Shown here piece by piece: positions 1 to 64,000 of a DNA stretch of 64,000 nucleotides. The position numbers and the translations under genes are program-made. Positions within the stretch are counted from its first letter, which is position 1; the number at the start of each line of letters is the position of its first letter. The notes under the pieces were generated by a model. The model saw only the letters and a list, made by a program, of their open reading frames with translations. It had not been told where the DNA came from and made no database searches. Source of the stretch: Flaccisagitta enflata (lineage: Eukaryota); the NCBI GenBank assembly GCA_965153355.1, contig OZ231126.1, forward strand, positions 10,292,001-10,356,000, read 5' to 3'.

Positions 1-1397
1 GTTTGATATGTCACAACATATGTTTTTATATGAAAATAAAAATTGTCATCAATGTTTAATTTAGTTATAATACAATGTTAAAGAAATATTTCATAAAAAA
101 AGTGTTAAGTGTGACATGTCAGACTTCTCAGAATTTCATCAGATTATAAATATGCTAGTCACATTCTATTCTATTTAGGTCAGATTTTTGCCAAATTTAT
201 ACCATAACAGCCGGTTGTAGTTTTTACAACCAGTGGTTGTTTACAGCATTCTGTTGAAAAACAGTAGGTTGGATCAAAGCCAACAGAGTGAGCTCTCTAC
301 CTATTTTGTTTTGTCCACTGACTGCTTAGTTATCACCAGAAAGAAGATTACGGCTTGTTAGCAAAGTGGTTTGGAAAAGGGGTGAGGTGGGGAAGGGGGG
401 GGAGTATTTGTGGAGTGTTTATGTGGGGAGAGGGGGGGGGGAAGGGGGGGGGCGAATACCAGGATAGGGTGAAGTCCTTAAGGAAAAGTAGTTGGGGAAA
501 GAGTTGAGGATAGCAAGGGTAAGTCAAGTGGTAGGGAAATTCAGCGGGGGTTGAGATAATGATGGGGGGTACTGGGTGAATGCGCAATTATATACATAAG
601 TCAGAAGCTACATCAAACCCCACTTGATTTGTATTTTTCTTTACGAACAACTGATGACGAGGGTCACGAGGTACGTACAGAGCGTTGAAAGATCACGATT
701 AGTACAGCTGTCATTCGTTTGTCCATTTAAGAAAAACGGGTTATCATTGATCAAAGCTCACAACACCGCGTCAGAAACAATACACAATCAAAGAAAACTA
801 GAAAAAACGTGAACCTCGTTTGTTCATCACTCGTTCATCGTTCGTTTATGCATGTCAAGACTCATCACTCTTGACTCAAGAGTGATGAGATCAAAGAATT
901 CTCCGCGTCAAGAAAGAAGGAACAAGGCCGTACATATTTGGTAAGCACTAGTGTTTTGGGTTAGACTCAGAATGTATGTTTGCTAAGTTAGTTTTGCTAA
1001 ATGGAAAACTAGGAGTGATGCGCGTAGTAACTAGTCAGTGAGGGCTCACAAGGCCCTCTTCCATATTTTTCAGTTTGGGTATAGTGAGGGATATTGTTCC
1101 ACCTTTCATACATAGCAGTAACAAGGCCAGATGCACGACCAATAAGCAGCCACTTGCGGTTAGGTAGGGGTTTCAATGCCCAGAAATCATTTTTTCGGCC
1201 AATTTCGCACCGTCCAAATGTTCGCGAATTATTTACCGACGGACCAACCTATGGACTGACCATGCTACAGATTCGTTTCGCATGCGACTAAAGCTGAAGG
1301 GCACACTTAGATACATAATTCTTAGTCGGTTGGGAGGTGGGTTGGGAGGTCTGTAATGAATAATACTGTTGATTCCTAGACAAATGAAAAAAAAAAA

Positions 1398-1640
1398 GGA
1401 ATGTTACATAAACACATCCTATTGAAACACCCAAACTAAGTACGAAGGAATGTTACATAAACACGTCCTATTGAAACACCCAAACTAAGTACGAAGGAAT
1501 GTTACATAAACACGTCCTATTGAAACACCCAAACTAAGTACGAAGGAATGTTACATAAACATGTACTATTGAAACACCCAAACTAAGTACGAAGGAATGT
1601 TACATAAACACATCCTATTGAAACACCCAAACAAAGTATA
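1398..1640. repeat. Tandem repeat, 49-bp unit x5 (GGAATGTTACATAAACACRTCCTATTGAAACACCCAAACTAAGTACGAA)
   Basis: Near-identical units start at 1398, 1447, 1496, 1545 and 1594, with no spacers. Confidence 0.95.
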
Positions 1641-1783
1641 CATGGCGGTTACGATGTTGATCTATGAGTCACAATTGGCTTCGAGGGCAGATCTGGGATT
1701 TCGGATCCAGCCCAAAAGCCTTACAGGCTTTCTGCATCACAACAACAACTAAAATTTATACTTTGAAATATTTAACATATATT

Positions 1784-1970
1784 TAACAACAACACCGACG
1801 AGAACGATTCCAACACCACCGCCGCCACCACCACCACCACCACGACCACGACCACCACCACGACCACCACCACCGCCACCGCCGCCACCACCACCGTCAC
1901 CGCCAACACCAACGCCAACAACAACGCCAACAACAACGCCAACAACAACGCCAACAACAACGCCAACGCC

Positions 1971-2020
<50 letters not shown>

Positions 2021-2022
2021 CT

Positions 2023-2107
<85 letters not shown>

Positions 2108-2186
2108 CGACGACGACGACGACGACGACGACGAAAAGAAATTGCGGCAGAGAATGCGGATGTAGACAAAAGTGAAAGAGGGAACG

Positions 2187-2240
<54 letters not shown>
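1784..2240. repeat. Compound microsatellite (CAC/AAC/GAC)n followed by (GT)n
   Basis: Directly visible. Confidence 0.95.
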
Positions 2241-2242
<2 letters not shown>

Positions 2243-3125
2243 CGAGGAAATTATCGCGTGTGTATAAATACAAGGCCGGGTGTAGAGTCGCGTGTCCGCG
2301 ACTAATAATTATGAATATGTTTTGAATTGAAAAACGTTGTGATCATCAAGTGACCACTTTGATTACGAATTGTGATTGTAACAAAGTGACTATGAATCCG
2401 TCTTGTTTTCCATCACCCATATCACCGAAATCGAATAAATGGACTTACCAACTGATTTTTTTTTGCACGATTCATTGATTCGCGTATCCGGGAAAACGAT
2501 CATCATCTGAATGATCTGACCGCATCCTCATGTCTCTTGACCATATCGACCAGATTGTCGATTGATGGTCATGTGATGGCATTTGAGTCACTCAGACCGA
2601 GCGCGATTGGCCTTCTTTTCTGATTTAATCCTCGTATTAACTACATAAACCCCATCACGAACACCCTATTGAGTCATCTGTTTATTAAAAAGGTTTGATC
2701 ATTGTACCGACGAATCATGCTGTTGGAAAGAAGTTGAAGTTCGAAGTTCTTCAACTTTTTGAGACCTGCGAAGTAATTTAGATTTTTTTTTGTATGTGTC
2801 TTTCGAGGGAGTTGAAACAAACCAACGCATGAAATGAATAGCTAAAAAAAAGAGTTGATTGGTTTCTTCCAAATGGCGCCAAGCAGAATGCTCTGCAATC
2901 AATAGTTGTTTTGTTATGATTCTTTAATTTTCTTTTGCATTATTCACATTTTTTTCTAAAGATCAGTATTTTTCATTGATCCTTATTTCAGGCTCTGTGT
3001 CACAAATAGGAAAACAACATGTTACGAACATTATTGCTAACTTTAACGATGCTAGCTTTCAAGTTATTTGCATTTTACCCTACTTGCTCACGGTTTTCGA
3101 TGATGAACAAGTGCAAGTGCAAGTG

Positions 3126-3167
<42 letters not shown>

Positions 3168-3316
3168 CTCTCTCTTTCTCTCAGCATTTACGACTTTTTT
3201 CCTAGAGCGATTAGTCGCCTTTATTGGTTAATACTGTGAATACTGTTAATAGCTGTGAATGTGGATCATTTAAGCGGGGGATGATAGTGTTTTAAACTTA
3301 GTGAAGAACTGTAAAA

Positions 3317-3479
3317 AACAAGGCCGGATACACGGCAATCCAGTCGCGGACGGTTGGGCAGGAGCAGTAATGCGAAAACCGCTCGAAATTCAAAAATGTG
3401 ACGGACCTACCGACCTACCGACCGACCGACCGACCGACCGACATGGCAAGGTGTAGAGTCGCGTGTCCGCGACTAAAAA
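3317..3479 (+). mobile_element. Short DINE-1/HINE-like (Helentron-associated) non-autonomous element
   Basis: AACAAGGCC start, (CCGA)n microsatellite and terminal hairpin AGTCGCGTGTCCGCGACT followed by an A-run. Near-identical copy at 23849-24008. Family assignment is inferred from architecture. Confidence 0.7.
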
Positions 3480-3594
3480 GAGAGGGGGCACGGGGCCGGG
3501 AGAGGAGGGGGGGATGAATTATAATTCATCATTGATGATGAAATGGTCTCTTCTCTCAATCTCGGAAATGAAATGATATTTCAAGAATGTCAGA

Positions 3595-5337
3595 AAACAA
3601 GGCCAACACCTATAAGTCGCGTGCGAGACTTACTTACATAATCGCCTAATTATTTAAGTACGTTATTTCCTGTAATGATGATAATGACTATAATTACCTA
3701 TTGATCTATAATTGCCTATAATGACCTATGATTACCTATAATTACCTATGATTACCTATAATTACCCATAATCAAATAATGACCTATAAGTACCTATAAA
3801 GACCTGTGATTACCCATAATTACATATGGACCAATAATTACCTATAATGAGGTATGATTACCCAAAATTACCCACAATTACCTATAATAACATGATGATC
3901 TATAATTACCTATAATTACCTATAATGACCTATGATTACCTATAATTACCTATAATTACCCATCATTAAATAATGACCTATAAGTACCTATAAAGACCTA
4001 TGATTACCTATAATTACAAATGGACCAATAATTACCTATTATGACCGATGATTACCCATAACTACCTTCAATAACATACTGACCTTTAATGACCTATGAT
4101 TACCTATAATTAACTGTAATTGCATAATGACCTATAATTACCTATAATTACCTATGATTAGCTATAATTACCTAAAATTGAATATTGACCTATAATTACC
4201 TATACTTGTCTATTTACATATAATTACCTATAATGACCTATGATTACCTATAATTACCTATTATTACATAAGGACCTATAATTACCTTTAATGACCTTTG
4301 ATTACCTATGATTACCCATAATTTCATAATGACCTATGATTACCTATAACTATCTAAAATGATGACCTATGATTACCTATTATTACATAATGGCCTATAA
4401 TTACCTATAATGGTCTATAATTACCTTTAATTACCTATGATTATCTATTATTACATAATGACCTATAATTACCAATAATGACCTATAATGACCTATAATG
4501 ACCTTATAATGACCTATAATTATATAATGACCTGTAATTACCTGTAATTACCTATAATTACTTATAATCACCTATAATTACCTATAATTACCTATGATTA
4601 CATACTGACCTATGATTACCAATAATGACCTATAATTGCATAATAACCTATAATTACCTATAATGACCTATAATTACCTATAATTACATAATGACCTATA
4701 ATTACCTATAATTACCAACAATGACCTATGATTACCTATAATGACCTATATTACCTGTACTTGCATAGTAACCTTTAATGACCTATAATTACCTATGATT
4801 ACCCAAAATTGCATAATGACCTATAATTACCTATAATTATGCAAATAAAAAGTGAAATGACTATGTTGACTGAAATGACTGAAATGACTGAGAATGACTT
4901 AGAATGACTAAAAATGACTAAAAATGATGTATAATGACTTATAATGACATAAAATGACTTAGAATGACTTAAAATGACTTAAAATTATGAAAAGGATTAT
5001 ATTGACTAAAATGACAATAATGACTTAAAATGACTTGGAATGACTTAAAGTGCCTTAAAATCACTTGAAATGACTTAAAATCACTTGAAATGACTTAATA
5101 TAACTTTAAATGACTTAGAATGACTTAAAATGATGAAAAGGACTATATTGACTAAAATGACAATAATGACTTAAAATGACTTAGAATGACTTAGAATTAC
5201 TTAGAATGACTTAAAATGACTTAGAATGACTTAGAATAACTAAAAATGACTTAAAGAAATAAAATTTATAAAAAAAGTAAAGTGTGACCGACCGACGGAC
5301 AAAGCGGGTTGTAGAGTCGCGTGCACGCGACTAAAAA
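3595..5337 (+). mobile_element. Long DINE-1/HINE-like element with internal satellite arrays (ACCTATAATT)n and (AAATGACTT)n
   Basis: Starts AACAAGGCCAACACCTATAAGTCGCGTGC and ends (CCGA)n...GTCGCGTGCACGCGACTAAAAA. Contains ~1.5 kb of ~10-bp repeats. Confidence 0.7.
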
Positions 5338-5430
5338 CCTTAAAATTCCATATTTTGTAATTTACCTGCTCACACAGGAGGGGCTGTATTTATTTTCTTT
5401 CTCGTTTTCTTTCTTTTTAACTCTCTTATT

Positions 5431-5483
<53 letters not shown>

Positions 5484-5485
5484 TT

Positions 5486-5535
<50 letters not shown>

Positions 5536-6288
5536 ATTCCCGGGATATGTATAATGTTGACACATCGGGCCCTCGTCTGTCTGCCTTCTAATTCTCGGGA
5601 TTTTGACGATGTAGAAAAATGTATTCACACGTGACTGCAAAAACGAAAACCAATTTAAAAAGCAATAACTTGAGCAAATAAAAATCTTTTCATTTTTTTT
5701 GAACGGACCGAAATAAGGAAAGAAGAAGAGAAAAAGAAGAGGACAGTAAAGGAAAGAGAGATAGGAAGAGAAAGGGTGAGCCAAGGCGGTTTTAGGGTCA
5801 CTAAGTTACCACATACCCACTTTATAATTGACTTTATTGACTTTATTGACGTTGTTGACGGCGAAGAAAGAAACTAGAAATGGAAAGAAAGCAGTTAGAA
5901 AGAGAAAGAAAGCAGTTAGAAAGAGAAAATAAAGAACTACTTAAAAGTAAGCAGATTGCTGAGTTAAAGGCACCAATGATTGATTGCTTCCAATCGCCAT
6001 TCTATTTTTCAAATCAATACGAACTATGTTTATAAAAAACACTGAATTGCACCACTTGTATTCTACATTCCGCCATCGTTATCTATTGATTGACTTACCA
6101 TTTACCTGCCGGTTCTCTCCTTTGTGATAAAGATATTACACGGCTCTCAGGATATGTTATCTCATTATTACCCTCATTATTACCTCACATATCATCACTT
6201 TTCCCAGACTGTTTTCCAACGATATCTCTCTCCACCTGATTAGCACTCTCAATCACCTTCCTCCGCTCAACAAGTTTATTAGGAAAGA

Positions 6289-6943
6289 AACAAGGCCAAA
6301 TAGGCCAACGATGCGTCCTCTTTGAATGAATGTTTTTAATGAATGAATGTTTTGTTATGAATGAATGTCATTTGTGAATGAATAGATGATTTGATGAATT
6401 ACTTGATATATGCTTCTTTTACTGGGTTAGAACCACTTTTCTGATGAAAAAATACGTGATTTGGATGTTTTTAATGGATGTGTTACCAACCAACCAATCA
6501 ACCAAACAACCGACCAACCGACCAACTGACCGACCAACGGACACAGCCTACTATAGAGATGCGAGGACGCATCTAAAAACAAGGCCAAGTAGGCCAATAT
6601 AGTGCGATGTGTCGATCGTCAAACGAATGCGTTACCCGACGGACCAACAGACTGACCAATGGACACAGTCAATCATAGAGGTGCTTTGTCGCACCTAAAA
6701 ACAGGTGATCCGGGGTCACAATATCGTTACAGACGGGTGGGCAGGGGCAGCCAACCCTCATCCACACCAAACACCTCACCCAACCCCCCTTCCAACATGG
6801 ACACATACACAAAAAACATCTGAAATGATCGTTTTCCCACTTTTCGACTCGTGTTCATGGACCGACGGACCAACAGACCAATGGAGCGACGGACCAACAG
6901 ACAGACAAAGCCTCTTATAGAGTTGCGTATGCGCAACTAAAAA
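6289..6943 (+). mobile_element. Three head-to-tail DINE-1/HINE-like elements of different subfamilies
   Basis: Units at ~6289-6578, 6578-6700 and 6700-6943. Each runs from AACA(A)GG through a CCGA-like tract to a hairpin plus CTAAAA, and each A-tail is shared with the next head. Confidence 0.6.
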
Positions 6944-7102
6944 TGGCAATGATCATTAAGTTTGATGGGTGAACGAGTCTACGGATTTTGGATGTTCCTA
7001 GCCGCTGACCAAAAAAGAAATGAAGAAAAGTAATCCTGTCCAAAGAGAATAATAGAAAAAGAGAGAAAAAATGGGATCCCCAAAAATGTAGTTGACAAGT
7101 GT

Positions 7103-8106
<1,004 letters not shown>

Positions 8107-9679
8107 CTCGAGCAGGAACACGTATAGAGTATAGCCATTAGCCAAACAGCGTATATATTGACATCATCCACGACATACCTATGACAGATTACATCATCAA
8201 TGACAGATAGATGACAAATGACACATCATCTATCACAGGTTGGTCTTCGAGTCTTTAGGGGCGGACAAAAAAAGGACCGAATTGACGTCAGTGCCAGTTG
8301 ATTAAAACGAATTACTTAAGACAGAAAATTTATCAAGAAAAATGAAGTGTTTCACCATACTTTTTGCATTATTATCAGGACAATAATGAAGCTGGAATGC
8401 TTTAAGTGGACAAATTGTCTCTAAGGACACTTGGTGCATACATTTTTATCATATTTTGACTTAAAATGTAATTTGAACTATGCGTTTCACATGAAAATAA
8501 GCATGAAAATGATGTTTTTTAGTGAATTTCTGCTTACACTTTTTTTCATTTTCTGAGGTCGAAATTCTAAGAAAGCCAAACACAGGGAAATTTTGCATTT
8601 TAAAAAACATAGTTCTCTCTGTAATCGATTTGGGAAGAGAACTATGTTCTTTGTTTTTTCATTTTTTCATTTCCTATGCAAATTTAGAATTTCGACCAGC
8701 CCCTTGTCAGTGACCAAAAATAAAATAAGTATAAATTTTCAAAACAATTTTTTTGGTAATATCGGCTTAACTTGGTCCTCTTGCTAAGTAAATGCAAATT
8801 TTTCTTTTAAATATGATGTCTGAGCTATCTCAATCACTTTTATTCATTTATTTTTACATTTCAATTTATACATTTTTTCTATTTTGACCTTCTTTGAAAC
8901 ACAAATGTTGCCTTCGGAGGGAAGCCGTCTTAAGAAATACCCTCAAGGAAAAACTACCCCTAAACTCGAATTTCCCCTAAACAGGAATGTCCCCCCTAAA
9001 CCTTGGTTAGATAAAAGCAACGATGATGGGGGAGAAAGGGAATAGGTACATCGGCTCTGGTCGGTCAGTCGATCAGTTCATTGGTTGGTCGGTTGGTCAT
9101 TTTCTTGGTCATTAAGAACAGTCTGGGCTTAAAGTGGTATTTTGGCTAGTAGGTCGATAGGTCGGCCGGTATGGTCAGTGGTCGGTCAGGTATCATCAGT
9201 TTTTAGTCGCGGACTCGTGACTCTACAAAAGGCTACATTGGTCCGTCCATTGCTCTGCAGGCTGTATCGCATGAGTAAAAAAAGTGAAAAAACACACATT
9301 AAAGATGATGCAGTTGTGACTGTGTGTTACCGTGCGAGTTGTCATCCCTGCCCCCCGTTCACGACGATATTGTGACCCCGTGTTACTTGTTACCTGATGT
9401 ACAAAATACCTAGTTCATTCTTTTTTCACTGGGGGTAGAAACAGTGCGGCCAATGAGGGAAATAAACAAACGAGGGGAGGGGGGGGGTTAGGGAGTTATC
9501 GACATCTCTGTTTAAAGTCTAATGACCATTCCCTCACGACTAAAAACTGGGTTGAAGAGGATGACCACCATTCCTTCGCCACTAACAAGAAGATGTCCAC
9601 TGTAATTTCATTCCTTCATTGTACTGGAGATTAATGAGGGAATAAGAACGTGTGCGAGAGCCACTAATAGCCACTGTGC

Positions 9680-9778
<99 letters not shown>

Positions 9779-10017
9779 AAGGAAGAACCATGAGATGTCA
9801 CATGCAACAGACATAGACACAGAGACTAACAGACAGACAGACAGAAGGCCAGGGACCAAAATAGAATCAGACAAACCGAAACGTACTGACAGACTGACAA
9901 ACATTGAGACAGACCAAAACAAAAACAGACAGAGAAAGCATTCCAGTAGGTAAAGGGGCTTAAGGCCAAGGGAGTGTCAAGCAAATGATTGATCGTTTCA
10001 GATTCTGAAGGCTATCA

Positions 10018-10075
<58 letters not shown>

Positions 10076-10416
10076 CACTAGAATGAGAGAAAGAAGAATT
10101 AGAAATAAAAGGGGAATCCTTCTGTGGGCCAAGTATAGGATCCGTTCATTTCTGAACCGGTTCAGCGGGATAACAAACATGAACAGTACATGAACCGAGC
10201 TATTATGAACAGAACAAACATGAGCGGAACAAACATAAATAGAACAAACATGAAGGGAACAGACATGAACAGAACGGGCATGAACACAACAAACAAAAAA
10301 CATGAACAGAGCAAAGAAAATAGTACAAACGACACAAACAGAACCAACATGGACAGAGCATCGCTTGATAGTTATGTTTAGGAGAGAAAAACTGCTTTTA
10401 GGGGGACATATGAAAG

Positions 10417-10531
<115 letters not shown>

Positions 10532-11041
10532 AACCGTCTCTTGCGAATCAAATGTATATATTTGGAACAATTACTGTTAGGCGTGCTGCGGCCAAAGAAC
10601 CATGTTAGTACGCAACTGCCTACTCCCTGGTGATTCGAAACGTGAACGTGCAGTGTAGTATAGTGCAGCAGTTGTGTGTCTACTACGTCCCATGAAGCGC
10701 CCCAAACTTCGACACTGACTCTCTATGGTTAAGGCTTGGTAAAATAATATCCCATGCAAAATTTCAGGCCTCTGGAATTGCAGGAACCTTTGTTAGGGTG
10801 ACCATGAAGTTTCCATAGAAATCTACGGTAGAGACAAAATTTGCATAATAGAAATATTGATTCCAATGCTAATTCAATACAAACTTCAACCTCACCTTAA
10901 CAAAGGTGCTATCTGCTATCTACTATCTCAGAGGCCCAAAATTCTGCATAAAATACTTTTTTTACCAAACTTCAACTGTGGTAAGATTGGTGAGAGCCAT
11001 AGTCGAAGTTTGGGGCGCTTTACGTGACGTAGTGTCAACAC

Positions 11042-11245
11042 TTTTTAGTCGCGTGCTATGCGACTCTTCACCCCGCCATGTCGGTCGGTCGGTCGGTCGG
11101 TCAATTGGTCGGTCCCCTATTAACTTTTTTGGCGTTTTTGAGCTTTTTGAGCATATGGCTCCTGCCCAGGTGCCCAAGTAACCTTATCCAGCACTGCTCC
11201 TGCCCACCCGCACGCGACAAGAGTAGCCGTGTATCCGGCCTAGTT
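11042..11245 (-). mobile_element. DINE-1/HINE-like element, inverted copy
   Basis: TTTTTAGTCGCGTGCTATGCGACT...(GTCG)n...CCGTGTATCCGGCCTAGTT is the reverse complement of the family layout. Confidence 0.65.
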
Positions 11246-11881
11246 TTAATCCTTTTAATAAGAACATCTTTTTTTTTGGTCGAAGCCTTCATTATCATAG
11301 AGATAGCTACTTAAGAAAGGTAAACATGTTCTTAATTTTTGAACGAGTGGCGCTCTTTATTGTTAAACCTATCCCCAGGTCTTTGCCTCTAGCCCTATCT
11401 CGATCTCTTTGACTATGAGACATGTCCTAAGCTCCACCAGACCTTGTCAAAGCTGAATGTGATGACTAGAATGATGAGGAACATGAATGATGAACAAGAT
11501 GAGTTTTCAAGCGATTTAATACATTTTCTGCGTATTTTCATTGGAGCATAACCGACCGACCGACCGACCGAACGCCCGACTGATCGACCGACCGACTGAC
11601 CGACCGACCGACCAACCGAGAGACTGAGCCTTTTACAGAGGCACGTTGGCACACATATAGACAGTAAAAGCAAGTGCGGAAAGAACAAGAATGAAAGAAA
11701 TAAGGAAAGATATTTTTAAAAAAGATGAAAAAAGAGAAAGAAGAAGGAAATGATGAAATGAAAGAAGGAAGAAAGAATCAAAGACTAGAGAGCGTTTTTT
11801 TCCTAAAGCGATCTCATCTTTTCTTTGTTCTATTCTTATCTCTCTATCGGATCTCTTTCTTTCGGTTCCTGTTCCCGATGG

Positions 11882-12459
<578 letters not shown>

Positions 12460-12841
12460 GAGAAACAACAACAGATAAGTGACTAGACCGTATAAACTCA
12501 AATCTTAATCAGTGTTAAAAGTTTAAAACAAGGCCATATCAAGACTATTAAAATGATTGACAATTACAAAACAACTTTCAGACAAACAATGAGTAAACAA
12601 CAGCAAAACATCTATTAAAATATCACAATTACTTGCACTGCTACAAGAAGAACAATAGGAAGGGGACCGCGATTAATAGCCGCAAAACCAACCGGCAGAA
12701 AATACTCACCTTAACAGCCAAATATTATCACCCAAACACTTTCCCACCGACCCAGCCAGATACATTCGCTTACCCACCCAGCCAAATACATTCACCCACC
12801 CAGACAAACACGGTCATGTCACCCACCACTCTCCTCCCAAT

Positions 12842-13404
12842 GTGAGTCCAGGTCAAAAGTCACAGTACAATGGGTTTTTTTTTTCAGTTTCTCATTGTTT
12901 TAGGGTTGATTGAACTTAATTTATCACTGATGAAATTTTGTCAGGGGCACTTATATTTGAAAAAAAAAAAGAAAATCTTTAGCCTTATTTTGAATATCTA
13001 TTTTTCTAACTTATCCATGCCTCTTTTTTGTTAGCGAATATAGAATCCTGATAATATTTCCTTTCATTTGATATGTCATGCTATATACTTTCTCAAAGGA
13101 TTATGATTTTCAATTTTTTGGCCACTGTTGCAAAATAAAGCTTCATAAAGCCAAACAGTGCGACCTATCAAATAAAAGGAAATAACATCAGGATTACGAA
13201 TTTGCTATCAAAAAAGAGGTCTGGATGAGTTAAAAAAAGTCTAAATTCAAAATGAGGCTAAAATTGTCCCTTTTTACATATTTTTCAAAAAGCGCCCTTG
13301 ACAAGATTTCATAACTGTTAGTTTTATTTAGTTCAAGTAACCCTTAAACTATGACAAACTAAAAAAAAAAACCTACTGTACTATGACTTTTCACCTGGAT
13401 TCAC
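12842..13404. mobile_element. Fold-back MITE with long imperfect inverted arms
   Basis: Left end GTGAGTCCAGGTCAAAAGTCACAGTACAATGGG matches the reverse complement of the right end (GTGAATCCAGGTGAAAAGTCATAGTACAGTAGG). Inner arms also pair (13010-13040 vs 13198-13230). Confidence 0.75.
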
Positions 13405-13636
13405 GATGAAAGGACAGTGCCACCCGTTTACTTACCCAGCTAAATTCATTCACCCACCCATATACCCACCTAAACACGCACATGGACTCACACACGCGCC
13501 TAAAACGCGCCTAAAACGCGCCAGATTCGGCGCCCTTCGATTGCACGGTGCGCCGGTACTCAATGAAATTTGATTAAAAGATGAATTTATTTTGTATTTT
13601 CATCATTTCCATCAAATACCTAGTACGAGCCTATAC

Positions 13637-13955
13637 CAGGGGTAAGGATGCGCGGGATTTTCAAAGGCGTTCGCTTTCGCGTTTTTTAGCGTCTCGCGCA
13701 TCGCGTTACGCATCGCATCCAACGTTTTTGGTTGCCAATGCGTTCGCGTTACGCGTTTTCATCGCTTCCTACACTTTTTAGGTGCGACAAAGCACCTCTA
13801 TAACTGGCTCTGTCCGTTGGTCTGTTGGTCTGTTGGTCTGTCTGTAACGCATTCGTATGACGATCAACACGTCGCACCTTATTGGCCTACTTGGCCTTGT
13901 TATTTTAGAAAGAAAGAAACAAGGAAAAAAGAAAGAAAGAAAGATGGCAAGAAAA

Positions 13956-14027
<72 letters not shown>

Positions 14028-14184
14028 AAAAGAAAGAAAGAAAGAAAAAGAGAAAGAAAGAAAGAAAGAAAAAAAGAAAGAAAAAAAAAAAGAAAGAAAG
14101 AAAAAGAGAAAGAAAATAAGAAAGAAAAAAAAAGAAAGACAGAAAGAAAGAAAGAAAGAAAGAAAGAAAAAAAGAAAGAAAGAG

Positions 14185-14263
<79 letters not shown>

Positions 14264-14280
14264 ATAAAGAGAAAGAACGA

Positions 14281-14313
<33 letters not shown>

Positions 14314-14558
14314 GAAATAAAGAGAAAGAATGAAAGAATGAAAGAAAGAAAGAAAGAATAAAGAGAAAGAAAGAAAGAAAGAAAGTAAGAAAGAAAGAAA
14401 GAACGAACGAACGAACGAACGAACGAACGAACGAACGAACGAACAAACAAACAAACAAACAAACAAACAAAAAAACAAACAAACAAACAAACAAACGAAT
14501 GAACGAACGAACGAACGAACGAACAAACGAACGAACGAACGAACGAACGAACGAACAA

Positions 14559-14598
<40 letters not shown>

Positions 14599-15016
14599 AC
14601 GAAAGAAAGAACAAAAGAAAGAAGATAAAAAGAAAAAAAGAAAAAGAGAAAAAGAGAAAAGGAGGAAAGAAAGAAAAAAGAAAAGAAATAAAGTAAGAGA
14701 GAAAGAAAGAATGAAAGAAAGAAAAAAGGTAGAAAGAAAAAAAAATCTAGGGAAGAAGCAAAGAAGGAATGAAGGAAAGAAGGAGGGAGGGAAAGAAGGA
14801 AGGAAGGAAAGATTCAATCAAGGAAAGAGGGGAAGAATAAAAGAAGGAAAGAAAGAAAGAAGATAAAAAAGAATGAATGGGGGGAAAAGAGTGAATTCAC
14901 GAAAGAAAAAAAGTGGCAAGGGGTAGCAAAATTATCATGGCAAACGACCTCCTCTCCCTCAATATAAACACACGCACACATACACGCTCACACTAACGCA
15001 TAAACACACACGCACG

Positions 15017-15090
<74 letters not shown>

Positions 15091-15455
15091 AAAAATAATC
15101 GCACACAATCACAACTGCAACATATCCTAAACCAACGAACAAAGGGATGGATGAACAAAGCCTCTACAACTTTAAAAGTATGCAACTTTAAAAAAAGGAA
15201 GAAAAATGTCAGAAGCAGAAGAATAAAGCATGTACTCATGTAGGGATATCGATTTTAAGGCTTTTAAGTTTTGAAATAGGAGGTCCAGGACCTGGCCAGG
15301 AAAAAAGGGCATGAACGCGAACGCTTTGGTGAGGATGCGCGTTCGCATCCACTCCTATATTCCAGCAGATGCGTTCGCATCCTTATCCCCGTTTTGCAAA
15401 ATTTCGCGCATCCTGTGCGTTCGCGTTCGCATCCCGGATCGCATCCTTAGCCCTG
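13637..15455. mobile_element. Non-autonomous hAT-type DNA transposon with nested HINE-like copy (~13775-13900) and microsatellites
   Basis: TIRs CAGGGGTAAGGATGCG / CGCATCCTTAGCCCTG. Exact 8-bp TSD GCCTATAC at 13629-13636 and 15456-15463. No transposase ORF. Confidence 0.85.
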
Positions 15456-15599
15456 GCCTATACACAAATAAACTCAGCCTTCCCTTAGGGAGGCACTTTT
15501 AAGAGATTAACATTTGCTTAATGTTAATATCTTGTTTGTTAGCTTTCCGCATTTCTCAGGGTTAATCAGTCATAGTCACACATTGAATTCTGTGTATTG

Positions 15600-16130
15600 G
15601 CAACACTGTCTGTTTGATCAACATATTCACTGAAATCAGCAGGTTATGAGCACTGTGTCAAATCGTGCATACCATGTCTGTTTGATCAATCTATTCACTA
15701 AAAGGTGCAGGTTCTGAGCACTGTGTCATTTCGTGCGCACTATATCTCAATTTATTTATCAAAAGCAGCAGGTTCTAAGCACCATGTCGAATTGCATGCA
15801 CCATGTCTAAATCTATTCACTAAAAGCAGCAGGTTCTGAGCAACATGTAAAATTGTGTGTCCACCATGTCTGTTTTATCGATATATTCATTAAAAGCTGC
15901 ATGTTCTGGGCACTGTGTCAAATCGCGCGCACTATATCTGAATTTATTTATTTATCAAAAGCAGCAGGTTCTGAGCACCATGTCAAATTGCATGCATCTT
16001 GACTAAATCCATTCATCAAAAGTGGCTAGTTCTGAGCACTGAGTCAAATCGCGCGCATCTTTTCTAAATCTATTCACAAAGAGTAGCTGGTTCTGAACAC
16101 TGAATCAAATCGTGCGCACCGTGTCTATTT
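15600..16130. repeat. Degenerate ~60-65-bp minisatellite (AAAAGCAGCAGGTTCTGAGCAC core), ~8 units
   Basis: Core recurs at ~60-bp spacing. Confidence 0.8.
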
Positions 16131-16315
16131 CATCCATTTGCTGGGGCCCGCATCTATCCATCAATCTATTTCCTAGTCCTGTTCCTCGAGGGTTTTAAGA
16201 ATTTCATGATGGAAGAATTTATCATCGGTTGTGCGCTATAGCCGGTTAGAAGTGCGCTATACCCGGTGGGAAGATTTAAAGAGATAGACACTGACATTAG
16301 AAGAATGAATGGGCG

Positions 16316-16411
<96 letters not shown>

Positions 16412-16934
16412 AATTAGGCCGGATACATGGCGATATCAACAGCGTGCGAATTGAGAGGGTCTGCAATGCTCCAAAACGTGCTCTCCATTTCAACTTTAAC
16501 TTTTTCAAGCTCATTGAACGAAAAGACAGACGGATGGACGGACACAGCTTCATTTGGAGTTAAACGCAACCAAGAAGCCAGGAAATAAGAAATAAACAAT
16601 TTTAACTCGCGGACAATACGACACTTTTCGGTCCGTCCGACCATCACAAAGTCAGTTTCGAAGGTTTTCCGCTCCTGCCAACCCAAATACTCTTCCGTAA
16701 CGAAGATAGCCATGTAACCGACCTTGTTTTCTTATCTTTGTATATCAGCTTGTTTTGCGTCTGTAATTATGTGGTTTTTTTTCTCGTCTGTCTGTCATGT
16801 CTGCCTGTAGCTGTGTGTGAATCTCTGTCTAAGTGTGTATCTCAATCAGTTTCAGAAATCTTTTAAAATGTCTTTATCAAAAATATTCAAAGTTATTTTC
16901 TATATCTGTTTTATCAATTAATGATAGGTGTCTT

Positions 16935-16995
<61 letters not shown>

Positions 16996-17283
16996 TCCAG
17001 GCGGAGAATAAATGGACGGGTGGACCCGGACTGCAGCCACGAATATTCCAAAACAAATTCATCAAAAGAGGAGAAAGTGTTTGAGGCAGGATTTTCAAGT
17101 CCCATGGATTCCAGATTCGGGAGTCCCTCTCTGTCTTTCTGTCTGTCTCTGTTTGTCTGTCTTTCCGTGTCTGTCTGTCTCTTTCGGTCATTGTCTGACT
17201 GTCTCTGTCTGTCCGCCTCTGTCCGTCTGTGTCTGTCTTTGTCCGGCAGCATCTGCCCGTCTCTGCCCGTCTCTGCCAGTTTT

Positions 17284-17348
<65 letters not shown>

Positions 17349-17699
17349 CCTGCAATACTCCTTTTTTTCCGTTTCCATAACCAAATTTCCCGGTTTTTGA
17401 ATTGCTCAAAAATTCAATTCAATTCTGATTGAGGAAGGCTTTTACAGGCAGAGAGTGTTATTGGCAGAAAGTCTGTTGTCAGTAATGAGTCTCTGATAGG
17501 CGGAGAATCTTTTTTTCAGGCTGAGTTTCTCACAGGCAGAAAATCTTTTTTTTTTTGACAAAATCTACCATTAGTATGGATGGATTGGATTGGATTGGAT
17601 TGGAGTGCCAATCTCCGGTCTCTGATGACAGTTCAGAGAAGCACAGCAGATAATAACGGCCGGCTGTTCATTAGGACAAACACAAGCAAGCGCATATGT

Positions 17700-18290
17700 T
17701 CACAATAAGCGGATGGACAATAACAGATACTTATAGGGAAGGCTGCAAATAAACAATAACAGACACTTAACGCGCCAGCTGTAGATAGACAATAACAGAA
17801 GCTTAGCGTGTTAGCTGCGGATAGACAATAACAGAGACTAACCTGTTTGCTGCGTATAGACACTGACAAACAATTAACGTGTCGGCTAGCCTTGGGTGTC
17901 AGGTGGTGGTTATGGGTGGTTAGAGTTGAGATAGGCCTAGGAGCCTGATAGGTGGTCATTTTGGGCCAGTGTGAGGGTGTCAGGTGCTGGTTATAGGTGG
18001 ATAGAGTTGAGATAGGCCCAGGAGCTTGATAGGTGGTCATTTAGAGCCAGAGTGAGGGTATCATGTAGTGGTTATGGATGGGTAGATTTGTGATAGGCCT
18101 AGGCACTTGATAGGTGGTTATTTAGAACTAAGTTAGGCCTTGGAGCTTGACAGGTGGCTATTTACTATTTTTAGGGCCAGCGTGTGGCTGCGGATAGACA
18201 ATGACAGAAACTAACCTGTCAGCTGCGTTTAGACACTATCAGACACTTAAGTGCCGACTGCGGATAGACAATAACAGACACGGACGTGCC
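17700..18290. repeat. Degenerate ~36-bp repeats (GCGGATAGACAATAACAGAC) interrupted by ~78-bp repeats at ~17895-18160
   Basis: Recurrent motifs are visible. Confidence 0.65.
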
Positions 18291-18549
18291 GCCTGCATAG
18301 CTTCACTTACGTCATATGCATTCATCCTGATCCTCCTCTCGAGGACGAAATCCGAATTACCGAAATCCTCCCTCACACCCTTCGGACCCAGATATCCTCG
18401 CGTTTCCCCCCTTCTTTAGTTCTTATCTTACTCAGCTCCTCTGCCCACACACACACATGGCACTGCCTTTATTGAACTCGTACTCATGAAGCGTTGCATC
18501 CGAGTCTTGACTGTGACTTTGATTGCGAAAGTCTCGCTTGCTCTCTCTC

Positions 18550-18733
<184 letters not shown>

Positions 18734-18855
18734 AGTGCGTATCATTGCCCCGAATTCTGTTCCCTGAGATATACCATTTATTCTTTTTAGTGATGCCCAG
18801 AATTCTGGGCCCCAAGAAAATGCATCATCATTGTCAAAAATATTTTCCCTCTCTC

Positions 18856-18938
<83 letters not shown>

Positions 18939-19385
18939 CTCTCTTATAAGAGAAACAAGGTCGGATACATGACCACCCTAGTTGAGTCTTGGTTGGCAGG
19001 GGCCATATTTGAGGCCACATCTGGGTAGGAGAATAGAGTCCAAATAAAAAATATAGAAAAGTAAAATGTGATTGACAAACAGACAGACAGACAGACAAGA
19101 TTTGTTGGTTTTGAAAGGAGGTCATATTTGGTATTTTTGTTTTTTTCTTAATTTTTTTTTTAGTTTTGGGGCATTAAAGGGCTAACGTCTGATTGCAACT
19201 CAAATGAGAATGAAAGCTGCTTTTTCACTAGAAACAATCACAGTCCATGGTAAGAGAGATTGAGATGGGGGTGACAAAGGACAAAAGCAGAGAGAACTGC
19301 AAGTTCAACCTGACAATGATCCACATTAAAAATCAGAATGACCTTAAGTCAAAATTTGCAACCAGAGTGACCACAAAGCAGAGGA

Positions 19386-19445
<60 letters not shown>

Positions 19446-19716
19446 CATAATGATGACATGTTACCTGTCACTATACAGAATGCTGCGGCACTAGAATTTA
19501 TCATAATAAGCAAATAGACACTAGATTCACGCTAAACACGGTTAATGTTTGGTAGTAATGTTGTGACCTTATCACTGCCCCTGTAACCCCATTGTGACTG
19601 GGGTATCAGTGTATCCGGCCTTGTTTTTACACAACACACTTATAGCTGGAATTTGGGTTGCAATCGAGGATGGGGGGAAAAAGAGGAACAGGAAGAAAAA
19701 TTCAGCCAGAGAAAGA

Positions 19717-19881
<165 letters not shown>

Positions 19882-19953
19882 TTAAAGATTAGAGAGGAGA
19901 GAGTTCTTTTATAAAAGATATGGCTCTTCTGGGAACTCTCTTCTGGGTCTGAG

Positions 19954-20100
<147 letters not shown>

Positions 20101-20194
20101 TCATTTGGTTGGTCATGTTGTGGCTTTACAACACGTGTTTCGGTGACTAAGAATCCACGCCTCCGGAAATACGAGGATTTGCTCCAATGATCCC

Positions 20195-20780
20195 GAGAGA
20201 CAGAATCGATGATACAGCGAGACAAAGAGAGACACAATGGATGACAGAGAGAGACAAAGAGAGACGCAATTGATGACACAGAGAGTCAAAGAGAGACACA
20301 ATCGATGACACAGAGAGACAAAGAGAGACATAATCGATGACACAGAGAGACAAAGAGAGACACAATCGATGACATGGAGAGACACAATAGATGACACAGA
20401 GAGACAAAGAGAGACATAATCGATAACATAGAGAGACAATGAGAGACACAATCGATGACACAGAGAGACAAAGAGAGACATAATCGATGACAAAGATAAA
20501 TAATGAGAGACACAATCGATGACACAGAGAGACAAAGAGAAACATATTCGATGACATAGAGACAATGAGAGACACAATCGATGACACAGAGAGACACAAT
20601 CAATGACACAGAGAGTGAGAGAGACACAGATGATGGTACAGAACCATTGATGACACAGTAAGACAATGAGAGACACAATTAATGAGAGAAACAGAGAGAC
20701 AAAGAGAGATACAATCGATGACAGAGAGACAAAAGAGACAGAGTCAAAGAGACAGAGACACAAAGAAATGCTTGATGACA
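20195..20780. repeat. ~30-bp minisatellite (GAGACACAATCGATGACACAGAGAGACAAA)
   Basis: Directly visible. Confidence 0.85.
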
Positions 20781-20816
20781 CCGAGCGGCGAATACAGACA
20801 AATTCGAACAGAGTCT

Positions 20817-20915
<99 letters not shown>

Positions 20916-21647
20916 GCAGACAACCGCACATGGACATTGCATACTAGTGTGCATGCATGCGGCAGACATGCACGCTCGCACGCACGTGGCAGATAAGCGC
21001 CCATGTGCGTGGCTGATAAGCATGCACGCTCGCACGTGGCAGATAAGCGATCTCTCTTCCAACTCCAAGTCATTTCGTTTCCACGGTGGTCAATTTCAAT
21101 CGATGGGCGTTATCACAAATTTCTCTGCCTCTTCCCTTCATTCAAATTCAGAGCAAGAGCCACAAAAGGCAACTTCCCTTCATTTGCCTATTCCCTCTTT
21201 TCCTTTCTTTCACTGTTGAATTGTGATATTGAATTTTAAGATTTGTTCTTTTCTTCTGTTTTGTTTGCCATTTTCGGATTTGTTCGAAGTGACCTTAAAT
21301 TTTCATGGTAATGTCGTACTTTACTCGTGGATGAGAACATACACACAACTCGTTGTTCGAGTTCAGCTTTAACCTCAACTACTACCGCGTTGAGTGAGGG
21401 ATGTTTAGAGCGCCAAGGGCTGGGGTACAGCCACTTTTTGCCACTTCCCAAGGCCTACCTTACCCCTCTCCCCCCCTTCTTTTCCTCCTTTCCTTTCTCT
21501 TTTCTTTCTTCCTCTCCCTCTTCCTCTCCCTCCTCTTCCTCCTCTTCTCTTCCCCACCGTGCCGTGTTAGTGTCTAGTATTGCGAGTAAATCGCGGCAGA
21601 GACTCCCAAGGTTGACGTTTTTATGATTGAGTGACTTTGGGTTTCTC

Positions 21648-22266
21648 TTGGCAATTGCCTGTTGCTCCGTTCTAGTGCCAGTAGTCCGACTCTGATGCCA
21701 ATTGCCAGTAGTCCAACTCTGATGCCAATTGCCAGTTGCTCCATTCTAGTGCCAGTAGTCCAACTCTGATGCCAATTGCCAGTAGTCCAACTCTGATGCC
21801 AATTGCCAGTTGCTCCATTCTAGTGCCAGTAGTCCAACTCTGATGCCAATTGCCAGTTGTCTAACTCTGATGCTAATTGCCAGTTGCTCCCCTCCAGTGC
21901 CAGTAGTCCAACTTTAATGCCAATTGCTAGTTGTTTCGTTCTAATGCCAGTATTCCAACTCTGATACTAGTCACTCCGTTCTAGTGCCAGTAGTCTAAAT
22001 CTGATGCTAGTTGCTCCATTTTAATGTCAGTAGTCCAACTTTGATGCCATTTACTCCAATCTAGTTAAGTAGTCCAAATCTGATGCCAGTTGCTCTATTC
22101 TAGTGTTTGTAGTCCAACTTTTATCCCAGTTGCTCCATTCTAGTGTCAGCTGCCCGACTCTGATGCCAGTTACTCTGTTCTAGTGCCAGTAGTCTAGCCC
22201 TGGTGCCAATTGCTTTGTTCTAGTGCCAGTAGTCCAACTCTGGTGCCAGTTGGTCCATTCTGATGC
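21648..22266. repeat. ~20-bp minisatellite (TGCCAGTAGTCCAACTCTGA / TGCCAGTTGCTCCATTCTAG alternating)
   Basis: Directly visible. Confidence 0.85.
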
Positions 22267-22417
22267 TCGTGACGTCGTCCCAAGAAACAGTGCCGAAGCA
22301 CTAGGCCTCGTTACCAGAAAAAAATGTATTGCAATTTATTGCACCAGAGGCAATGATTCAGTTCGCTGCTTCGGTTGAACGTGTCAAATAGTGATTGTAT
22401 GGACATGAAACATGAAA

Positions 22418-22877
22418 TACTTTTTTTTTATAAGAACGTCATTTTTTGAGCAAGCCTTCAATGTTCTTAAATTTTCAGCTGTTTAAAGGTTTAAACGTTC
22501 TTAAATTGTTCTTAATTTAAACGCACTTTTCAACCTTCAATTTAGAAAGTTCTTAATTAGTTTTAAGTTTGTCATTAAGGAGAAGATGAAGCAAAACGTC
22601 AATGAAACAAGGTATTTCATTTAGATCAATAAGAGTAGAAAAATATATGTTTTGAAAAGTGAGACATGATTTGCTGAACAGAAAAGATACAGAGTTTATC
22701 CATTTACAAAGAACAAAAAAAATGTTCTTAGATTTTTATGATTTTAAGCCTTATAAGTTATATTCCTGAATTTTTGAAGAAATGAAGCCTTCTAATATTC
22801 TTAATATGTTCTTAAATTTTTGACGATTTGAAGCCTAGCCTTCTTATAAACTTGGTTCTTATAAAAAAAAAAGTGTA
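22418..22877. mobile_element. MITE with TIR (T)nATAAGAAC...GTTCTTAT(A)n
   Basis: Inverted termini at 22418-22440 and 22855-22877. A related element lies at ~23465-23850. Confidence 0.6.
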
Positions 22878-23326
22878 ATGCTGTGTTTGTATTCACACAG
22901 AATTTTTTTTTTTTTTTTTAATGGCTGGTTCATGGTAGACGACAATGATACTGCTCAGATGTGTTCAATGACAAAAGATATTCCCCGCGTTTGATTTAAA
23001 TCATTGAAGCTTTTCAAACCAATCTAGGCAGATATCATTACGCTCATTCATGATCCCTAATTGCATCATTTCATCTCAACAATTTCCCCCCTTCAAATTT
23101 CAATCTCTCTCTTTCCCGATCGAAAAATTATTTCTAGGGTTCCAAAAATGAGAAAGAAGAAAAAAGAATCTAGGTCAAAATCATTTGTATCGGGATCGGG
23201 AAAAACCATCCCGATGGCGTAAAAGAGAAACATTCCAACCCAATTCCCAGACTTAGTCTAAAGACATTCTTTCTTTTCCAAGAGAAAGAAAGGAAGAGAG
23301 AGAAAGAGGGAGACAGGGACAGAGAC

Positions 23327-23419
<93 letters not shown>

Positions 23420-23848
23420 AAGGAAGAGAAAGAGATACACTCATTTCTTTGACTAAGAACCTTGTTTATAAGAACATTGAGGCTCAGATGTGGAGAAAAA
23501 TAAGAACAATCATAAGAAAATCGCCAGCCTCAATAAGGGGGGAAGATATGAATATACATTACTTGCTTTAAAACTTTAGTATATGAAAAAGAATTGTGGA
23601 AGTGATACTGATCAATTATAATAATTGAATTCAATCACTCTTACATTGGAATTCGATTCGTTTATAATAAAGATTATGGTTCTTTTATCCATTCAATTGA
23701 CAATCAGAGTTAGGTAACTTGATAAAAGAGCATTCCTGTATAAGCTGTAGTGATTAGAAAAATGAGAGCATTCTAAAAACAATTTGAGCCTCACATTGCT
23801 GTAGAAAGAAGAACACTGAGCCTCAGGAAAAAATACTTGTTCTTATAG

Positions 23849-24008
23849 AAACAAGGCCGGATACACGGCAATCCAGTCGCGGACGGTTGGGCAGGAGCAG
23901 TAATGTGTAAACCGATCGCAATTCAAAAATATTTCGGACGGACGGACCGACGGACCGACGGACCGACCAACATGGCAAGGTGTAGAGTCGCGTGTCCGCG
24001 ACTAAAAA
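23849..24008 (+). mobile_element. Short DINE-1/HINE-like element
   Basis: Near-identical to 3317-3479. Confidence 0.7.
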
Positions 24009-25441
24009 TGAGTGTAATGAAAAAGGGAGACAGGGGAAGAGAGCAGAGACAGAAAGAGACAAAGAAAGAGAAAGAGACGGCGATGAGAGAGAGAAACATA
24101 TGAGGCGGGGAAGGACAGATACAGAGAGAGACAAAGGAAGAGAAAGAGACAGAAAAAGAAAGAAACAGAAAAAAGAAAGAGAAAGAAAAAAGAAAAAGAA
24201 AGAAAAGAGAAAGAGGATGAAAAAAGAGAAAGAAAAAAGAAAGAGAAGGGAAAAAGAAAGAGGAAGAAAAAAGAAAGGGACAGAAAAAAGAAAGAGAAAG
24301 GAAAAAGAAAGAGGAAGAAAAAATAAGAGACAGAAAATAGAAAGAGAAAAAATAAAAAAGATAAAAGAAAGGGGGGAAGGAAAGAGACAGAGACAAAGAG
24401 GAAGTAAAGAAGCAAATTGAAAGGGAAACTTTTTCCACGTTGATATTTTGAATATGCAAAGTTCAAACGTGCTTCTTTCTCTTTCTTCTTTCTCTTTCTT
24501 CTTTCTCTTTCTTCTTTCTCTTTCTTCTTTCTCTGTATTTCCTTCTCTTGTTCTTTCTTTCTTTTTTCCATTCATTCATGCATTCTATCTTTTCTTCTTG
24601 GCTTTCTTTGCTGTCTCTCTCTGTACATCTATTCCCTTTTCTACTGGAGAAGAAATCCCTAATTTGTACATTCGAAGTTGTAAAAAAGATGCTATGTCAA
24701 CAATCAAAAATAAAAAGACTACTCGATGGTTTGCAAGTAGGAAGTTGCGATTTCGTCCCTCATGCACACAAGTCACATAAAGCGCCCATGTCGCGGGGTC
24801 AACCACTCACGGCTCTCTTAACAACAATCAGCTAGGTGAGATTAGGATAAGAGAAGACACAGCTCGATATTCACACCCCAACTGTTTTTAATCCCTAATC
24901 CGTCTGTAATTATCGTCGTGTTGTCGAGATGCGATGACGTCACACTTTCACCGAATCACCGTGGCGATGGCGCCAACGACACATGGCGAACTCTCTCTCT
25001 CTCTCTCTCTCCCCGCAGAGTAGTTTTCTCATAATTGCTTCAGTTCTTGAGTACATCATTTCCAGAGGGTTTTTAGTTGCGGACACGCAACCCTATGAGA
25101 GGCTTTGTCCGTCCGTCGGTCCGTCGAATGGTCCGTGGACATGAGTGTGGGGGCATGGGGTACGGATGGGGGTTGGATGCCCCTGCCTACCAGTCCGCAA
25201 AGATACATACATACATACATAGTCTCTGTTGCACAGTGCAGGGAGGTGTCCTAGGAGCTAGATTGTATACATCACATTCATTCCAGCCGTCCCGCTGGGG
25301 TAATATTCCTGTCCCCATGCTCACTCAATCTCGGCCCGTTCCCTACGGACAAAATGAAACGAATTTGATTCAAATTGAATTCAATCAATATTGTTTGATA
25401 GTACAAAATGATCAAAATCACAAGTCTTCTTCCCTAACCCG

Positions 25442-25480
<39 letters not shown>

Positions 25481-25684
25481 CCTCATTTCTGAATGAGCAC
25501 AGTTGAGGGTGGGTATCACCAGTGGGAAAATCAAACTGGTGAGAATTTGTTTAAAAAAAGATTCTTACCAGTGGGATGAAAAAATTATCCCACTGCTGAG
25601 AATCTTTTTTTAAATAAATTCTCACGAGTGGGAAGAATCAAATTCTCACCAGTGGGAAAGGAAAAAAGGAAAGAGAATAAGGAA

Positions 25685-26503
25685 AACAGGTCGCCCAAGG
25701 GCAATATGTGGTCAGCGATACCCGTTGCCCTGCTTTGAGTGATTGTGAATTGGAGTGAGGGGAAGCAGGGCAGCGGCCCCGAAGGGGACGAAGTCCTGTA
25801 GAACACAGGGGGACTTTCGTTCGTCCTGCCTGAAGAAGTGGATCAGATGCTATAGAGGGCTTACTGAAGGCCTTCAAGAGCCTAAACTGAGGTCTAAGAC
25901 AGCTGACGTAAGGCCTCAGAATGCCAATCGGAAGCTTGAGAGGGCTGATTTAATGCTTGAGAGAGCTGGATTAAGGCTTGAAAGGTCAGACAACTGATTT
26001 TAAGCCTGAGAGCAATAAATTGAGGCTTAGATAGCTGATTTAAGGCCTGAGAGGCCTGATTTGAGGCTTGAGAGGCCCGAGAGGCCTAATTTGAGGCCTG
26101 AGAGGCCAGGTTTGAGGCTTGAAAATTTGGATTTGAGGCCGGCGGAGCCTAATTTGAGGCCTGAGAGGCCAGGTTTGAGGCCTGAGAGGTTGGATTTGAG
26201 GTCCGAGAGGCCGGATTTGAGGCCAGAGAAGCCTAATTTGAGGCCTGAGAGGCCAGGTTTGAGGCCTGAGAGGTTGGATTTGAGGTCTGAGAGGCCGGAT
26301 TTGAGGCCTGAGAGGCCGGATATGAGGCCTGAGAGGCTGGATTTCAGGCCTGAGAGGCCAGATTTGAGGTCTCAGAGGCCAGATTTGGGGCCTGAGGCCC
26401 TGGTGAGGGGGGGGGACGAACAAACGAACGAACAAACGGACGAACGAACGAATGTCCCCCTGTGTTCTACAGGACTTCGTCCCCTTCGGAGCCGCTGCCC
26501 AAA
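25685..26503. repeat. Repeat element containing a 21-bp tandem array (GAGGCCTGAGAGGCCAGATTT), flanked by inverted arms
   Basis: GGGCAGCGGCCCCGAAGGGGACGAAGTCCTGTAGAACACAGGGGGAC (~25768) is the reverse complement of ~26454-26500. The array spans ~25930-26395. Confidence 0.75.
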
Positions 26504-26549
26504 AAGGAAAGAGAAAAAGAGAAAAGGAGAGAGAGAAAAGAGAGAGAGA

Positions 26550-26739
<190 letters not shown>

Positions 26740-27376
26740 GAATAGATAGAGAAAAAAAAAAACAATAAGAAAGTGTTATCAAAAGCCCTCTTTTTCTGCA
26801 AAACAAAGAAATAATTAAAATGGTAGATTCGATTTGCAACAAAGCATGTGTTGTATGTTTGTTAGTCTATTGTATTGAATCAATTGCATTTATACAATAT
26901 TTATCATAGCAGATATATCATCCTAAATGGCTTTGTCAAGTTTTTAGGTGCGAGAAAGCACTTCTATAATTGCCTGTGTCAGTTGGTTGGTCGCTTGGTT
27001 GGTCAGTTGGTTAGTCGGTAATGCATTTATTCAATGATCCACATGTCAGACCTCATTGACCTACTTGGCCTTGTTTGATGCATCCTCGCATCTGTATAAG
27101 AGGGTGTCTCCATCCGTTGGTCAGTCTGTCCGTCGGATCATTACCCATTAATCAAAATTAGTAAACAACCACCTATCACACCATTTCTAGATGTCTTCTC
27201 GCATCTATGTAAGAAAAAGTGTCCATCCGTAAGTTGGTCTATCCATCAGTCCATTACCTATACGTCATTCTTCTTAGCCGTGATGCTAATATTCCAATCT
27301 ATAGATCCATTTCAAGGACCCAAAATCAAAATCTGAAATCACACACTTGTGGACCCTATATAACGGGTGGTCTTTA

Positions 27377-29290
27377 AACAAGGCCAACACCTATAAGTCG
27401 CGTGCAGGACAAAAATAACTGAACTGACCTGATTCCTTATTGTATCTTTTTATCGAAAATCAGACTTAAACGCAACCCAAAAAGACTCAAACTAGACTCA
27501 AACCAGACTCAAACCAGACTCAAACGAGACTCAAACCAGAATTAAACCAGACCAAAACCAGACCTAAATCAGACATAAACCAGACATAAACCAGATTTAA
27601 GCCAGACTCAAACCAGACTCAAACCAGACTCAAACCAGACTCAAACCAGACTCAAACCAGACTTAAACAAGACCAAAACCAGGCTCAAATCAGGCTCAAA
27701 CCAGGCTCAAACCAGAATCAAACCAGACTCAAACCAGAATCAAACCAGACCAAAACCAGACCAAAACCAGACCAAAACCAGACCTAAACCAGACCTAAAT
27801 CAAACGTAAACCAGACAAAAACCAGACATAGACCACACCTAAACCAGACCTAACCCAGACCTAAACCAGACATAAATCAGACATGAACCAGTCTTAAACC
27901 AGACTTAATCCAGACTTAAACCAGACGTAAACCAGATGTAAACCAGACGTAAACCAGACTTTAACCAGACTTAAACCATTCTTAAACCAGACTTAAACCA
28001 GACTTAAACCAGACTTAAACCAGACTTAAACCAGAATTAAACCATACTCATCTTTAATATCATTTTAACCAGCAGACTAAAACCAGCAGACTTAAACCAT
28101 TAGACCAGCAGACTTAAACCATTAAATTTAAACCAGCAGACTTAAACCAGCAGACTTAAACCAGCAGATTCAAACCAGCAGACTTAAACCAGCAGACTTA
28201 ACCCATAAGATTTCAACCAGCAGACTTAAACCAGCAGATTTAAACCAGCAGATTTAAACCATCAGACTTTAACCATCAGACTTTACCCAGCAGACTTTAA
28301 CCAGCAGACTCTTGCAGACTTTAACCATCAGACTTTAACCAGCAGACTTCAACCAGCAGACTTTAACCAGCAGACTTTAACCAAAAATGTCCAAAATGAC
28401 CAAAAATGACCAAAAATGACCTAAATGACCAAAGATGACCAAAATGACCAAAATGACCAAAAATGGCCAAAATGACCAAAATGACCAAAATGACCAAAAA
28501 TGATCAAAAATGATCAAAAATGATCAAAAATGACCAAAAACGACCAAAAATGATCAAAATGACCAAAATGACCAAAAATGACCAAAAATGACCAAAATGA
28601 CCAAAAATGACCAAAAATGACCAAAAATGACCAAGATGACCAAAATGACCAAAATGACCAAAAATGACTAAAGATGACCAAAATGACCAAAATAACCAAA
28701 ATAACCAAAATGACCAAAAATGACCAAAAATGACCAAAAATGACCAAAAATGATCAAAAATGACCAAAAATGACCAAAATGACCAAAATGACCAAAAATG
28801 ACCAAAAATGACCAAAATGACCAAAAATGACCAAAAATGACCAAAATGACCAAAAATGACCAAAAATGACCAAAAATGACCAAAAATGACCAAAAATAAC
28901 CAAAAGTGATCAAAAATGACCAAAAATGACCAAAACGACCAAAATGACCAAAACGACAAAAATGACAAAAAATGACCAAAAATGACCAAAAATGATTAAA
29001 AATGATCAAAATTGATCAAAATTGATCAAAATTGATCAAAAATGAGCAAAATTGACCAAAAATGACCAAAAATAACCAAAATGACCAAAATGACCAAATG
29101 ACCAAAAATGACCAAAAATGATTAAAAGCAACCAATAATTCCCAAAAACAACAAAAAATTGACTCAAAATAACTCCAGATGACCCAATAAGACGCAAAAA
29201 AGCAAAGTGTTACCGACGGACCGACGGACGGACCGACGGACCGACCGACCGGCGGAGCGGGTTGTAGAGTCGCGTGCACGCGACTAAAAA
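27377..29290 (+). mobile_element. Long DINE-1/HINE-like element with three successive satellites (AAACCAGACT; AACCAGCAGACTT; AAAATGACC), copy 1
   Basis: Family termini as at 3595-5337. Collinear with 29741-31808. Confidence 0.75.
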
Positions 29291-29740
29291 TTTGCTTTTA
29301 ATTTTTTTCGCTGCAACCCAAAAAAAAGGGTAAAGAATTTAATCCTAGCCTTGGATCATCTCCATGCTTTTGGACCGAAATCCTGACTTATAAACATTGG
29401 AAATAGACCCTTTCCTCCCTCTTCCTCCTCATTCCTCCCCCTTCCTCCATTTCCTCCTTTTTCTTCCCGCTGGTGAGAATTTTTTTTCTTAAAAATACTC
29501 ACCAGTGGGAAATACTTTTTTCCTACCAGTGGGATGAATTTTTTATCCCACTGGTGAGAATTTGATTTCATCCCACTGGTGAGAAAAAAATCCTTCCCAC
29601 TGGTGAGAATTCCCCACAGTGGGTGCTAGGCCACACTAGTCCGAATTGGATTGCGGTATTTCTATATATTCCTTTAAATATCAGGGCTTAATTCTAGCGT
29701 GCTTCATTGATTCTTTTTTGTTAAGATGTAAGATTTGGAG

Positions 29741-31808
29741 AAACAAGGCCAACACCTATAAGTCGCGTGCAGGACAAAAATAACTGAACTGACCTGACTC
29801 CTTATTGTATCTTTTTATCGAAAATCAGACTTAAACGCAACCCAAAAAGACACAAACTAGACTCAAACCAGACTCAAACAGGACTCAAACCAGACTCAAA
29901 CCAGACTCAAACCAGAATTAAACCAGACCGAAACCAGACCTAAATCAGACATAAACCAGACTCAAACCAGACTCAAACCAGACTAAGCCAGACTCAAACC
30001 AGACTCAAACAAGACTCAAACCAGACTCAAACCAGACTCAAACCAGACTCAAACAAGACTTAAACAAGACCGAAACCAGGCTCAAACCAGGCTCAAACCA
30101 GGCTCAAACCAGACTCAAACCAGACTCAAACCAGACTCAAACCAGACTCAAACCAGAATTAAACCAGACCAAAACCAGACCAAAACCAGACCAAAACCAG
30201 ACCAAAACCAGACCTAAATCAGAACTAAATCAAACATAAACCAGACAAAAACCAGACATAGACCAGACCTAAACCAGACCTAACCCAGACCTAAACCAGA
30301 CATAAATCAGACATGAACCAGTCTTAAACCAGACTTAATCCAGACTTAAACCAGACGTAAACCAGACTTAAACCAGACTTTAACCAGACTTAAATCATAC
30401 TAAAACCAGACTTAAACCAGACTTAAACCAGACTTAAACCAGACTTAAACCATACTTATCTTTAATATCATTTTAACCAGCAGACTTAAACCAGCAGACT
30501 TAAACCATTAGACCAGCAGACTTAAACCATTAGATTTAAACCAGCAGACTTAAACCAGCAGACTTAAACCAGCAGATTCAAACTAGCAGACTTTAACCAG
30601 CAGACTTAACCCATTAGATTTCAACCAGCAGACTTAAACCAGCAGATTTAAACCAGCAGATTTGAACCATGAGACTTTAACCATCAGACTTTACCCAGCA
30701 GACTTTAACCAGCAGACTCTAACCTGCAGACTTTAACCAGCAGACTTCAACCAGCAGACTTTAACCAGCAGACTTTAACCAGCAGACTTTAACCAAAAAT
30801 GACCAAAAATGACCAAAAATGACCAAAAATGACCAAAATGACCAAAAATGACCAAAATGACCAAAAATGACCAAAAATGACCAAAAATGACCAAAAATGA
30901 CCAAAAATGACCAAAAATGACCAAAAATGACCTAAATGACCAAGATGACCAAAATGAACAAAATGAACAAAGATGACCAAAATGACCAAAATGACCAAAA
31001 TGACCAAAATGACCAAAAATGATCAAATATAACCAAAAATGATCAAAAATGACTAAAATTGACCAAAAATGATCAAAATGACCAAAATGACCAAAAATGA
31101 CTAAAAATGACCAAAAATGACCAAAAATGACCAAAAATGACCAAAAATGACCAAAATGACCAAAAATGATCAAAAATGATCAAAAATGACCAAAATGACT
31201 AAAATGACAAAAATGACTAAAAATAACTAAAAATGACCCAAAATGATCAAAAAGTACCAAAAATGATCAAAAAGTACCAAAAATGTCCAAAAATGACCAA
31301 AAATGACCAAAATAACCAAATATGACCAAAAATGACCAAAAATGACCATAATGACCAAAAATGACCAAAATGACCAAAATGACCAAAAATGACCAAAAAT
31401 GACCAAAAATGACCAAAAATGACCAAAATGACCAAAATGACCAAAATGACCAAAATGACCAAAATGACCAAAAATGATCAAAATGACCAAAATGACCAAA
31501 ATGACCAAAAATGATCCAAAATGATCAAAAATGATCAGAAATGGCCAAAAATGGCCAAAAATGACCAAAATGACCAAAATGACCAAAAATGACCAAAATG
31601 ACCAAAAATGACCAAAAATGACCAAAAATGACTAAAAGCAACCAATAATTCCCAAAAACAACAAAAAAATGACTCAAAAAAACTCCAGACGACCCAAAAA
31701 GACGCAAAAAAGCAAAGTGTTACGGACCGACCGACCGACCGACCGACAGACCGACCGACCGACCGACCGACGGAGCGGGTTGTAGAGTCGCGTGAACGCG
31801 ACTAAAAA
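29741..31808 (+). mobile_element. Long DINE-1/HINE-like element with three successive satellites, copy 2
   Basis: Unique segments are near-identical to copy 1; array lengths differ. Confidence 0.75.
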
Positions 31809-34045
31809 CTGACAATACAATCGAATTAAACCCGAGTGATTTCAAAATTACCTCTATTTTGAAATTAAGGCTAGAGTGGCCAGTGGCCACCCCTCTGTCT
31901 CTGCCTTACTCTCACCCTGATGCACACTCATTATCACTTCAAGGTTCCCTAAATCCGATACGCATTATTTACTCATTTGTTTCACCCCAAAATACGACTC
32001 CTCCTTCATCTCCTTCTCCTCCTCCTCCTCCTCTTCTTCTTCTTTTCCATTCTCTCCCCCGCCTTACTTTCTCATTCTTGTTCACCCTCGTCTCGAAAAG
32101 GCGAAGGAGGAAGAGGAAGGGGAGGAGGAGGATGAGGAGGAAGAGAAGGAGGCGGAGCGATTGAGCTCCGGGAGCGCAAACAAGAAATTGCTCCACTCTC
32201 TCTCAGCAAACTTCGAGTGGCGTCCTTTTAACTTTTGTCTGTTTTTTCTCCTTTCTATCTGTCGAACGTCATTGTAAAAAATATTGTCAGTCAGTCTTTT
32301 TCTACACTCAAAAAAAAAAGTTTTTTTCTAATAATTATAGCAAAAAATTATATCAATCGCGGACGAAATTATATGACATAACAATTATACAGTCATTATA
32401 TCGAAATTATATTTCATCCCACCCATTTTGCCGGAAAACAGTGGAATATTTTAATTATATCATATTGAAGCTAGCCTAAAAAATCTGGATTCATTAATAT
32501 ATTTTTTATATCACTTTTACTTCGCGATTTTTCATAAAGTGCCATAACACTAAGTCTCACCAAAAATCAAAGTGTTTTCGCAATATAATAAGTATATGGT
32601 CCGAAAGAGTTGCGCAAAATGCTCATTTTTTCCCGCGTTAGAGACATCTGAAGTATTATAATTAGATTGTGGAAAAACTTTAGTAAAAATGCAATCCATT
32701 TTTGGCGACAGAGTTTTCTAAACTATAACGATTATAACGTACAGCCACTTTAACAAAATAGACAGTCATGTAATTGTTCTTTTTTCGTACAAAAAAGACA
32801 ACGCCGAAATACGACACCTATCGACCATTTCATTTTTCCAAGAACACCCAGAAGGTTGCTCTTTTGTTCAATGACGGAAATTCCTCTCGCCGCAGATTAG
32901 GCAACAGCGGCAGCGCAGCACGCCCAGCGTACTGCTGCGGACCGCAGCAAAAAATCGACGATTGCGTAAAATTTTTTACAATTATTTGTTCGCGCCTGTT
33001 GGGGATGCTGCCCGTTTTTTGTATTGGACTAATTCTTTTTTTCCCCCCTTTTCCAGATTCGTAAACGTTTTTCGAGCGGCAGCGCAGCACGCCCAGCGTA
33101 CTGCAGCAAAAATTCGACGATTGTGTAAAATTTGTTCACGCCTGGTGGGGATGCTGCGCACCCTTCACCAAGCTAACTTTGGACGGACTCGGCTTTCGTG
33201 CCCCAAAATCGTTGGAGAAGCGCAAACGCGAAGATGCTGGACGGTCGACGCCGTGAATGACGGAGGAGAATGAATTTATATGACTGAACGAGAAATGAAT
33301 GAAGGACGAGGAGAATGAATGAAGGAGGTGATGAATGAATGGCGGAGGAGATGAATAACTCACGAATGACTCATCCTATATGAATGGCCTTACGAGCTGA
33401 CTGATGAATGGCCTAGTGAATGGCCTCGTGAATAGCTTCGTGAATGGCCTCGTGAATAGCTTCGTGAATGGCCTCGTGAACGGACTTATGAATGGTCTTT
33501 TGAATGACCTCGCCGGAGATGAATATTGGAGGCGCTCATGAATTATCATCTAGATATCATTGTTATTTGTCATTTTCGTGCTCATTTTCATATCCATTTT
33601 CATGCTCATTTTCATGCCCATTTTTGTACTCATTTTTGCGCTCATTTTGATAAGGTTTTGAGGGAGTATCCGCATTTTTGTCTTGTTGGCTTTCTTTACA
33701 TCCTTATTACCGATTTTACCCCTACTTATCAAGTGCCGAATCGCGCGCGCGTAACATCCATATCGTGACTGTTTTGCGGCTTGCTAGAGACCCGGATTTC
33801 TCGCATTTTACACCGATATTCGAACAACGAACGGCCCGGCTGGACAGCCTATAGAGATCCGCGTTTATCATCAAACGGCGCGGCCGGCGAGCGGACATTT
33901 TCACACCGCCGCCGCCGCCGCCACCGGAGAAGCTTCCGTACGAATTCCGAAGGCGAGCGGAGCATCATACGTGTTCCAAAAAACACTGTTGTCAAGCAAC
34001 AATGGCCCAAAAATATCGAGTGTAAAGGAACCTCTGACTTGGCCT

Positions 34046-35068
34046 CATTGCACTTTGTTCTGAGAGTGACTCAAAATTGGACAAAATTTATCTGATGGAT
34101 TTATTATGTTATAATACTGTAAATTTATATATTATTTCGAAAAAATATTATTTATTTCCTTTTTAGTCATTTTTGTCATTTTTGTCATTTTTTTGTCATT
34201 TTTTGTCATTTTTTGTCATTTTTTGTCATTTTTGTCATTTTTGTCATTTTTTGTCATTTATTTTCATTTTTTGTCATTTTTGTCATTTTTGTCAATTTTT
34301 GTCAATTTTTGTCAATTTTTGTCAATTTTTGTCATTTTTGTCAATTTTGTCATTTTTTGTAATTTTTGTCATTTTTTGTCATTTTTGTCATTTTTGTCAA
34401 TTTTGTCAATTTTGTCAATTTTGTCAATTTTGTCAATTTTGTCAATTTTGTCATTTTTTTTCCATTTTTTGTCATTTTTTGTCATTTTTTGTCATTTTTT
34501 GTCATTTTTTGTCATTTTTTGTCATTTTTTGTCATTTTTCGTCATTTTCGTCATTTTCGTCATTTTCGTCATTTTTGTCATTTTTTGTCATTTTTTGTCA
34601 TTTTTTGTCATTTTTTGTCATTTTTTGTCATTTATTTTCATTTTTGTCATTTTTGTCATTTTTGTCATTTTTGTCATTTTTTGTCATTTTTGTCATTTTT
34701 GTCATTTTTTATCATTTTTTGTCATTTTTGTCATTTTTTTTTAATTTTTGTCATTTTTGTCATTTTTGTGTTTTTTTGTGATTTTTTGTGATTTGGGTCA
34801 TTTTAGTCACTTTGGTCATCTAAGTCATTTTGGTCATTTTAGTTAATTTAATCATTTTAATCATTTTAGTCATTTTAATCATATCAGGTATCTTAGTCAT
34901 TTTGGTTATTCTTGTGATTTTCTATTAAAAAAAAATAACAAAAAAGGCAAAAAATAAAAAAAATATTATTTTTTATATATAATATGTAATTTTACAACAT
35001 TAAAACATAAGAAATCTATCAGATGATTTTTGTCCAATTTTGAGTCGCTCTCAGAACATAGTGCATTG
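34046..35068. mobile_element. TIR element (~55-bp TIRs) enclosing a (TTTTTGTCA)n satellite
   Basis: CATTGCACTTTGTTCTGAGAGTGACTCAAAATTGGACAAAA at ~34046 matches the reverse complement of ~35013-35068. The satellite spans 34160-34900. Confidence 0.75.
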
Positions 35069-35094
35069 TGAGAAGCCGCCAGAGGCAAACACTA

Positions 35095-35610
35095 TCGGCG
35101 ACAACAACATATAACTTCGGTTGTACAACACCCACGATCGTCAAATCCGGCAAAAAGGTGAAGCACAACTGTGGGTACATGAACCACTTCGATCTGCGAC
35201 GCCACGAGCCTCCAGTCCATCGTCAAACGCATCCGCATCCCGTCCTCGACGAACCGCCGCCGCCCACAGCAACAACAACATCTAGCTTCGGCACCACGGC
35301 ACTCAGGATCGTCAAATGCGGTGAAAAGGTGGAGGACACTTAGGGGTACATGAACCAACTCGATTCACGGCCCTCCGAACCTCCAGCTGCCCGCCAACCG
35401 CATCCCAACTGCGCCTCCGACAAACCGCCGCCGCCCACAGCAACAACAACGTCTAGCTCCGGCACCACGACACTCAGGATCGGCAAATGCGGGGAAAAGG
35501 CGGAGGACACTTAGGGGTACATGAACTAACTCGATTAACGGCGCCTCGAACTTCCAGTCTCCCGCCAACCGCATCCTAATCGCGTCCTCGACGAACCGCC
35601 GCCGCCGCCA
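35095..35610. repeat. Diverged ~175-180-bp tandem repeat x3
   Basis: Recurring AAATGCGG..AAAAGGTGGAGGACACTTAGGGGTACATGAAC block. Confidence 0.75.
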
Positions 35611-35945
35611 CATTCAAACGACTCTACAGCGCGGAGTTCGAGTCCAATCGTCAACCAAATCGCTACAGACGTACATCAGGTCGACCACTACGTGCTCCAA
35701 CCGCGACTGCAACGATTACTCTCGTCCAACAGCTCGTGGAAGCCCTCAAACATCGCTGTCGACGAGCCTCCGCATCCACCGACTTTGACTGCGGCTCAAC
35801 AACTCATTTCTTCGCCAATCGAGCTGGGAATCGAGGTAAAGCAGCAGCAAGGTCCCCTCTACCGACAGACCAAGCAGCAACAACACCCTCGACCCCCAAG
35901 CACCTCGTCGAGTCGCTCAATCCGCATCCTCTTCGCCGAACTTAA

Positions 35946-36500
35946 GTCAACTTCGGTCGGCCACAAATCCTAAACTACTTGGCCCACATCGATGAAATTT
36001 CACACAGAGCTACCCCTGGGCAGGCTCAACATCCGGTAAAAATTTCAGCCCCATCGGAGATCGTCTTCTTCTTACTCGTTAAAAAACGTGGGGGCGTTTT
36101 GAAAAACGAAAATCCAACTCTTTCGCCAAACGCATGTCAACTTCGGCCGCTTATAAATCCTGAACCACTGGGCCGATTTCGACGAAATTTTGCACAGAGC
36201 TGGCCCTGGGCAGGCTCAACATCCGGTAAAAATTTCAGCCCCATCGGAGATCGTCTTCTTCTTACTCGTTAAAAAACGTGGGGGCGTTTCGAAAACCGAA
36301 AATCCAACTTTTTCGCCGAACGCATGTCAACTTCGGCCGCTTATAAATCCTGAACCACTGGGCCGATTTCGACGAAATTTTGCACAGAGCTGCCCCTGGG
36401 CAGGGACATCATACGGTAAAAATTTCAGCTCCATCGGATATCGTCTTCTTCTTACTCGTTAAAAAACGTGGGGGCGTTTCGAAAACCGAAAATCCAACTT
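35946..36500. repeat. 190-bp tandem repeat x3
   Basis: GTCAACTTCGG recurs at 35946, 36136 and 36326, and units are highly similar. Confidence 0.9.
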
Positions 36501-37267
36501 CTTTATTTCTGCATCTGCCCTGAAATCCGTTAGAGCGAGGTTCAACTGTATGTCATTCTGCCATTATTATTTTATTTTTTGTCCCCGACAAACAGTTTTC
36601 GTCGGTGACTATGTGATAGCAGTGATCGTGTAGTCTGTTTGTTTGTTGTTTAAAACCTTCTCATAACTTTGGATCCAGACTTCAGAATTTTATGAAACTT
36701 TGCTGGTGTTGTTTATAGGTCAATAGGAGCTTGTGTACCAATTTTCAAAAAAATTCATAAACTTTTACTACCCTTTGCCTATTATTTTTGTAGTAATATG
36801 TTATCAGGACTTAGGCGATTTACATAGGTAGAGGGTAGTAAAACTATGTGAATTTTTTTGATTTGGTATACAAGTAAGCGATAGTAATTGAACAGCCCCT
36901 GCAAAATTCAAATTAAATCTGAAGCCTAGTTTATGAGATAATAGCCTATTTATGTAGTAATATGTTACTAGGACTTAGGCAGTTTACATAGGCAAAGGGT
37001 AGTATAATTGTTAGATCCTACATGCGATAAAGAAAACGTTCGCTTAGGATCTAACAAATATAATCGGCTTGAGCATTGTTTTGTGCGATTCTTGTTATTC
37101 AGTCTTAGTCTGTCTGTGTATCGTTGTGGTTTTAGCAAAATAGTGCTTTTATTTGCAGAGCTTTAGCTCCTAAAACGATTTGGGCCATTTTGCTTGGATT
37201 AGGGCGATTATGCTTGGAATTGGGCCATTTCGCTTAGATTTGGGCCATATTGCTTGGATTTGGGCTA

Positions 37268-37603
37268 CCGTATCTTCTCCATAAAGCGCCCCCCCCTCCA
37301 AAAAGCGCCCCCCTCCTCTTTTTTTCTTGATATTACACTTTACAGAAGAGATTTGGACAGAAATATTTAGTAACATGATAAAATAATACAACACAATGAA
37401 CCATTTTCAAAGATTTTCAGACAGATATGCAATGAATATATTCATTTTGACTCAAATTTAGCAATTTGCTAGCCTTTCATGAAAAAGAAAAGACTCAATA
37501 ACAGTTCACGTACAATATAAAGGGGGCGCTAATTGGAGGGTTAAAAAGTAAAGTCATATTTCAATTTCAAAAGCGCCCGGGGCGCTTTTTAGAGAAAATA
37601 CGG
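37268..37603. mobile_element. Tc1/mariner-pogo-type MITE
   Basis: TA|CCGTATCTTCTCCATAAAGCGCCC ... GGGCGCTTTTTAGAGAAAATACGG|TA gives an imperfect TIR with TA flanks. Confidence 0.75.
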
Positions 37604-37900
37604 TATTTGGCAGAATTAGGGTCAGAATAGGCCTTGAAGGAGACCAATGTTAATAACAGTTGAGCCTCAAAATGGGGCTAAAAATAAGAACGCTGAGGCT
37701 CACTTCAGAAATCCATGTTCTTATAAAATGAAAAGCGTGTATAAACAATCGCGAAAAACAATGGTCGAGCCAATTATATTTGTTAGATCCCCGGCGAAAT
37801 TTTTCTTAGGCCTTAATAAATCCATAGTAACGCTAATTATCGGGAAAAAAGTCGAAGTCAGTCTTCGACTTTTTGACATATTCGAGAGAAACGGGGTTTT

Positions 37901-38187
37901 CATCTGTGAGGGCGTTTTTGAGTATTTTAGCTCATTTAGCTCACTTAGCTCAATCTATTTTTTTCTGATTTCAAATATGATAAATGAATAAATATATTCA
38001 TACTTATTTAAGCAAGCAAATTAAAAAAACATGTCAGTGAGCAAAGCTGCTCATCTATGAGGGCGTTTTTTAGTATCTTAGCTCATTTAGCTCATTTAGC
38101 TTGCTTTTTTTCTCTAATTTTAAAAAAGGATAAATATATTAATGTTTTGACTTAAGCATGCAAATACAAGAAAGCATGTCAGTGAGC
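37901..38187. repeat. Host ~150-bp tandem repeat; second unit truncated at the Polinton junction
   Basis: Unit 1 ends ATGTCAGTGAGCAAAGCTGCT. Unit 2 reads ATGTCAGTGAGC and then switches to unrelated AGTAGATGG. Confidence 0.8.
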
Positions 38188-38887
38188 AGTAGATGGAATT
38201 CCCGCTAAAATGATGAGACACCATTTCTATTGTGACAGTTAGGGGGGTAACGAAAGGGAGTAAGTCTGCATTGAACCCCATGAGCATTAAACCCATAAAA
38301 CTATCAGGGGTCAAGTGCGCAAAATTTACGGGTGAAGCGCAAAGGATTATCTTGTCAATCATGATCTTTCACCCCTTTGACCATAAGCGTGTGACCATAA
38401 GTGTGTGAACTTTCACCCCAATGATCATGGATTAAGCAAACACACGCGCGTATGGTAAACGTACGCACGCGACCCGTAGCTATTGGTCACATGTGCCATA
38501 TCGGGGATTTATGATCTGAGAGCGGCGCTACCGAAGTGACTAACGATGATCCTGTTTTACACTCGACTGATTTCTATTCAGCTTGATCAAACTTTGATCT
38601 ATGATTTCCGTTCCTAATTATATGCAGATCTGTTCAAAATGTTTGTCGCTTTTATTGTCTTATCAGGATGGAAAGATAGCTAATGTCGTGTGATAGCTAG
38701 ATAGAACATTTTAAAAAACGCGGTAAATGCGATAAATCCCAATATAATAAAATTTAAAAAATAACTTCATGCATAAAAAATAGTCAGTAACAATGAGGTT
38801 AAATTGTTGTTGGCAAGAAGAGGTAGTTGCATCAAAAAAATGAGCAATAGTTCAGAGTAAGAAAAAAATAACATGGTCAGATATAGC

Positions 38888-39661
<774 letters not shown>

Positions 39662-41384
39662 AATCCCAGCTGAGGGTCCCGTCTTGCGGTAGGTTGTGAT
39701 ATCTCGGCCGAGAAGCGGGGACGGTGGGAACCGGAATGGGCGCTGCCCGCAGGGAGGCTGTTGTTAGGCTGTAGTAGTTTTCGCTTGGTGGTTCGACGTA
39801 GGTGGGCGATGAAGAATCGATGTCGATGCGAAATTGCGTTTCATTGAACGAGTTGTTGTTGTTGTTGTCGTTGTCGTTGTTGTGAATATCGGCTCTTGTT
39901 GTTGATGTCAAATTATCGTAAATGCTGTCTGGAGAAGCTGAAGAAGATTGAGATGGAAAACTATTGAATGGAACGACGGGGACGAGGTAGCCAGAATTTA
40001 GGCGACTTGCCAGAGTAGGGACGGTAGGAAGAGGAGGAGGTCTTGTTTTATTTGCTTGTCCAATGGTATCGACGATAGTCTCGGGTTTGTTGCAGTTGAA
40101 TCCAAATTTGACGCACAAAACCAGTGAAAAAATGATGAGGATTGAAGAAAGGGCACCAAAGATGGCGATAAAGAGGACAGTATTGTTTTTAACTGCAGGG
40201 TTGGTTATTGGCCCAGGCACGGGGATCGAAATGTTGGCGATTTTTGATAAATCCGTAGTGAAATTTCGGGGTTGTGGAAGAAAAGCCGGAGAAGTGGGGG
40301 ACAAAAGCAAAGAGGAAGTTTGGAAAGTGGGAAGAGAACGGAAAGTTGGATATGAAGGATAGGTGAATGTTGAAAGGAAAAGTGCCAGATGATTTGAAAT
40401 TCGACGTAACTCGGACGTGGAAGTAGATGACGGTCTTTTTGTAATTTTTCGATGGGGGTTTAACTGTGCTGCTCGGTGAAAGAGTTCCAAAGAGCGTGAG
40501 CGTGCCCGAGTGTTGGCCGAGAATGAGGTTGTTGTGGAGGGCACCGTGCGTGAGTTTGTAGTGGGCACCGTTGTTGATTTTGTGGGTGCTTTGGTGCTTC
40601 TTGATGGCGTTGTAAATCGATTTGCGGAATTTGAGGACGATTTTGGCGATTTCCTTGGCGTATTTGTGGGCGCCGTAATCGGTCGTGAGAACGTTGACCA
40701 CGTGGGCACGGCAGCCGTAAATGTTGTTGAGACTCGTGATGAGCGAGTTGTAGGCGCCCGTGTGATGGGAGATGATCTAGGACGCGTCGCTAGTGTTCCA
40801 TGTGTGTATGAAGGAGTAACGAAGAAAGCGGAGGAGGAGCGAGGAGGAAGAGGAGGAGGAGAGGAGGGTGGAAGCGTTGGTGGCGGTGATGATGGAACTG
40901 TAGACGTTGGAGGATCCACTAGTGAATGCCACTCTCCATGGGATGGGTATCCTTGCAGCCATTGAATACACGATGATTTCGCGTGATCATAATCTTCGTC
41001 CCATCCGTGTACCTAGTCAAAGAAAAAGATAAAAAGTGGTGATATTGCATGCTTCTGTAAACGCTTAAAAATGTTTCTATTAATGAAATAAGGGGAAGGC
41101 TAACAGATTTATAAACCTACCATGTCTCTCACACAAGAGTTAAACTGATTAATCTTTTCATTGTGTGTGTCTCTTGATTTCCGAGATAGTTTGGCAGATG
41201 ACGGGAAATAGAGGATGTGAGGCAAGATTATCATAAGAATAAACCACAGGTGTAATTTCACTGGTTGAGACTGATTGTTCTTGGTTTTTATTGTTTTTCT
41301 CCGTAAGACTGCCATGGTTGTGTGTAGGATTTAAAGCAGTGACGGAAAAATTTGAGAAAAATGTGAAGTAGAAAAGGACACGAG

Positions 41385-41474
<90 letters not shown>

Positions 41475-41563
41475 GCAAACTTTAAGTGAAATTCAGTCAT
41501 TAGGTTAAGAAAATTAAATTAGGCATAACCCAAAAAAATGTCATTGATTATTTTTGATATGTC

Positions 41564-41620
<57 letters not shown>

Positions 41621-41829
41621 TTAGTGCTGATAAAGAACTCGCCCCCCCCTTATGATCGACCACCATTGCGTTAAAAACTAACAAGTTTTTTTCTTATCGG
41701 AAGGAAAGATGTTCGAGTCCAAAAACAAAAACCGCGGATGCATAATCTCTCTCTTCTCTCTCTCTCTCATTCCTCTCTCTCTCCGGCACATTGACAACTG
41801 ACTGGTTCTTGTGTGTGTGTGTTTCTCTT

Positions 41830-41919
<90 letters not shown>

Positions 41920-42113
41920 CCTCCCTGATTCTCTCCTCCTCATCCTCATCATGTGGTGTTCCATAAAAGAGGGACTTTTGTGAAGTGATGACATATTTTT
42001 GCCCATGGTGGGGAATTCGTCACTTAACAAGTAACTTTCATAAACCAAGAAAACTGTTTCACACCAAAAAAATCATTCATCAAATATTCTCTTCAAAAAT
42101 AAACGTCACCAAA

Positions 42114-42890
42114 ATGCCTAATGTATTTAGCCACAACGAAAGGAGAGATTTTTCTCCGGCAGTAAAAAGAAAAACATTTTCACCCAAAAAATCTTCCTCC
42201 CAAAATTATTTTGAGTTTTCCAACGAAATGCGAACGCGATCAAAGAATTACGCGTACGATCCAGCGGTAAACCTGCGTACCGTTAAAAGAAATGCATCAA
42301 CGAGGCCATGCCCGCGGGCGCCACCAACTAGTCCGCTCGCACTATACTCATTCCCAGCCTCGCCACTTCCGCCATCAGCGTTAGACATAAATCACGCGCT
42401 CAAGCAAGTTAAACCAAGTCGTCCACGCCCCAATGTTTACGCTGAACCATTGGACTCACCTCAAGAGGTTATCGCGTGCGGAGCGTGTTTCGGTCCATGC
42501 CTGAAGTACCGATGGGGAGCGTCCGCCATTCCCGCGCAGGAGCCGCCAGTCGAGAACGCCGGCTTCGCCGCTGGGACCGTAGCTGACGTTGTTGGCGGTG
42601 CTGCTGCACCCGCCGCCACCGCCGCTGCCGCCGCGGAGATTTCTACGCTGGAGATGACGAACGCCGGCGATGGTCACGTTAACAACGCCGGAGATGATGG
42701 TGCGATCGCGATGTCGGCGCGTGGTCGTCAACGTCAACGCCGCGATTCCACGTTTGGGTACACCGGCGCCTGGGAAAAAGAGTGGATTCCGGACTTCTCA
42801 CCAAAGGAGATCGAGCAATTACTCTCGGCCCCGCTGCCAATCACAAAAGACTTTGCCCTTGACGCTGACTTTAAGAGTTTGTCCATCTGA
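42114..42890 (+). CDS. Hypothetical viral protein (258 aa; Pro/Ala-rich, CxxC, Tyr motifs)
   Basis: Non-repetitive ORF with AAAATG start. No family recognised. Confidence 0.6.
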   Translation: MPNVFSHNERRDFSPAVKRKTFSPKKSSSQNYFEFSNEMRTRSKNYAYDPAVNLRTVKRNASTRPCPRAPPTSPLALYSFPASPLPPSALDINHALKQVKPSRPRPNVYAEPLDSPQEVIACGACFGPCLKYRWGASAIPAQEPPVENAGFAAGTVADVVGGAAAPAATAAAAAEISTLEMTNAGDGHVNNAGDDGAIAMSARGRQRQRRDSTFGYTGAWEKEWIPDFSPKEIEQLLSAPLPITKDFALDADFKSLSI

Positions 42891-43046
42891 GAAAAAAAAC
42901 CGTGGAGACTCTCAAACATTTGTAATTGTATAGTTAATTTTCCGTTAAAAATCCCTCAATTGTTAATCGATCTTTTCATTATTTTCTGTATCATTCAAAC
43001 TATTTTCATCTAAATTTTTTAATTGCTCAGTGATTGATATGACAAG

Positions 43047-46792
<3,746 letters not shown>

Positions 46793-46810
46793 AAAGGATC
46801 GAGAGAGAGG

Positions 46811-47187
46811 ATGCAAAATAAAAATGAGCTTAGTCGTCTAGCTTGGAAAAAATTTATGAAAGAACATAAATTTGGTAAATTAATTAAAAAGAAAAAAATT
46901 CGGGCAAAAAGAAAAAGAAATTATACACTAGAAAACCAATTTAAAGATTTACAAGGAAATAATTTATGGGTGAAATGTAATAGATGCGATACTGAATTGC
47001 TGATGAGAAATATAAGTAAACATTTAACACTATGTGGGAGAAAAAACCCAGCATTGACTCAAAGGGGCGGTAATAGAATGTTTCAAGGTGGTGGTGATGG
47101 TAATGATAGTAATGAAAGAGAAAACGTTGATGTAAATGAGGAAGATAATAGAGGTAACAATAATAATATTGAGGGTGGTGATGATGG

Positions 47188-47218
<31 letters not shown>

Positions 47219-50200
47219 GACAATGATGATGGTGATGATGATGATGATGATGATAATAATAGTGAAGATATACAAATTAAGATAAGCAGCAAAGAGATAC
47301 TAAATGGTTATGCAAAAATATATACTTTATACTTAGAAAAAATTGAGCCGGATTTTGATATTGTGTTTTCTAAGTGGAGCCCAAAAATGATTAGTATCAT
47401 AAGAGAGACCTTGCAGGAAAAAATAACATTTAAGTATTCATTGGAAATTCATTGGTTGGCTAGAAAAAATGGTGTGCAAATTGAAAAAGATCAAGAAAAC
47501 CAAGAAGACCAAGATAATAATGAACAAGGGGAAATACACTATGATAAGATTATTTTTTTTCACACTAGTACCGTAGTAGTAACCCGTCAAAGTCAGTTAA
47601 AACTTCAATTTAAGGAACATTACGAGGATGTACTCAGCAAGATGGAATGTTTTACTGAAGAGGCTTCATCGTGGTCCTCTTTGGACTTCCCCTCAGCTCA
47701 GCTTAAACTGTATTTTGTAAATAAATTGACCGAGGTTCGTCGATACATCCCCCCGCCCTCCACCTTGAGAGCTATGAACGCTTTGTTCATACCTAGGAAT
47801 GTTAAAAAATCATGCCTCATCTATACTATATCCGCAGGAATCTTAAATAATAGCTCAAATGGGCGTTACACGGAAGAATTACGAAGTCTCTCTTGTCAGC
47901 TGGAAGATAATGGTCTCGATTTATTGTTGGGGCCGATTTATGATAATTTAGTGAGTAAATTAAATGTAAAAAAGGACTTACCAATAAAATGTACAGAAAG
48001 AAATTTATTACGTATCTTAAAAAAACTGTCAATCCCGAAAACAAATTTTTATTTTTATGTATTTGAATCAGACCAATTTTCAAAAATTTTAGTGCAAGAA
48101 AATTATAACTTTCCAGTAGAAAAAGGCCAAAAATTAAAAGCCCACGAAATGGATGCTGCTGTAAAATCCTACCTTAATCATGGGATAACTCTATTATTTT
48201 ATAAGAACGATAAATACCCATCAGATAAATTTAATTATCATTCTAGCTTAGTGCTTAACCCAAATTTGTTATTTAACAAATGTAGTAGATTAAGGAAGAC
48301 CTCAATTCATTGCCACACCTGTTCGACAAACATAGCTAGTTGTGACTACGGTTTTCATAATATCAGATGTAGCTTGACCAATAAAAAATCCCAATCATTC
48401 ATATTACCTTCCAAAATTGAAAGACCACTTAAAAGCGGGAATTTTTTTGACCCTACATTTGAATATCTTGAACATATTAATCGTTCTAAGGTAGTTTATT
48501 TCTCAAGTTTTGATTCTGAAAGCTTTTTTACCCAGTCTAAGGTCACCGAGGGTCCAACAGGTATCAGTGGGCATAACATCCTCTCGTCAAATGTCGAAGC
48601 TACTATGGCACACTGTTACACAGGGTCTATAATGGACGAATGGACAGATGACACCCCTCGCATTAAAGATCTTAAAAAGCAGTATTTTTGCGATGACATA
48701 CGGATAGGTCATAACTCTGTCTTCGAATGTGTGCTTGACCTTATTCGGCACAGTATTTTAGCCATGCGTAATTTAGAGGAGATTAAGCGGGCCTACCCAG
48801 TGTGCAGATTATCTTTAAGTGACCAAAAAAGGGTCTCCCAGGCGACACACTGTGATCGATGTCATACTCCCTTCAATGACCCGGGGCCGGGTCAATCTAG
48901 GGGTCAAACTAAATTAACTAGGCACCACAGTCATACATCGTCTCCTTGTGTTCAGCTTAATTTTGGCACTAGAGGGGTGGGTTCTGGAAACTCAGGCAAG
49001 GGGCCCGTAAATAATGAGGACCCCCCGGGGGGCTCTAATAGGGGGCCCTTTTTGGAACTTTTATTGTGCAGTCGCTGTAACGGACGTTATAAACAGACAT
49101 TATCCCGCCATTTTGTAGTATGCCAGAATTTTTTCGCGTGGGACATTCACTACGTACTGACCACCATCTTAAAAAACAAAGAGTTGGGCTTTACCATCTG
49201 TAGAGACTTTAGAGTAGCGACTGCTAGCGCGTCCAAGTACAAAATGTTTGAAATGACCCTCTTTTGCCCTATTTGTGACATTCAAGATACCGCCGGTCGT
49301 GTTTTGACTAGAGATCCTGACCTTTGTGGGTTTAACGATCCGTTGGATGAAAGCTATGAAGGTGATGTACTGTCCCCCGAAGATGACATCCTTGATTGGT
49401 TCACAGTTGACGAGGGAGTTCAGATTGACACCGATGACTCCGCGCAGTTTGAAGACCCGGGAAACGATTTGGACGACAGACATTACTACGCGTACTCGTA
49501 TAACCCAGTGGCGGGCGGCCTTAAAAAAGTGAAAAGACGTAGGAAACACACGAGGAGATACAAGACTGCTGATGCAGCGGCTCGTCAGAAGTCGGTCCGT
49601 CGTAACTGCGCTCATATGCCGACAACACTCTGTTGGGTCGACAGTTATCTTTTTTTTCAAAGTTCATTATCAAAGGTCACAGAGACGACCAAGCGTGACA
49701 TCGATAACGGACACATGGACTTTCAAACAGCCTACCCCCATTGGCACCGCTTTTTAAAGGACCGTGAATATTTCAACTGCATTGACGAAAGACTCCTGTA
49801 TGCGAAGCTTCCATTTCCTTACCTGCTCATGGAGTCGTTCTCGTTTCTTTCTAGTACAGATAAGATTCACAGCTGGCCGGTCGATAAGCGCGGGACCCCC
49901 GCGCCGCCGGAAGACGTACAGACGCTCGATCGTGTGAGAGAGGGGTTGAAGCGATGGAAGGCCAGGCTGACGGATGGACGCGACGATCAAATTGAGTTTA
50001 TGTCGATCGCGGCGATCTACCTATTTGGAGATACTGTGGGTTTATTCGACCGTTTCGCGGAATTTTCCCAGAGCAACTATAATGAGTTTCATCTCGACCC
50101 CATAAATACGGTGTCTCTACCGCAGTATTGCTTAAAAATATTAGTTGATGGCCTTACAGAGCCTAAACCGTTGATTACAAATTCAAGTATCTATTCTTAT

Positions 50201-52186
50201 TTTTTGCGTTCAATTCTTGGAGGGGGGTGCTACGGGGGAAATGCTAAAATTTTTAAAAGAAACCTGAGAAATGAAACTAACTACAATCCCAAACGTGCAC
50301 AGAGTTACCTCTTGTCCTTAGATTTCTGCGCGCTGTATTCGTATAGTTTGTCGGGCCATCTGTATGACGGGAATTTTCGATTCCTTTCCCATTCTGAGTT
50401 GGAACATCTTGAAAAAGACATAAAGGAAAATCGCGTTCACGAGTCATGGTCCGATGAGTGCGCGACTCAGCGTGTGTGCACGCGAACTGGAAAAATGTTA
50501 AAAATAGGTTATTTACTTGAAGTTTCTTTATATCTAAATCCGTGCTATCATAATTCAATGCAGGGTTTACCATTAATTTTAACAAAAACTGCTATAAATC
50601 CAAGTTGGACATCTTCCTTTCAACAACAGCTTAAATCTAGACTCGATGGTAAACGCCCGGGACGGACGGACGGGCAGACGGGGTTAAACCCGGTCCAGAG
50701 ATTTGACATGGACCACACAATTGATTGCTTAGACAGGACATCAGGGGTCGCGTCGTCGGACAGTTCTAAACAGCGTTTGGTCCCAGTTTTGTCAAATGTC
50801 AAGTCTTACATGATAGATTTTCGGATGCTTAACCTTTTTCTGTCATTAGGCTTTGAACTTGTCTCAATTTCGGCTTGTCTAGAAACATCTTTGTCCCCCT
50901 TTATTCGCCCATATATAGAGGAACGGGCTAAACAACGTCGCTTATCAAAAAATCAGACTGAGTCCAATCGCCAAAAGTTTATGTGCAATGCCGTATACAA
51001 AAAACTACTAGCAAACTCAATGAATTACACAAAATCAGTTATTGTGACTAATGCTCATCAGTTTGCACGAGAGGCGGGTAAAAATTCCTTTCGCGAGTTT
51101 CATGATCTAGATAATTCGTCAGGTTTGATTATCCATTCGCGACCTATATTTAAGCCAAAAAATTTGATCTATGCCGGTTCATGCGTACTTTTTTTGAGTA
51201 AATATCATTTACTTAAATACTATTATACATTACTTGTTCCAATTTTCAAAATTAACGCGCTTTTGGTCACTTTTGCGTACTCGGACACTAACAGCTATTT
51301 TCTAGACATTAAATCGTGCACAGATCCACTTGCACCATGTGACGAAAATGGAATTCACTCAAGCTTCCCTAGTTTTTTACATTCGGCGGACACAATAGAT
51401 AAAAAAAAAGAGAAAGAACGTGAAATGGGGAAGAAAAACTGGGGTCGAGGCAAGGGCACCAGTGTTGGTTTGACAGACGAACAAGTACGACAAGACCCAA
51501 CCCTGTTTAAAAGACGGGTTTTAGATTCCTTGAGACTTTTGTATACTCATATGGATCTCAGTAATGTATCATCAAGGCAGGCAGAAATATTCAATTACGG
51601 AACATCTCAATTAGAAGGAGACTGGTTATATCAAAACAGGAATGCCAATAAACGCGTCCCAGGCAAATTAAGCTTTGTTGACGATCCGTCCACAATCACA
51701 CACACACTGTTTTGCTTCATAAAATCAAAGTGTTACGTGGTGAAAGGAAAGGTAGAAACCGTGACGGCAGACGGACAAGTAAAACACGACGACTTGGTCT
51801 TAAAGAAGATGAAAGGAGTGAGTTCAAGAAGTAAAAGTGCAATTTCGGCTGATCTGTTCATAGAATTTGCCTTAGGGAAAACTAAATATGATCGACTTTA
51901 TGTGAGACACGAGTATTTCTATAAGAAAAATTCACGTATTTACTTAAAGAGTCACATGAAATCGGCCTCTAATTGTTATGATGCCAAGCGTTTTTTTATC
52001 AAAAACTATAACGGTGACTGTGATCAATGGGGACTACCATTCGGCCATTTTCTGCTACCAACTGTTAGAGAAGTACAAAGTATTCTTGATAACATGGTAA
52101 CATTTATTTGCAACGAAGAAGAAATGGCCCAAAAAAAAAATTCCGTTGTTAGAATTCATGAGATGCTCGATCCGAGCCATAATTAA
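46811..52186 (+). CDS. pPolB: Protein-primed family B DNA polymerase (1791 aa) with N-terminal TP/vOTU-like region and endonuclease VII-like insert; motifs B and C altered
   Basis: ExoI FDSES, ExoII QNFFAWD, ExoIII YLFGDT. Motif A LDFCALY, B KFMCNAVYKK, C YSDTNSY, then KSKCY, KKMKGV, DAKR, LPFGH. EndoVII-like CDRC..RHHSH..CSRCN. AATAAA at 52372. Confidence 0.95.
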
Positions 52187-52627
52187 TTACATGTTCTTGA
52201 TGCTAAGGCCAGTATAGACGTATCATGTCTCTCTCTCTCACTTTTGCTTTGGGGGGCCCCCCCCCCCCCCCTGATTTGTAATGTATTACTACCGCTGATA
52301 ACATGTTACACATGCCATTTATGTAATTGTCTTAATATCTATTTAGTTGTTTCAATTATAGTTATTACAAAAATAAAAAAATCATATCTACTCTAGATTT
52401 GCTTTATGTTTGGCTTGAAAAGACTTGAAGTCTCAAAAAATGTCGAAGAAACTTGAAATCTTAAAATACTAAAGGCAGTGATAAAATTTCAGGTCATAAT
52501 TAGCCAGACAGACAGATAGATAGATATACGTAGAACATATAGATGGACGATGAGTCGTTAACGGACGTTAAGTAACGCGATGGCTGAAAGAAAGAAATCA
52601 GAGAGAAAAAAGGGAGAAATGAGGGAG

Positions 52628-52729
<102 letters not shown>

Positions 52730-53738
52730 CAGAGACCAAGCCTGTATGCATGCACTGTTGCATATATGCACACGCGCGCATGCGCATGTGAGCAACAGTT
52801 GAATCTTTGGAGGAACAGTCAGAACTTTTGTGACTTTCTCTACGAATCGCAACTTAAGCATCATTTGGGATTAACCCAATCAGGATTCAGGATTCAAATC
52901 TTTCACTCATTACCGTTTTCGGTGGGGCCATTTCAATTGTGAAAGAAAAGTGAAAAAGTCTTAACCTCAATTTTTTCTGCACTTAACTCCCCGTTGGATT
53001 TTAAAGCAATACTACTAAAAAAAAAAACCGGTCACGCCGCGTTTGACCCTAACGGTCCATCGACTTAATGGACAGTCACTCAATTTTCCTATCAATTGTT
53101 TTCGCGGATACATGACTGCGTAGCTTGCTCCGAGTCGTCATTCTGTTTGGCTGTGTCTGTTTGTCTGTCTGTTTGGCTGTGTTTGTCTGTTTGTCTGTCT
53201 GGGTTTTTTTTTTTTTTTTTAGTAGTCTAACTATCTCTATTTGGGCAACTGTCCCAAAAAGCGGATAACCTATGATCCTACATAAACCGATGTTTTTTGT
53301 CTTTGTTCTAAAATCAAGACAGTATTTTTTTTCAGTTTTCAATCAGTAGTTTATTAATTCACAACATTTATAAGCATATTTGTGATAGATACAGTACAAC
53401 TAGACACAATACAATTAAGTCAGCTATTGTGAGGTTAAACATTGAGAATAACACACATTAAATATTAAGAATGATACACATACACATATACATCAATACA
53501 ATCTAAATGTAGGTTATACATGATTAATATTAAGTCAAATTAAAGCAAAAAAATAAAGCGATCAATAAAATCTAAATATAGGTTATATATGAAAAATACT
53601 AAGTCAAAATTAAAGCAAGAAAATAAAGCAATGTAGGAATACAGTGATTTAAATACTGTTGGAACGGTACAGCAATGAAGTTTAGCAATGATATAATTAT
53701 TATTTACAAAATTTTAGAAAAAAATGTTATGTCAGCTC

Positions 53739-54792
53739 TTAATCAATTTTGTCTGTAGTTCCGCCCTTGTCCTCCAATCCTCTGCCTTCCCTCTCCAGCT
53801 CGGCCAATCTCATCTTAATCCTAGCGGTCCAGGCCTCGTCTCCCTTTCTACTTTCTAACATTGTCAATAATTCATCGGCGGACCAACTTAGCCAAAGTGA
53901 CTTTCTTTCTGCCTTTGATAAACTCGTGCCCATTAAAAATTCAGAAGCCTCCTCAATGTCCCTCGCGCTGGGTGGGCTTGTTGGTCTGTAATTGTCCGTC
54001 ATTTGTGTGTCCGCAGTTTCTCTATTTTGGTCCTTAGATGACCCTGCCCCCGAACCAGCAAGCTCCCTTGAACGCAAGTATTTCTCTTTATCAATCGAAC
54101 CGAGTAGTCTGACATTCTCATCCTCGTCACTTATGTATATGTCTGAGTCTGGCTCTGGTGTCAACATCGGGGGAAACTGCTCGCGCGACTTGGAAATGGC
54201 ATCTGCCAGCGTTTCAGCTACTTTCCCTTTCTTAACTTTTGATGGTTGTTGGTTCCCCGACATTTCCTTTTCCTCAAGTTGGTCATTTAACATCTTTTTA
54301 ACCCCTTCTAGTTTCCACTCTCCATTTTTTAGTTTCCATTTCCCGGCTGGTGCAATTCCACATTCGTCACGGCCAATGGGGTAATAATCCCCGGCCGCTT
54401 GTGCCATTCCATCATCTATGTCATAGTCATATATGTCATCACTGAGCTCCCCGTTATCGCTGTCATCTTTGTCGGTTTTCTTCATCTTTCCCTTTATCTC
54501 CTTCTCATCTCCAATGGCATTAACAACACGGCGAATCGAACTCTTGAGGGCATTGGCCCCATTAGACACATTTTTGTCGGAAAAAGAGACAGAACGACGT
54601 TCTCGACGGCGTCGTTGTTCGTTCAGCAACCTCGCCGCCTCTGCTTGGTTTGAGGCGCCAAGCACGTCGTCCGTGTAATCATCCGTGTCCACTTCACTGT
54701 CCTCGTTGATGACAAATCTTCTATGCTTCGTACGTTCATCGTACTCGAGTTTGCGGACCATCTTTCTCTCATCTATGTCACCGTTCTCGTCG

Positions 54793-54824
<32 letters not shown>

Positions 54825-55749
54825 ACCATACGTCGCTCTCATACTATCTTCCGTCTCTCCTCCATCAACTTTGACATTGATATTATCGTCGTTGTCGTAG
54901 TCGTCGTCGTCGTCGTCGTCGTTGACATCGTCGGCCAACGCTTCCATGTCCAACAGGGAGGCGACAGCCGTGCCTAGCCGGCGCGGAGCCTTTCCTTTTC
55001 GGCGTCGAGAGCCGGCGATGGCTGATTTCTTTGACCTGACGACAGTCGCGTTCATTTGTGGATCCGGCGTTGTTCCACCGGGTATCGGGTCTGTTGTTTC
55101 TGGCATTGTTTGAGTAGATGTTGTTGATGTCGTTGTTGGAATGGCTGGTGCACTCAATGGTTGAATAGCACGTTTAAAAGTGTTTGTTTTGACGACGTTA
55201 TCCGGATGAGTGCAGATACTGACCCCCTTCAACCATAACACAAAATTCCCCTTGCATCCGCCGTACAAAAAGCCGGAAATTTGGTTCCAAATCAATTCGT
55301 TTAGTTCCTCGGGTGTGTACAACGCCGGTTCTATCTGCGCTTCCTCCTCCTCCCCACCACTCTCCTGCCCCGTTTCCACTCCGTTCAACGAGCTAAGGCG
55401 GTGTGTATTCTTCCAATCCAATCTTCCCTTTTTCGCTTTTGGTGTGTCCGCTGGAATGGGGGACGGTTCAGTGACAAGGCCGATGGAATTTTTAAACAGA
55501 TTTATCTGCTTGTATACCAACGCGCCACCAATCCCGTCTCCATCCCCGATCGCGTCGCAAAACGCGCAGACTTTCTTGATCTTTTTGTGTAGAACATGGG
55601 CCGTGTGGTACCGCTCGCGTAGCAACTTGACAAGGTGCGGTAATTTACCACAAAATTTGTCAAATTCCGTGCTGGTGAAGCTGATGGCGTTTTCGGAAGC
55701 TCCCCTGTGGTGAAATATAGAAACAAAAATAGGATTATGAAAAGAGAAT

Positions 55750-55848
<99 letters not shown>

Positions 55849-56291
55849 CAGAGAGAGAGAAAGCATTTAACCAATAATCACCTGCATGTGCCGTCCTGCG
55901 GTGATCGGTAGAGCCGTTTTAACGAAACGTTGGAAAAACGACTGGTTCCAAATTTGGCACTGTCACCACGTTTTGTTTGAAGAAAGGCTCCAATCTCGGC
56001 CGAGATTAGAACTAACTCCGGCTCGGGGAGATCTTCTTCAGGGTCGCTGGCGAAGATTTTCTCCATGTGATCGTGAAGCTTGGATTGAATTCCTCCCGCG
56101 GCGCAAAGGATGGACGCAAATTCTTGTATCGAAAACGAGGCGTTTTGAGACCACGAATTGAAATCCTTTTTTAGAGTGGCGCCATTCTCCCGGACCTCCA
56201 TCCACATCTGTTTTCCCAATTTCCAGTCGCATATTTTACGCTCCATTTTACCGACAGAGGCGCCAGCGCGAATGGGTCGTGAGAAAGCCAT
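53739..56291 (-). CDS. Tandem PC4-like (putative ssDNA-binding) protein with long acidic disordered tail (~791 aa; exons 56291-55882, 55704-53739)
   Basis: AG|GTGATT and CACAG| phase-2 join restores VSLKRLYRSPQDGTCRGASENAISFTSTEFDKF, resembling a PC4 core. The frame is also open upstream to ATG 56594. Confidence 0.65.
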
Positions 56292-56409
56292 TTCCTCCAA
56301 CACTTCCGGTGCCAGCGATTCTTGTTCTTGTTCTTCTTCCTCTTTACGGACGACTTTACCAGGCAAGCAACAACAACGACGACGTCGATGTCGCTTTTTA
56401 GGTTTGATT

Positions 56410-56670
56410 TTAAGCGAAACCAAGAAAGATGGAGACTTCTTCCGTGATTTCTTTTTCTTCTTGGTAAGCGATTTGCCCGACGGTGTTGGTGTTAAAACCA
56501 ATGTCTGAAGACTCCAAATGAGAGGAGATACTAATACGGTAATAGCCAGAATCAACGTTACCGCGTAAGAGTCCGATGACAATAGAGAAAACATCGGGTG
56601 AAAATATCACGACGATGATCGTAAGAATGACGATAGTTCCGACGATTGCCAAAGTTGTTCTATGTAACAT
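56410..56670 (-). CDS. Small membrane-anchored protein (86 aa)
   Basis: ATG ~125 nt downstream of the TATA box. Hydrophobic LAIVGTIVILTIIVVIF segment. Confidence 0.4.
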   Translation of the reverse strand: MLHRTTLAIVGTIVILTIIVVIFSPDVFSIVIGLLRGNVDSGYYRISISSHLESSDIGFNTNTVGQIAYQEEKEITEEVSIFLGFA

Positions 56671-56793
56671 CAACTTTGTTTGCTGATATCGGTGATTATG
56701 AGAGAAAGAATTTCTCTTGAAGATTAAACCAGAAAGAGACAAGCAAGAAAGATGAGTCTTCCGTGACTGTGAAGAACCTCTGTCATCCCTCGG

Positions 56794-56903
56794 TTTATAA
56801 AGACCAATGCACGCATTTTGGGTGTGTGTGTACGCACGCGTAAATCCTGTCACGTGTGGGGTGAAGATTCCGGAAGAGTGTGTGTGTGTAAATCTCATCA
56901 CGT

Positions 56904-56904
<1 letters not shown>
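56794..56904 (-). promoter_or_regulatory. Putative Pol II promoter: TATAAA with two upstream CACGTG E-boxes
   Basis: TATAAA at 56799-56794; TCACGTG with cores at 56851 and 56899; CCGGAAG at ~56869. Confidence 0.45.
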
Positions 56905-56991
<87 letters not shown>

Positions 56992-57165
56992 CATCATGGA
57001 TAAACGCGTAGTGGAATGAGAGAGAGAGAGCGAGAGAAAGAAAAGGGGTGAAATGTCATGGATTGACAGTTAAGAGTGAGAGAAAGAGTGAAAGAGAGAG
57101 AAAGGGAGAGAGAAAGAGAAAGAGAAAGAGAAAATGAAAGTGAAAAGGAAAGAGACAAGGAAAGA

Positions 57166-57259
57166 TTACATGAGCCAATCCCCATCATTATCTTGACCAA
57201 CATCCATTGATGTCCACGGAATGTATTGTTGTTGTTGTTGTAGTAGTAGTTGTTGTTGC

Positions 57260-57300
<41 letters not shown>

Positions 57301-58332
57301 TTGTTTTTCTTCTTCATCTAACAAAATGTCTAAATCTATAATTTCTTCTTCTTCTTTTTTTCTCTTCTTTTTCTTTGATGCTAATGTTGGAGGTGGAGGT
57401 GGAGGTGGAGGTGGAAGAGGAAATGCGGATGGAGGCGGTTTTATCAATATTGGGCCATTAGAGGTTTTCCACCGATTTTCAGCGTCATTTATAATCAAAA
57501 GCCAAACATCGGATATCTCTTTCATTTTTTCTATGTACACATTCATAGCCGCCAGACTACCCTGAACAATTCCGTTTTTCTTTTTTTCCTTATTTCGATT
57601 TTTTATCAATTCCGTCAACTTTTCCAATTCTTTGAGAGCCTCGGACACTACAACTACATCGTCGTGAAAGATGTTCAGAGTCGCTCCCTGTAGTAGTCTA
57701 GTGTGGAAGGCATAGCAAGACCGGAACGTTGAGCCAGGGAGAAGGCCCGGCTCGCCGATGTCCTTAAGTTGTTCAGCGCCGCAGCCGAAGGGTCTCCGGT
57801 TCCGTAACGACCCGCCAGAAACGCGGGCGTTGACATCGGTTGAGCGACGGGATTCATTTGGTTGGATCCTAGTCTTATTGACCTGAGGTGTCTGCCGCTG
57901 CTGACGCCGCGTTGGCTTCTTTTGGTTCGTTTGCCTCCCTTTCGGGTTCGCGATCGCGTTCCGCCTCGTCGACTTCGAAAACTTTTCCCTTTTCCGCCCC
58001 GTCGACGACCCCGCGCTCGACGTCGTCGTCTTCCGCCGGCGAGCAACGGGGACGCTTTTAGACTTTTTGACCTTCGTCGCCGCCGCCGGCGCCTTCTTCC
58101 CCCCATTACCGCGCTCGCGTCCATCCGCGATCGCGATCTGCTCCGACTGCCCGTGCGACTGCGCCCGCGCCCGCGACTGCGACTGCGACTGCGGCGTCGA
58201 CGACCACCAAACATCGTCGCCATCGAAGTTGCGCTCGATCCACGGCGACGTTGGCCCCGTCGGCCCCGGCGTCTGCCTCCTCCCATCGTATTCCTGGTCC
58301 CACCCGCTGTCGATCTGATAAGGGTCCGCCAT
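57166..58332 (-). CDS. Hypothetical 388-aa protein overlapping the Arg-rich core gene in another frame
   Basis: TTCATGG start. Helical/coiled-coil, polyP and polyQ C-terminus lies outside the overlap. Confidence 0.5.
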
Positions 58333-58475
58333 GAAGACGCCGTCTGTTTCTTTCGACGACCCGCCCGCCCTCCTTTCCTACTTTTCCCCGCGCCTTTCCT
58401 TCGTTTTTTTCGCAAAGCACTTAACCGTTTCTTGGCCATAAAGTTTAAAAACAAGTTAGAGGCCGATTGAGGCAT
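57675..58475 (-). CDS. Arg-rich protamine/pVII-like core protein precursor (266 aa; may start at 58439)
   Basis: Arg/Ser-Arg blocks separated by adenain-type sites (MFGG, LAGG, VMGG, TMGG). Directly downstream of the protease. Confidence 0.75.
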   Translation of the reverse strand: MPQSASNLFLNFMAKKRLSALRKKRRKGAGKSRKGGRAGRRKKQTASSWRTLIRSTAGGTRNTMGGGRRRGRRGQRRRGSSATSMATMFGGRRRRSRSRSRGRGRSRTGSRSRSRSRMDASAVMGGRRRRRRRRRSKSLKASPLLAGGRRRRRARGRRRGGKGKSFRSRRGGTRSRTRKGGKRTKRSQRGVSSGRHLRSIRLGSNQMNPVAQPMSTPAFLAGRYGTGDPSAAALNNLRTSASRAFSLAQRSGLAMPSTLDYYRERL

Positions 58476-59189
58476 GAAGCCCCTTTTTCCGTTTAATCTT
58501 CGTCGCGTTTCTTTTCTTTTTCTTCAAAACCTCGCCTTTGTCGGCGGCGTGTCGATCAAGGAGGAACGAGACGTCAAAAATGTACTTCATCGCTCCGTTC
58601 CAGCGGAAGAGTTGTTGTGCGAGGACGGCGACACGCAGGTCATTTATATACAACTTCCATAATGGGGTAATAACTGGGAAGAAATTTTCCAGGATTTCTT
58701 TTCCATCGTATCCGCGCGAGAGGAACCAGATTGTGCAGCAGGCATGTAACCCACATGAAGTTCCCTTTTAAAGGAAAAGAGGGGTGAATGCTCTCAAACT
58801 AACACAATAAGACGTTAAACCCGGCAATACACCCCTTTTAAATGGATACTTACCCAGTGGACCTGAAGCCGACGCCCGTAACTAAATATTCGGCCGTATT
58901 TTTGCATAACACTGTGGACATGAGCCAGGTGATTTGGAGATGATCCGTAGGAGCAGAGGTACTCACTACCGTAAGATTCGTCCCCATCATCGACTTTCTC
59001 CCGTCGTCGAAGCACTGTCCAGTGAGATCCAACTTTATCCGTAGATTTCGACTCGTTTAACAAATATATCTTGCCAGGGACCAAATCATTCGGCAAATTA
59101 TCACTCGACCATAAACCGGCGTACAAAGGGGCAATTAAATTAAACTTATCGCGTCGTAAGATTAGTTCTTCTATCAATTTCCCATCCAT
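58456..59189 (-). CDS. PRO: Adenain-like maturation cysteine protease (~214 aa; exons 59189-58854, 58764-58456)
   Basis: GSHW (His), EYLCSYG and RLQVHW|GTSCGLHAC (Gln-x6-Cys) are restored by an 89-nt GTAAGT..AAAG intron. Confidence 0.9.
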
Positions 59190-59256
59190 TGTAACTTTCG
59201 TTGTCGTTGTCGTCGGGGCTGTCGCCTTCGACACCCCGATATGGGTGAAATCGAAT

Positions 59257-59329
59257 TTACCCGAGCCCAAAATTTCTGATGACTTGTCGCTGTCAAAGAA
59301 AAAGAAGATATCAAGTTTACATACACACA

Positions 59330-59389
<60 letters not shown>

Positions 59390-62235
59390 CATACATGCTT
59401 AACAAACCTGAGAATCCAAAAAAAGAGTAACGATACTACGTTGTAAAACGTATAAACGTATCGCTTCCGTCGTGTTAGCCTTCCACGTCACGTTCAAGCG
59501 GGCTTGGTTAAGCCTTTTCTGGGGAACTGTGTCGCTACATGGGTTCTTGGGGGCGCCGAAGGAAACTTTAAAGAAGCTGAACCCTGTTTTGAACCTGTAT
59601 AAATAAATAAATAGAAAACTTTTATTTTTCCATTCGATAGTTACAATAACGAAAGGATATATCTATTCAACTTGTATCAATACTTTCCTGCTTTTGTCAA
59701 TCCAAGATCCCAAATCTTCGAGGAGGAGGAGGAGGAGGAGGAGGAGGAGGAGGAGAAAAGAAATAAAAAATTAGAAAAAATTGCAATCATAATTTTTACT
59801 CAGCAAACTACTCATTATATACGCGCATTTTTTGGTAACTGTTTGATCGTACCCGTGTACTGCGGCATGTCACTGTAGAGATTGGCGAACGCTCGATTGA
59901 ATTTTGATTTAGACGACCAATCAGCATCAAGCTTTAGACAAGGGAAACGAAGGTTATCCAGATCAAACCTATTGAGAGCATGTGGTCTAAATTAAGCAAA
60001 CGATTAGCTTTGGGGAGGAGCTTTAAAGCAAACACATCAAGTCAACAATAATGCCTAACGCAACGTCAATAACCAGATGTCATCCACATCCATGGGGGTG
60101 AAGTTAAAGACAGACGTCGCAAATGATGAAATTGCAGCGGTATTTGTAGTCATGGCGATGACGCAGATTTCAGGGAGGAATTCACCGCTGAAGCAGTCCT
60201 CTTTTCGCCAGTGGGTCGAATTGGTCGGGATGATGAATTCACGAGCGCTGGTGTGATAATAAGTGTAGCAGACTGGACTTTGCTGGAGACGACGTTCCAT
60301 AGTGAGTAATAAATCGCTATGAACATGTACCTGTACAGGATGAAAAAACTATAAAGTAGCATGGCTAATCTTTCGCTATGGCAAGGACAGGCTCACGCTT
60401 AAATACCTTACATACCCGAGGTACAATTAGTTTCACATTGGAGATTTCAAACTTGAAGTTTGCCGAGGGTACCGCACTTCTCATACAAGCCGTTGGCGCG
60501 GCCAGCTCGTACTCCAGCGACAGACTAATCATAGGAATCTAACAAAACAGAAACACATCCATAAATAAACCAATTAATCTATTTTTCATTTAACAAGAGA
60601 GCAAAAATTTCATAAACTCACTAGATATTTTTTTTGCTGTAGGAAACCATGAAATGGTGGGGCGCGTAGATAATACAGCGCAGATTCTGCGGTATTTTCT
60701 CCTCTTTTTGACAGTCCACTAGGAGTTTGGATGCTAACATTCGACATGTCTTTCTCATCATACCTTAAAATCAAGGATAAAAAAAGGGTCAATGAAAACA
60801 TTTCATCGAGATTTACCCGATGTGGGTGAAATTTATCAGTATGAATAAACATTACCATCCCCAAAGTTCGAGCAACGATTTCCGCGCCTCCCTACAAAGA
60901 AAAGAGTAAAATCACATGTAGTGGCAATCAATCAATGTGTTTTTCAAGAATCAATAACAGGCAGGAACCCAGCCCTTGAAGGCCGCAAGCGTACCTTTGG
61001 TACCACATCGTTAAAAAGGCCACGGAATAGATAGGGTACAACCCATTGCAGTTTGAGATGCTCTCGTTATTGAGCTTTATATTGACATTCTTGAAAACGC
61101 AGAATCCTGAAAAAAAATATATCAATACCGGTGTTAAAACCACCATCAATTCGTTCGCACTCAACCCTGTGTTTGTTTATTCACCTGGTAATTGGTCAAA
61201 CTGGACTCCGAGAAACGCATTGGCGCCCACACTAGATGGCCTGTGTGGGGTGAGGAGATCTGGCGTCGTGAGCGCCCGGGAGGAGCGAGGGTCGATTCGT
61301 CGCCTTTTCTTTCTTGGTCGTCGCACATTATTGTCTTCGTCGTCTTCGTCATTCTCGCTAGTCGTGTCGCTTAAGTCCTCTTCATCGTCGTCATCATCCT
61401 CCTCGTCATCGTCTCTCCTTCGTTTACGCTGAGTTCCAGCTCTTCCCTCCGCTGGGAACACCGTTGCGCGGGGATCGATTCGTACCTTTTTCTTCGGTTG
61501 TTGCGCGTCATCGCTGTCCTCGTCTTCGTCAACGCTGCTCGTTTCGCTGCTCGTTTTACTGCTCGTTTCACTCTCGTCGTCGTCGTCTCTCCCTCGCTTG
61601 CGTTTAATCGCGCCCCCTCGCTGCGTGATCGTCGACACCGCGGGAAGGGACGAAGATGACGGATATCCGGGTGCCAAAACCGACGGTCTTGTCCCGCACG
61701 TGTATGGATTATTCAGACGATTTAGTCTCTCTCGCTCCCGAAAGTAATTGCTTGATGAACAAACGCCGGTACTGGTCAAGGTCGATGGGCGCGAACCCGA
61801 TCCGCGACCAGTCGTGTTTGTGAGAGTGTAGGCGGGGGTCGACAATGCTGTAGTTGTAAAGTTAACGGCTGGGATGTCCGCTCCCGTGCTGGAATATCAG
61901 ATATTAAAGACTTAATTGTATAATTCAACTAACAGCACAAGATATAAATAGTATGAAATATCTCCAATTGTCAATGGATAAGTATACCTGGTCACGATTT
62001 TTAAAGAAAATTCGAGACAAATTTCTCTGAGATCCACAAGCGTGTTTTGAGGCTCGACTTGAATGGTAAAGCTTTTAGTGTTGCTGGTAATCGGCAGCGA
62101 TGGATAAAACGGCACAGGGGAAATATGATCGATACTGAAATCACGTTTCGGTACGCTCCACAAATCAAAACGCTCCGAGATGCATGTTTCGCTAGAGTCG
62201 ACGTAGACCGTCGCGGGATCGTGTATTCCGCTCAT
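59257..62235 (-). CDS. MCP: Major capsid protein (double jelly-roll, Polinton PY/hexon-like), 11 exons, ~661 aa
   Basis: Exons: 62235-61988, 61888-61185, 61106-60995, 60891-60856, 60763-60622, 60538-60416, 60330-60074, 59968-59853, 59715-59688, 59594-59408, 59289-59257 (sum 1986 nt). The product follows the Polinton MCP pattern throughout: ERFDLWSVP, NIKLNNESIS..YP, GLSKR, QKKYL, FSGEFLP, FNF, GFSFF, LDSQRQVI. Confidence 0.88.
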
Positions 62236-62285
62236 TTTGATTGACTTCACGCGCGTACACGCATGCGCACGCGAGACTATCTCGC

Positions 62286-63047
62286 CTAGTCAAAAATCGA
62301 TTTTATACGCGAAGATTTGGTCCCACGCGCACGTCCCTTCGTCGTAGACTTCTTGCGTATAACAGCCCCTCCTCCCTTTCCTCCACGCTTAACTTTCCTC
62401 CCGCCACTTTTACTTTTTATCGGGCGTTTTCGGGCCCCTCGTCGAACCCCACGCTGCGCCCCCCCTTTTCCTCCGCGTCGCGTTACGCGTCGAGCACCGC
62501 GTCGCGTTACGCGTCGAGCACCTCGGCGCACGACGCGTCGAACCCCACCCCGTGTTCGTTTACGAGCCCCCCGCTTGCCACCCACTCGCTTATGTCGCCG
62601 TCGCCCGCGTCGAGATTTTGTTAACGCGGATAAACGTCTTTTGTTTTCCGGGTTGAGGTTTTCGACGATGTCGTTGGGTAGCGTGTTAGATTTTCCTCCT
62701 CTTCTTCTTCCTCCTCCTTTTCCTCCTCGTCGCCCGCGACCTCCAACGACGTTTTTTAACGCGTCAGCGCCTCGTTTTAGTGTTTTTTTACCGACGTCCT
62801 TCACGGATTCTCCTTGCGCCAACGAGCTAAGAGCATCAGCGCCAACGTTAAGGGCTTTTTGGCCGAATGACCGTATCCCTTTATTTATATACTTGCTCGT
62901 CAATCCGTCCGCGGCTTTTTCTAGGATCGGGCGGAAAAAACGTCCAATCGAGGCTAGGAATCCATCACCTCTTCCCCCCGCCCTACCTCCTCTGCGTCTT
63001 CTCTCAGTATCGAACAAAGAAAACGTGCGAATAGATGGTCGCTCCAT
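62286..63047 (-). CDS. PW-like virion protein with amphipathic N-terminus and Arg/Gly-rich basic tail (253 aa)
   Basis: RGDGFLASIGRFFRPILEKA..GQKALNVG..GESVK matches the pattern of the gene normally found between penton and MCP. Multiple xxGG sites; RRGARRVT repeats. Confidence 0.75.
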   Translation of the reverse strand: MERPSIRTFSLFDTERRRRGGRAGGRGDGFLASIGRFFRPILEKAADGLTSKYINKGIRSFGQKALNVGADALSSLAQGESVKDVGKKTLKRGADALKNVVGGRGRRGGKGGGRRRGGKSNTLPNDIVENLNPENKRRLSALTKSRRGRRRHKRVGGKRGARKRTRGGVRRVVRRGARRVTRRGARRVTRRGGKGGAQRGVRRGARKRPIKSKSGGRKVKRGGKGGGAVIRKKSTTKGRARGTKSSRIKSIFD

Positions 63048-63946
63048 CACGAGGGCGCTCGAATGTGAAGCGTGATGCGAGTGTAAGCGCTAAACGAAGT
63101 AATTGGTCTATCGTACAAGTCACGTATCAGTATTCGGATGTATTGAATTTCCTGAGACTTCAACGTGATGTATTGCGGCGATCCTCCGTAATTGCGCGTT
63201 ACTCTCAGTGTTCCGGGAGTGTAGGGAAAAGACACGAAACGTAACAATCCAGCTTGACCGGAGGCGATTTTTTGAGGCACACCCAAATTTGAGAGAACCA
63301 TGAACGTGTCGTTGGGCGTTAACTCTGGTGGGTACTTGAAGTAGTCCCGCGTCGTCATAGTCGAGGGCCAAATCACTTGGCAATCCTTGTGGAAGAATCT
63401 TGTCTGCCTTTTATACTCGTACTTGAGCTTCTTGGTCTTATCTTTGGAGATCCCGATGATGAGATACTGCCGACGGGTAGAGTGAGTTGTTTGCACACCA
63501 AGGAGGTCCAATAATCCAGCATGGATTTTCATGGTGATTCCACAGTCGGGTTCAAACGAGACCCAAATTCGAACCAACACTGGATCGTACGTAAATAACT
63601 TCTTTATGCGTCGCGGCATTTCCTTTTTAATCCCATCGTTTAAAAACTTAACCAAGGTATTTCCAGAAACTAATTCTTTTCTTCCAAGTACCACTTTAAC
63701 GATTTTTCCATATGTACCATCTTCATTCTCATAATACCAGTCTAAAATTTCCAAATACGCAGTATCATCGTCATTCATATGTACGGCCTTGTAGGAAATT
63801 TCTGTGAGACAGACGGACGAACCTTGGGGTGCGTATAAAGGTTCATCGAGTACATTGGTGAAGTCACTTGGGGAATTGGGGAATCCATTTAGCGAGTTAG
63901 ACAGCAGGTTGATGTAGCAACCCTGAGGTGTCAACTGAACCGGCAT
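63047..63946 (-). CDS. mCP: Minor capsid protein (penton-like, Polinton PX), 299 aa, intronless
   Basis: N-terminal YINLLSNS..FPNSPSDFTNVL..VCLTEISY and C-terminal LLRFV..YITL..IRILIRDLYDRPI..ITLHIR motifs. Confidence 0.9.
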   Translation of the reverse strand: MPVQLTPQGCYINLLSNSLNGFPNSPSDFTNVLDEPLYAPQGSSVCLTEISYKAVHMNDDDTAYLEILDWYYENEDGTYGKIVKVVLGRKELVSGNTLVKFLNDGIKKEMPRRIKKLFTYDPVLVRIWVSFEPDCGITMKIHAGLLDLLGVQTTHSTRRQYLIIGISKDKTKKLKYEYKRQTRFFHKDCQVIWPSTMTTRDYFKYPPELTPNDTFMVLSNLGVPQKIASGQAGLLRFVSFPYTPGTLRVTRNYGGSPQYITLKSQEIQYIRILIRDLYDRPITSFSAYTRITLHIRAPS

Positions 63947-64000
63947 TTTTCAAGTTGACCAGCGTCTGACTGTCAATGAATTGTTTGAACCGCGGATTAT
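63897..64000 (-). CDS. Probable C-terminal end (chromodomain tail) of the retroviral-like integrase, truncated by the window edge
   Basis: NPRFKQFIDSQTLVN resembles the GYPxxFNSWI tail, and integrase normally precedes penton. Only ~33 codons are visible. Confidence 0.4.
   Translation of the reverse strand, partial: NPRFKQFIDSQTLVNLKNAGSVDTSGLLHQPAV

Follow-up and report, generated by a model that had tools for sequence, protein, structure and literature searches.

Shared Substitutions at Two Otherwise Invariant Active-Site Positions in a Putative Polinton-like Protein-Primed DNA Polymerase

The window, the whole stretch of 64,000 nucleotides of DNA analyzed here, contains a complete open reading frame for a family B DNA polymerase of the protein-primed type (pPolB) with lysine in place of the motif B glycine and asparagine in place of the second motif C aspartate. 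Comparison of the available sequences puts at slightly better than even the reading that this is an active-site variant, fixed in its lineage and kept there by selection, that is probably weak or dead as a polymerase. The ORF (P0001) spans 46811-52186 of the forward strand and encodes 1791 amino acids without an internal stop. The initial annotation had described an intact 1791-aa pPolB with two altered catalytic-site residues and was right in this, as the frame is open and both codons, re-read, are as it gave them; the range that it singled out, 50975-51295, runs from K1389 of motif B to S1495 of motif C. Since apparently inherited changes fall at residues that every aligned relative keeps, P0001 may polymerize poorly or not at all.

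Identity of the Polymerase

By phmmer matches, an AlphaFold model, and fold searches, P0001 is a pPolB of the Polinton/adintovirus type. The protein itself matches 0 Pfam families at E ≤ 0.1, has no match in PHROGs, and has none by sequence in the PDB. A library-wide phmmer search returns 1778 matches at E ≤ 1e-3, and PF03175 (DNA_pol_B_2) is found in 6 of 14 phmmer matches scanned (Endonuclease_7 in 5 of the 14), so that homology of P0001 to PF03175 is shown through intermediates. Neither P0001 nor the A2 profile matches phi29 polymerase by sequence in the PDB, where the matches are confined to the Endonuclease VII insert and zinc fingers; the A2 profile matches T4 endonuclease VII (1e7d) at E 1.2e-5.

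The AlphaFold model of P0001 (pLDDT 77.7, pTM 0.82) is predicted to share the fold of phi29 DNA polymerase, which occupies all of ranks 1-9 in a Foldseek search of the PDB (best E 5.6e-11). In the VIA comparison the two agree at Z 17.2 and an rmsd of 3.5 Å over 535 of 566 residues, with 12-1172 of the model superposed on 5-575 of the phi29 chain at 13% identity, and other B-family polymerases reach Z about 10. The whole-chain match (Z 17.2) makes a phi29-type fold probable, in which the TPR1 and TPR2 insertions may be represented. The best viral fold match of the model is the PolB of Drosophila-associated adintovirus 3 (E 5.5e-41).

The nearest company of P0001 is a divergent clade from marine assemblies, with sequences 1600-1900 aa long (P0005, P0008, P0012, and P0013), and Pfam scans of five members of this clade return no family. 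A near-length word-index protein search with P0001 returned nothing, the corresponding "shorter" search returned the P0003 cluster alone, and a peptide-pattern search of JGI metagenome contigs and IMG/VR yielded no relative. Four loci matching a 20-base motif C pattern (L001-L004) were set aside as chance matches, with 23 bases in common with the window and stops around the match.

Conserved Regions of the Protein

Most of the recognizable functional residues of the protein are retained, all of them encoded on the forward strand. The N-terminal extension (aa 1-549; 46811-48457) is, from its architecture, a putative terminal-protein and vOTU-like region, named after the description of polinton pPolBs excerpted from PMC11161782. 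It keeps the conserved Cys335 (47813-47815) and His477 (48239-48241) and aligns with P0005 from about aa 122. Exo I (D568-x-E570; 48512-48520) is intact, its D and E being present in 79/79 homologues, as are the Exo II Asp (D778; 49142-49144) and Exo III (Y1070-x3-D1074; 50018-50032). Across the exonuclease motif columns, 78-79 of 79 homologues share the same residue and P0001 agrees at all of them; the conserved His before the Exo II Asp is Gln (Q772) in P0001. An Endonuclease VII/HNH-like zinc insert (48851-49081) keeps C681, C684, H706, H708, C756, and N757. Motif A (D1171...Y1176; 50321-50338) is intact and agrees with 79/79 homologues, and the KxY motif (K1640 and Y1642; 51728-51736) is likewise intact.

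The Two Altered Residues

Motif B of P0001 reads K1389-x3-N1393-x2-Y1396-K1397-K1398 (50975-51004, forward strand; helix 833-850 of the model) and departs from the consensus Kx3NSxYG in that K1389, N1393, and Y1396 are kept while the Gly position is Lys (K1397; codon AAA, 50999-51001). Motif C reads Y1490-S-D1492-T-N1494-S1495 (51278-51295, forward strand) and is modeled as a beta-turn-beta element (935-953; block pLDDT 91-95). Relative to the consensus YxDTDS, it keeps Y1490, D1492, T1493, and S1495, and the second Asp is Asn (N1494; codon AAC, 51290-51292). One of the three active-site Asp residues and the motif B Gly are thus replaced. The sequence YKK is read as a substitution rather than a one-residue deletion because the K, L, and N that follow are, by eye, in register with "YGKxLxN".

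Relatives of P0001 are uniform at both positions. In a MAFFT alignment (A1) Gly occupies column 1397 and Asp column 1494 in 43/43 homologues, and in alignment A2 the same holds for 79/79. Among 175 proteins compared, DTNS is found in P0001 and three members of a second-copy cluster only. In the excerpted text of PMC4974454, Asp249 and Asp458 of phi29 polymerase are described as the catalytic carboxylates; N1494 would correspond to Asp458, since both proteins have the YxDTDS-type motif and their folds match overall. The literature searched holds no useful account of Asp-to-Asn in motif C, and among the papers listed for "DTNS" and polymerase none concerns a polymerase motif.

Changes Shared with a Second Copy

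Three mutually different proteins from other assemblies (P0003, P0152, and P0153) all carry K1397 and N1494. They are variants of a diverged and decayed second copy that is interrupted by a stop at codon 231 and thrown out of frame by several indels; over 47300-52400 this copy has at least 12 indels, as against 0 stops and 0 frameshifts in the 1791 codons of the window copy. At the sole conserved column where the two copies differ, Y1472, the family residue is kept in the window copy. Only two copy lineages are known. The possibility that the changes are private to the window copy, which the initial annotation had proposed to check in other copies, is refuted by the presence of the same Lys and Asn in all three variants, and the same observation argues against an assembly error. 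The read-level comparison lists 40 of 280 copy differences, all at 47392-48396, and both codons lie outside the listed rows; the codons are confirmed indirectly, by the three protein variants. While the sharing is observed, parsimony suggests that at least two diverged copies inherited Lys and Asn from their common ancestor.

Selection and Decay

Codon positions 1, 2, and 3 account for 11, 4, and 25 of the 40 listed differences (of 280; 47392-48396; binomial p 1.5e-4), of which 23 are synonymous and 17 nonsynonymous, giving a rough dN/dS of 0.16. Over aa 835-1262 there are 72 nucleotide and 17 amino-acid differences, for a dN/dS of about 0.07-0.11, an estimate that assumes that P0002 and the contigs of run X2 represent the same copy, the proteins and contigs coming from different sources. 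The third-position excess and the rough dN/dS of 0.07-0.16 between copies point to purifying selection in the N-terminal and middle thirds of the protein, which these values cover and which lie outside the motif B-C segment. The dN/dS check proposed in the initial annotation is to this extent favorable to selection, whereas the motif B-C segment is compatible with neutrality: in the C-terminal third, which holds both motifs, 16 amino-acid differences fall in 241 codons (6.6%), as high a level as elsewhere, and evolution there may be neutral. At the nucleotide level this third (50595-52239) has the lowest divergence, with 59 differences in about 1576 bases compared with 45 in 863 and 53 in 493 bases elsewhere, which is also compatible with a later common origin of this segment by recombination between copies.

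P0001 is not in general decay, as its departures from 80 conserved columns (12, compared with 13 in P0005, 12 in P0013, and 10 in P0012) and its branch length (2.45, against 2.53 for its sister P0005) resemble those of its relatives, and it retains the residues of the vOTU, HNH, and exonuclease parts. A single partly fitting RNA read falls near 52100-52400 (from about 6% of one run) and is uninformative on expression.

State of the Enzyme

On the favored reading, the lineage would have fixed two active-site substitutions, Asn for the second motif C Asp and Lys for the motif B Gly, both predating the split of at least two diverged copies. The gene would then have evolved under purifying selection, as roughly estimated, with the ORF still complete in the window copy. 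Two-metal-ion DNA synthesis by P0001 would be abolished or strongly reduced, and the frame would be maintained because the other parts of the protein still supply the terminal-protein primer, carry out vOTU processing and exonuclease activity, and bind DNA ends. Any residual activity, or else a polymerase acting in trans, from another copy of the element or from the host, would then have to copy the genome. The suggestion of the initial annotation that the lineage keeps an altered polymerase agrees with the shared changes and the third-position excess; its proposals that the enzyme is a pseudo-polymerase and that another replicase takes over are conjectural.

A polymerase that is still active through a remodeled site is unlikely, though it is the strongest of the alternatives. 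Metal would remain coordinated in such an enzyme through the carbonyl of the Asn, Mn2+ perhaps being preferred, and the new Lys beside the motif B Tyr would alter how dNTPs or template are handled or make up in part for the charge that is lost. One negative charge is lost and one positive charge gained at the same site, and the two may be functionally coupled. All other catalytic residues are kept, including D1171, D1492, K1389, N1393, Y1396, and KxY, and canonical relatives are not better conserved overall. The frame is intact and purifying selection appears to extend across the polymerase domain, which a working enzyme would explain at least as well as an impaired one, a point that counts against the favored reading. 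Against activity, either change is tolerated in 0/79 relatives. When Asp is replaced by Asn at metal ligands in other polymerases, the rate falls by orders of magnitude, and this too counts against an active P0001. The equivalent Asp of phi29 polymerase is one of the two residues given as catalytic carboxylates in the text excerpted from PMC4974454.

Somewhat less probable again is a lineage that is dying out, in which the changes arose, or recombination or gene conversion spread them, not long before the copies split. The polymerase would be dead and unselected, and the window copy would be intact because it is young. The C-terminal third with both motifs is indeed the least diverged at the nucleotide level, and the other copy is a pseudogene. 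Sequence of the window type, at ≥99%, is present in 33/60 contigs of run X1 and 0/8 of X2, where absence from contigs does not prove absence of the sequence; this pattern fits a young polymorphic insertion. In the N-terminal and middle parts, a surplus of third-position differences and a low dN/dS argue against such a history, as does a window copy free of stops and frameshifts throughout its length beside another copy with at least 12 indels.

Deamination-type (APOBEC-like) G-to-A editing of this copy, offered in the initial annotation on the grounds that both changes are reachable by G-to-A alone and that the opposite strand has a TC context, is very improbable. If the ancestral codons are assumed to be GAC and GGA, all three implied changes are G-to-A on the coding strand, and two of the three have the TC context as read from the sequence. 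The changes are, however, common to all three variants of the diverged copy, and the substitution spectrum between copies has no G-to-A bias (run X1: G>A vs A>G 31/34, C>T vs T>C 51/57; run X2: 28/34 and 59/55, respectively). The ORF itself has a GC skew of +0.056 without depletion of G, its 17 TGG codons are intact, and observed/expected ratios for GA and GG are 1.07 and 1.12, as against 1.00 for TC and 1.15 for CC. Editing is contradicted by these comparisons and is not supported for this copy. Assembly or sequencing error at both codons has a negligible probability, given that the same residues come from independent assemblies in three slightly different proteins and that contigs of run X1 agree fully with the window at other places of the ORF, where records 1 and 4 show 0 deviating letters.

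The Element Around the Polymerase

From its sequence and predicted structure, the ORF is best explained as encoding a replication protein that joins a terminal protein, a vOTU-like region, a 3'-5' exonuclease, and a polymerase and belongs to a Polinton/Maverick- or adintovirus-like DNA virus integrated in a marine eukaryote, probably an animal. A penton/minor-capsid-like ORF at 63047-63949 on the reverse strand is a lead from the ESM Atlas, where it scores 0.98 to clusters of Preplasmiviricota, Arthropoda, and Nematoda and to a Sputnik V18/19 cluster; one 93%-identical protein was found, and a two-sequence AlphaFold model reaches a pLDDT of 28. This suggests that the polymerase sits in a capsid-encoding Polinton-like element that runs past the end of the window (64000). 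Among the 73 other ORFs of the window Pfam detects no RVE integrase, a search that divergent or spliced genes would escape and that ends at 64000, beyond which the element continues. None of the neighbors has a Pfam match, and a virion module (double jelly-roll capsid, penton, packaging ATPase, and Ulp1/adenain-like protease) is represented by the penton-like lead alone. The repeat lists of the window contain microsatellite pairs rather than terminal inverted repeats with a target-site duplication, one end of the element probably lying outside. A repeat is present at 45269-45370. No second polymerase is found in the window by Pfam, tblastn, or blastn, the element continuing beyond it.

It is conceivable, though doubtful, that a capsid-encoding Polinton-like lineage propagates with a replication protein that lacks the universal metal-binding Asp. 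Such a protein would have either a remodeled Asn-plus-Lys site with altered metal use or chemistry, or the role of a "primer-donor" pseudo-polymerase, in which the terminal-protein, vOTU, and exonuclease parts might be used while the polymerase of a helper element copies the genome. Satellite-like dependency of the "primer-donor" kind is not described for Polintons in the literature searched. A full-length and apparently selected pPolB without both residues and with the rest intact would, if inactive, be a natural early-stage pseudo-polymerase and would bear on the sharing of replication functions among Polinton-like viruses. Alternatively, nature would here have tested what part of the two-metal site is dispensable to a protein-primed polymerase. 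P0001 also draws attention to very long pPolBs (1600-1900 aa) that form a divergent clade in assemblies of marine eukaryotes.

Comparison with Known Systems

The pPolBs of Polintons/Mavericks and adintoviruses (TP-vOTU-Exo-Pol) resemble P0001 in that its homologues have PF03175 and an Endonuclease VII-like insert. P0001 further has an extended N-terminal region in which Cys and His columns are conserved, in keeping with the text on polinton pPolBs excerpted from PMC11161782. P0001 differs from them in lacking a Pfam match of its own, in belonging to the divergent 1600-1900-aa clade, and in its Lys and Asn changes. With phi29 DNA polymerase (PDB 2PZS, 2PYJ, 2EX3, and 1XHX) it shares the fold over nearly the whole chain and the same set of motifs, but it has roughly three times the length, carries large insertions and a TP-vOTU part at the N terminus, and has Asn at the motif position of the residue described as catalytic Asp458 (PMC4974454), an equivalence drawn from the motif.

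Inactivated PolB domains form a third point of comparison. Those named in the excerpted text of PMC5499653 include the C-terminal half of Pol epsilon, an archaeal inactivated PolB family, poxvirus F12, and herpesvirus UL8, and the pDNAP domain of the Tlr1-like helicases of polinton-like viruses is counted there as well. Palm domains of the Tlr1 type are now predicted to be active, according to excerpts from PMC11161782. Structural or non-catalytic roles have been proposed for inactivated PolBs, in which whole motifs are described as lost (PMC5499653). Like them, P0001 keeps the B-family fold with catalytic residues replaced; unlike them, it differs in two residues only, with its exonuclease and the remaining polymerase motifs preserved.

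Identity of the Polymerase

The 1791-aa product (P0001) of the uninterrupted ORF at 46811-52186 on the plus strand is a divergent family B DNA polymerase of the protein-primed kind (pPolB) and of the Polinton/adintovirus type, because phmmer hits, the Pfam families of those hits, fold matches and tree placement all point that way. P0001 itself has no Pfam family at E ≤ 0.1 and no match in PHROGs, its PDB sequence search gave low-complexity matches only, and a word-index protein search gave nothing. A phmmer search with residues 560-1759 against 1.84 billion representatives returned 1778 proteins at E ≤ 1e-3, of which 445 reach E ≤ 1e-10. Among 14 of the best long hits, scanned with Pfam, six carry PF03175 (DNA_pol_B_2), five carry Endonuclease_7, and five are without a Pfam family, namely the four closest long relatives (P0005, P0008, P0012, P0013) and P0018. 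ESM Atlas features of P0001 (0.92-0.93) led to DNA_pol_B_2 clusters in 22 of 30 hits. An AlphaFold2 model of residues 550-1749, built from an 80-sequence alignment, has a mean pLDDT of 77.7 and a pTM of 0.82; in the PDB, phi29 DNA polymerase takes all nine top Foldseek ranks (best E 5.6e-11). VIA-align superposes the model on 535 of 566 phi29 residues (Z 17.2, rmsd 3.5 Å), with other B-family enzymes at Z of about 10. In the comparison with viral models an adintovirus PolB ranks first (E 5.5e-41), ahead of MELD virus, bidnavirus-like and adenovirus polymerases.

The nearest full-length relative, P0005 (1701 aa, 27% identity), is alignable from about residue 122 to the C-terminus, and in a FastTree tree P0001 groups with P0005, P0013, P0012 and P0008, proteins of 1600-1900 aa that all come from ENA marine assemblies. 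With their cluster members these four form a clade of pPolB-like proteins on contigs of 5-7 kb that barely exceed the ORF, and all have the canonical Gly and Asp in motifs B and C. The N-terminal 550 residues of P0001 match in position the TP-vOTU part (terminal protein plus vOTU-like part) of polinton pPolBs, as presented in the available text of PMC11161782. Conserved columns Cys335 and His477 are retained in this N-terminal part.

Two Substitutions in Motifs B and C

The initial annotation had described an unbroken frame with AAC at codon 1494 and AAA at codon 1397, and the sequence bears this out: codon 1397 in motif B (50999-51001, plus strand) encodes Lys and codon 1494 in motif C (51290-51292, plus strand) encodes Asn. 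The range it marked, 50975-51295, has the motif B Lys (K1389) and the motif C Ser (S1495) as its exact limits, and the residues of motif A and the exonuclease motifs that it called intact (D1171/Y1176, D568/E570, D778, Y1070/D1074) are present. P0001 is a bona fide pPolB relative with an intact frame and two substitutions at invariant columns, column 1397 being Gly and column 1494 Asp in 43 of 43 homologues in one alignment (A1) and in 79 of 79 in a larger one (A2). In both alignments P0001 also retains the remaining hallmark residues, K1389/N1393/Y1396, D1492/T1493/S1495 and K1640/Y1642. The AlphaFold2 model has motif C in the turn that joins the two strands of a beta hairpin (935-943 and 946-953; block pLDDT 91-95) and motif B within helix 833-850. 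The catalytic carboxylates of phi29 polymerase are given as Asp249 and Asp458 in the available text of PMC4974454, and N1494 may be equated with Asp458 through the common YxDTDS motif rather than by residue-level superposition.

The gene is not generally eroded. Of the 80 columns with at least 85% conservation in A1, P0001 is off consensus at 12 and its canonical clade-mates at 13, 12 and 10, and its root-to-tip distance in the FastTree tree equals that of P0005 (2.45 and 2.53). P0001 is an ordinary representative of its divergent clade, set apart by two highly specific changes. CpG observed/expected is 1.01 in the ORF, so CpG depletion is not apparent in the element.

A Second, Decayed Copy

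Phmmer also gave four near-identical fragments (P0002, P0003, P0004, P0038; 88-98% identity). P0003 and its cluster members P0152 and P0153, from four contigs in all in ENA assemblies, span residues 1391-1655 and differ from one another by one or two residues. Lys1397 and Asn1494 are found in each of them, so the changes are not private to the window copy, a point the initial annotation had left to other copies. Logan contigs of three sequencing runs (X1, X2, X3) were compared with window positions 47300-52400. X1 (organism label A) contains contigs identical to the window (e.g., records 1 and 4; 0 other letters, depth 80-87) and, about equally deep, a second form (e.g., records 2 and 3; 27/288 and 30/352 letters different, depth 85-87). 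X2, another sample with the same organism label, holds the second form only, with 0 of 8 contigs at ≥95%, and X3, a marine metagenome, holds a mixture of forms (depth 2-4). In the second form the gene is broken by deletions of 2, 2, 4 or 5, 1, 15, 23, 13 and 2 bases, a 16-base insertion and a stop at codon 231; its indels number 12 among those listed, with three more beyond the list, and its frame breaks coincide with the start and end points of P0002, P0003 and P0004. Both substitutions are therefore common to at least two diverged copies and, by parsimony, probably older than the split between them.

The decayed copy occurs in both X1 and X2 with nearly the same differences. Window-type intact sequence accounts for 33 of 60 X1 contigs at ≥99%, against none of the X2 contigs at the lower cut-off; this contrast may reflect an insertion polymorphism, contig absence in itself proving nothing. 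In one X1 contig, position 48649 is linked to 50660 through 24 other letters (depth 78), and several depart from the ORF internally, with loose ends at 48631, 50597, 50678 and 51436; organism A therefore has further rearranged or internally deleted copies of the gene.

Selection and Interpretation

Forty listed differences between the copies (47392-48396) fall at codon positions 1, 2 and 3 in the ratio 11/4/25 (binomial p 1.5e-4 for an expectation of one third); with 23 synonymous and 17 nonsynonymous changes, Nei-Gojobori site counts yield a dN/dS of about 0.16. Over residues 835-1262 there are 72 nucleotide differences (X2 records 12 and 13) and 17 amino-acid differences (P0002), for a dN/dS of about 0.07-0.11 if P0002 and these records represent one copy. 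Codon-position evidence points to purifying selection on the N-terminal and middle portions. The initial annotation had looked to dN/dS, and while the ratio is low for these parts, the motif-bearing last third, where the data are weaker, ranges from constrained to neutral. There, record 14 has 59 nucleotide differences over 50595-52239, with 16 protein differences in residues 1391-1631 and 6 in residues 1644-1777; the outcome depends on how the 59 are apportioned, and the claim of selection therefore excludes the segment with the altered motifs. The sole conserved column that differs between the copies is Y1472, where the window copy retains the family residue, and the window copy has no indels against at least 12 in the second. 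Both observations agree with constraint along the lineage that led to the window copy. Support for a selected variant is genuine, yet it rests on two copy lineages and partial difference tables.

In the reading we prefer, polymerisation by P0001 would be abolished or strongly reduced, the ORF may be maintained on account of its remaining parts or of a residual or altered catalytic activity, and replication may rely on a polymerase supplied in trans. An active polymerase with a remodelled site, for which the other, retained catalytic residues speak and against which the invariance of the two columns speaks, is conceivable but improbable. Somewhat less probable still is a dying lineage in which the changes were spread by recombination, a reading that the decay of the second copy favours and the constraint on the N-terminal and middle parts opposes.

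Deamination-type mutation of this copy, raised by the initial annotation, is very improbable: the spectrum is balanced, the composition has no editing signature, and the changes are present in the second copy. Window-to-other differences in X1 comprise 34 A>G, 31 G>A, 51 C>T and 57 T>C (173 transitions, 68 transversions), and in X2 34, 28, 59 and 55, respectively. The ORF has a GC skew of +0.056, an AT skew of +0.068, dinucleotide observed/expected values of 1.07 (GA) and 1.12 (GG) versus 1.00 (TC) and 1.15 (CC), 17 TGG codons and no internal stops. This absence of an editing signature applies to copy differences and ORF composition; the nearest outgroup, at 27% identity, is too distant to fix the ancestral codons, and a light G-to-A event in the distant common ancestor is conceivable. 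Since Lys1397 and Asn1494 occur in the intact copy and in a diverged, decayed one, they are neither a private lesion nor an assembly error, the latter being scarcely credible.

Element Context

Microsatellites and low-complexity ORFs abound in the window, and 73 other ORFs of at least 110 aa (11 plus 62) gave no Pfam match above cut-off. A 299-aa ORF at 63047-63949 on the minus strand is a penton/minor-capsid-like candidate from ESM Atlas (0.98), with Preplasmiviricota, Arthropoda and Nematoda clusters and a Sputnik V18/19 minor-capsid cluster; its AlphaFold model is too poor to use (pLDDT 28), and an ENA protein of 295 aa (P0176) is 93-95% identical to it. As a lead, the polymerase may lie in a capsid-encoding Polinton-like element that starts at 46.8 kb and continues past 64 kb. 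The 64-kb window, whose end cuts the candidate element, yielded no integrase, no terminal repeat and no second polymerase. An extremely basic Arg/Gly/Lys-rich ORF (62286-63089, minus strand; no Pfam match) possibly encodes a DNA-condensing core protein, and 'GSHW' in the ORF at 58815-59435 (minus strand; no Pfam match) is reminiscent of the His motif found in adenain/Ulp1-like maturation proteases.

A 603-codon open frame (44981-46792, plus strand) with polyQ runs and C2H2-like zinc fingers immediately precedes the polymerase ORF; the two share a reading frame and are parted by one TAG (46790-46792). By tblastn, residues 23-97 of the long-clade pPolB P0013 match 46124-46357 (32% identity over 78 aa, E 4e-7), and P0016 has C2H2 fingers fused to the pPolB N-terminus. 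The frame may represent a gene of the element, a fusion that has been broken, or a case of generic zinc-finger likeness.

Comparison with Inactivated B-Family Domains

Inactivated B-family domains described in the available text of PMC5499653 include those of Pol epsilon, an archaeal family, poxvirus F12, herpesvirus UL8 and the pDNAP domain of Tlr1-like helicases; for Tlr1-type palm domains, activity is now predicted in the available text of PMC11161782. A non-exhaustive literature search yielded no description of a full-length Polinton-type pPolB altered at these two residues alone while its exonuclease is intact. The domains in PMC5499653, as far as that text describes them, lost whole motifs, whereas in P0001 the exonuclease is intact and two residues are changed.

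Follow-up and report, generated by a model that had tools for sequence, protein, structure and literature searches.

Why does the major capsid protein (MCP) gene of a Polinton-type element in the genome of Flaccisagitta enflata carry an open frame of about 215 codons at a site where its relatives have a short loop? The window analysed here is a stretch of 64,000 nucleotides (assembly GCA_965153355.1, contig OZ231126.1, forward-strand positions 10,292,001 to 10,356,000), and the positions below are counted from its first letter. It ends within an integrated element of the Polinton/adintovirus type; the host genome is rich in microsatellites (794 Mb, 9 contigs), and a second copy of the element, 92–94% identical, is located 100 Mb away. 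The initial annotation had placed a disordered insertion of about 220 residues in the first jelly-roll of the MCP, and had suggested a cleavable nuclear-import, scaffold or chaperone module. The genes concerned are as follows.

46793..52186, plus strand: PolB-type polymerase ORF, uninterrupted, 1797 codons; motifs read by eye from the ORF list
58815..59435, minus strand: presumed adenain-type cysteine protease gene, directly downstream of the MCP gene; named from sequence and position
59257..62235, minus strand: whole MCP gene model, 11 exons, 661 codons, no internal stops
62286..63089, minus strand: basic protein gene, directly upstream of the MCP gene; 253 amino acids counted from the first Met
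minus strand: penton-sized ORF, read by eye from the ORF list

As judged from its sequence, the element is a Polinton/Maverick of the adintovirus type: it encodes a double jelly-roll (DJR) MCP, and the ORF found immediately beyond the right end of the window (L024:2-1198) matches an rve integrase (PF00665, E 3.2e-6, with 27.7 bits below the curated cut-off of 32.6). The animal Polinton, Maverick and adintovirus loci described in the available text of PMC8502044 and PMC8097293 resemble it in the double jelly-roll core of the MCP (hexon), found by profile, and in the neighbouring genes, here an integrase, a putative PolB, a presumed protease and a basic core gene. A basic core protein gene is also read by eye from the ORF list on the minus strand of this element. 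The assignment of the polymerase ORF (46793..52186) to protein-primed family B comes from motifs recognised by eye, and a Pfam search with it gave no match. The ORF at 58815–59435, which we take to be adenain-type, likewise has no Pfam match; its His and Cys motifs were recognised by eye, and its position is conserved in other families. No Walker A motif of a packaging ATPase was found in the long frames of window positions 30001–64000 or of L024, a search that an intron-split gene would escape, and the comparison of window positions 30001–47000 with L024 gave no convincing pair of the terminal inverted repeats that, with a 6-bp target duplication, mark such elements. The basic protein directly upstream of the MCP, presumably pVI/cupiennin-like, has the C-terminus SIFD in five families and overlaps or abuts the MCP start (window 62286–63089, and in L046, L049, L052 and L038). 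Left of the aligned part of the element, minus-strand ORFs at 39266–41012 resemble a signal peptide followed by a T/S/P-rich mucin-like stalk and a transmembrane segment.

The exon boundaries of the MCP gene were set by homology, not by RNA. All of the following are on the minus strand.

62235-61988, 61888-61185, 61106-60995, 60891-60856, 60763-60622, 60538-60416: MCP exons 1–6
60330-60074, 59968-59853, 59715-59688, 59594-59408, 59289-59257: MCP exons 7–11
61185..61888: MCP exon 2, 704 nt, flanked by GT-AG introns of 99 nt and 78 nt
61889..61987: MCP intron 1, 99 nt
61219..61863: D1-E1 loop insertion in the MCP, about 215 codons
61746-61723: YFRERERL, inside the insertion
61629-61612: ITQRGG, putative adenain-type protease site
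61605-61588: KRKRGR, inside the insertion
61497-61474: PKKKVRID, classical monopartite motif of the nuclear localisation signal (NLS) type
61428-61414: RKRRR, inside the insertion
61320-61291: RPRKKRRRID, second NLS-type motif

The splice sites of this model are canonical at nine of ten donors and at all ten acceptors. The donor of exon 9 (window 59687) is non-canonical in both genomic copies, and in copy B the exon 6 acceptor is non-canonical as well; the exon 9 site is either a tolerated non-GT donor, a break shared by the copies or a misplaced boundary.

The minus-strand frame at 61896–61177 stays open for 239 codons, which bears out the open frame noted in the initial annotation. Because the first seven codons of exon 2 (DIPA...) and the last 11 (AFLGVQFDQLP) correspond to the short loop seen in L038 and other relatives, the insertion proper extends from about 61863 to 61219, which narrows the boundaries of 61200..61870 given earlier; every motif named at that time is present. 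The span between the strand D and strand E anchors is 244 residues in the window MCP, as compared to a mode of 27; in typical relatives, the D-E loop itself has only a few residues. The insertion has an S/T/G-rich first third, followed by two units, each consisting of a basic cluster, an acidic tract and a basic cluster ending in ID, and its net charge is about −6. The two charged units look duplicated by eye, and we rejected an internal duplication on a BLASTP E value of 1.9 and DNA repeats only 61–71% alike. In Pfam, exon 2 gave a compositional match below the cut-off and the full MCPs gave no family, while word-indexed protein searches with exon 2 and exon 1 as queries found nothing.

Where does the insertion lie in the capsid protein fold? 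The exons of the window gene align to homologues that are predicted to fold as double jelly-rolls, and by this route the gene encodes a DJR MCP. L053, a natural intronless short-loop MCP of this genome, has a predicted double jelly-roll structure (pLDDT 83.5), which matches the DJR capsids of Sputnik (E 4e-15), PBCV-1 (Z 24.2, rmsd 3.4, 337 residues aligned) and adenovirus hexons (Z 15–17). Among Atlas models, the nearest to these MCPs are DJR-like proteins of 407–449 residues. Counted from DSSP, strand D of L053 comprises residues 64–80 and strand E residues 113–120. The model of P0075, built with 102 sequences, has the same strands, and between them residues 81–364 form a D-E loop mostly with pLDDT below 50, apart from a basic helix at 288–320. 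The two homologue models thereby place the insertion in the D1-E1 loop of the first jelly-roll, and both the disorder and the jelly-roll assigned to it in the initial annotation agree with these predictions. The D-E and F-G loops form the outer towers of the DJR fold, according to the accessible part of PMC2671561. Because the D-E loops face outward there, the loop of the window MCP would also face outward, a placement taken from that account. The long-loop MCPs show that jelly-roll 1 of the DJR fold tolerates up to about 270 extra residues.

Is the insertion retained in the protein? The alternative is that most of exon 2 is spliced out, through an alternative acceptor or as an exitron, to give an MCP of normal length, so that the long form would be a minor product or not made at all. 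Splicing from the exon 1 donor to the AG at codon 215 of exon 2, which is in phase, would restore a loop of normal length, and the insertion of L049 is flanked by a GT/AG pair that is likewise in phase. In a crude splice model, trained on 15 donors and 13 acceptors chosen by homology, 12 of the 13 intron acceptors score from 4.7 to 14.7, and one genuine-looking acceptor of a homology-defined intron scores −4.4, so that weak acceptors do exist in these genes. The AG at codon 215, however, scores −10.1 (−7.9 in copy B), and its use would lose the conserved DIPA. Among the AGs in the last 45 codons of all five insertion segments, none exceeds −1.3, and L046 lacks a usable acceptor (best −6.7). 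The insertion segments are also unlike introns in composition and length, with a T fraction of 0.15–0.20 over 465–702 nt, as compared to 0.33–0.51 over 78–128 nt in 12 introns. Base shuffles of the window insertion stay open across the frame in two of 5000 cases, and the same test on open frames of 138–212 codons in four families gave 0–2 of 5000. In L046, L049 and L052, the insertion runs on from strand D, with no intron at that place. We consider it highly improbable that splicing removes the insertion.

The comparison of the two element copies points in the same direction. The insertion is open in both (212 codons scored in copy A, 208 in copy B), with gaps of 3 and 9 nt between them, although such in-frame gaps are expected in triplet repeats regardless of coding. 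The pN/pS ratio of the insertion is 0.37, with 0.17 before TQRGG and 0.41 after it; the ratios of exon 1 (0.30) and exon 3 (0.13) are derived from very few changes. Synonymous codons account for 16 of the 30 single-change codons, where an unchanged mutation spectrum would predict 10.5 (P=0.029). DNA identity between the copies is 95.1% in the insertion, 95.8% in the other exons and 93.7% in the introns, a small contrast. The selection signals between the copies are therefore modest. Elsewhere, one copy, L051 (of L043/L051), has a frameshift inside the loop. One related RNA run, of which about 6% was scanned, yielded no usable reads: seven partial low-complexity reads fell on the window copy and none on L046. 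Taken as a whole, the long loop is very probably retained coding sequence, which would thus be present in the mRNA.

Is the long loop peculiar to this gene? With exon 1 as the query, 24 matches were obtained in the genome, which holds at least nine divergent Polinton MCP families, ranging from intronless multi-copy to intron-rich low-copy (contigs C1, C2, C4, C5, C6, C7, C8 and C9). Besides the window family, four divergent families (L033-35, L036-37, L043 and L044) have a long charged insertion at the same site, contiguous with strand D in three of them, and four other families of the genome have short loops. Among 1.84 billion representatives, a profile search found 5026 matches, of which 150 were examined; among the matches listed, seven library proteins aligned as two separate stretches, and each of the seven has an insertion at this site. 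P0075 (717 residues) and P0192/P0193 (619 residues) are encoded in a single frame that starts at Met, crosses the insertion and continues to the C-terminus of the MCP, and such full-length relatives further argue against splicing. Since several library predictions continue into intron-like tails, the library gene caller seemingly does not splice. The scan of metagenome contigs with P0075 confirmed none of 277 stretches.

In total, 159 sequences, including matches listed from the profile search, were collected, seven were dropped as fragments or unanchored, and 152 were scored. The D-to-E span is 24–65 residues in 140 of these and 108–300 in the remaining 12, proportions that do not estimate a frequency, because the profile was seeded with long-loop families and five of the 12 are seeds. 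The long-loop MCPs share 22–57% identity in their cores. In a core tree (46 sequences, 185 columns, loop excluded; a quick tree of 78 rows was also built), they fall into three groups, namely seven including the window gene (support 100/98), four (88/85), and P0055, which stands among short-loop MCPs (85/81). None of the 200 bootstrap trees unites all of the long loops, while the AU test does not reject a single origin (P=0.059); the tree allows two to three separate gains of the long loop. The feature that emerges is an outer loop, predicted to be disordered and rich in NLS-type motifs, which recurs in some of the animal Polinton MCPs.

What, then, is the function of the basic motifs? The classical NLS consensus is K-K/R-X-K/R, as given in the accessible part of PMC10807245. 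The pattern K[KR]x[KR] occurs in all 12 long loops, with 51 motifs as compared to 7.4 in shuffles, and the window loop has six matches as compared to 0.22. The bipartite pattern is found in eight of the 12 long loops and in none of the 74 full-length short-loop MCPs, of which 26 have K[KR]x[KR] somewhere; it is absent from the window loop, in which the linkers are about 30 residues. Simple shuffles overstate the clustering, and ORFs elsewhere in the element likewise have more motifs than their shuffles (PolB N-terminus, 3 vs 0.62; ORF403, 6 vs 0.94). For this reason, we compared the tails of the motifs against control ORFs. A basic cluster is followed by a hydrophobic and an acidic residue in 11 of 42 cases in the loops, whereas 19 control ORFs have one such case among 64 (Fisher P=1.3e-4), for a pattern chosen after viewing the sequences. 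A hydrophobic residue plus an acidic one also forms the tail of the c-Myc NLS.

A different explanation is that the loop is retained as a nearly neutral, charged, low-complexity expansion in a permissive surface loop, and that its NLS-like appearance is a by-product of K/R runs. In its favour, the loops are mostly unalignable (z from −0.3 to 2.9 over block shuffles for the window loop against the 11 others) and their spans range from 108 to 300 residues. Similar D/E/Q and K/R tracts occur in other proteins of the element, the host genome is abundant in simple repeats, and the two to three separate gains permitted by the tree also fit. Furthermore, the four long-loop families measured have retained the pVI-like basic protein, in a longer form (231–269 vs 133–206 residues); the loop may thus belong to a general expansion of charged low-complexity sequence. 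Against drift stand the enrichment of motif tails over control ORFs and the synonymous excess between the two copies, and basic clusters are present in all 12 long loops of whatever origin, while loops of 49–65 residues have none. The loop of the P0051 cluster (10 rows) is hypervariable, yet its basic block does not vary: variable sites number 19 of 101 in the loop, five of 279 in the core and none of 16 in the basic cluster. The P0043 cluster does not have this contrast (3 of 32 basic sites variable, 7 of 170 for the rest), and the P0082 tally was left out for its two misaligned fragments. On balance, we regard drift as rather unlikely.

Could the element's protease cut the loop? By analogy with the MCP of mavirus, a member of a related virus group, whose C-terminal domain has a predicted NLS and is cleaved at GG|X sites (accessible part of PMC6048507), the loop might be a maturation module cleaved by the adenain-type protease. 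The protease gene directly downstream of the MCP suits this idea, and TQRG[GS] recurs in three different ORFs of the element, namely the MCP loop, a position near the PolB N-terminus and an ORF to the right of the window; at the level of sequence, this recurrence is consistent with a protease site. However, QxG[GS] occurs in only two of the 12 long loops, and (L/I/M)xGG or xGxG also in two of the 12. Because the window loop has a single site, a cut at TQRGG would nick the loop and not release it, leaving the basic/acidic part on strand E, and a packaged protease would need access to the outer loop. Among the 12 loops, we found no mavirus-type set of multiple conserved GG|X or GX|G sites that would free the segment. 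In mavirus, according to the same source, the protease removes a segment at the end of the protein that contains several conserved cut sites, whereas the window segment is internal. Cleavage as the general purpose of the loop is hence improbable in our estimation, and the cleavable module of the initial annotation did not hold as a general feature.

The loop might instead serve another role in assembly or toward the host: a condensate-forming charge brush, a chaperone for DNA or the core protein, or a shield of the particle surface. Its alternating acidic and basic blocks, the near-neutral net charge of the long loops (−6 to +25) and the low predicted order would suit such roles, as would RERL, which the loop (YFRERERL) shares with the C-terminal YYRERL of the core protein. 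This resemblance, pointed out in the initial annotation, is literally present, but is missing from all 11 of the other long loops, and the insert and the core protein share six four-mers, mostly K/R words, as compared to an average of about two for shuffled inserts. We rejected the core-protein echo as unconserved. The D-E loops also point away from the genome in the accessible account of the DJR fold (PMC2671561). We give these roles a slim chance; the import part of the earlier proposal gains from the enriched NLS-type motifs in all 12 loops, while its scaffold and chaperone parts found no support.

We therefore propose, with some reserve but as the probable reading, that the loop is a retained, predicted-disordered, outward-facing segment whose basic motifs would act as importin-alpha signals carrying the MCP into the nucleus. 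The loop would stay in the mRNA, and the double jelly-roll core is predicted to fold normally around it. Then, the loop would project from the tower side of the capsomer, and importin-alpha would bind the basic clusters and import newly made capsomers for nuclear assembly; the same signals could possibly also guide incoming particles. The remainder of the loop would be a spacer that drifts freely and grows by triplet slippage and short duplications. In the window family only, the element's protease might nick the loop at TQRGG. In adenovirus, hexon trimers enter the nucleus together with protein VI, as described in the available part of PMC12090768, unlike an MCP with signals of its own, as proposed here. 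Since a pVI-like protein persists in the long-loop families, the loop would supplement such an import adaptor and not replace it. A more tentative extension, for which we claim a minor likelihood, is that in this lineage the outer D-E loop evolved, possibly repeatedly, into a disordered brush of importin-alpha signals by which capsomers and perhaps particles engage the import machinery with neither adaptor nor uncoating. If this were true, capsomers or particles would reach nuclear import directly from the capsid surface.

How does this loop compare with known insertions? The hexon towers of adenovirus, with their hypervariable regions, and the 190-residue D-E insertion in jelly-roll 2 of mimivirus resemble it as large outer insertions of the D-E type, variable in the hexon case (accessible parts of PMC2671561 and PMC12517501). 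The window loop differs from these tower insertions in that it is of low complexity, predicted to be disordered nearly throughout and packed with NLS-type motifs. Our literature searches returned no title or abstract describing such an NLS-rich D-E loop in a Maverick MCP. The available portions of PMC8502044, PMC8097293 and 10.64898/2026.10.13.758929 make no mention of such an insertion, and hexons with long loops may be present in the sequence files of PMC8502044. At the time of PMC8097293, no Maverick particles had yet been seen, according to the part available. A signal-bearing loop kept across MCPs with only 22–57% core identity is hard to reconcile with a dead or purely transposing gene, and suggests nuclear assembly. 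We know of no test of the route by which Maverick capsid proteins enter the nucleus. Long, intron-split MCPs of this kind escape searches based on ORFs and length.

The introns themselves are a lesser novelty, because introners in dinoflagellate Polinton-like elements are already in print (PMC11957031, in its accessible part). Intact vertebrate Mavericks have intronless ORFs, as described in the available text of PMC8097293, in contrast to the window MCP gene with its ten introns; the 1797-codon PolB ORF of the same element has none. Near the D-E loop, the introns occupy different positions in each family (L046, L049, L052 and the window gene). Intron 1, found in both genomic copies, is 89% identical, nearly end to end, to the terminal 100 nt of a retroelement present in many copies in the host (38 of the 40 matches). 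This retroelement encodes an N-terminal GIY-YIG domain (Penelope-like) and has direct terminal repeats about 5.3 kb apart, and intron 1 was likely gained from a truncated Penelope-like insertion, as judged by this match. Intron 7 (59969-60073), which has the weakest acceptor, is 93% identical to a 100-nt segment found at two places on contig C4 with unrelated flanks; the segment has 5-nt inverted ends, and may be a small intron-making element.

What the first reader, a model, noticed from the sequence alone, without database searches (positions are those of the whole stretch)
59595..59715. Apparent non-canonical GA-AG intron after a 28-nt MCP microexon
Only the donor AG|GAAAGT at 59688/59687 keeps frame and gives DLGSWIDKSRFKTGFSFF, matching the family spacing. 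The GT 4 nt further on frameshifts to a stop. GAAAGT is consensus GTAAGT with +2 T->A. GA donors are rare generally but reported as common in the copepod Eurytemora affinis. It could be a host-adapted site, a rate-limiting control point or a disabling mutation.
Basis: partly seen in the sequence, partly recalled or inferred. Interest (0 to 1): 0.72.

Follow-up and report, generated by a model that had tools for sequence, protein, structure and literature searches.

The report
Viral capsid intron with GA start
A virus-like element (Polinton) in an animal genome has a capsid gene split by ten short introns, one of which starts with GA instead of the near-universal GT; it is likely still spliced, because the rest of that splice site matches the host's splicing RNA better than any normal site examined.

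Summary
Observation confirmed. On the minus strand a 28-nt exon (59715-59688) is followed by CAG|GAAAGTAT and a 93-nt intron ending in a pyrimidine tract and CAG. It is intron 9 of 10 in the double-jelly-roll capsid gene of a Polinton/adintovirus-type element. Family spacing favours this junction over five alternatives (67.7 vs 40-58 bits). A second, 91%-identical copy has the same GA, and the exons downstream evolved under purifying selection (pN/pS 0.12, p=0.0015), which argues against a disabling mutation. New: the site matches host U1 at all 9 positions outside +1/+2; none of 138 host or 39 viral GT donors exceeds 7. Host adaptation of the Eurytemora kind is not supported: 138 of 138 sampled host donors are GT and no U1 variant was found. 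No spliced read was obtained: the only RNA run is another species. Best reading: a rare, compensated GA-AG intron spliced by the ordinary spliceosome; a regulatory throttle remains open.

The parts
59688..59715 (-). 28-nt microexon (MCP exon 9), whole codons read LGSWIDKS
   Evidence: fills the 10-residue gap that homologues fill with e.g. DLGSWINPER (P0253)
59680..59690 (-). GA donor CAG|GAAAGTAT; matches host U1 5' end at 10 of 11 positions (-3..+8), all but +2
   Evidence: same in copy 2
59595..59687 (-). Intron 9, 93 nt, GA...AG, 23% GC, T-rich tract and CAG acceptor; in-frame stop if retained
59682..59683 (-). Competing GT at +5; weak (6 of 11 U1 matches), out of frame with the main acceptor
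59652..59660 (-). U12-type donor-like 9-mer ATATCCTTT inside intron 9, kept in copy 2; lies after the in-frame stop, no U12 branch motif downstream; possible U11 binding site (lead only)
59716..59852 (-). Intron 8, 137 nt, GT-AG, (CCT)n pyrimidine tract
59853..59968 (-). MCP exon 8
59408..59594 (-). MCP exon 10 (starts FKTGFSFF after the split codon)
59257..62235 (-). Major capsid protein gene, 11 exons; introns 61987-61889, 61184-61107, 60994-60892, 60855-60764, 60621-60539, 60415-60331, 60073-59969, 59852-59716, 59687-59595 (GA), 59407-59290; exon 2 carries a charged low-complexity insert
   Evidence: family fold = double jelly roll
58456..59189 (-). Adenain-like protease gene with one GT-AG intron (about 58853-58765), named by eye from His/Cys motifs
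   Evidence: no Pfam hit over cut-off
62289..63047 (-). Arg/Gly-rich ORF, likely core (pVII-like) protein; name inferred
63050..63946 (-). 300-codon ORF, likely minor capsid (penton) by position and size; not tested
46793..52186 (+). 1797-codon ORF, likely protein-primed family B DNA polymerase by recalled motifs; no Pfam or PDB hit

Best explanation
Intron 9 of this Polinton capsid gene begins with GA and is likely removed by the host's ordinary major spliceosome, because every other base of the site is complementary to the host U1 5' end. Shown: the junction is needed to keep the capsid's family spacing; both genomic copies carry it; the exons after it evolved under purifying selection; the site matches U1 at -3..+1 and +3..+8, the best match of any donor examined. 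Inferred: the extra pairing (U1, then probably U6 at +5..+8) offsets the missing +2 contact, so the full-length capsid is made, perhaps a little less efficiently than from GT introns; a GA could persist only at a site this strong.
For: Junction scoring 67.7 vs 40.2-57.9 bits. Donor-agnostic aligner picks it in both copies. Outside homologues P0242, P0248, P0253 and sister family L058-L060 run uninterrupted through this stretch with the same spacing. Copy 2 (C1:110.80 Mb) keeps CAG|GAAAGTAT although intron 9 differs at 6 of 92 aligned bases. pN/pS between copies: 0.21 upstream, 0.12 downstream of the GA (3/167 vs 7/49, Fisher p=0.0015); no stops or frameshifts in the MCP exons. U1 match outside +1/+2 is 9 of 9; maximum 7 among 138 host and 39 viral GT donors; chance about 0.2-0.3% from position frequencies. 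Introns of these elements behave as real spliceosomal introns: two near-identical copies of another family differ by exact presence/absence of two introns. Precedents: a GA donor in Trema SYMRK spliced at about 95% (PMC10668435, section 8); Eurytemora GA donors have an obligate upstream AG and mostly +3 A (PMC5714493), as here.
Against: No spliced read: the only RNA run is from another species. Only two copies, so 6-base donor conservation alone is weak (65% chance at the intron's divergence). The microexon itself has 2 amino-acid changes and no silent change between copies (chance about 0.08). Both copies also share non-standard residues in polymerase motifs, so shared oddities could be inherited defects of one lineage, though the polymerase too shows pN/pS 0.14-0.23. 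In human minigenes GA/GG donors gave less full-length product than GC donors (PMC12805630, passage). The aligner made 10 other, spurious non-GT calls among 18 loci, so its call is not proof by itself.
Confidence: 0.62

Rival explanations
1. The GA intron is spliced but is kept by selection as a throttle or switch: slow or conditional removal would hold capsid output low (retention or the +5 GT give premature stops) until late in a productive cycle, possibly helped by a U11-binding motif 27 nt into the intron.
For: One non-GT donor among 14 introns seen in the element's morphogenesis genes; the sister family also has exactly one non-GT donor (GC, 3 of 3 copies) in the second half of its MCP. 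Both failure routes end in stops. The only RTATCCTTT of the 64-kb window lies in this intron, is kept in copy 2, and can pair with the host U11 5' end; 0 in 81 kb of host introns and 0 in 12 other MCP loci.
Against: A perfect U1 match looks like selection for efficient, not poor, splicing. The U11-like motif was found post hoc; 1.2 are expected by chance in the window and copy 2 has two more in the integrase region. The GC and GA introns are at different positions. No expression data.
Confidence: 0.2
2. The capsid is made by another route: skipping the microexon to the acceptor at 59584, or a GC/GG donor with that acceptor.
For: These routes keep the frame; 2 amino-acid changes in the microexon between copies.
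Against: They delete 4-14 residues of a conserved stretch and score 14-24 bits lower; the GC at 59691 has 5 of 11 U1 matches; homologues all keep the segment.
Confidence: 0.08
3. The +2 base is a disabling change in a defective lineage that was copied with help in trans.
For: Only two copies; copy 2 is truncated at both ends and its polymerase is broken by insertions and frameshifts; both share odd polymerase motifs.
Against: Purifying selection on MCP exons, including those after the GA, since the copies split; a random hit would land on a donor perfect at all other positions only about 0.2-0.3% of the time.
Confidence: 0.05
4. The host (or a previous host) uses GA donors commonly, as Eurytemora does, and the element simply conforms.
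For: Same AG|GAA context as Eurytemora and Oikopleura GA donors (PMC5714493; PMC7072748 passages); intron 9 is lineage-specific, as Eurytemora's GA introns are.
Against: 138 of 138 well-aligned host donors are GT, upper 95% bound 2.1%; 0 of 60 genomic sites with this 11-mer look like host exon ends while 46 of 51 true exons pass; 35 of 38 U1 hits canonical, none a GA-complementary variant. Caveat: the sample is old, highly expressed myosin and chaperonin genes with shared intron positions; a former host is untested.
Confidence: 0.05

Closest known systems
U2-type GA-AG introns (human FGFR1-3 and ITPR1; Trema orientalis SYMRK intron 12)
   Same: GA at +1/+2 with otherwise consensus U2-type sites, in a genome where GA donors are rare (PMC4176328 passages; PMC10668435 abstract and section 8).
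   Different: Here in a viral capsid gene; no GT 6 nt upstream as needed in the FGFR case (upstream reads AAGCAG); splicing not yet seen.
Eurytemora affinis / Oikopleura dioica genome-wide GA donors
   Same: Obligate AG before the donor, A at +3, lineage-specific intron, canonical U1 5' end (PMC5714493, whole text; PMC7072748 passages).
   Different: There about 10-12% of sampled donors are GA/GG; here 0 of 138 sampled host donors.
Polintons/Mavericks (adintoviruses)
   Same: rve-like integrase, double-jelly-roll MCP, adenain-like protease, packaging ATPase, large polymerase-like ORF (definition from PMC8502044 passages).
   Different: Ten spliceosomal introns in the MCP and introns in the ATPase and protease genes; terminal inverted repeats not found.
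Faustovirus E12 MCP gene; introner-bearing Polinton-like elements of dinoflagellates
   Same: Double-jelly-roll capsid gene in many exons, with non-canonical splice sites (PMC6520786 passage); introns inside integrated Polinton-like elements (PMC11957031, part 1 of 4).
   Different: Faustovirus introns are large, group I or spliceosomal-like, over 17 kb; here introns are 78-137 nt U2-type. No introner-like similarity among these introns.

Membership tests
U2-type GA-AG intron | G at +1, A at +2, AG at the exon end, consensus elsewhere in the donor | tested here: met
   CAG|GAAAGTAT, 10 of 11 U1 matches
U2-type GA-AG intron | Pyrimidine tract and YAG acceptor | tested here: met
   TTTATTTATTTATACAG; branch point not tested
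U2-type GA-AG intron | Removal restores the conserved protein | tested here: met
U2-type GA-AG intron | Spliced transcripts observed | not testable with these tools
   only run X1 listed, and it is another species
FGFR-type dependent GA donor | Canonical GT 6 nt upstream of the GA | tested here: not met
   upstream hexamer AAGCAG has no GT
Eurytemora-type host GA usage | About 10% of host donors GA/GG | tested here: not met
   0 of 138; 0 of 60 motif sites exon-like
U12-type intron | RTATCCTTT donor at the exon end plus U12 branch motif | tested here: not met
   motif lies 27 nt inside the intron after a stop; no branch motif
Introner-derived intron | Sequence similarity to other introns, terminal repeats | tested here: not met
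   only 17-18 nt low-complexity matches among the 10 introns, none in other fetched loci
Polinton/adintovirus | Double-jelly-roll major capsid protein | tested here: met
   family model (P0252 first, window exons in the alignment) pLDDT 78, matches iridovirus, Sputnik, mavirus, PBCV-1 MCPs at E about 1e-14; the window protein itself was not folded
Polinton/adintovirus | rve integrase | tested here: inconclusive
   PF00665 E 3.8e-6, 27.5 bits, under the 32.6 cut-off, in L003:1900-3198
Polinton/adintovirus | Protein-primed family B polymerase | tested here: inconclusive
   no Pfam or PDB hit; named from recalled motifs, two of which are non-standard in both copies
Polinton/adintovirus | Packaging ATPase and adenain protease | tested here: inconclusive
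   Walker A/B and His/Cys motifs by eye only
Polinton/adintovirus | Terminal inverted repeats and target-site duplication | tested here: inconclusive
   only microsatellite or dispersed repeats found; ends of copy 1 not defined

The most novel reading that the evidence does not exclude
Animal Polintons have loaded their virion genes with short host-style introns that come and go between near-identical copies, and use one deliberately non-canonical donor per capsid gene (GA with a perfect U1 match and a nearby U11-like site here, GC in the sister family) as a splicing switch that gates capsid production, a latency or late-gene control not found described for this virus group.
Probability: 0.15. 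Interest if true: 0.78.

Novelty: new variant of a known kind. Interest (0 to 1): 0.5.

Why it matters
GA donors are about 0.006-0.01% of introns in human and plants (PMC5714493; PMC10668435), and how the spliceosome accepts them is unsettled. A GA donor kept under selection in a viral capsid gene, in a host that does not appear to use GA, with a perfect U1 match that host donors in this sample never reach, is a clean natural case for compensation by extended pairing. It also shows that Polinton capsid genes can be cut into 11 exons, so ORF-based surveys will miss or mis-call them as broken. Searches that did not find a GA-AG intron in a virus or an intron-rich animal Polinton capsid gene: (open-access library only).

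Tried and rejected
RNA evidence: one run listed; no reads on MCP exons, but the control on a host chaperonin gene gave 0 of 173 reads at 99% or more identity, so X1 is another species and the blank says nothing. Further copies outside the genome: none in metagenome contigs or viral contigs (2 matching stretches gave no locus); an alignment query had too little conservation. Variant U1: one hit (L237) seemed to have a GA-complementary 5' end, but its first 85 nt are a high-copy repeat fused to a U1 3' part; rejected. U6: 12 of 12 examined (of 48 hits) have the standard ACAGAGA box. Genome counts of the 11-mer with +2 = A, T, G (203, 297, 131) are all below their reversed controls, so the count test has no power. 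The exon-likeness scorer is blind to viral exons (0 of 9 pass), so it does not exclude other viral GA sites; none of the 120 motif loci matched Polinton coding regions convincingly. Chaperonin paralogues aligned with a distant profile were noisy and were not counted. Single-sequence fold of P0242 failed (pLDDT 31); PDB sequence searches blank; Atlas gave DJR-like clusters as a lead. A-to-I editing would read the +2 base as G, not U (own knowledge), so it does not make the site canonical. Earlier-findings look-ups were empty. Supplements of the cited papers were not opened; Robertson's File S1 holds the Eurytemora donor sequences that would allow a direct comparison.

Full report
Observation. 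On the minus strand, 59715-59688 is a 28-nt exon between a 137-nt GT-AG intron and a 93-nt stretch that starts GAAAGTAT and ends in a T-rich tract and CAG. Keeping the 93 nt meets an in-frame stop; the GT at +5 with the main acceptor stops after 8 codons. Scored against a profile of 11 paralogous capsid segments, with X at each junction, the GA junction gets 67.7 bits and five alternatives 40.2-57.9.

What the gene is. The window (G000:C1:10292001-10356000) holds part of a Polinton/adintovirus-type element: polymerase-like ORF, adenain-like protease, capsid, Arg-rich core, penton-like ORF, and just outside an rve-like integrase and an ATPase. Several of these names rest on motifs seen by eye or recalled. 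A model of the capsid family (P0252 first, three window exons in a 26-row alignment) has pLDDT 78 and matches iridovirus, Sputnik, mavirus and PBCV-1 major capsid proteins at E about 1e-14. A spliced aligner that penalised all non-GT donors equally found ten introns in the window's capsid gene, nine GT and one GA, and chose the same GA junction in the second copy; it also made 3 GC calls in the sister family and 10 spurious non-GT calls in inserts or broken regions across the 18 loci. Homologues run straight through this stretch: P0253 DLGSWINPERFRSGGYAWF, P0242 DVGGWIDPQRFATAGFAIF, L058 DVGSFISPARFKDKGYTYF, against the window's LGSWIDKS and FKTGFSFF on either side of the split codon.

Is it a dead site? 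The genome has one other close copy, 91% identical here, in different flanks. It keeps the same donor although a base 4 nt upstream and 6 of 92 intron bases differ, which excludes an assembly error. Between the copies pN/pS is 0.21 for capsid exons upstream and 0.12 downstream of the GA (3/167 vs 7/49; p=0.0015), 0.14-0.30 for polymerase, integrase, penton-like and protease genes and 0.52 for the Arg-rich ORF. Since both carry GA, the ancestor likely did, and the capsid stayed under selection afterwards. Against: two copies only; two amino-acid changes in the microexon (chance about 0.08); copy 2 is truncated and its polymerase broken; both copies share odd polymerase motifs.

Mechanism. The host U1 5' end is canonical in 35 of 38 hits; two are degenerate and one is a repeat-U1 chimera. 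The GA donor is complementary to it at 10 of 11 positions; the other nine capsid donors reach 6-8, the competing GT 6. Outside +1/+2 it matches 9 of 9, where 138 host and 39 viral GT donors reach at most 7; position frequencies put 9 of 9 at 0.2-0.3%. Even perfect canonical 11-mers did not look like host exon ends (0 of 40; 46 of 51 true exons pass). A random disabling change would rarely strike so strong a site; a tolerated +2 change would need one. That U6 also pairs at +5..+8 follows from the host U6 sequence and recalled spliceosome geometry. Functional GA donors are known: about 95% splicing in Trema SYMRK (PMC10668435, abstract and section 8), human cases (PMC4176328 and PMC12805630, passages). 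The FGFR dependence on a GT 6 nt upstream does not apply here.

Host adaptation. In 13 host genes (CCT3 and 12 myosins) 156 introns were called; 138 passed an alignment filter and all are GT; 18 were dropped, including 6 non-GT calls, none starting with G. None of 60 genomic sites with the same 11-mer looks like a host exon end. Eurytemora has about 12% GA/GG (PMC5714493, whole text). The sample is biased to old, abundant genes, and a former host cannot be tested.

Regulation. The element's 14 introns seen include one non-GT donor; the sister family has one GC donor; failure at intron 9 yields stops. A U12-type donor-like 9-mer sits 27 nt into the intron in both copies, the only one in the window, able to pair with host U11 but after a stop and without a branch motif. 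It was found post hoc and the motif occurs twice more in copy 2's integrase region, so it is a lead only.

What is missing. No spliced read. The single listed RNA run gave no capsid reads but is another species by control. No outside copies were found.

Novelty. GA-AG introns, Polintons, and intron-split capsid genes (Faustovirus, PMC6520786 passage; introners in dinoflagellate elements, PMC11957031 part 1 of 4) are each known. Nine searches of the open-access library showed no GA-AG intron in a virus and no animal Polinton capsid in 11 exons; passages of PMC8502044, PMC12220804 and bioRxiv 2023.08.22.554363 mention no spliceosomal capsid introns. Verdict: a real and probably functional non-canonical intron, new variant of a known kind, interest 0.5; 0.78 if it proves to be a capsid switch (probability about 0.15).

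Noticed in passing
L061 (C8:24.42 Mb) vs L062 (C2:61.01 Mb): Two near-identical copies of another Polinton family differ by exact presence/absence of two MCP introns (120 and 80 nt), i.e. recent precise intron gain or loss in a viral gene.
   Followed up: partly
L058-L060 (C7), about position 1658: Sister Polinton family with the same N-terminal charged insert uses a GC donor (CAG|GCGAG) in 3 of 3 copies; its intron positions differ from the window's.
   Followed up: partly
L056-L080: 25 MCP-like loci in the genome, from intronless (L070-L073, L077) to about 9-10 introns (window, L061); many lie at the end of C1 (103-112 Mb). Viral introns are mostly 80-130 nt, host introns median 376 nt.
   Followed up: partly
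window 46793-52186 and L006: Both copies share non-standard residues in polymerase motifs B and C (by recalled family motifs), yet the gene shows pN/pS 0.14-0.23; possibly a divergent or repurposed polymerase.
   Followed up: partly
L003 about 5480-4552 (just right of the window): Packaging ATPase gene with three GT-AG introns; integrase, polymerase and penton-like ORFs have none, so introns sit in the ATPase, capsid and protease genes.
   Followed up: partly
G000, 40 sampled sites (L161-L180, L201-L220): None of 40 perfect canonical 11-mer sites looks like a host exon end (46 of 51 true exons pass), suggesting that host donors avoid full U1 complementarity.
   Followed up: partly
window 61888-61185: MCP exon 2 carries a roughly 200-residue acidic/basic low-complexity insert with nuclear-localisation-like stretches, under purifying selection (0.28); similar inserts in L058 and P0254.
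   Followed up: no
L005-L008 (C1:110.78-110.81 Mb): Copy 2 spans only window 44218 to inside the integrase, with insertions and frameshifts in the polymerase; flanks differ from copy 1.
   Followed up: partly
L048, L049: A duplicated host chaperonin gene (likely HSP60) has a GC donor AG|GCAAGA in both copies.
   Followed up: no
window 39585-41012, 43038-46792, 53739-58377: Further long ORFs (Ser/Thr-rich with a transmembrane stretch; zinc-finger-like; acidic) probably belong to the element; no Pfam hit over cut-off for the three scanned.
   Followed up: no
G000: Host: 794 Mb in 9 contigs, microsatellite-rich, many myosin paralogues; CCT3 is 88-94% identical to unnamed sequences and mostly 68-79% to named animals. 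A chaetognath is a recalled guess, untested.
   Followed up: partly
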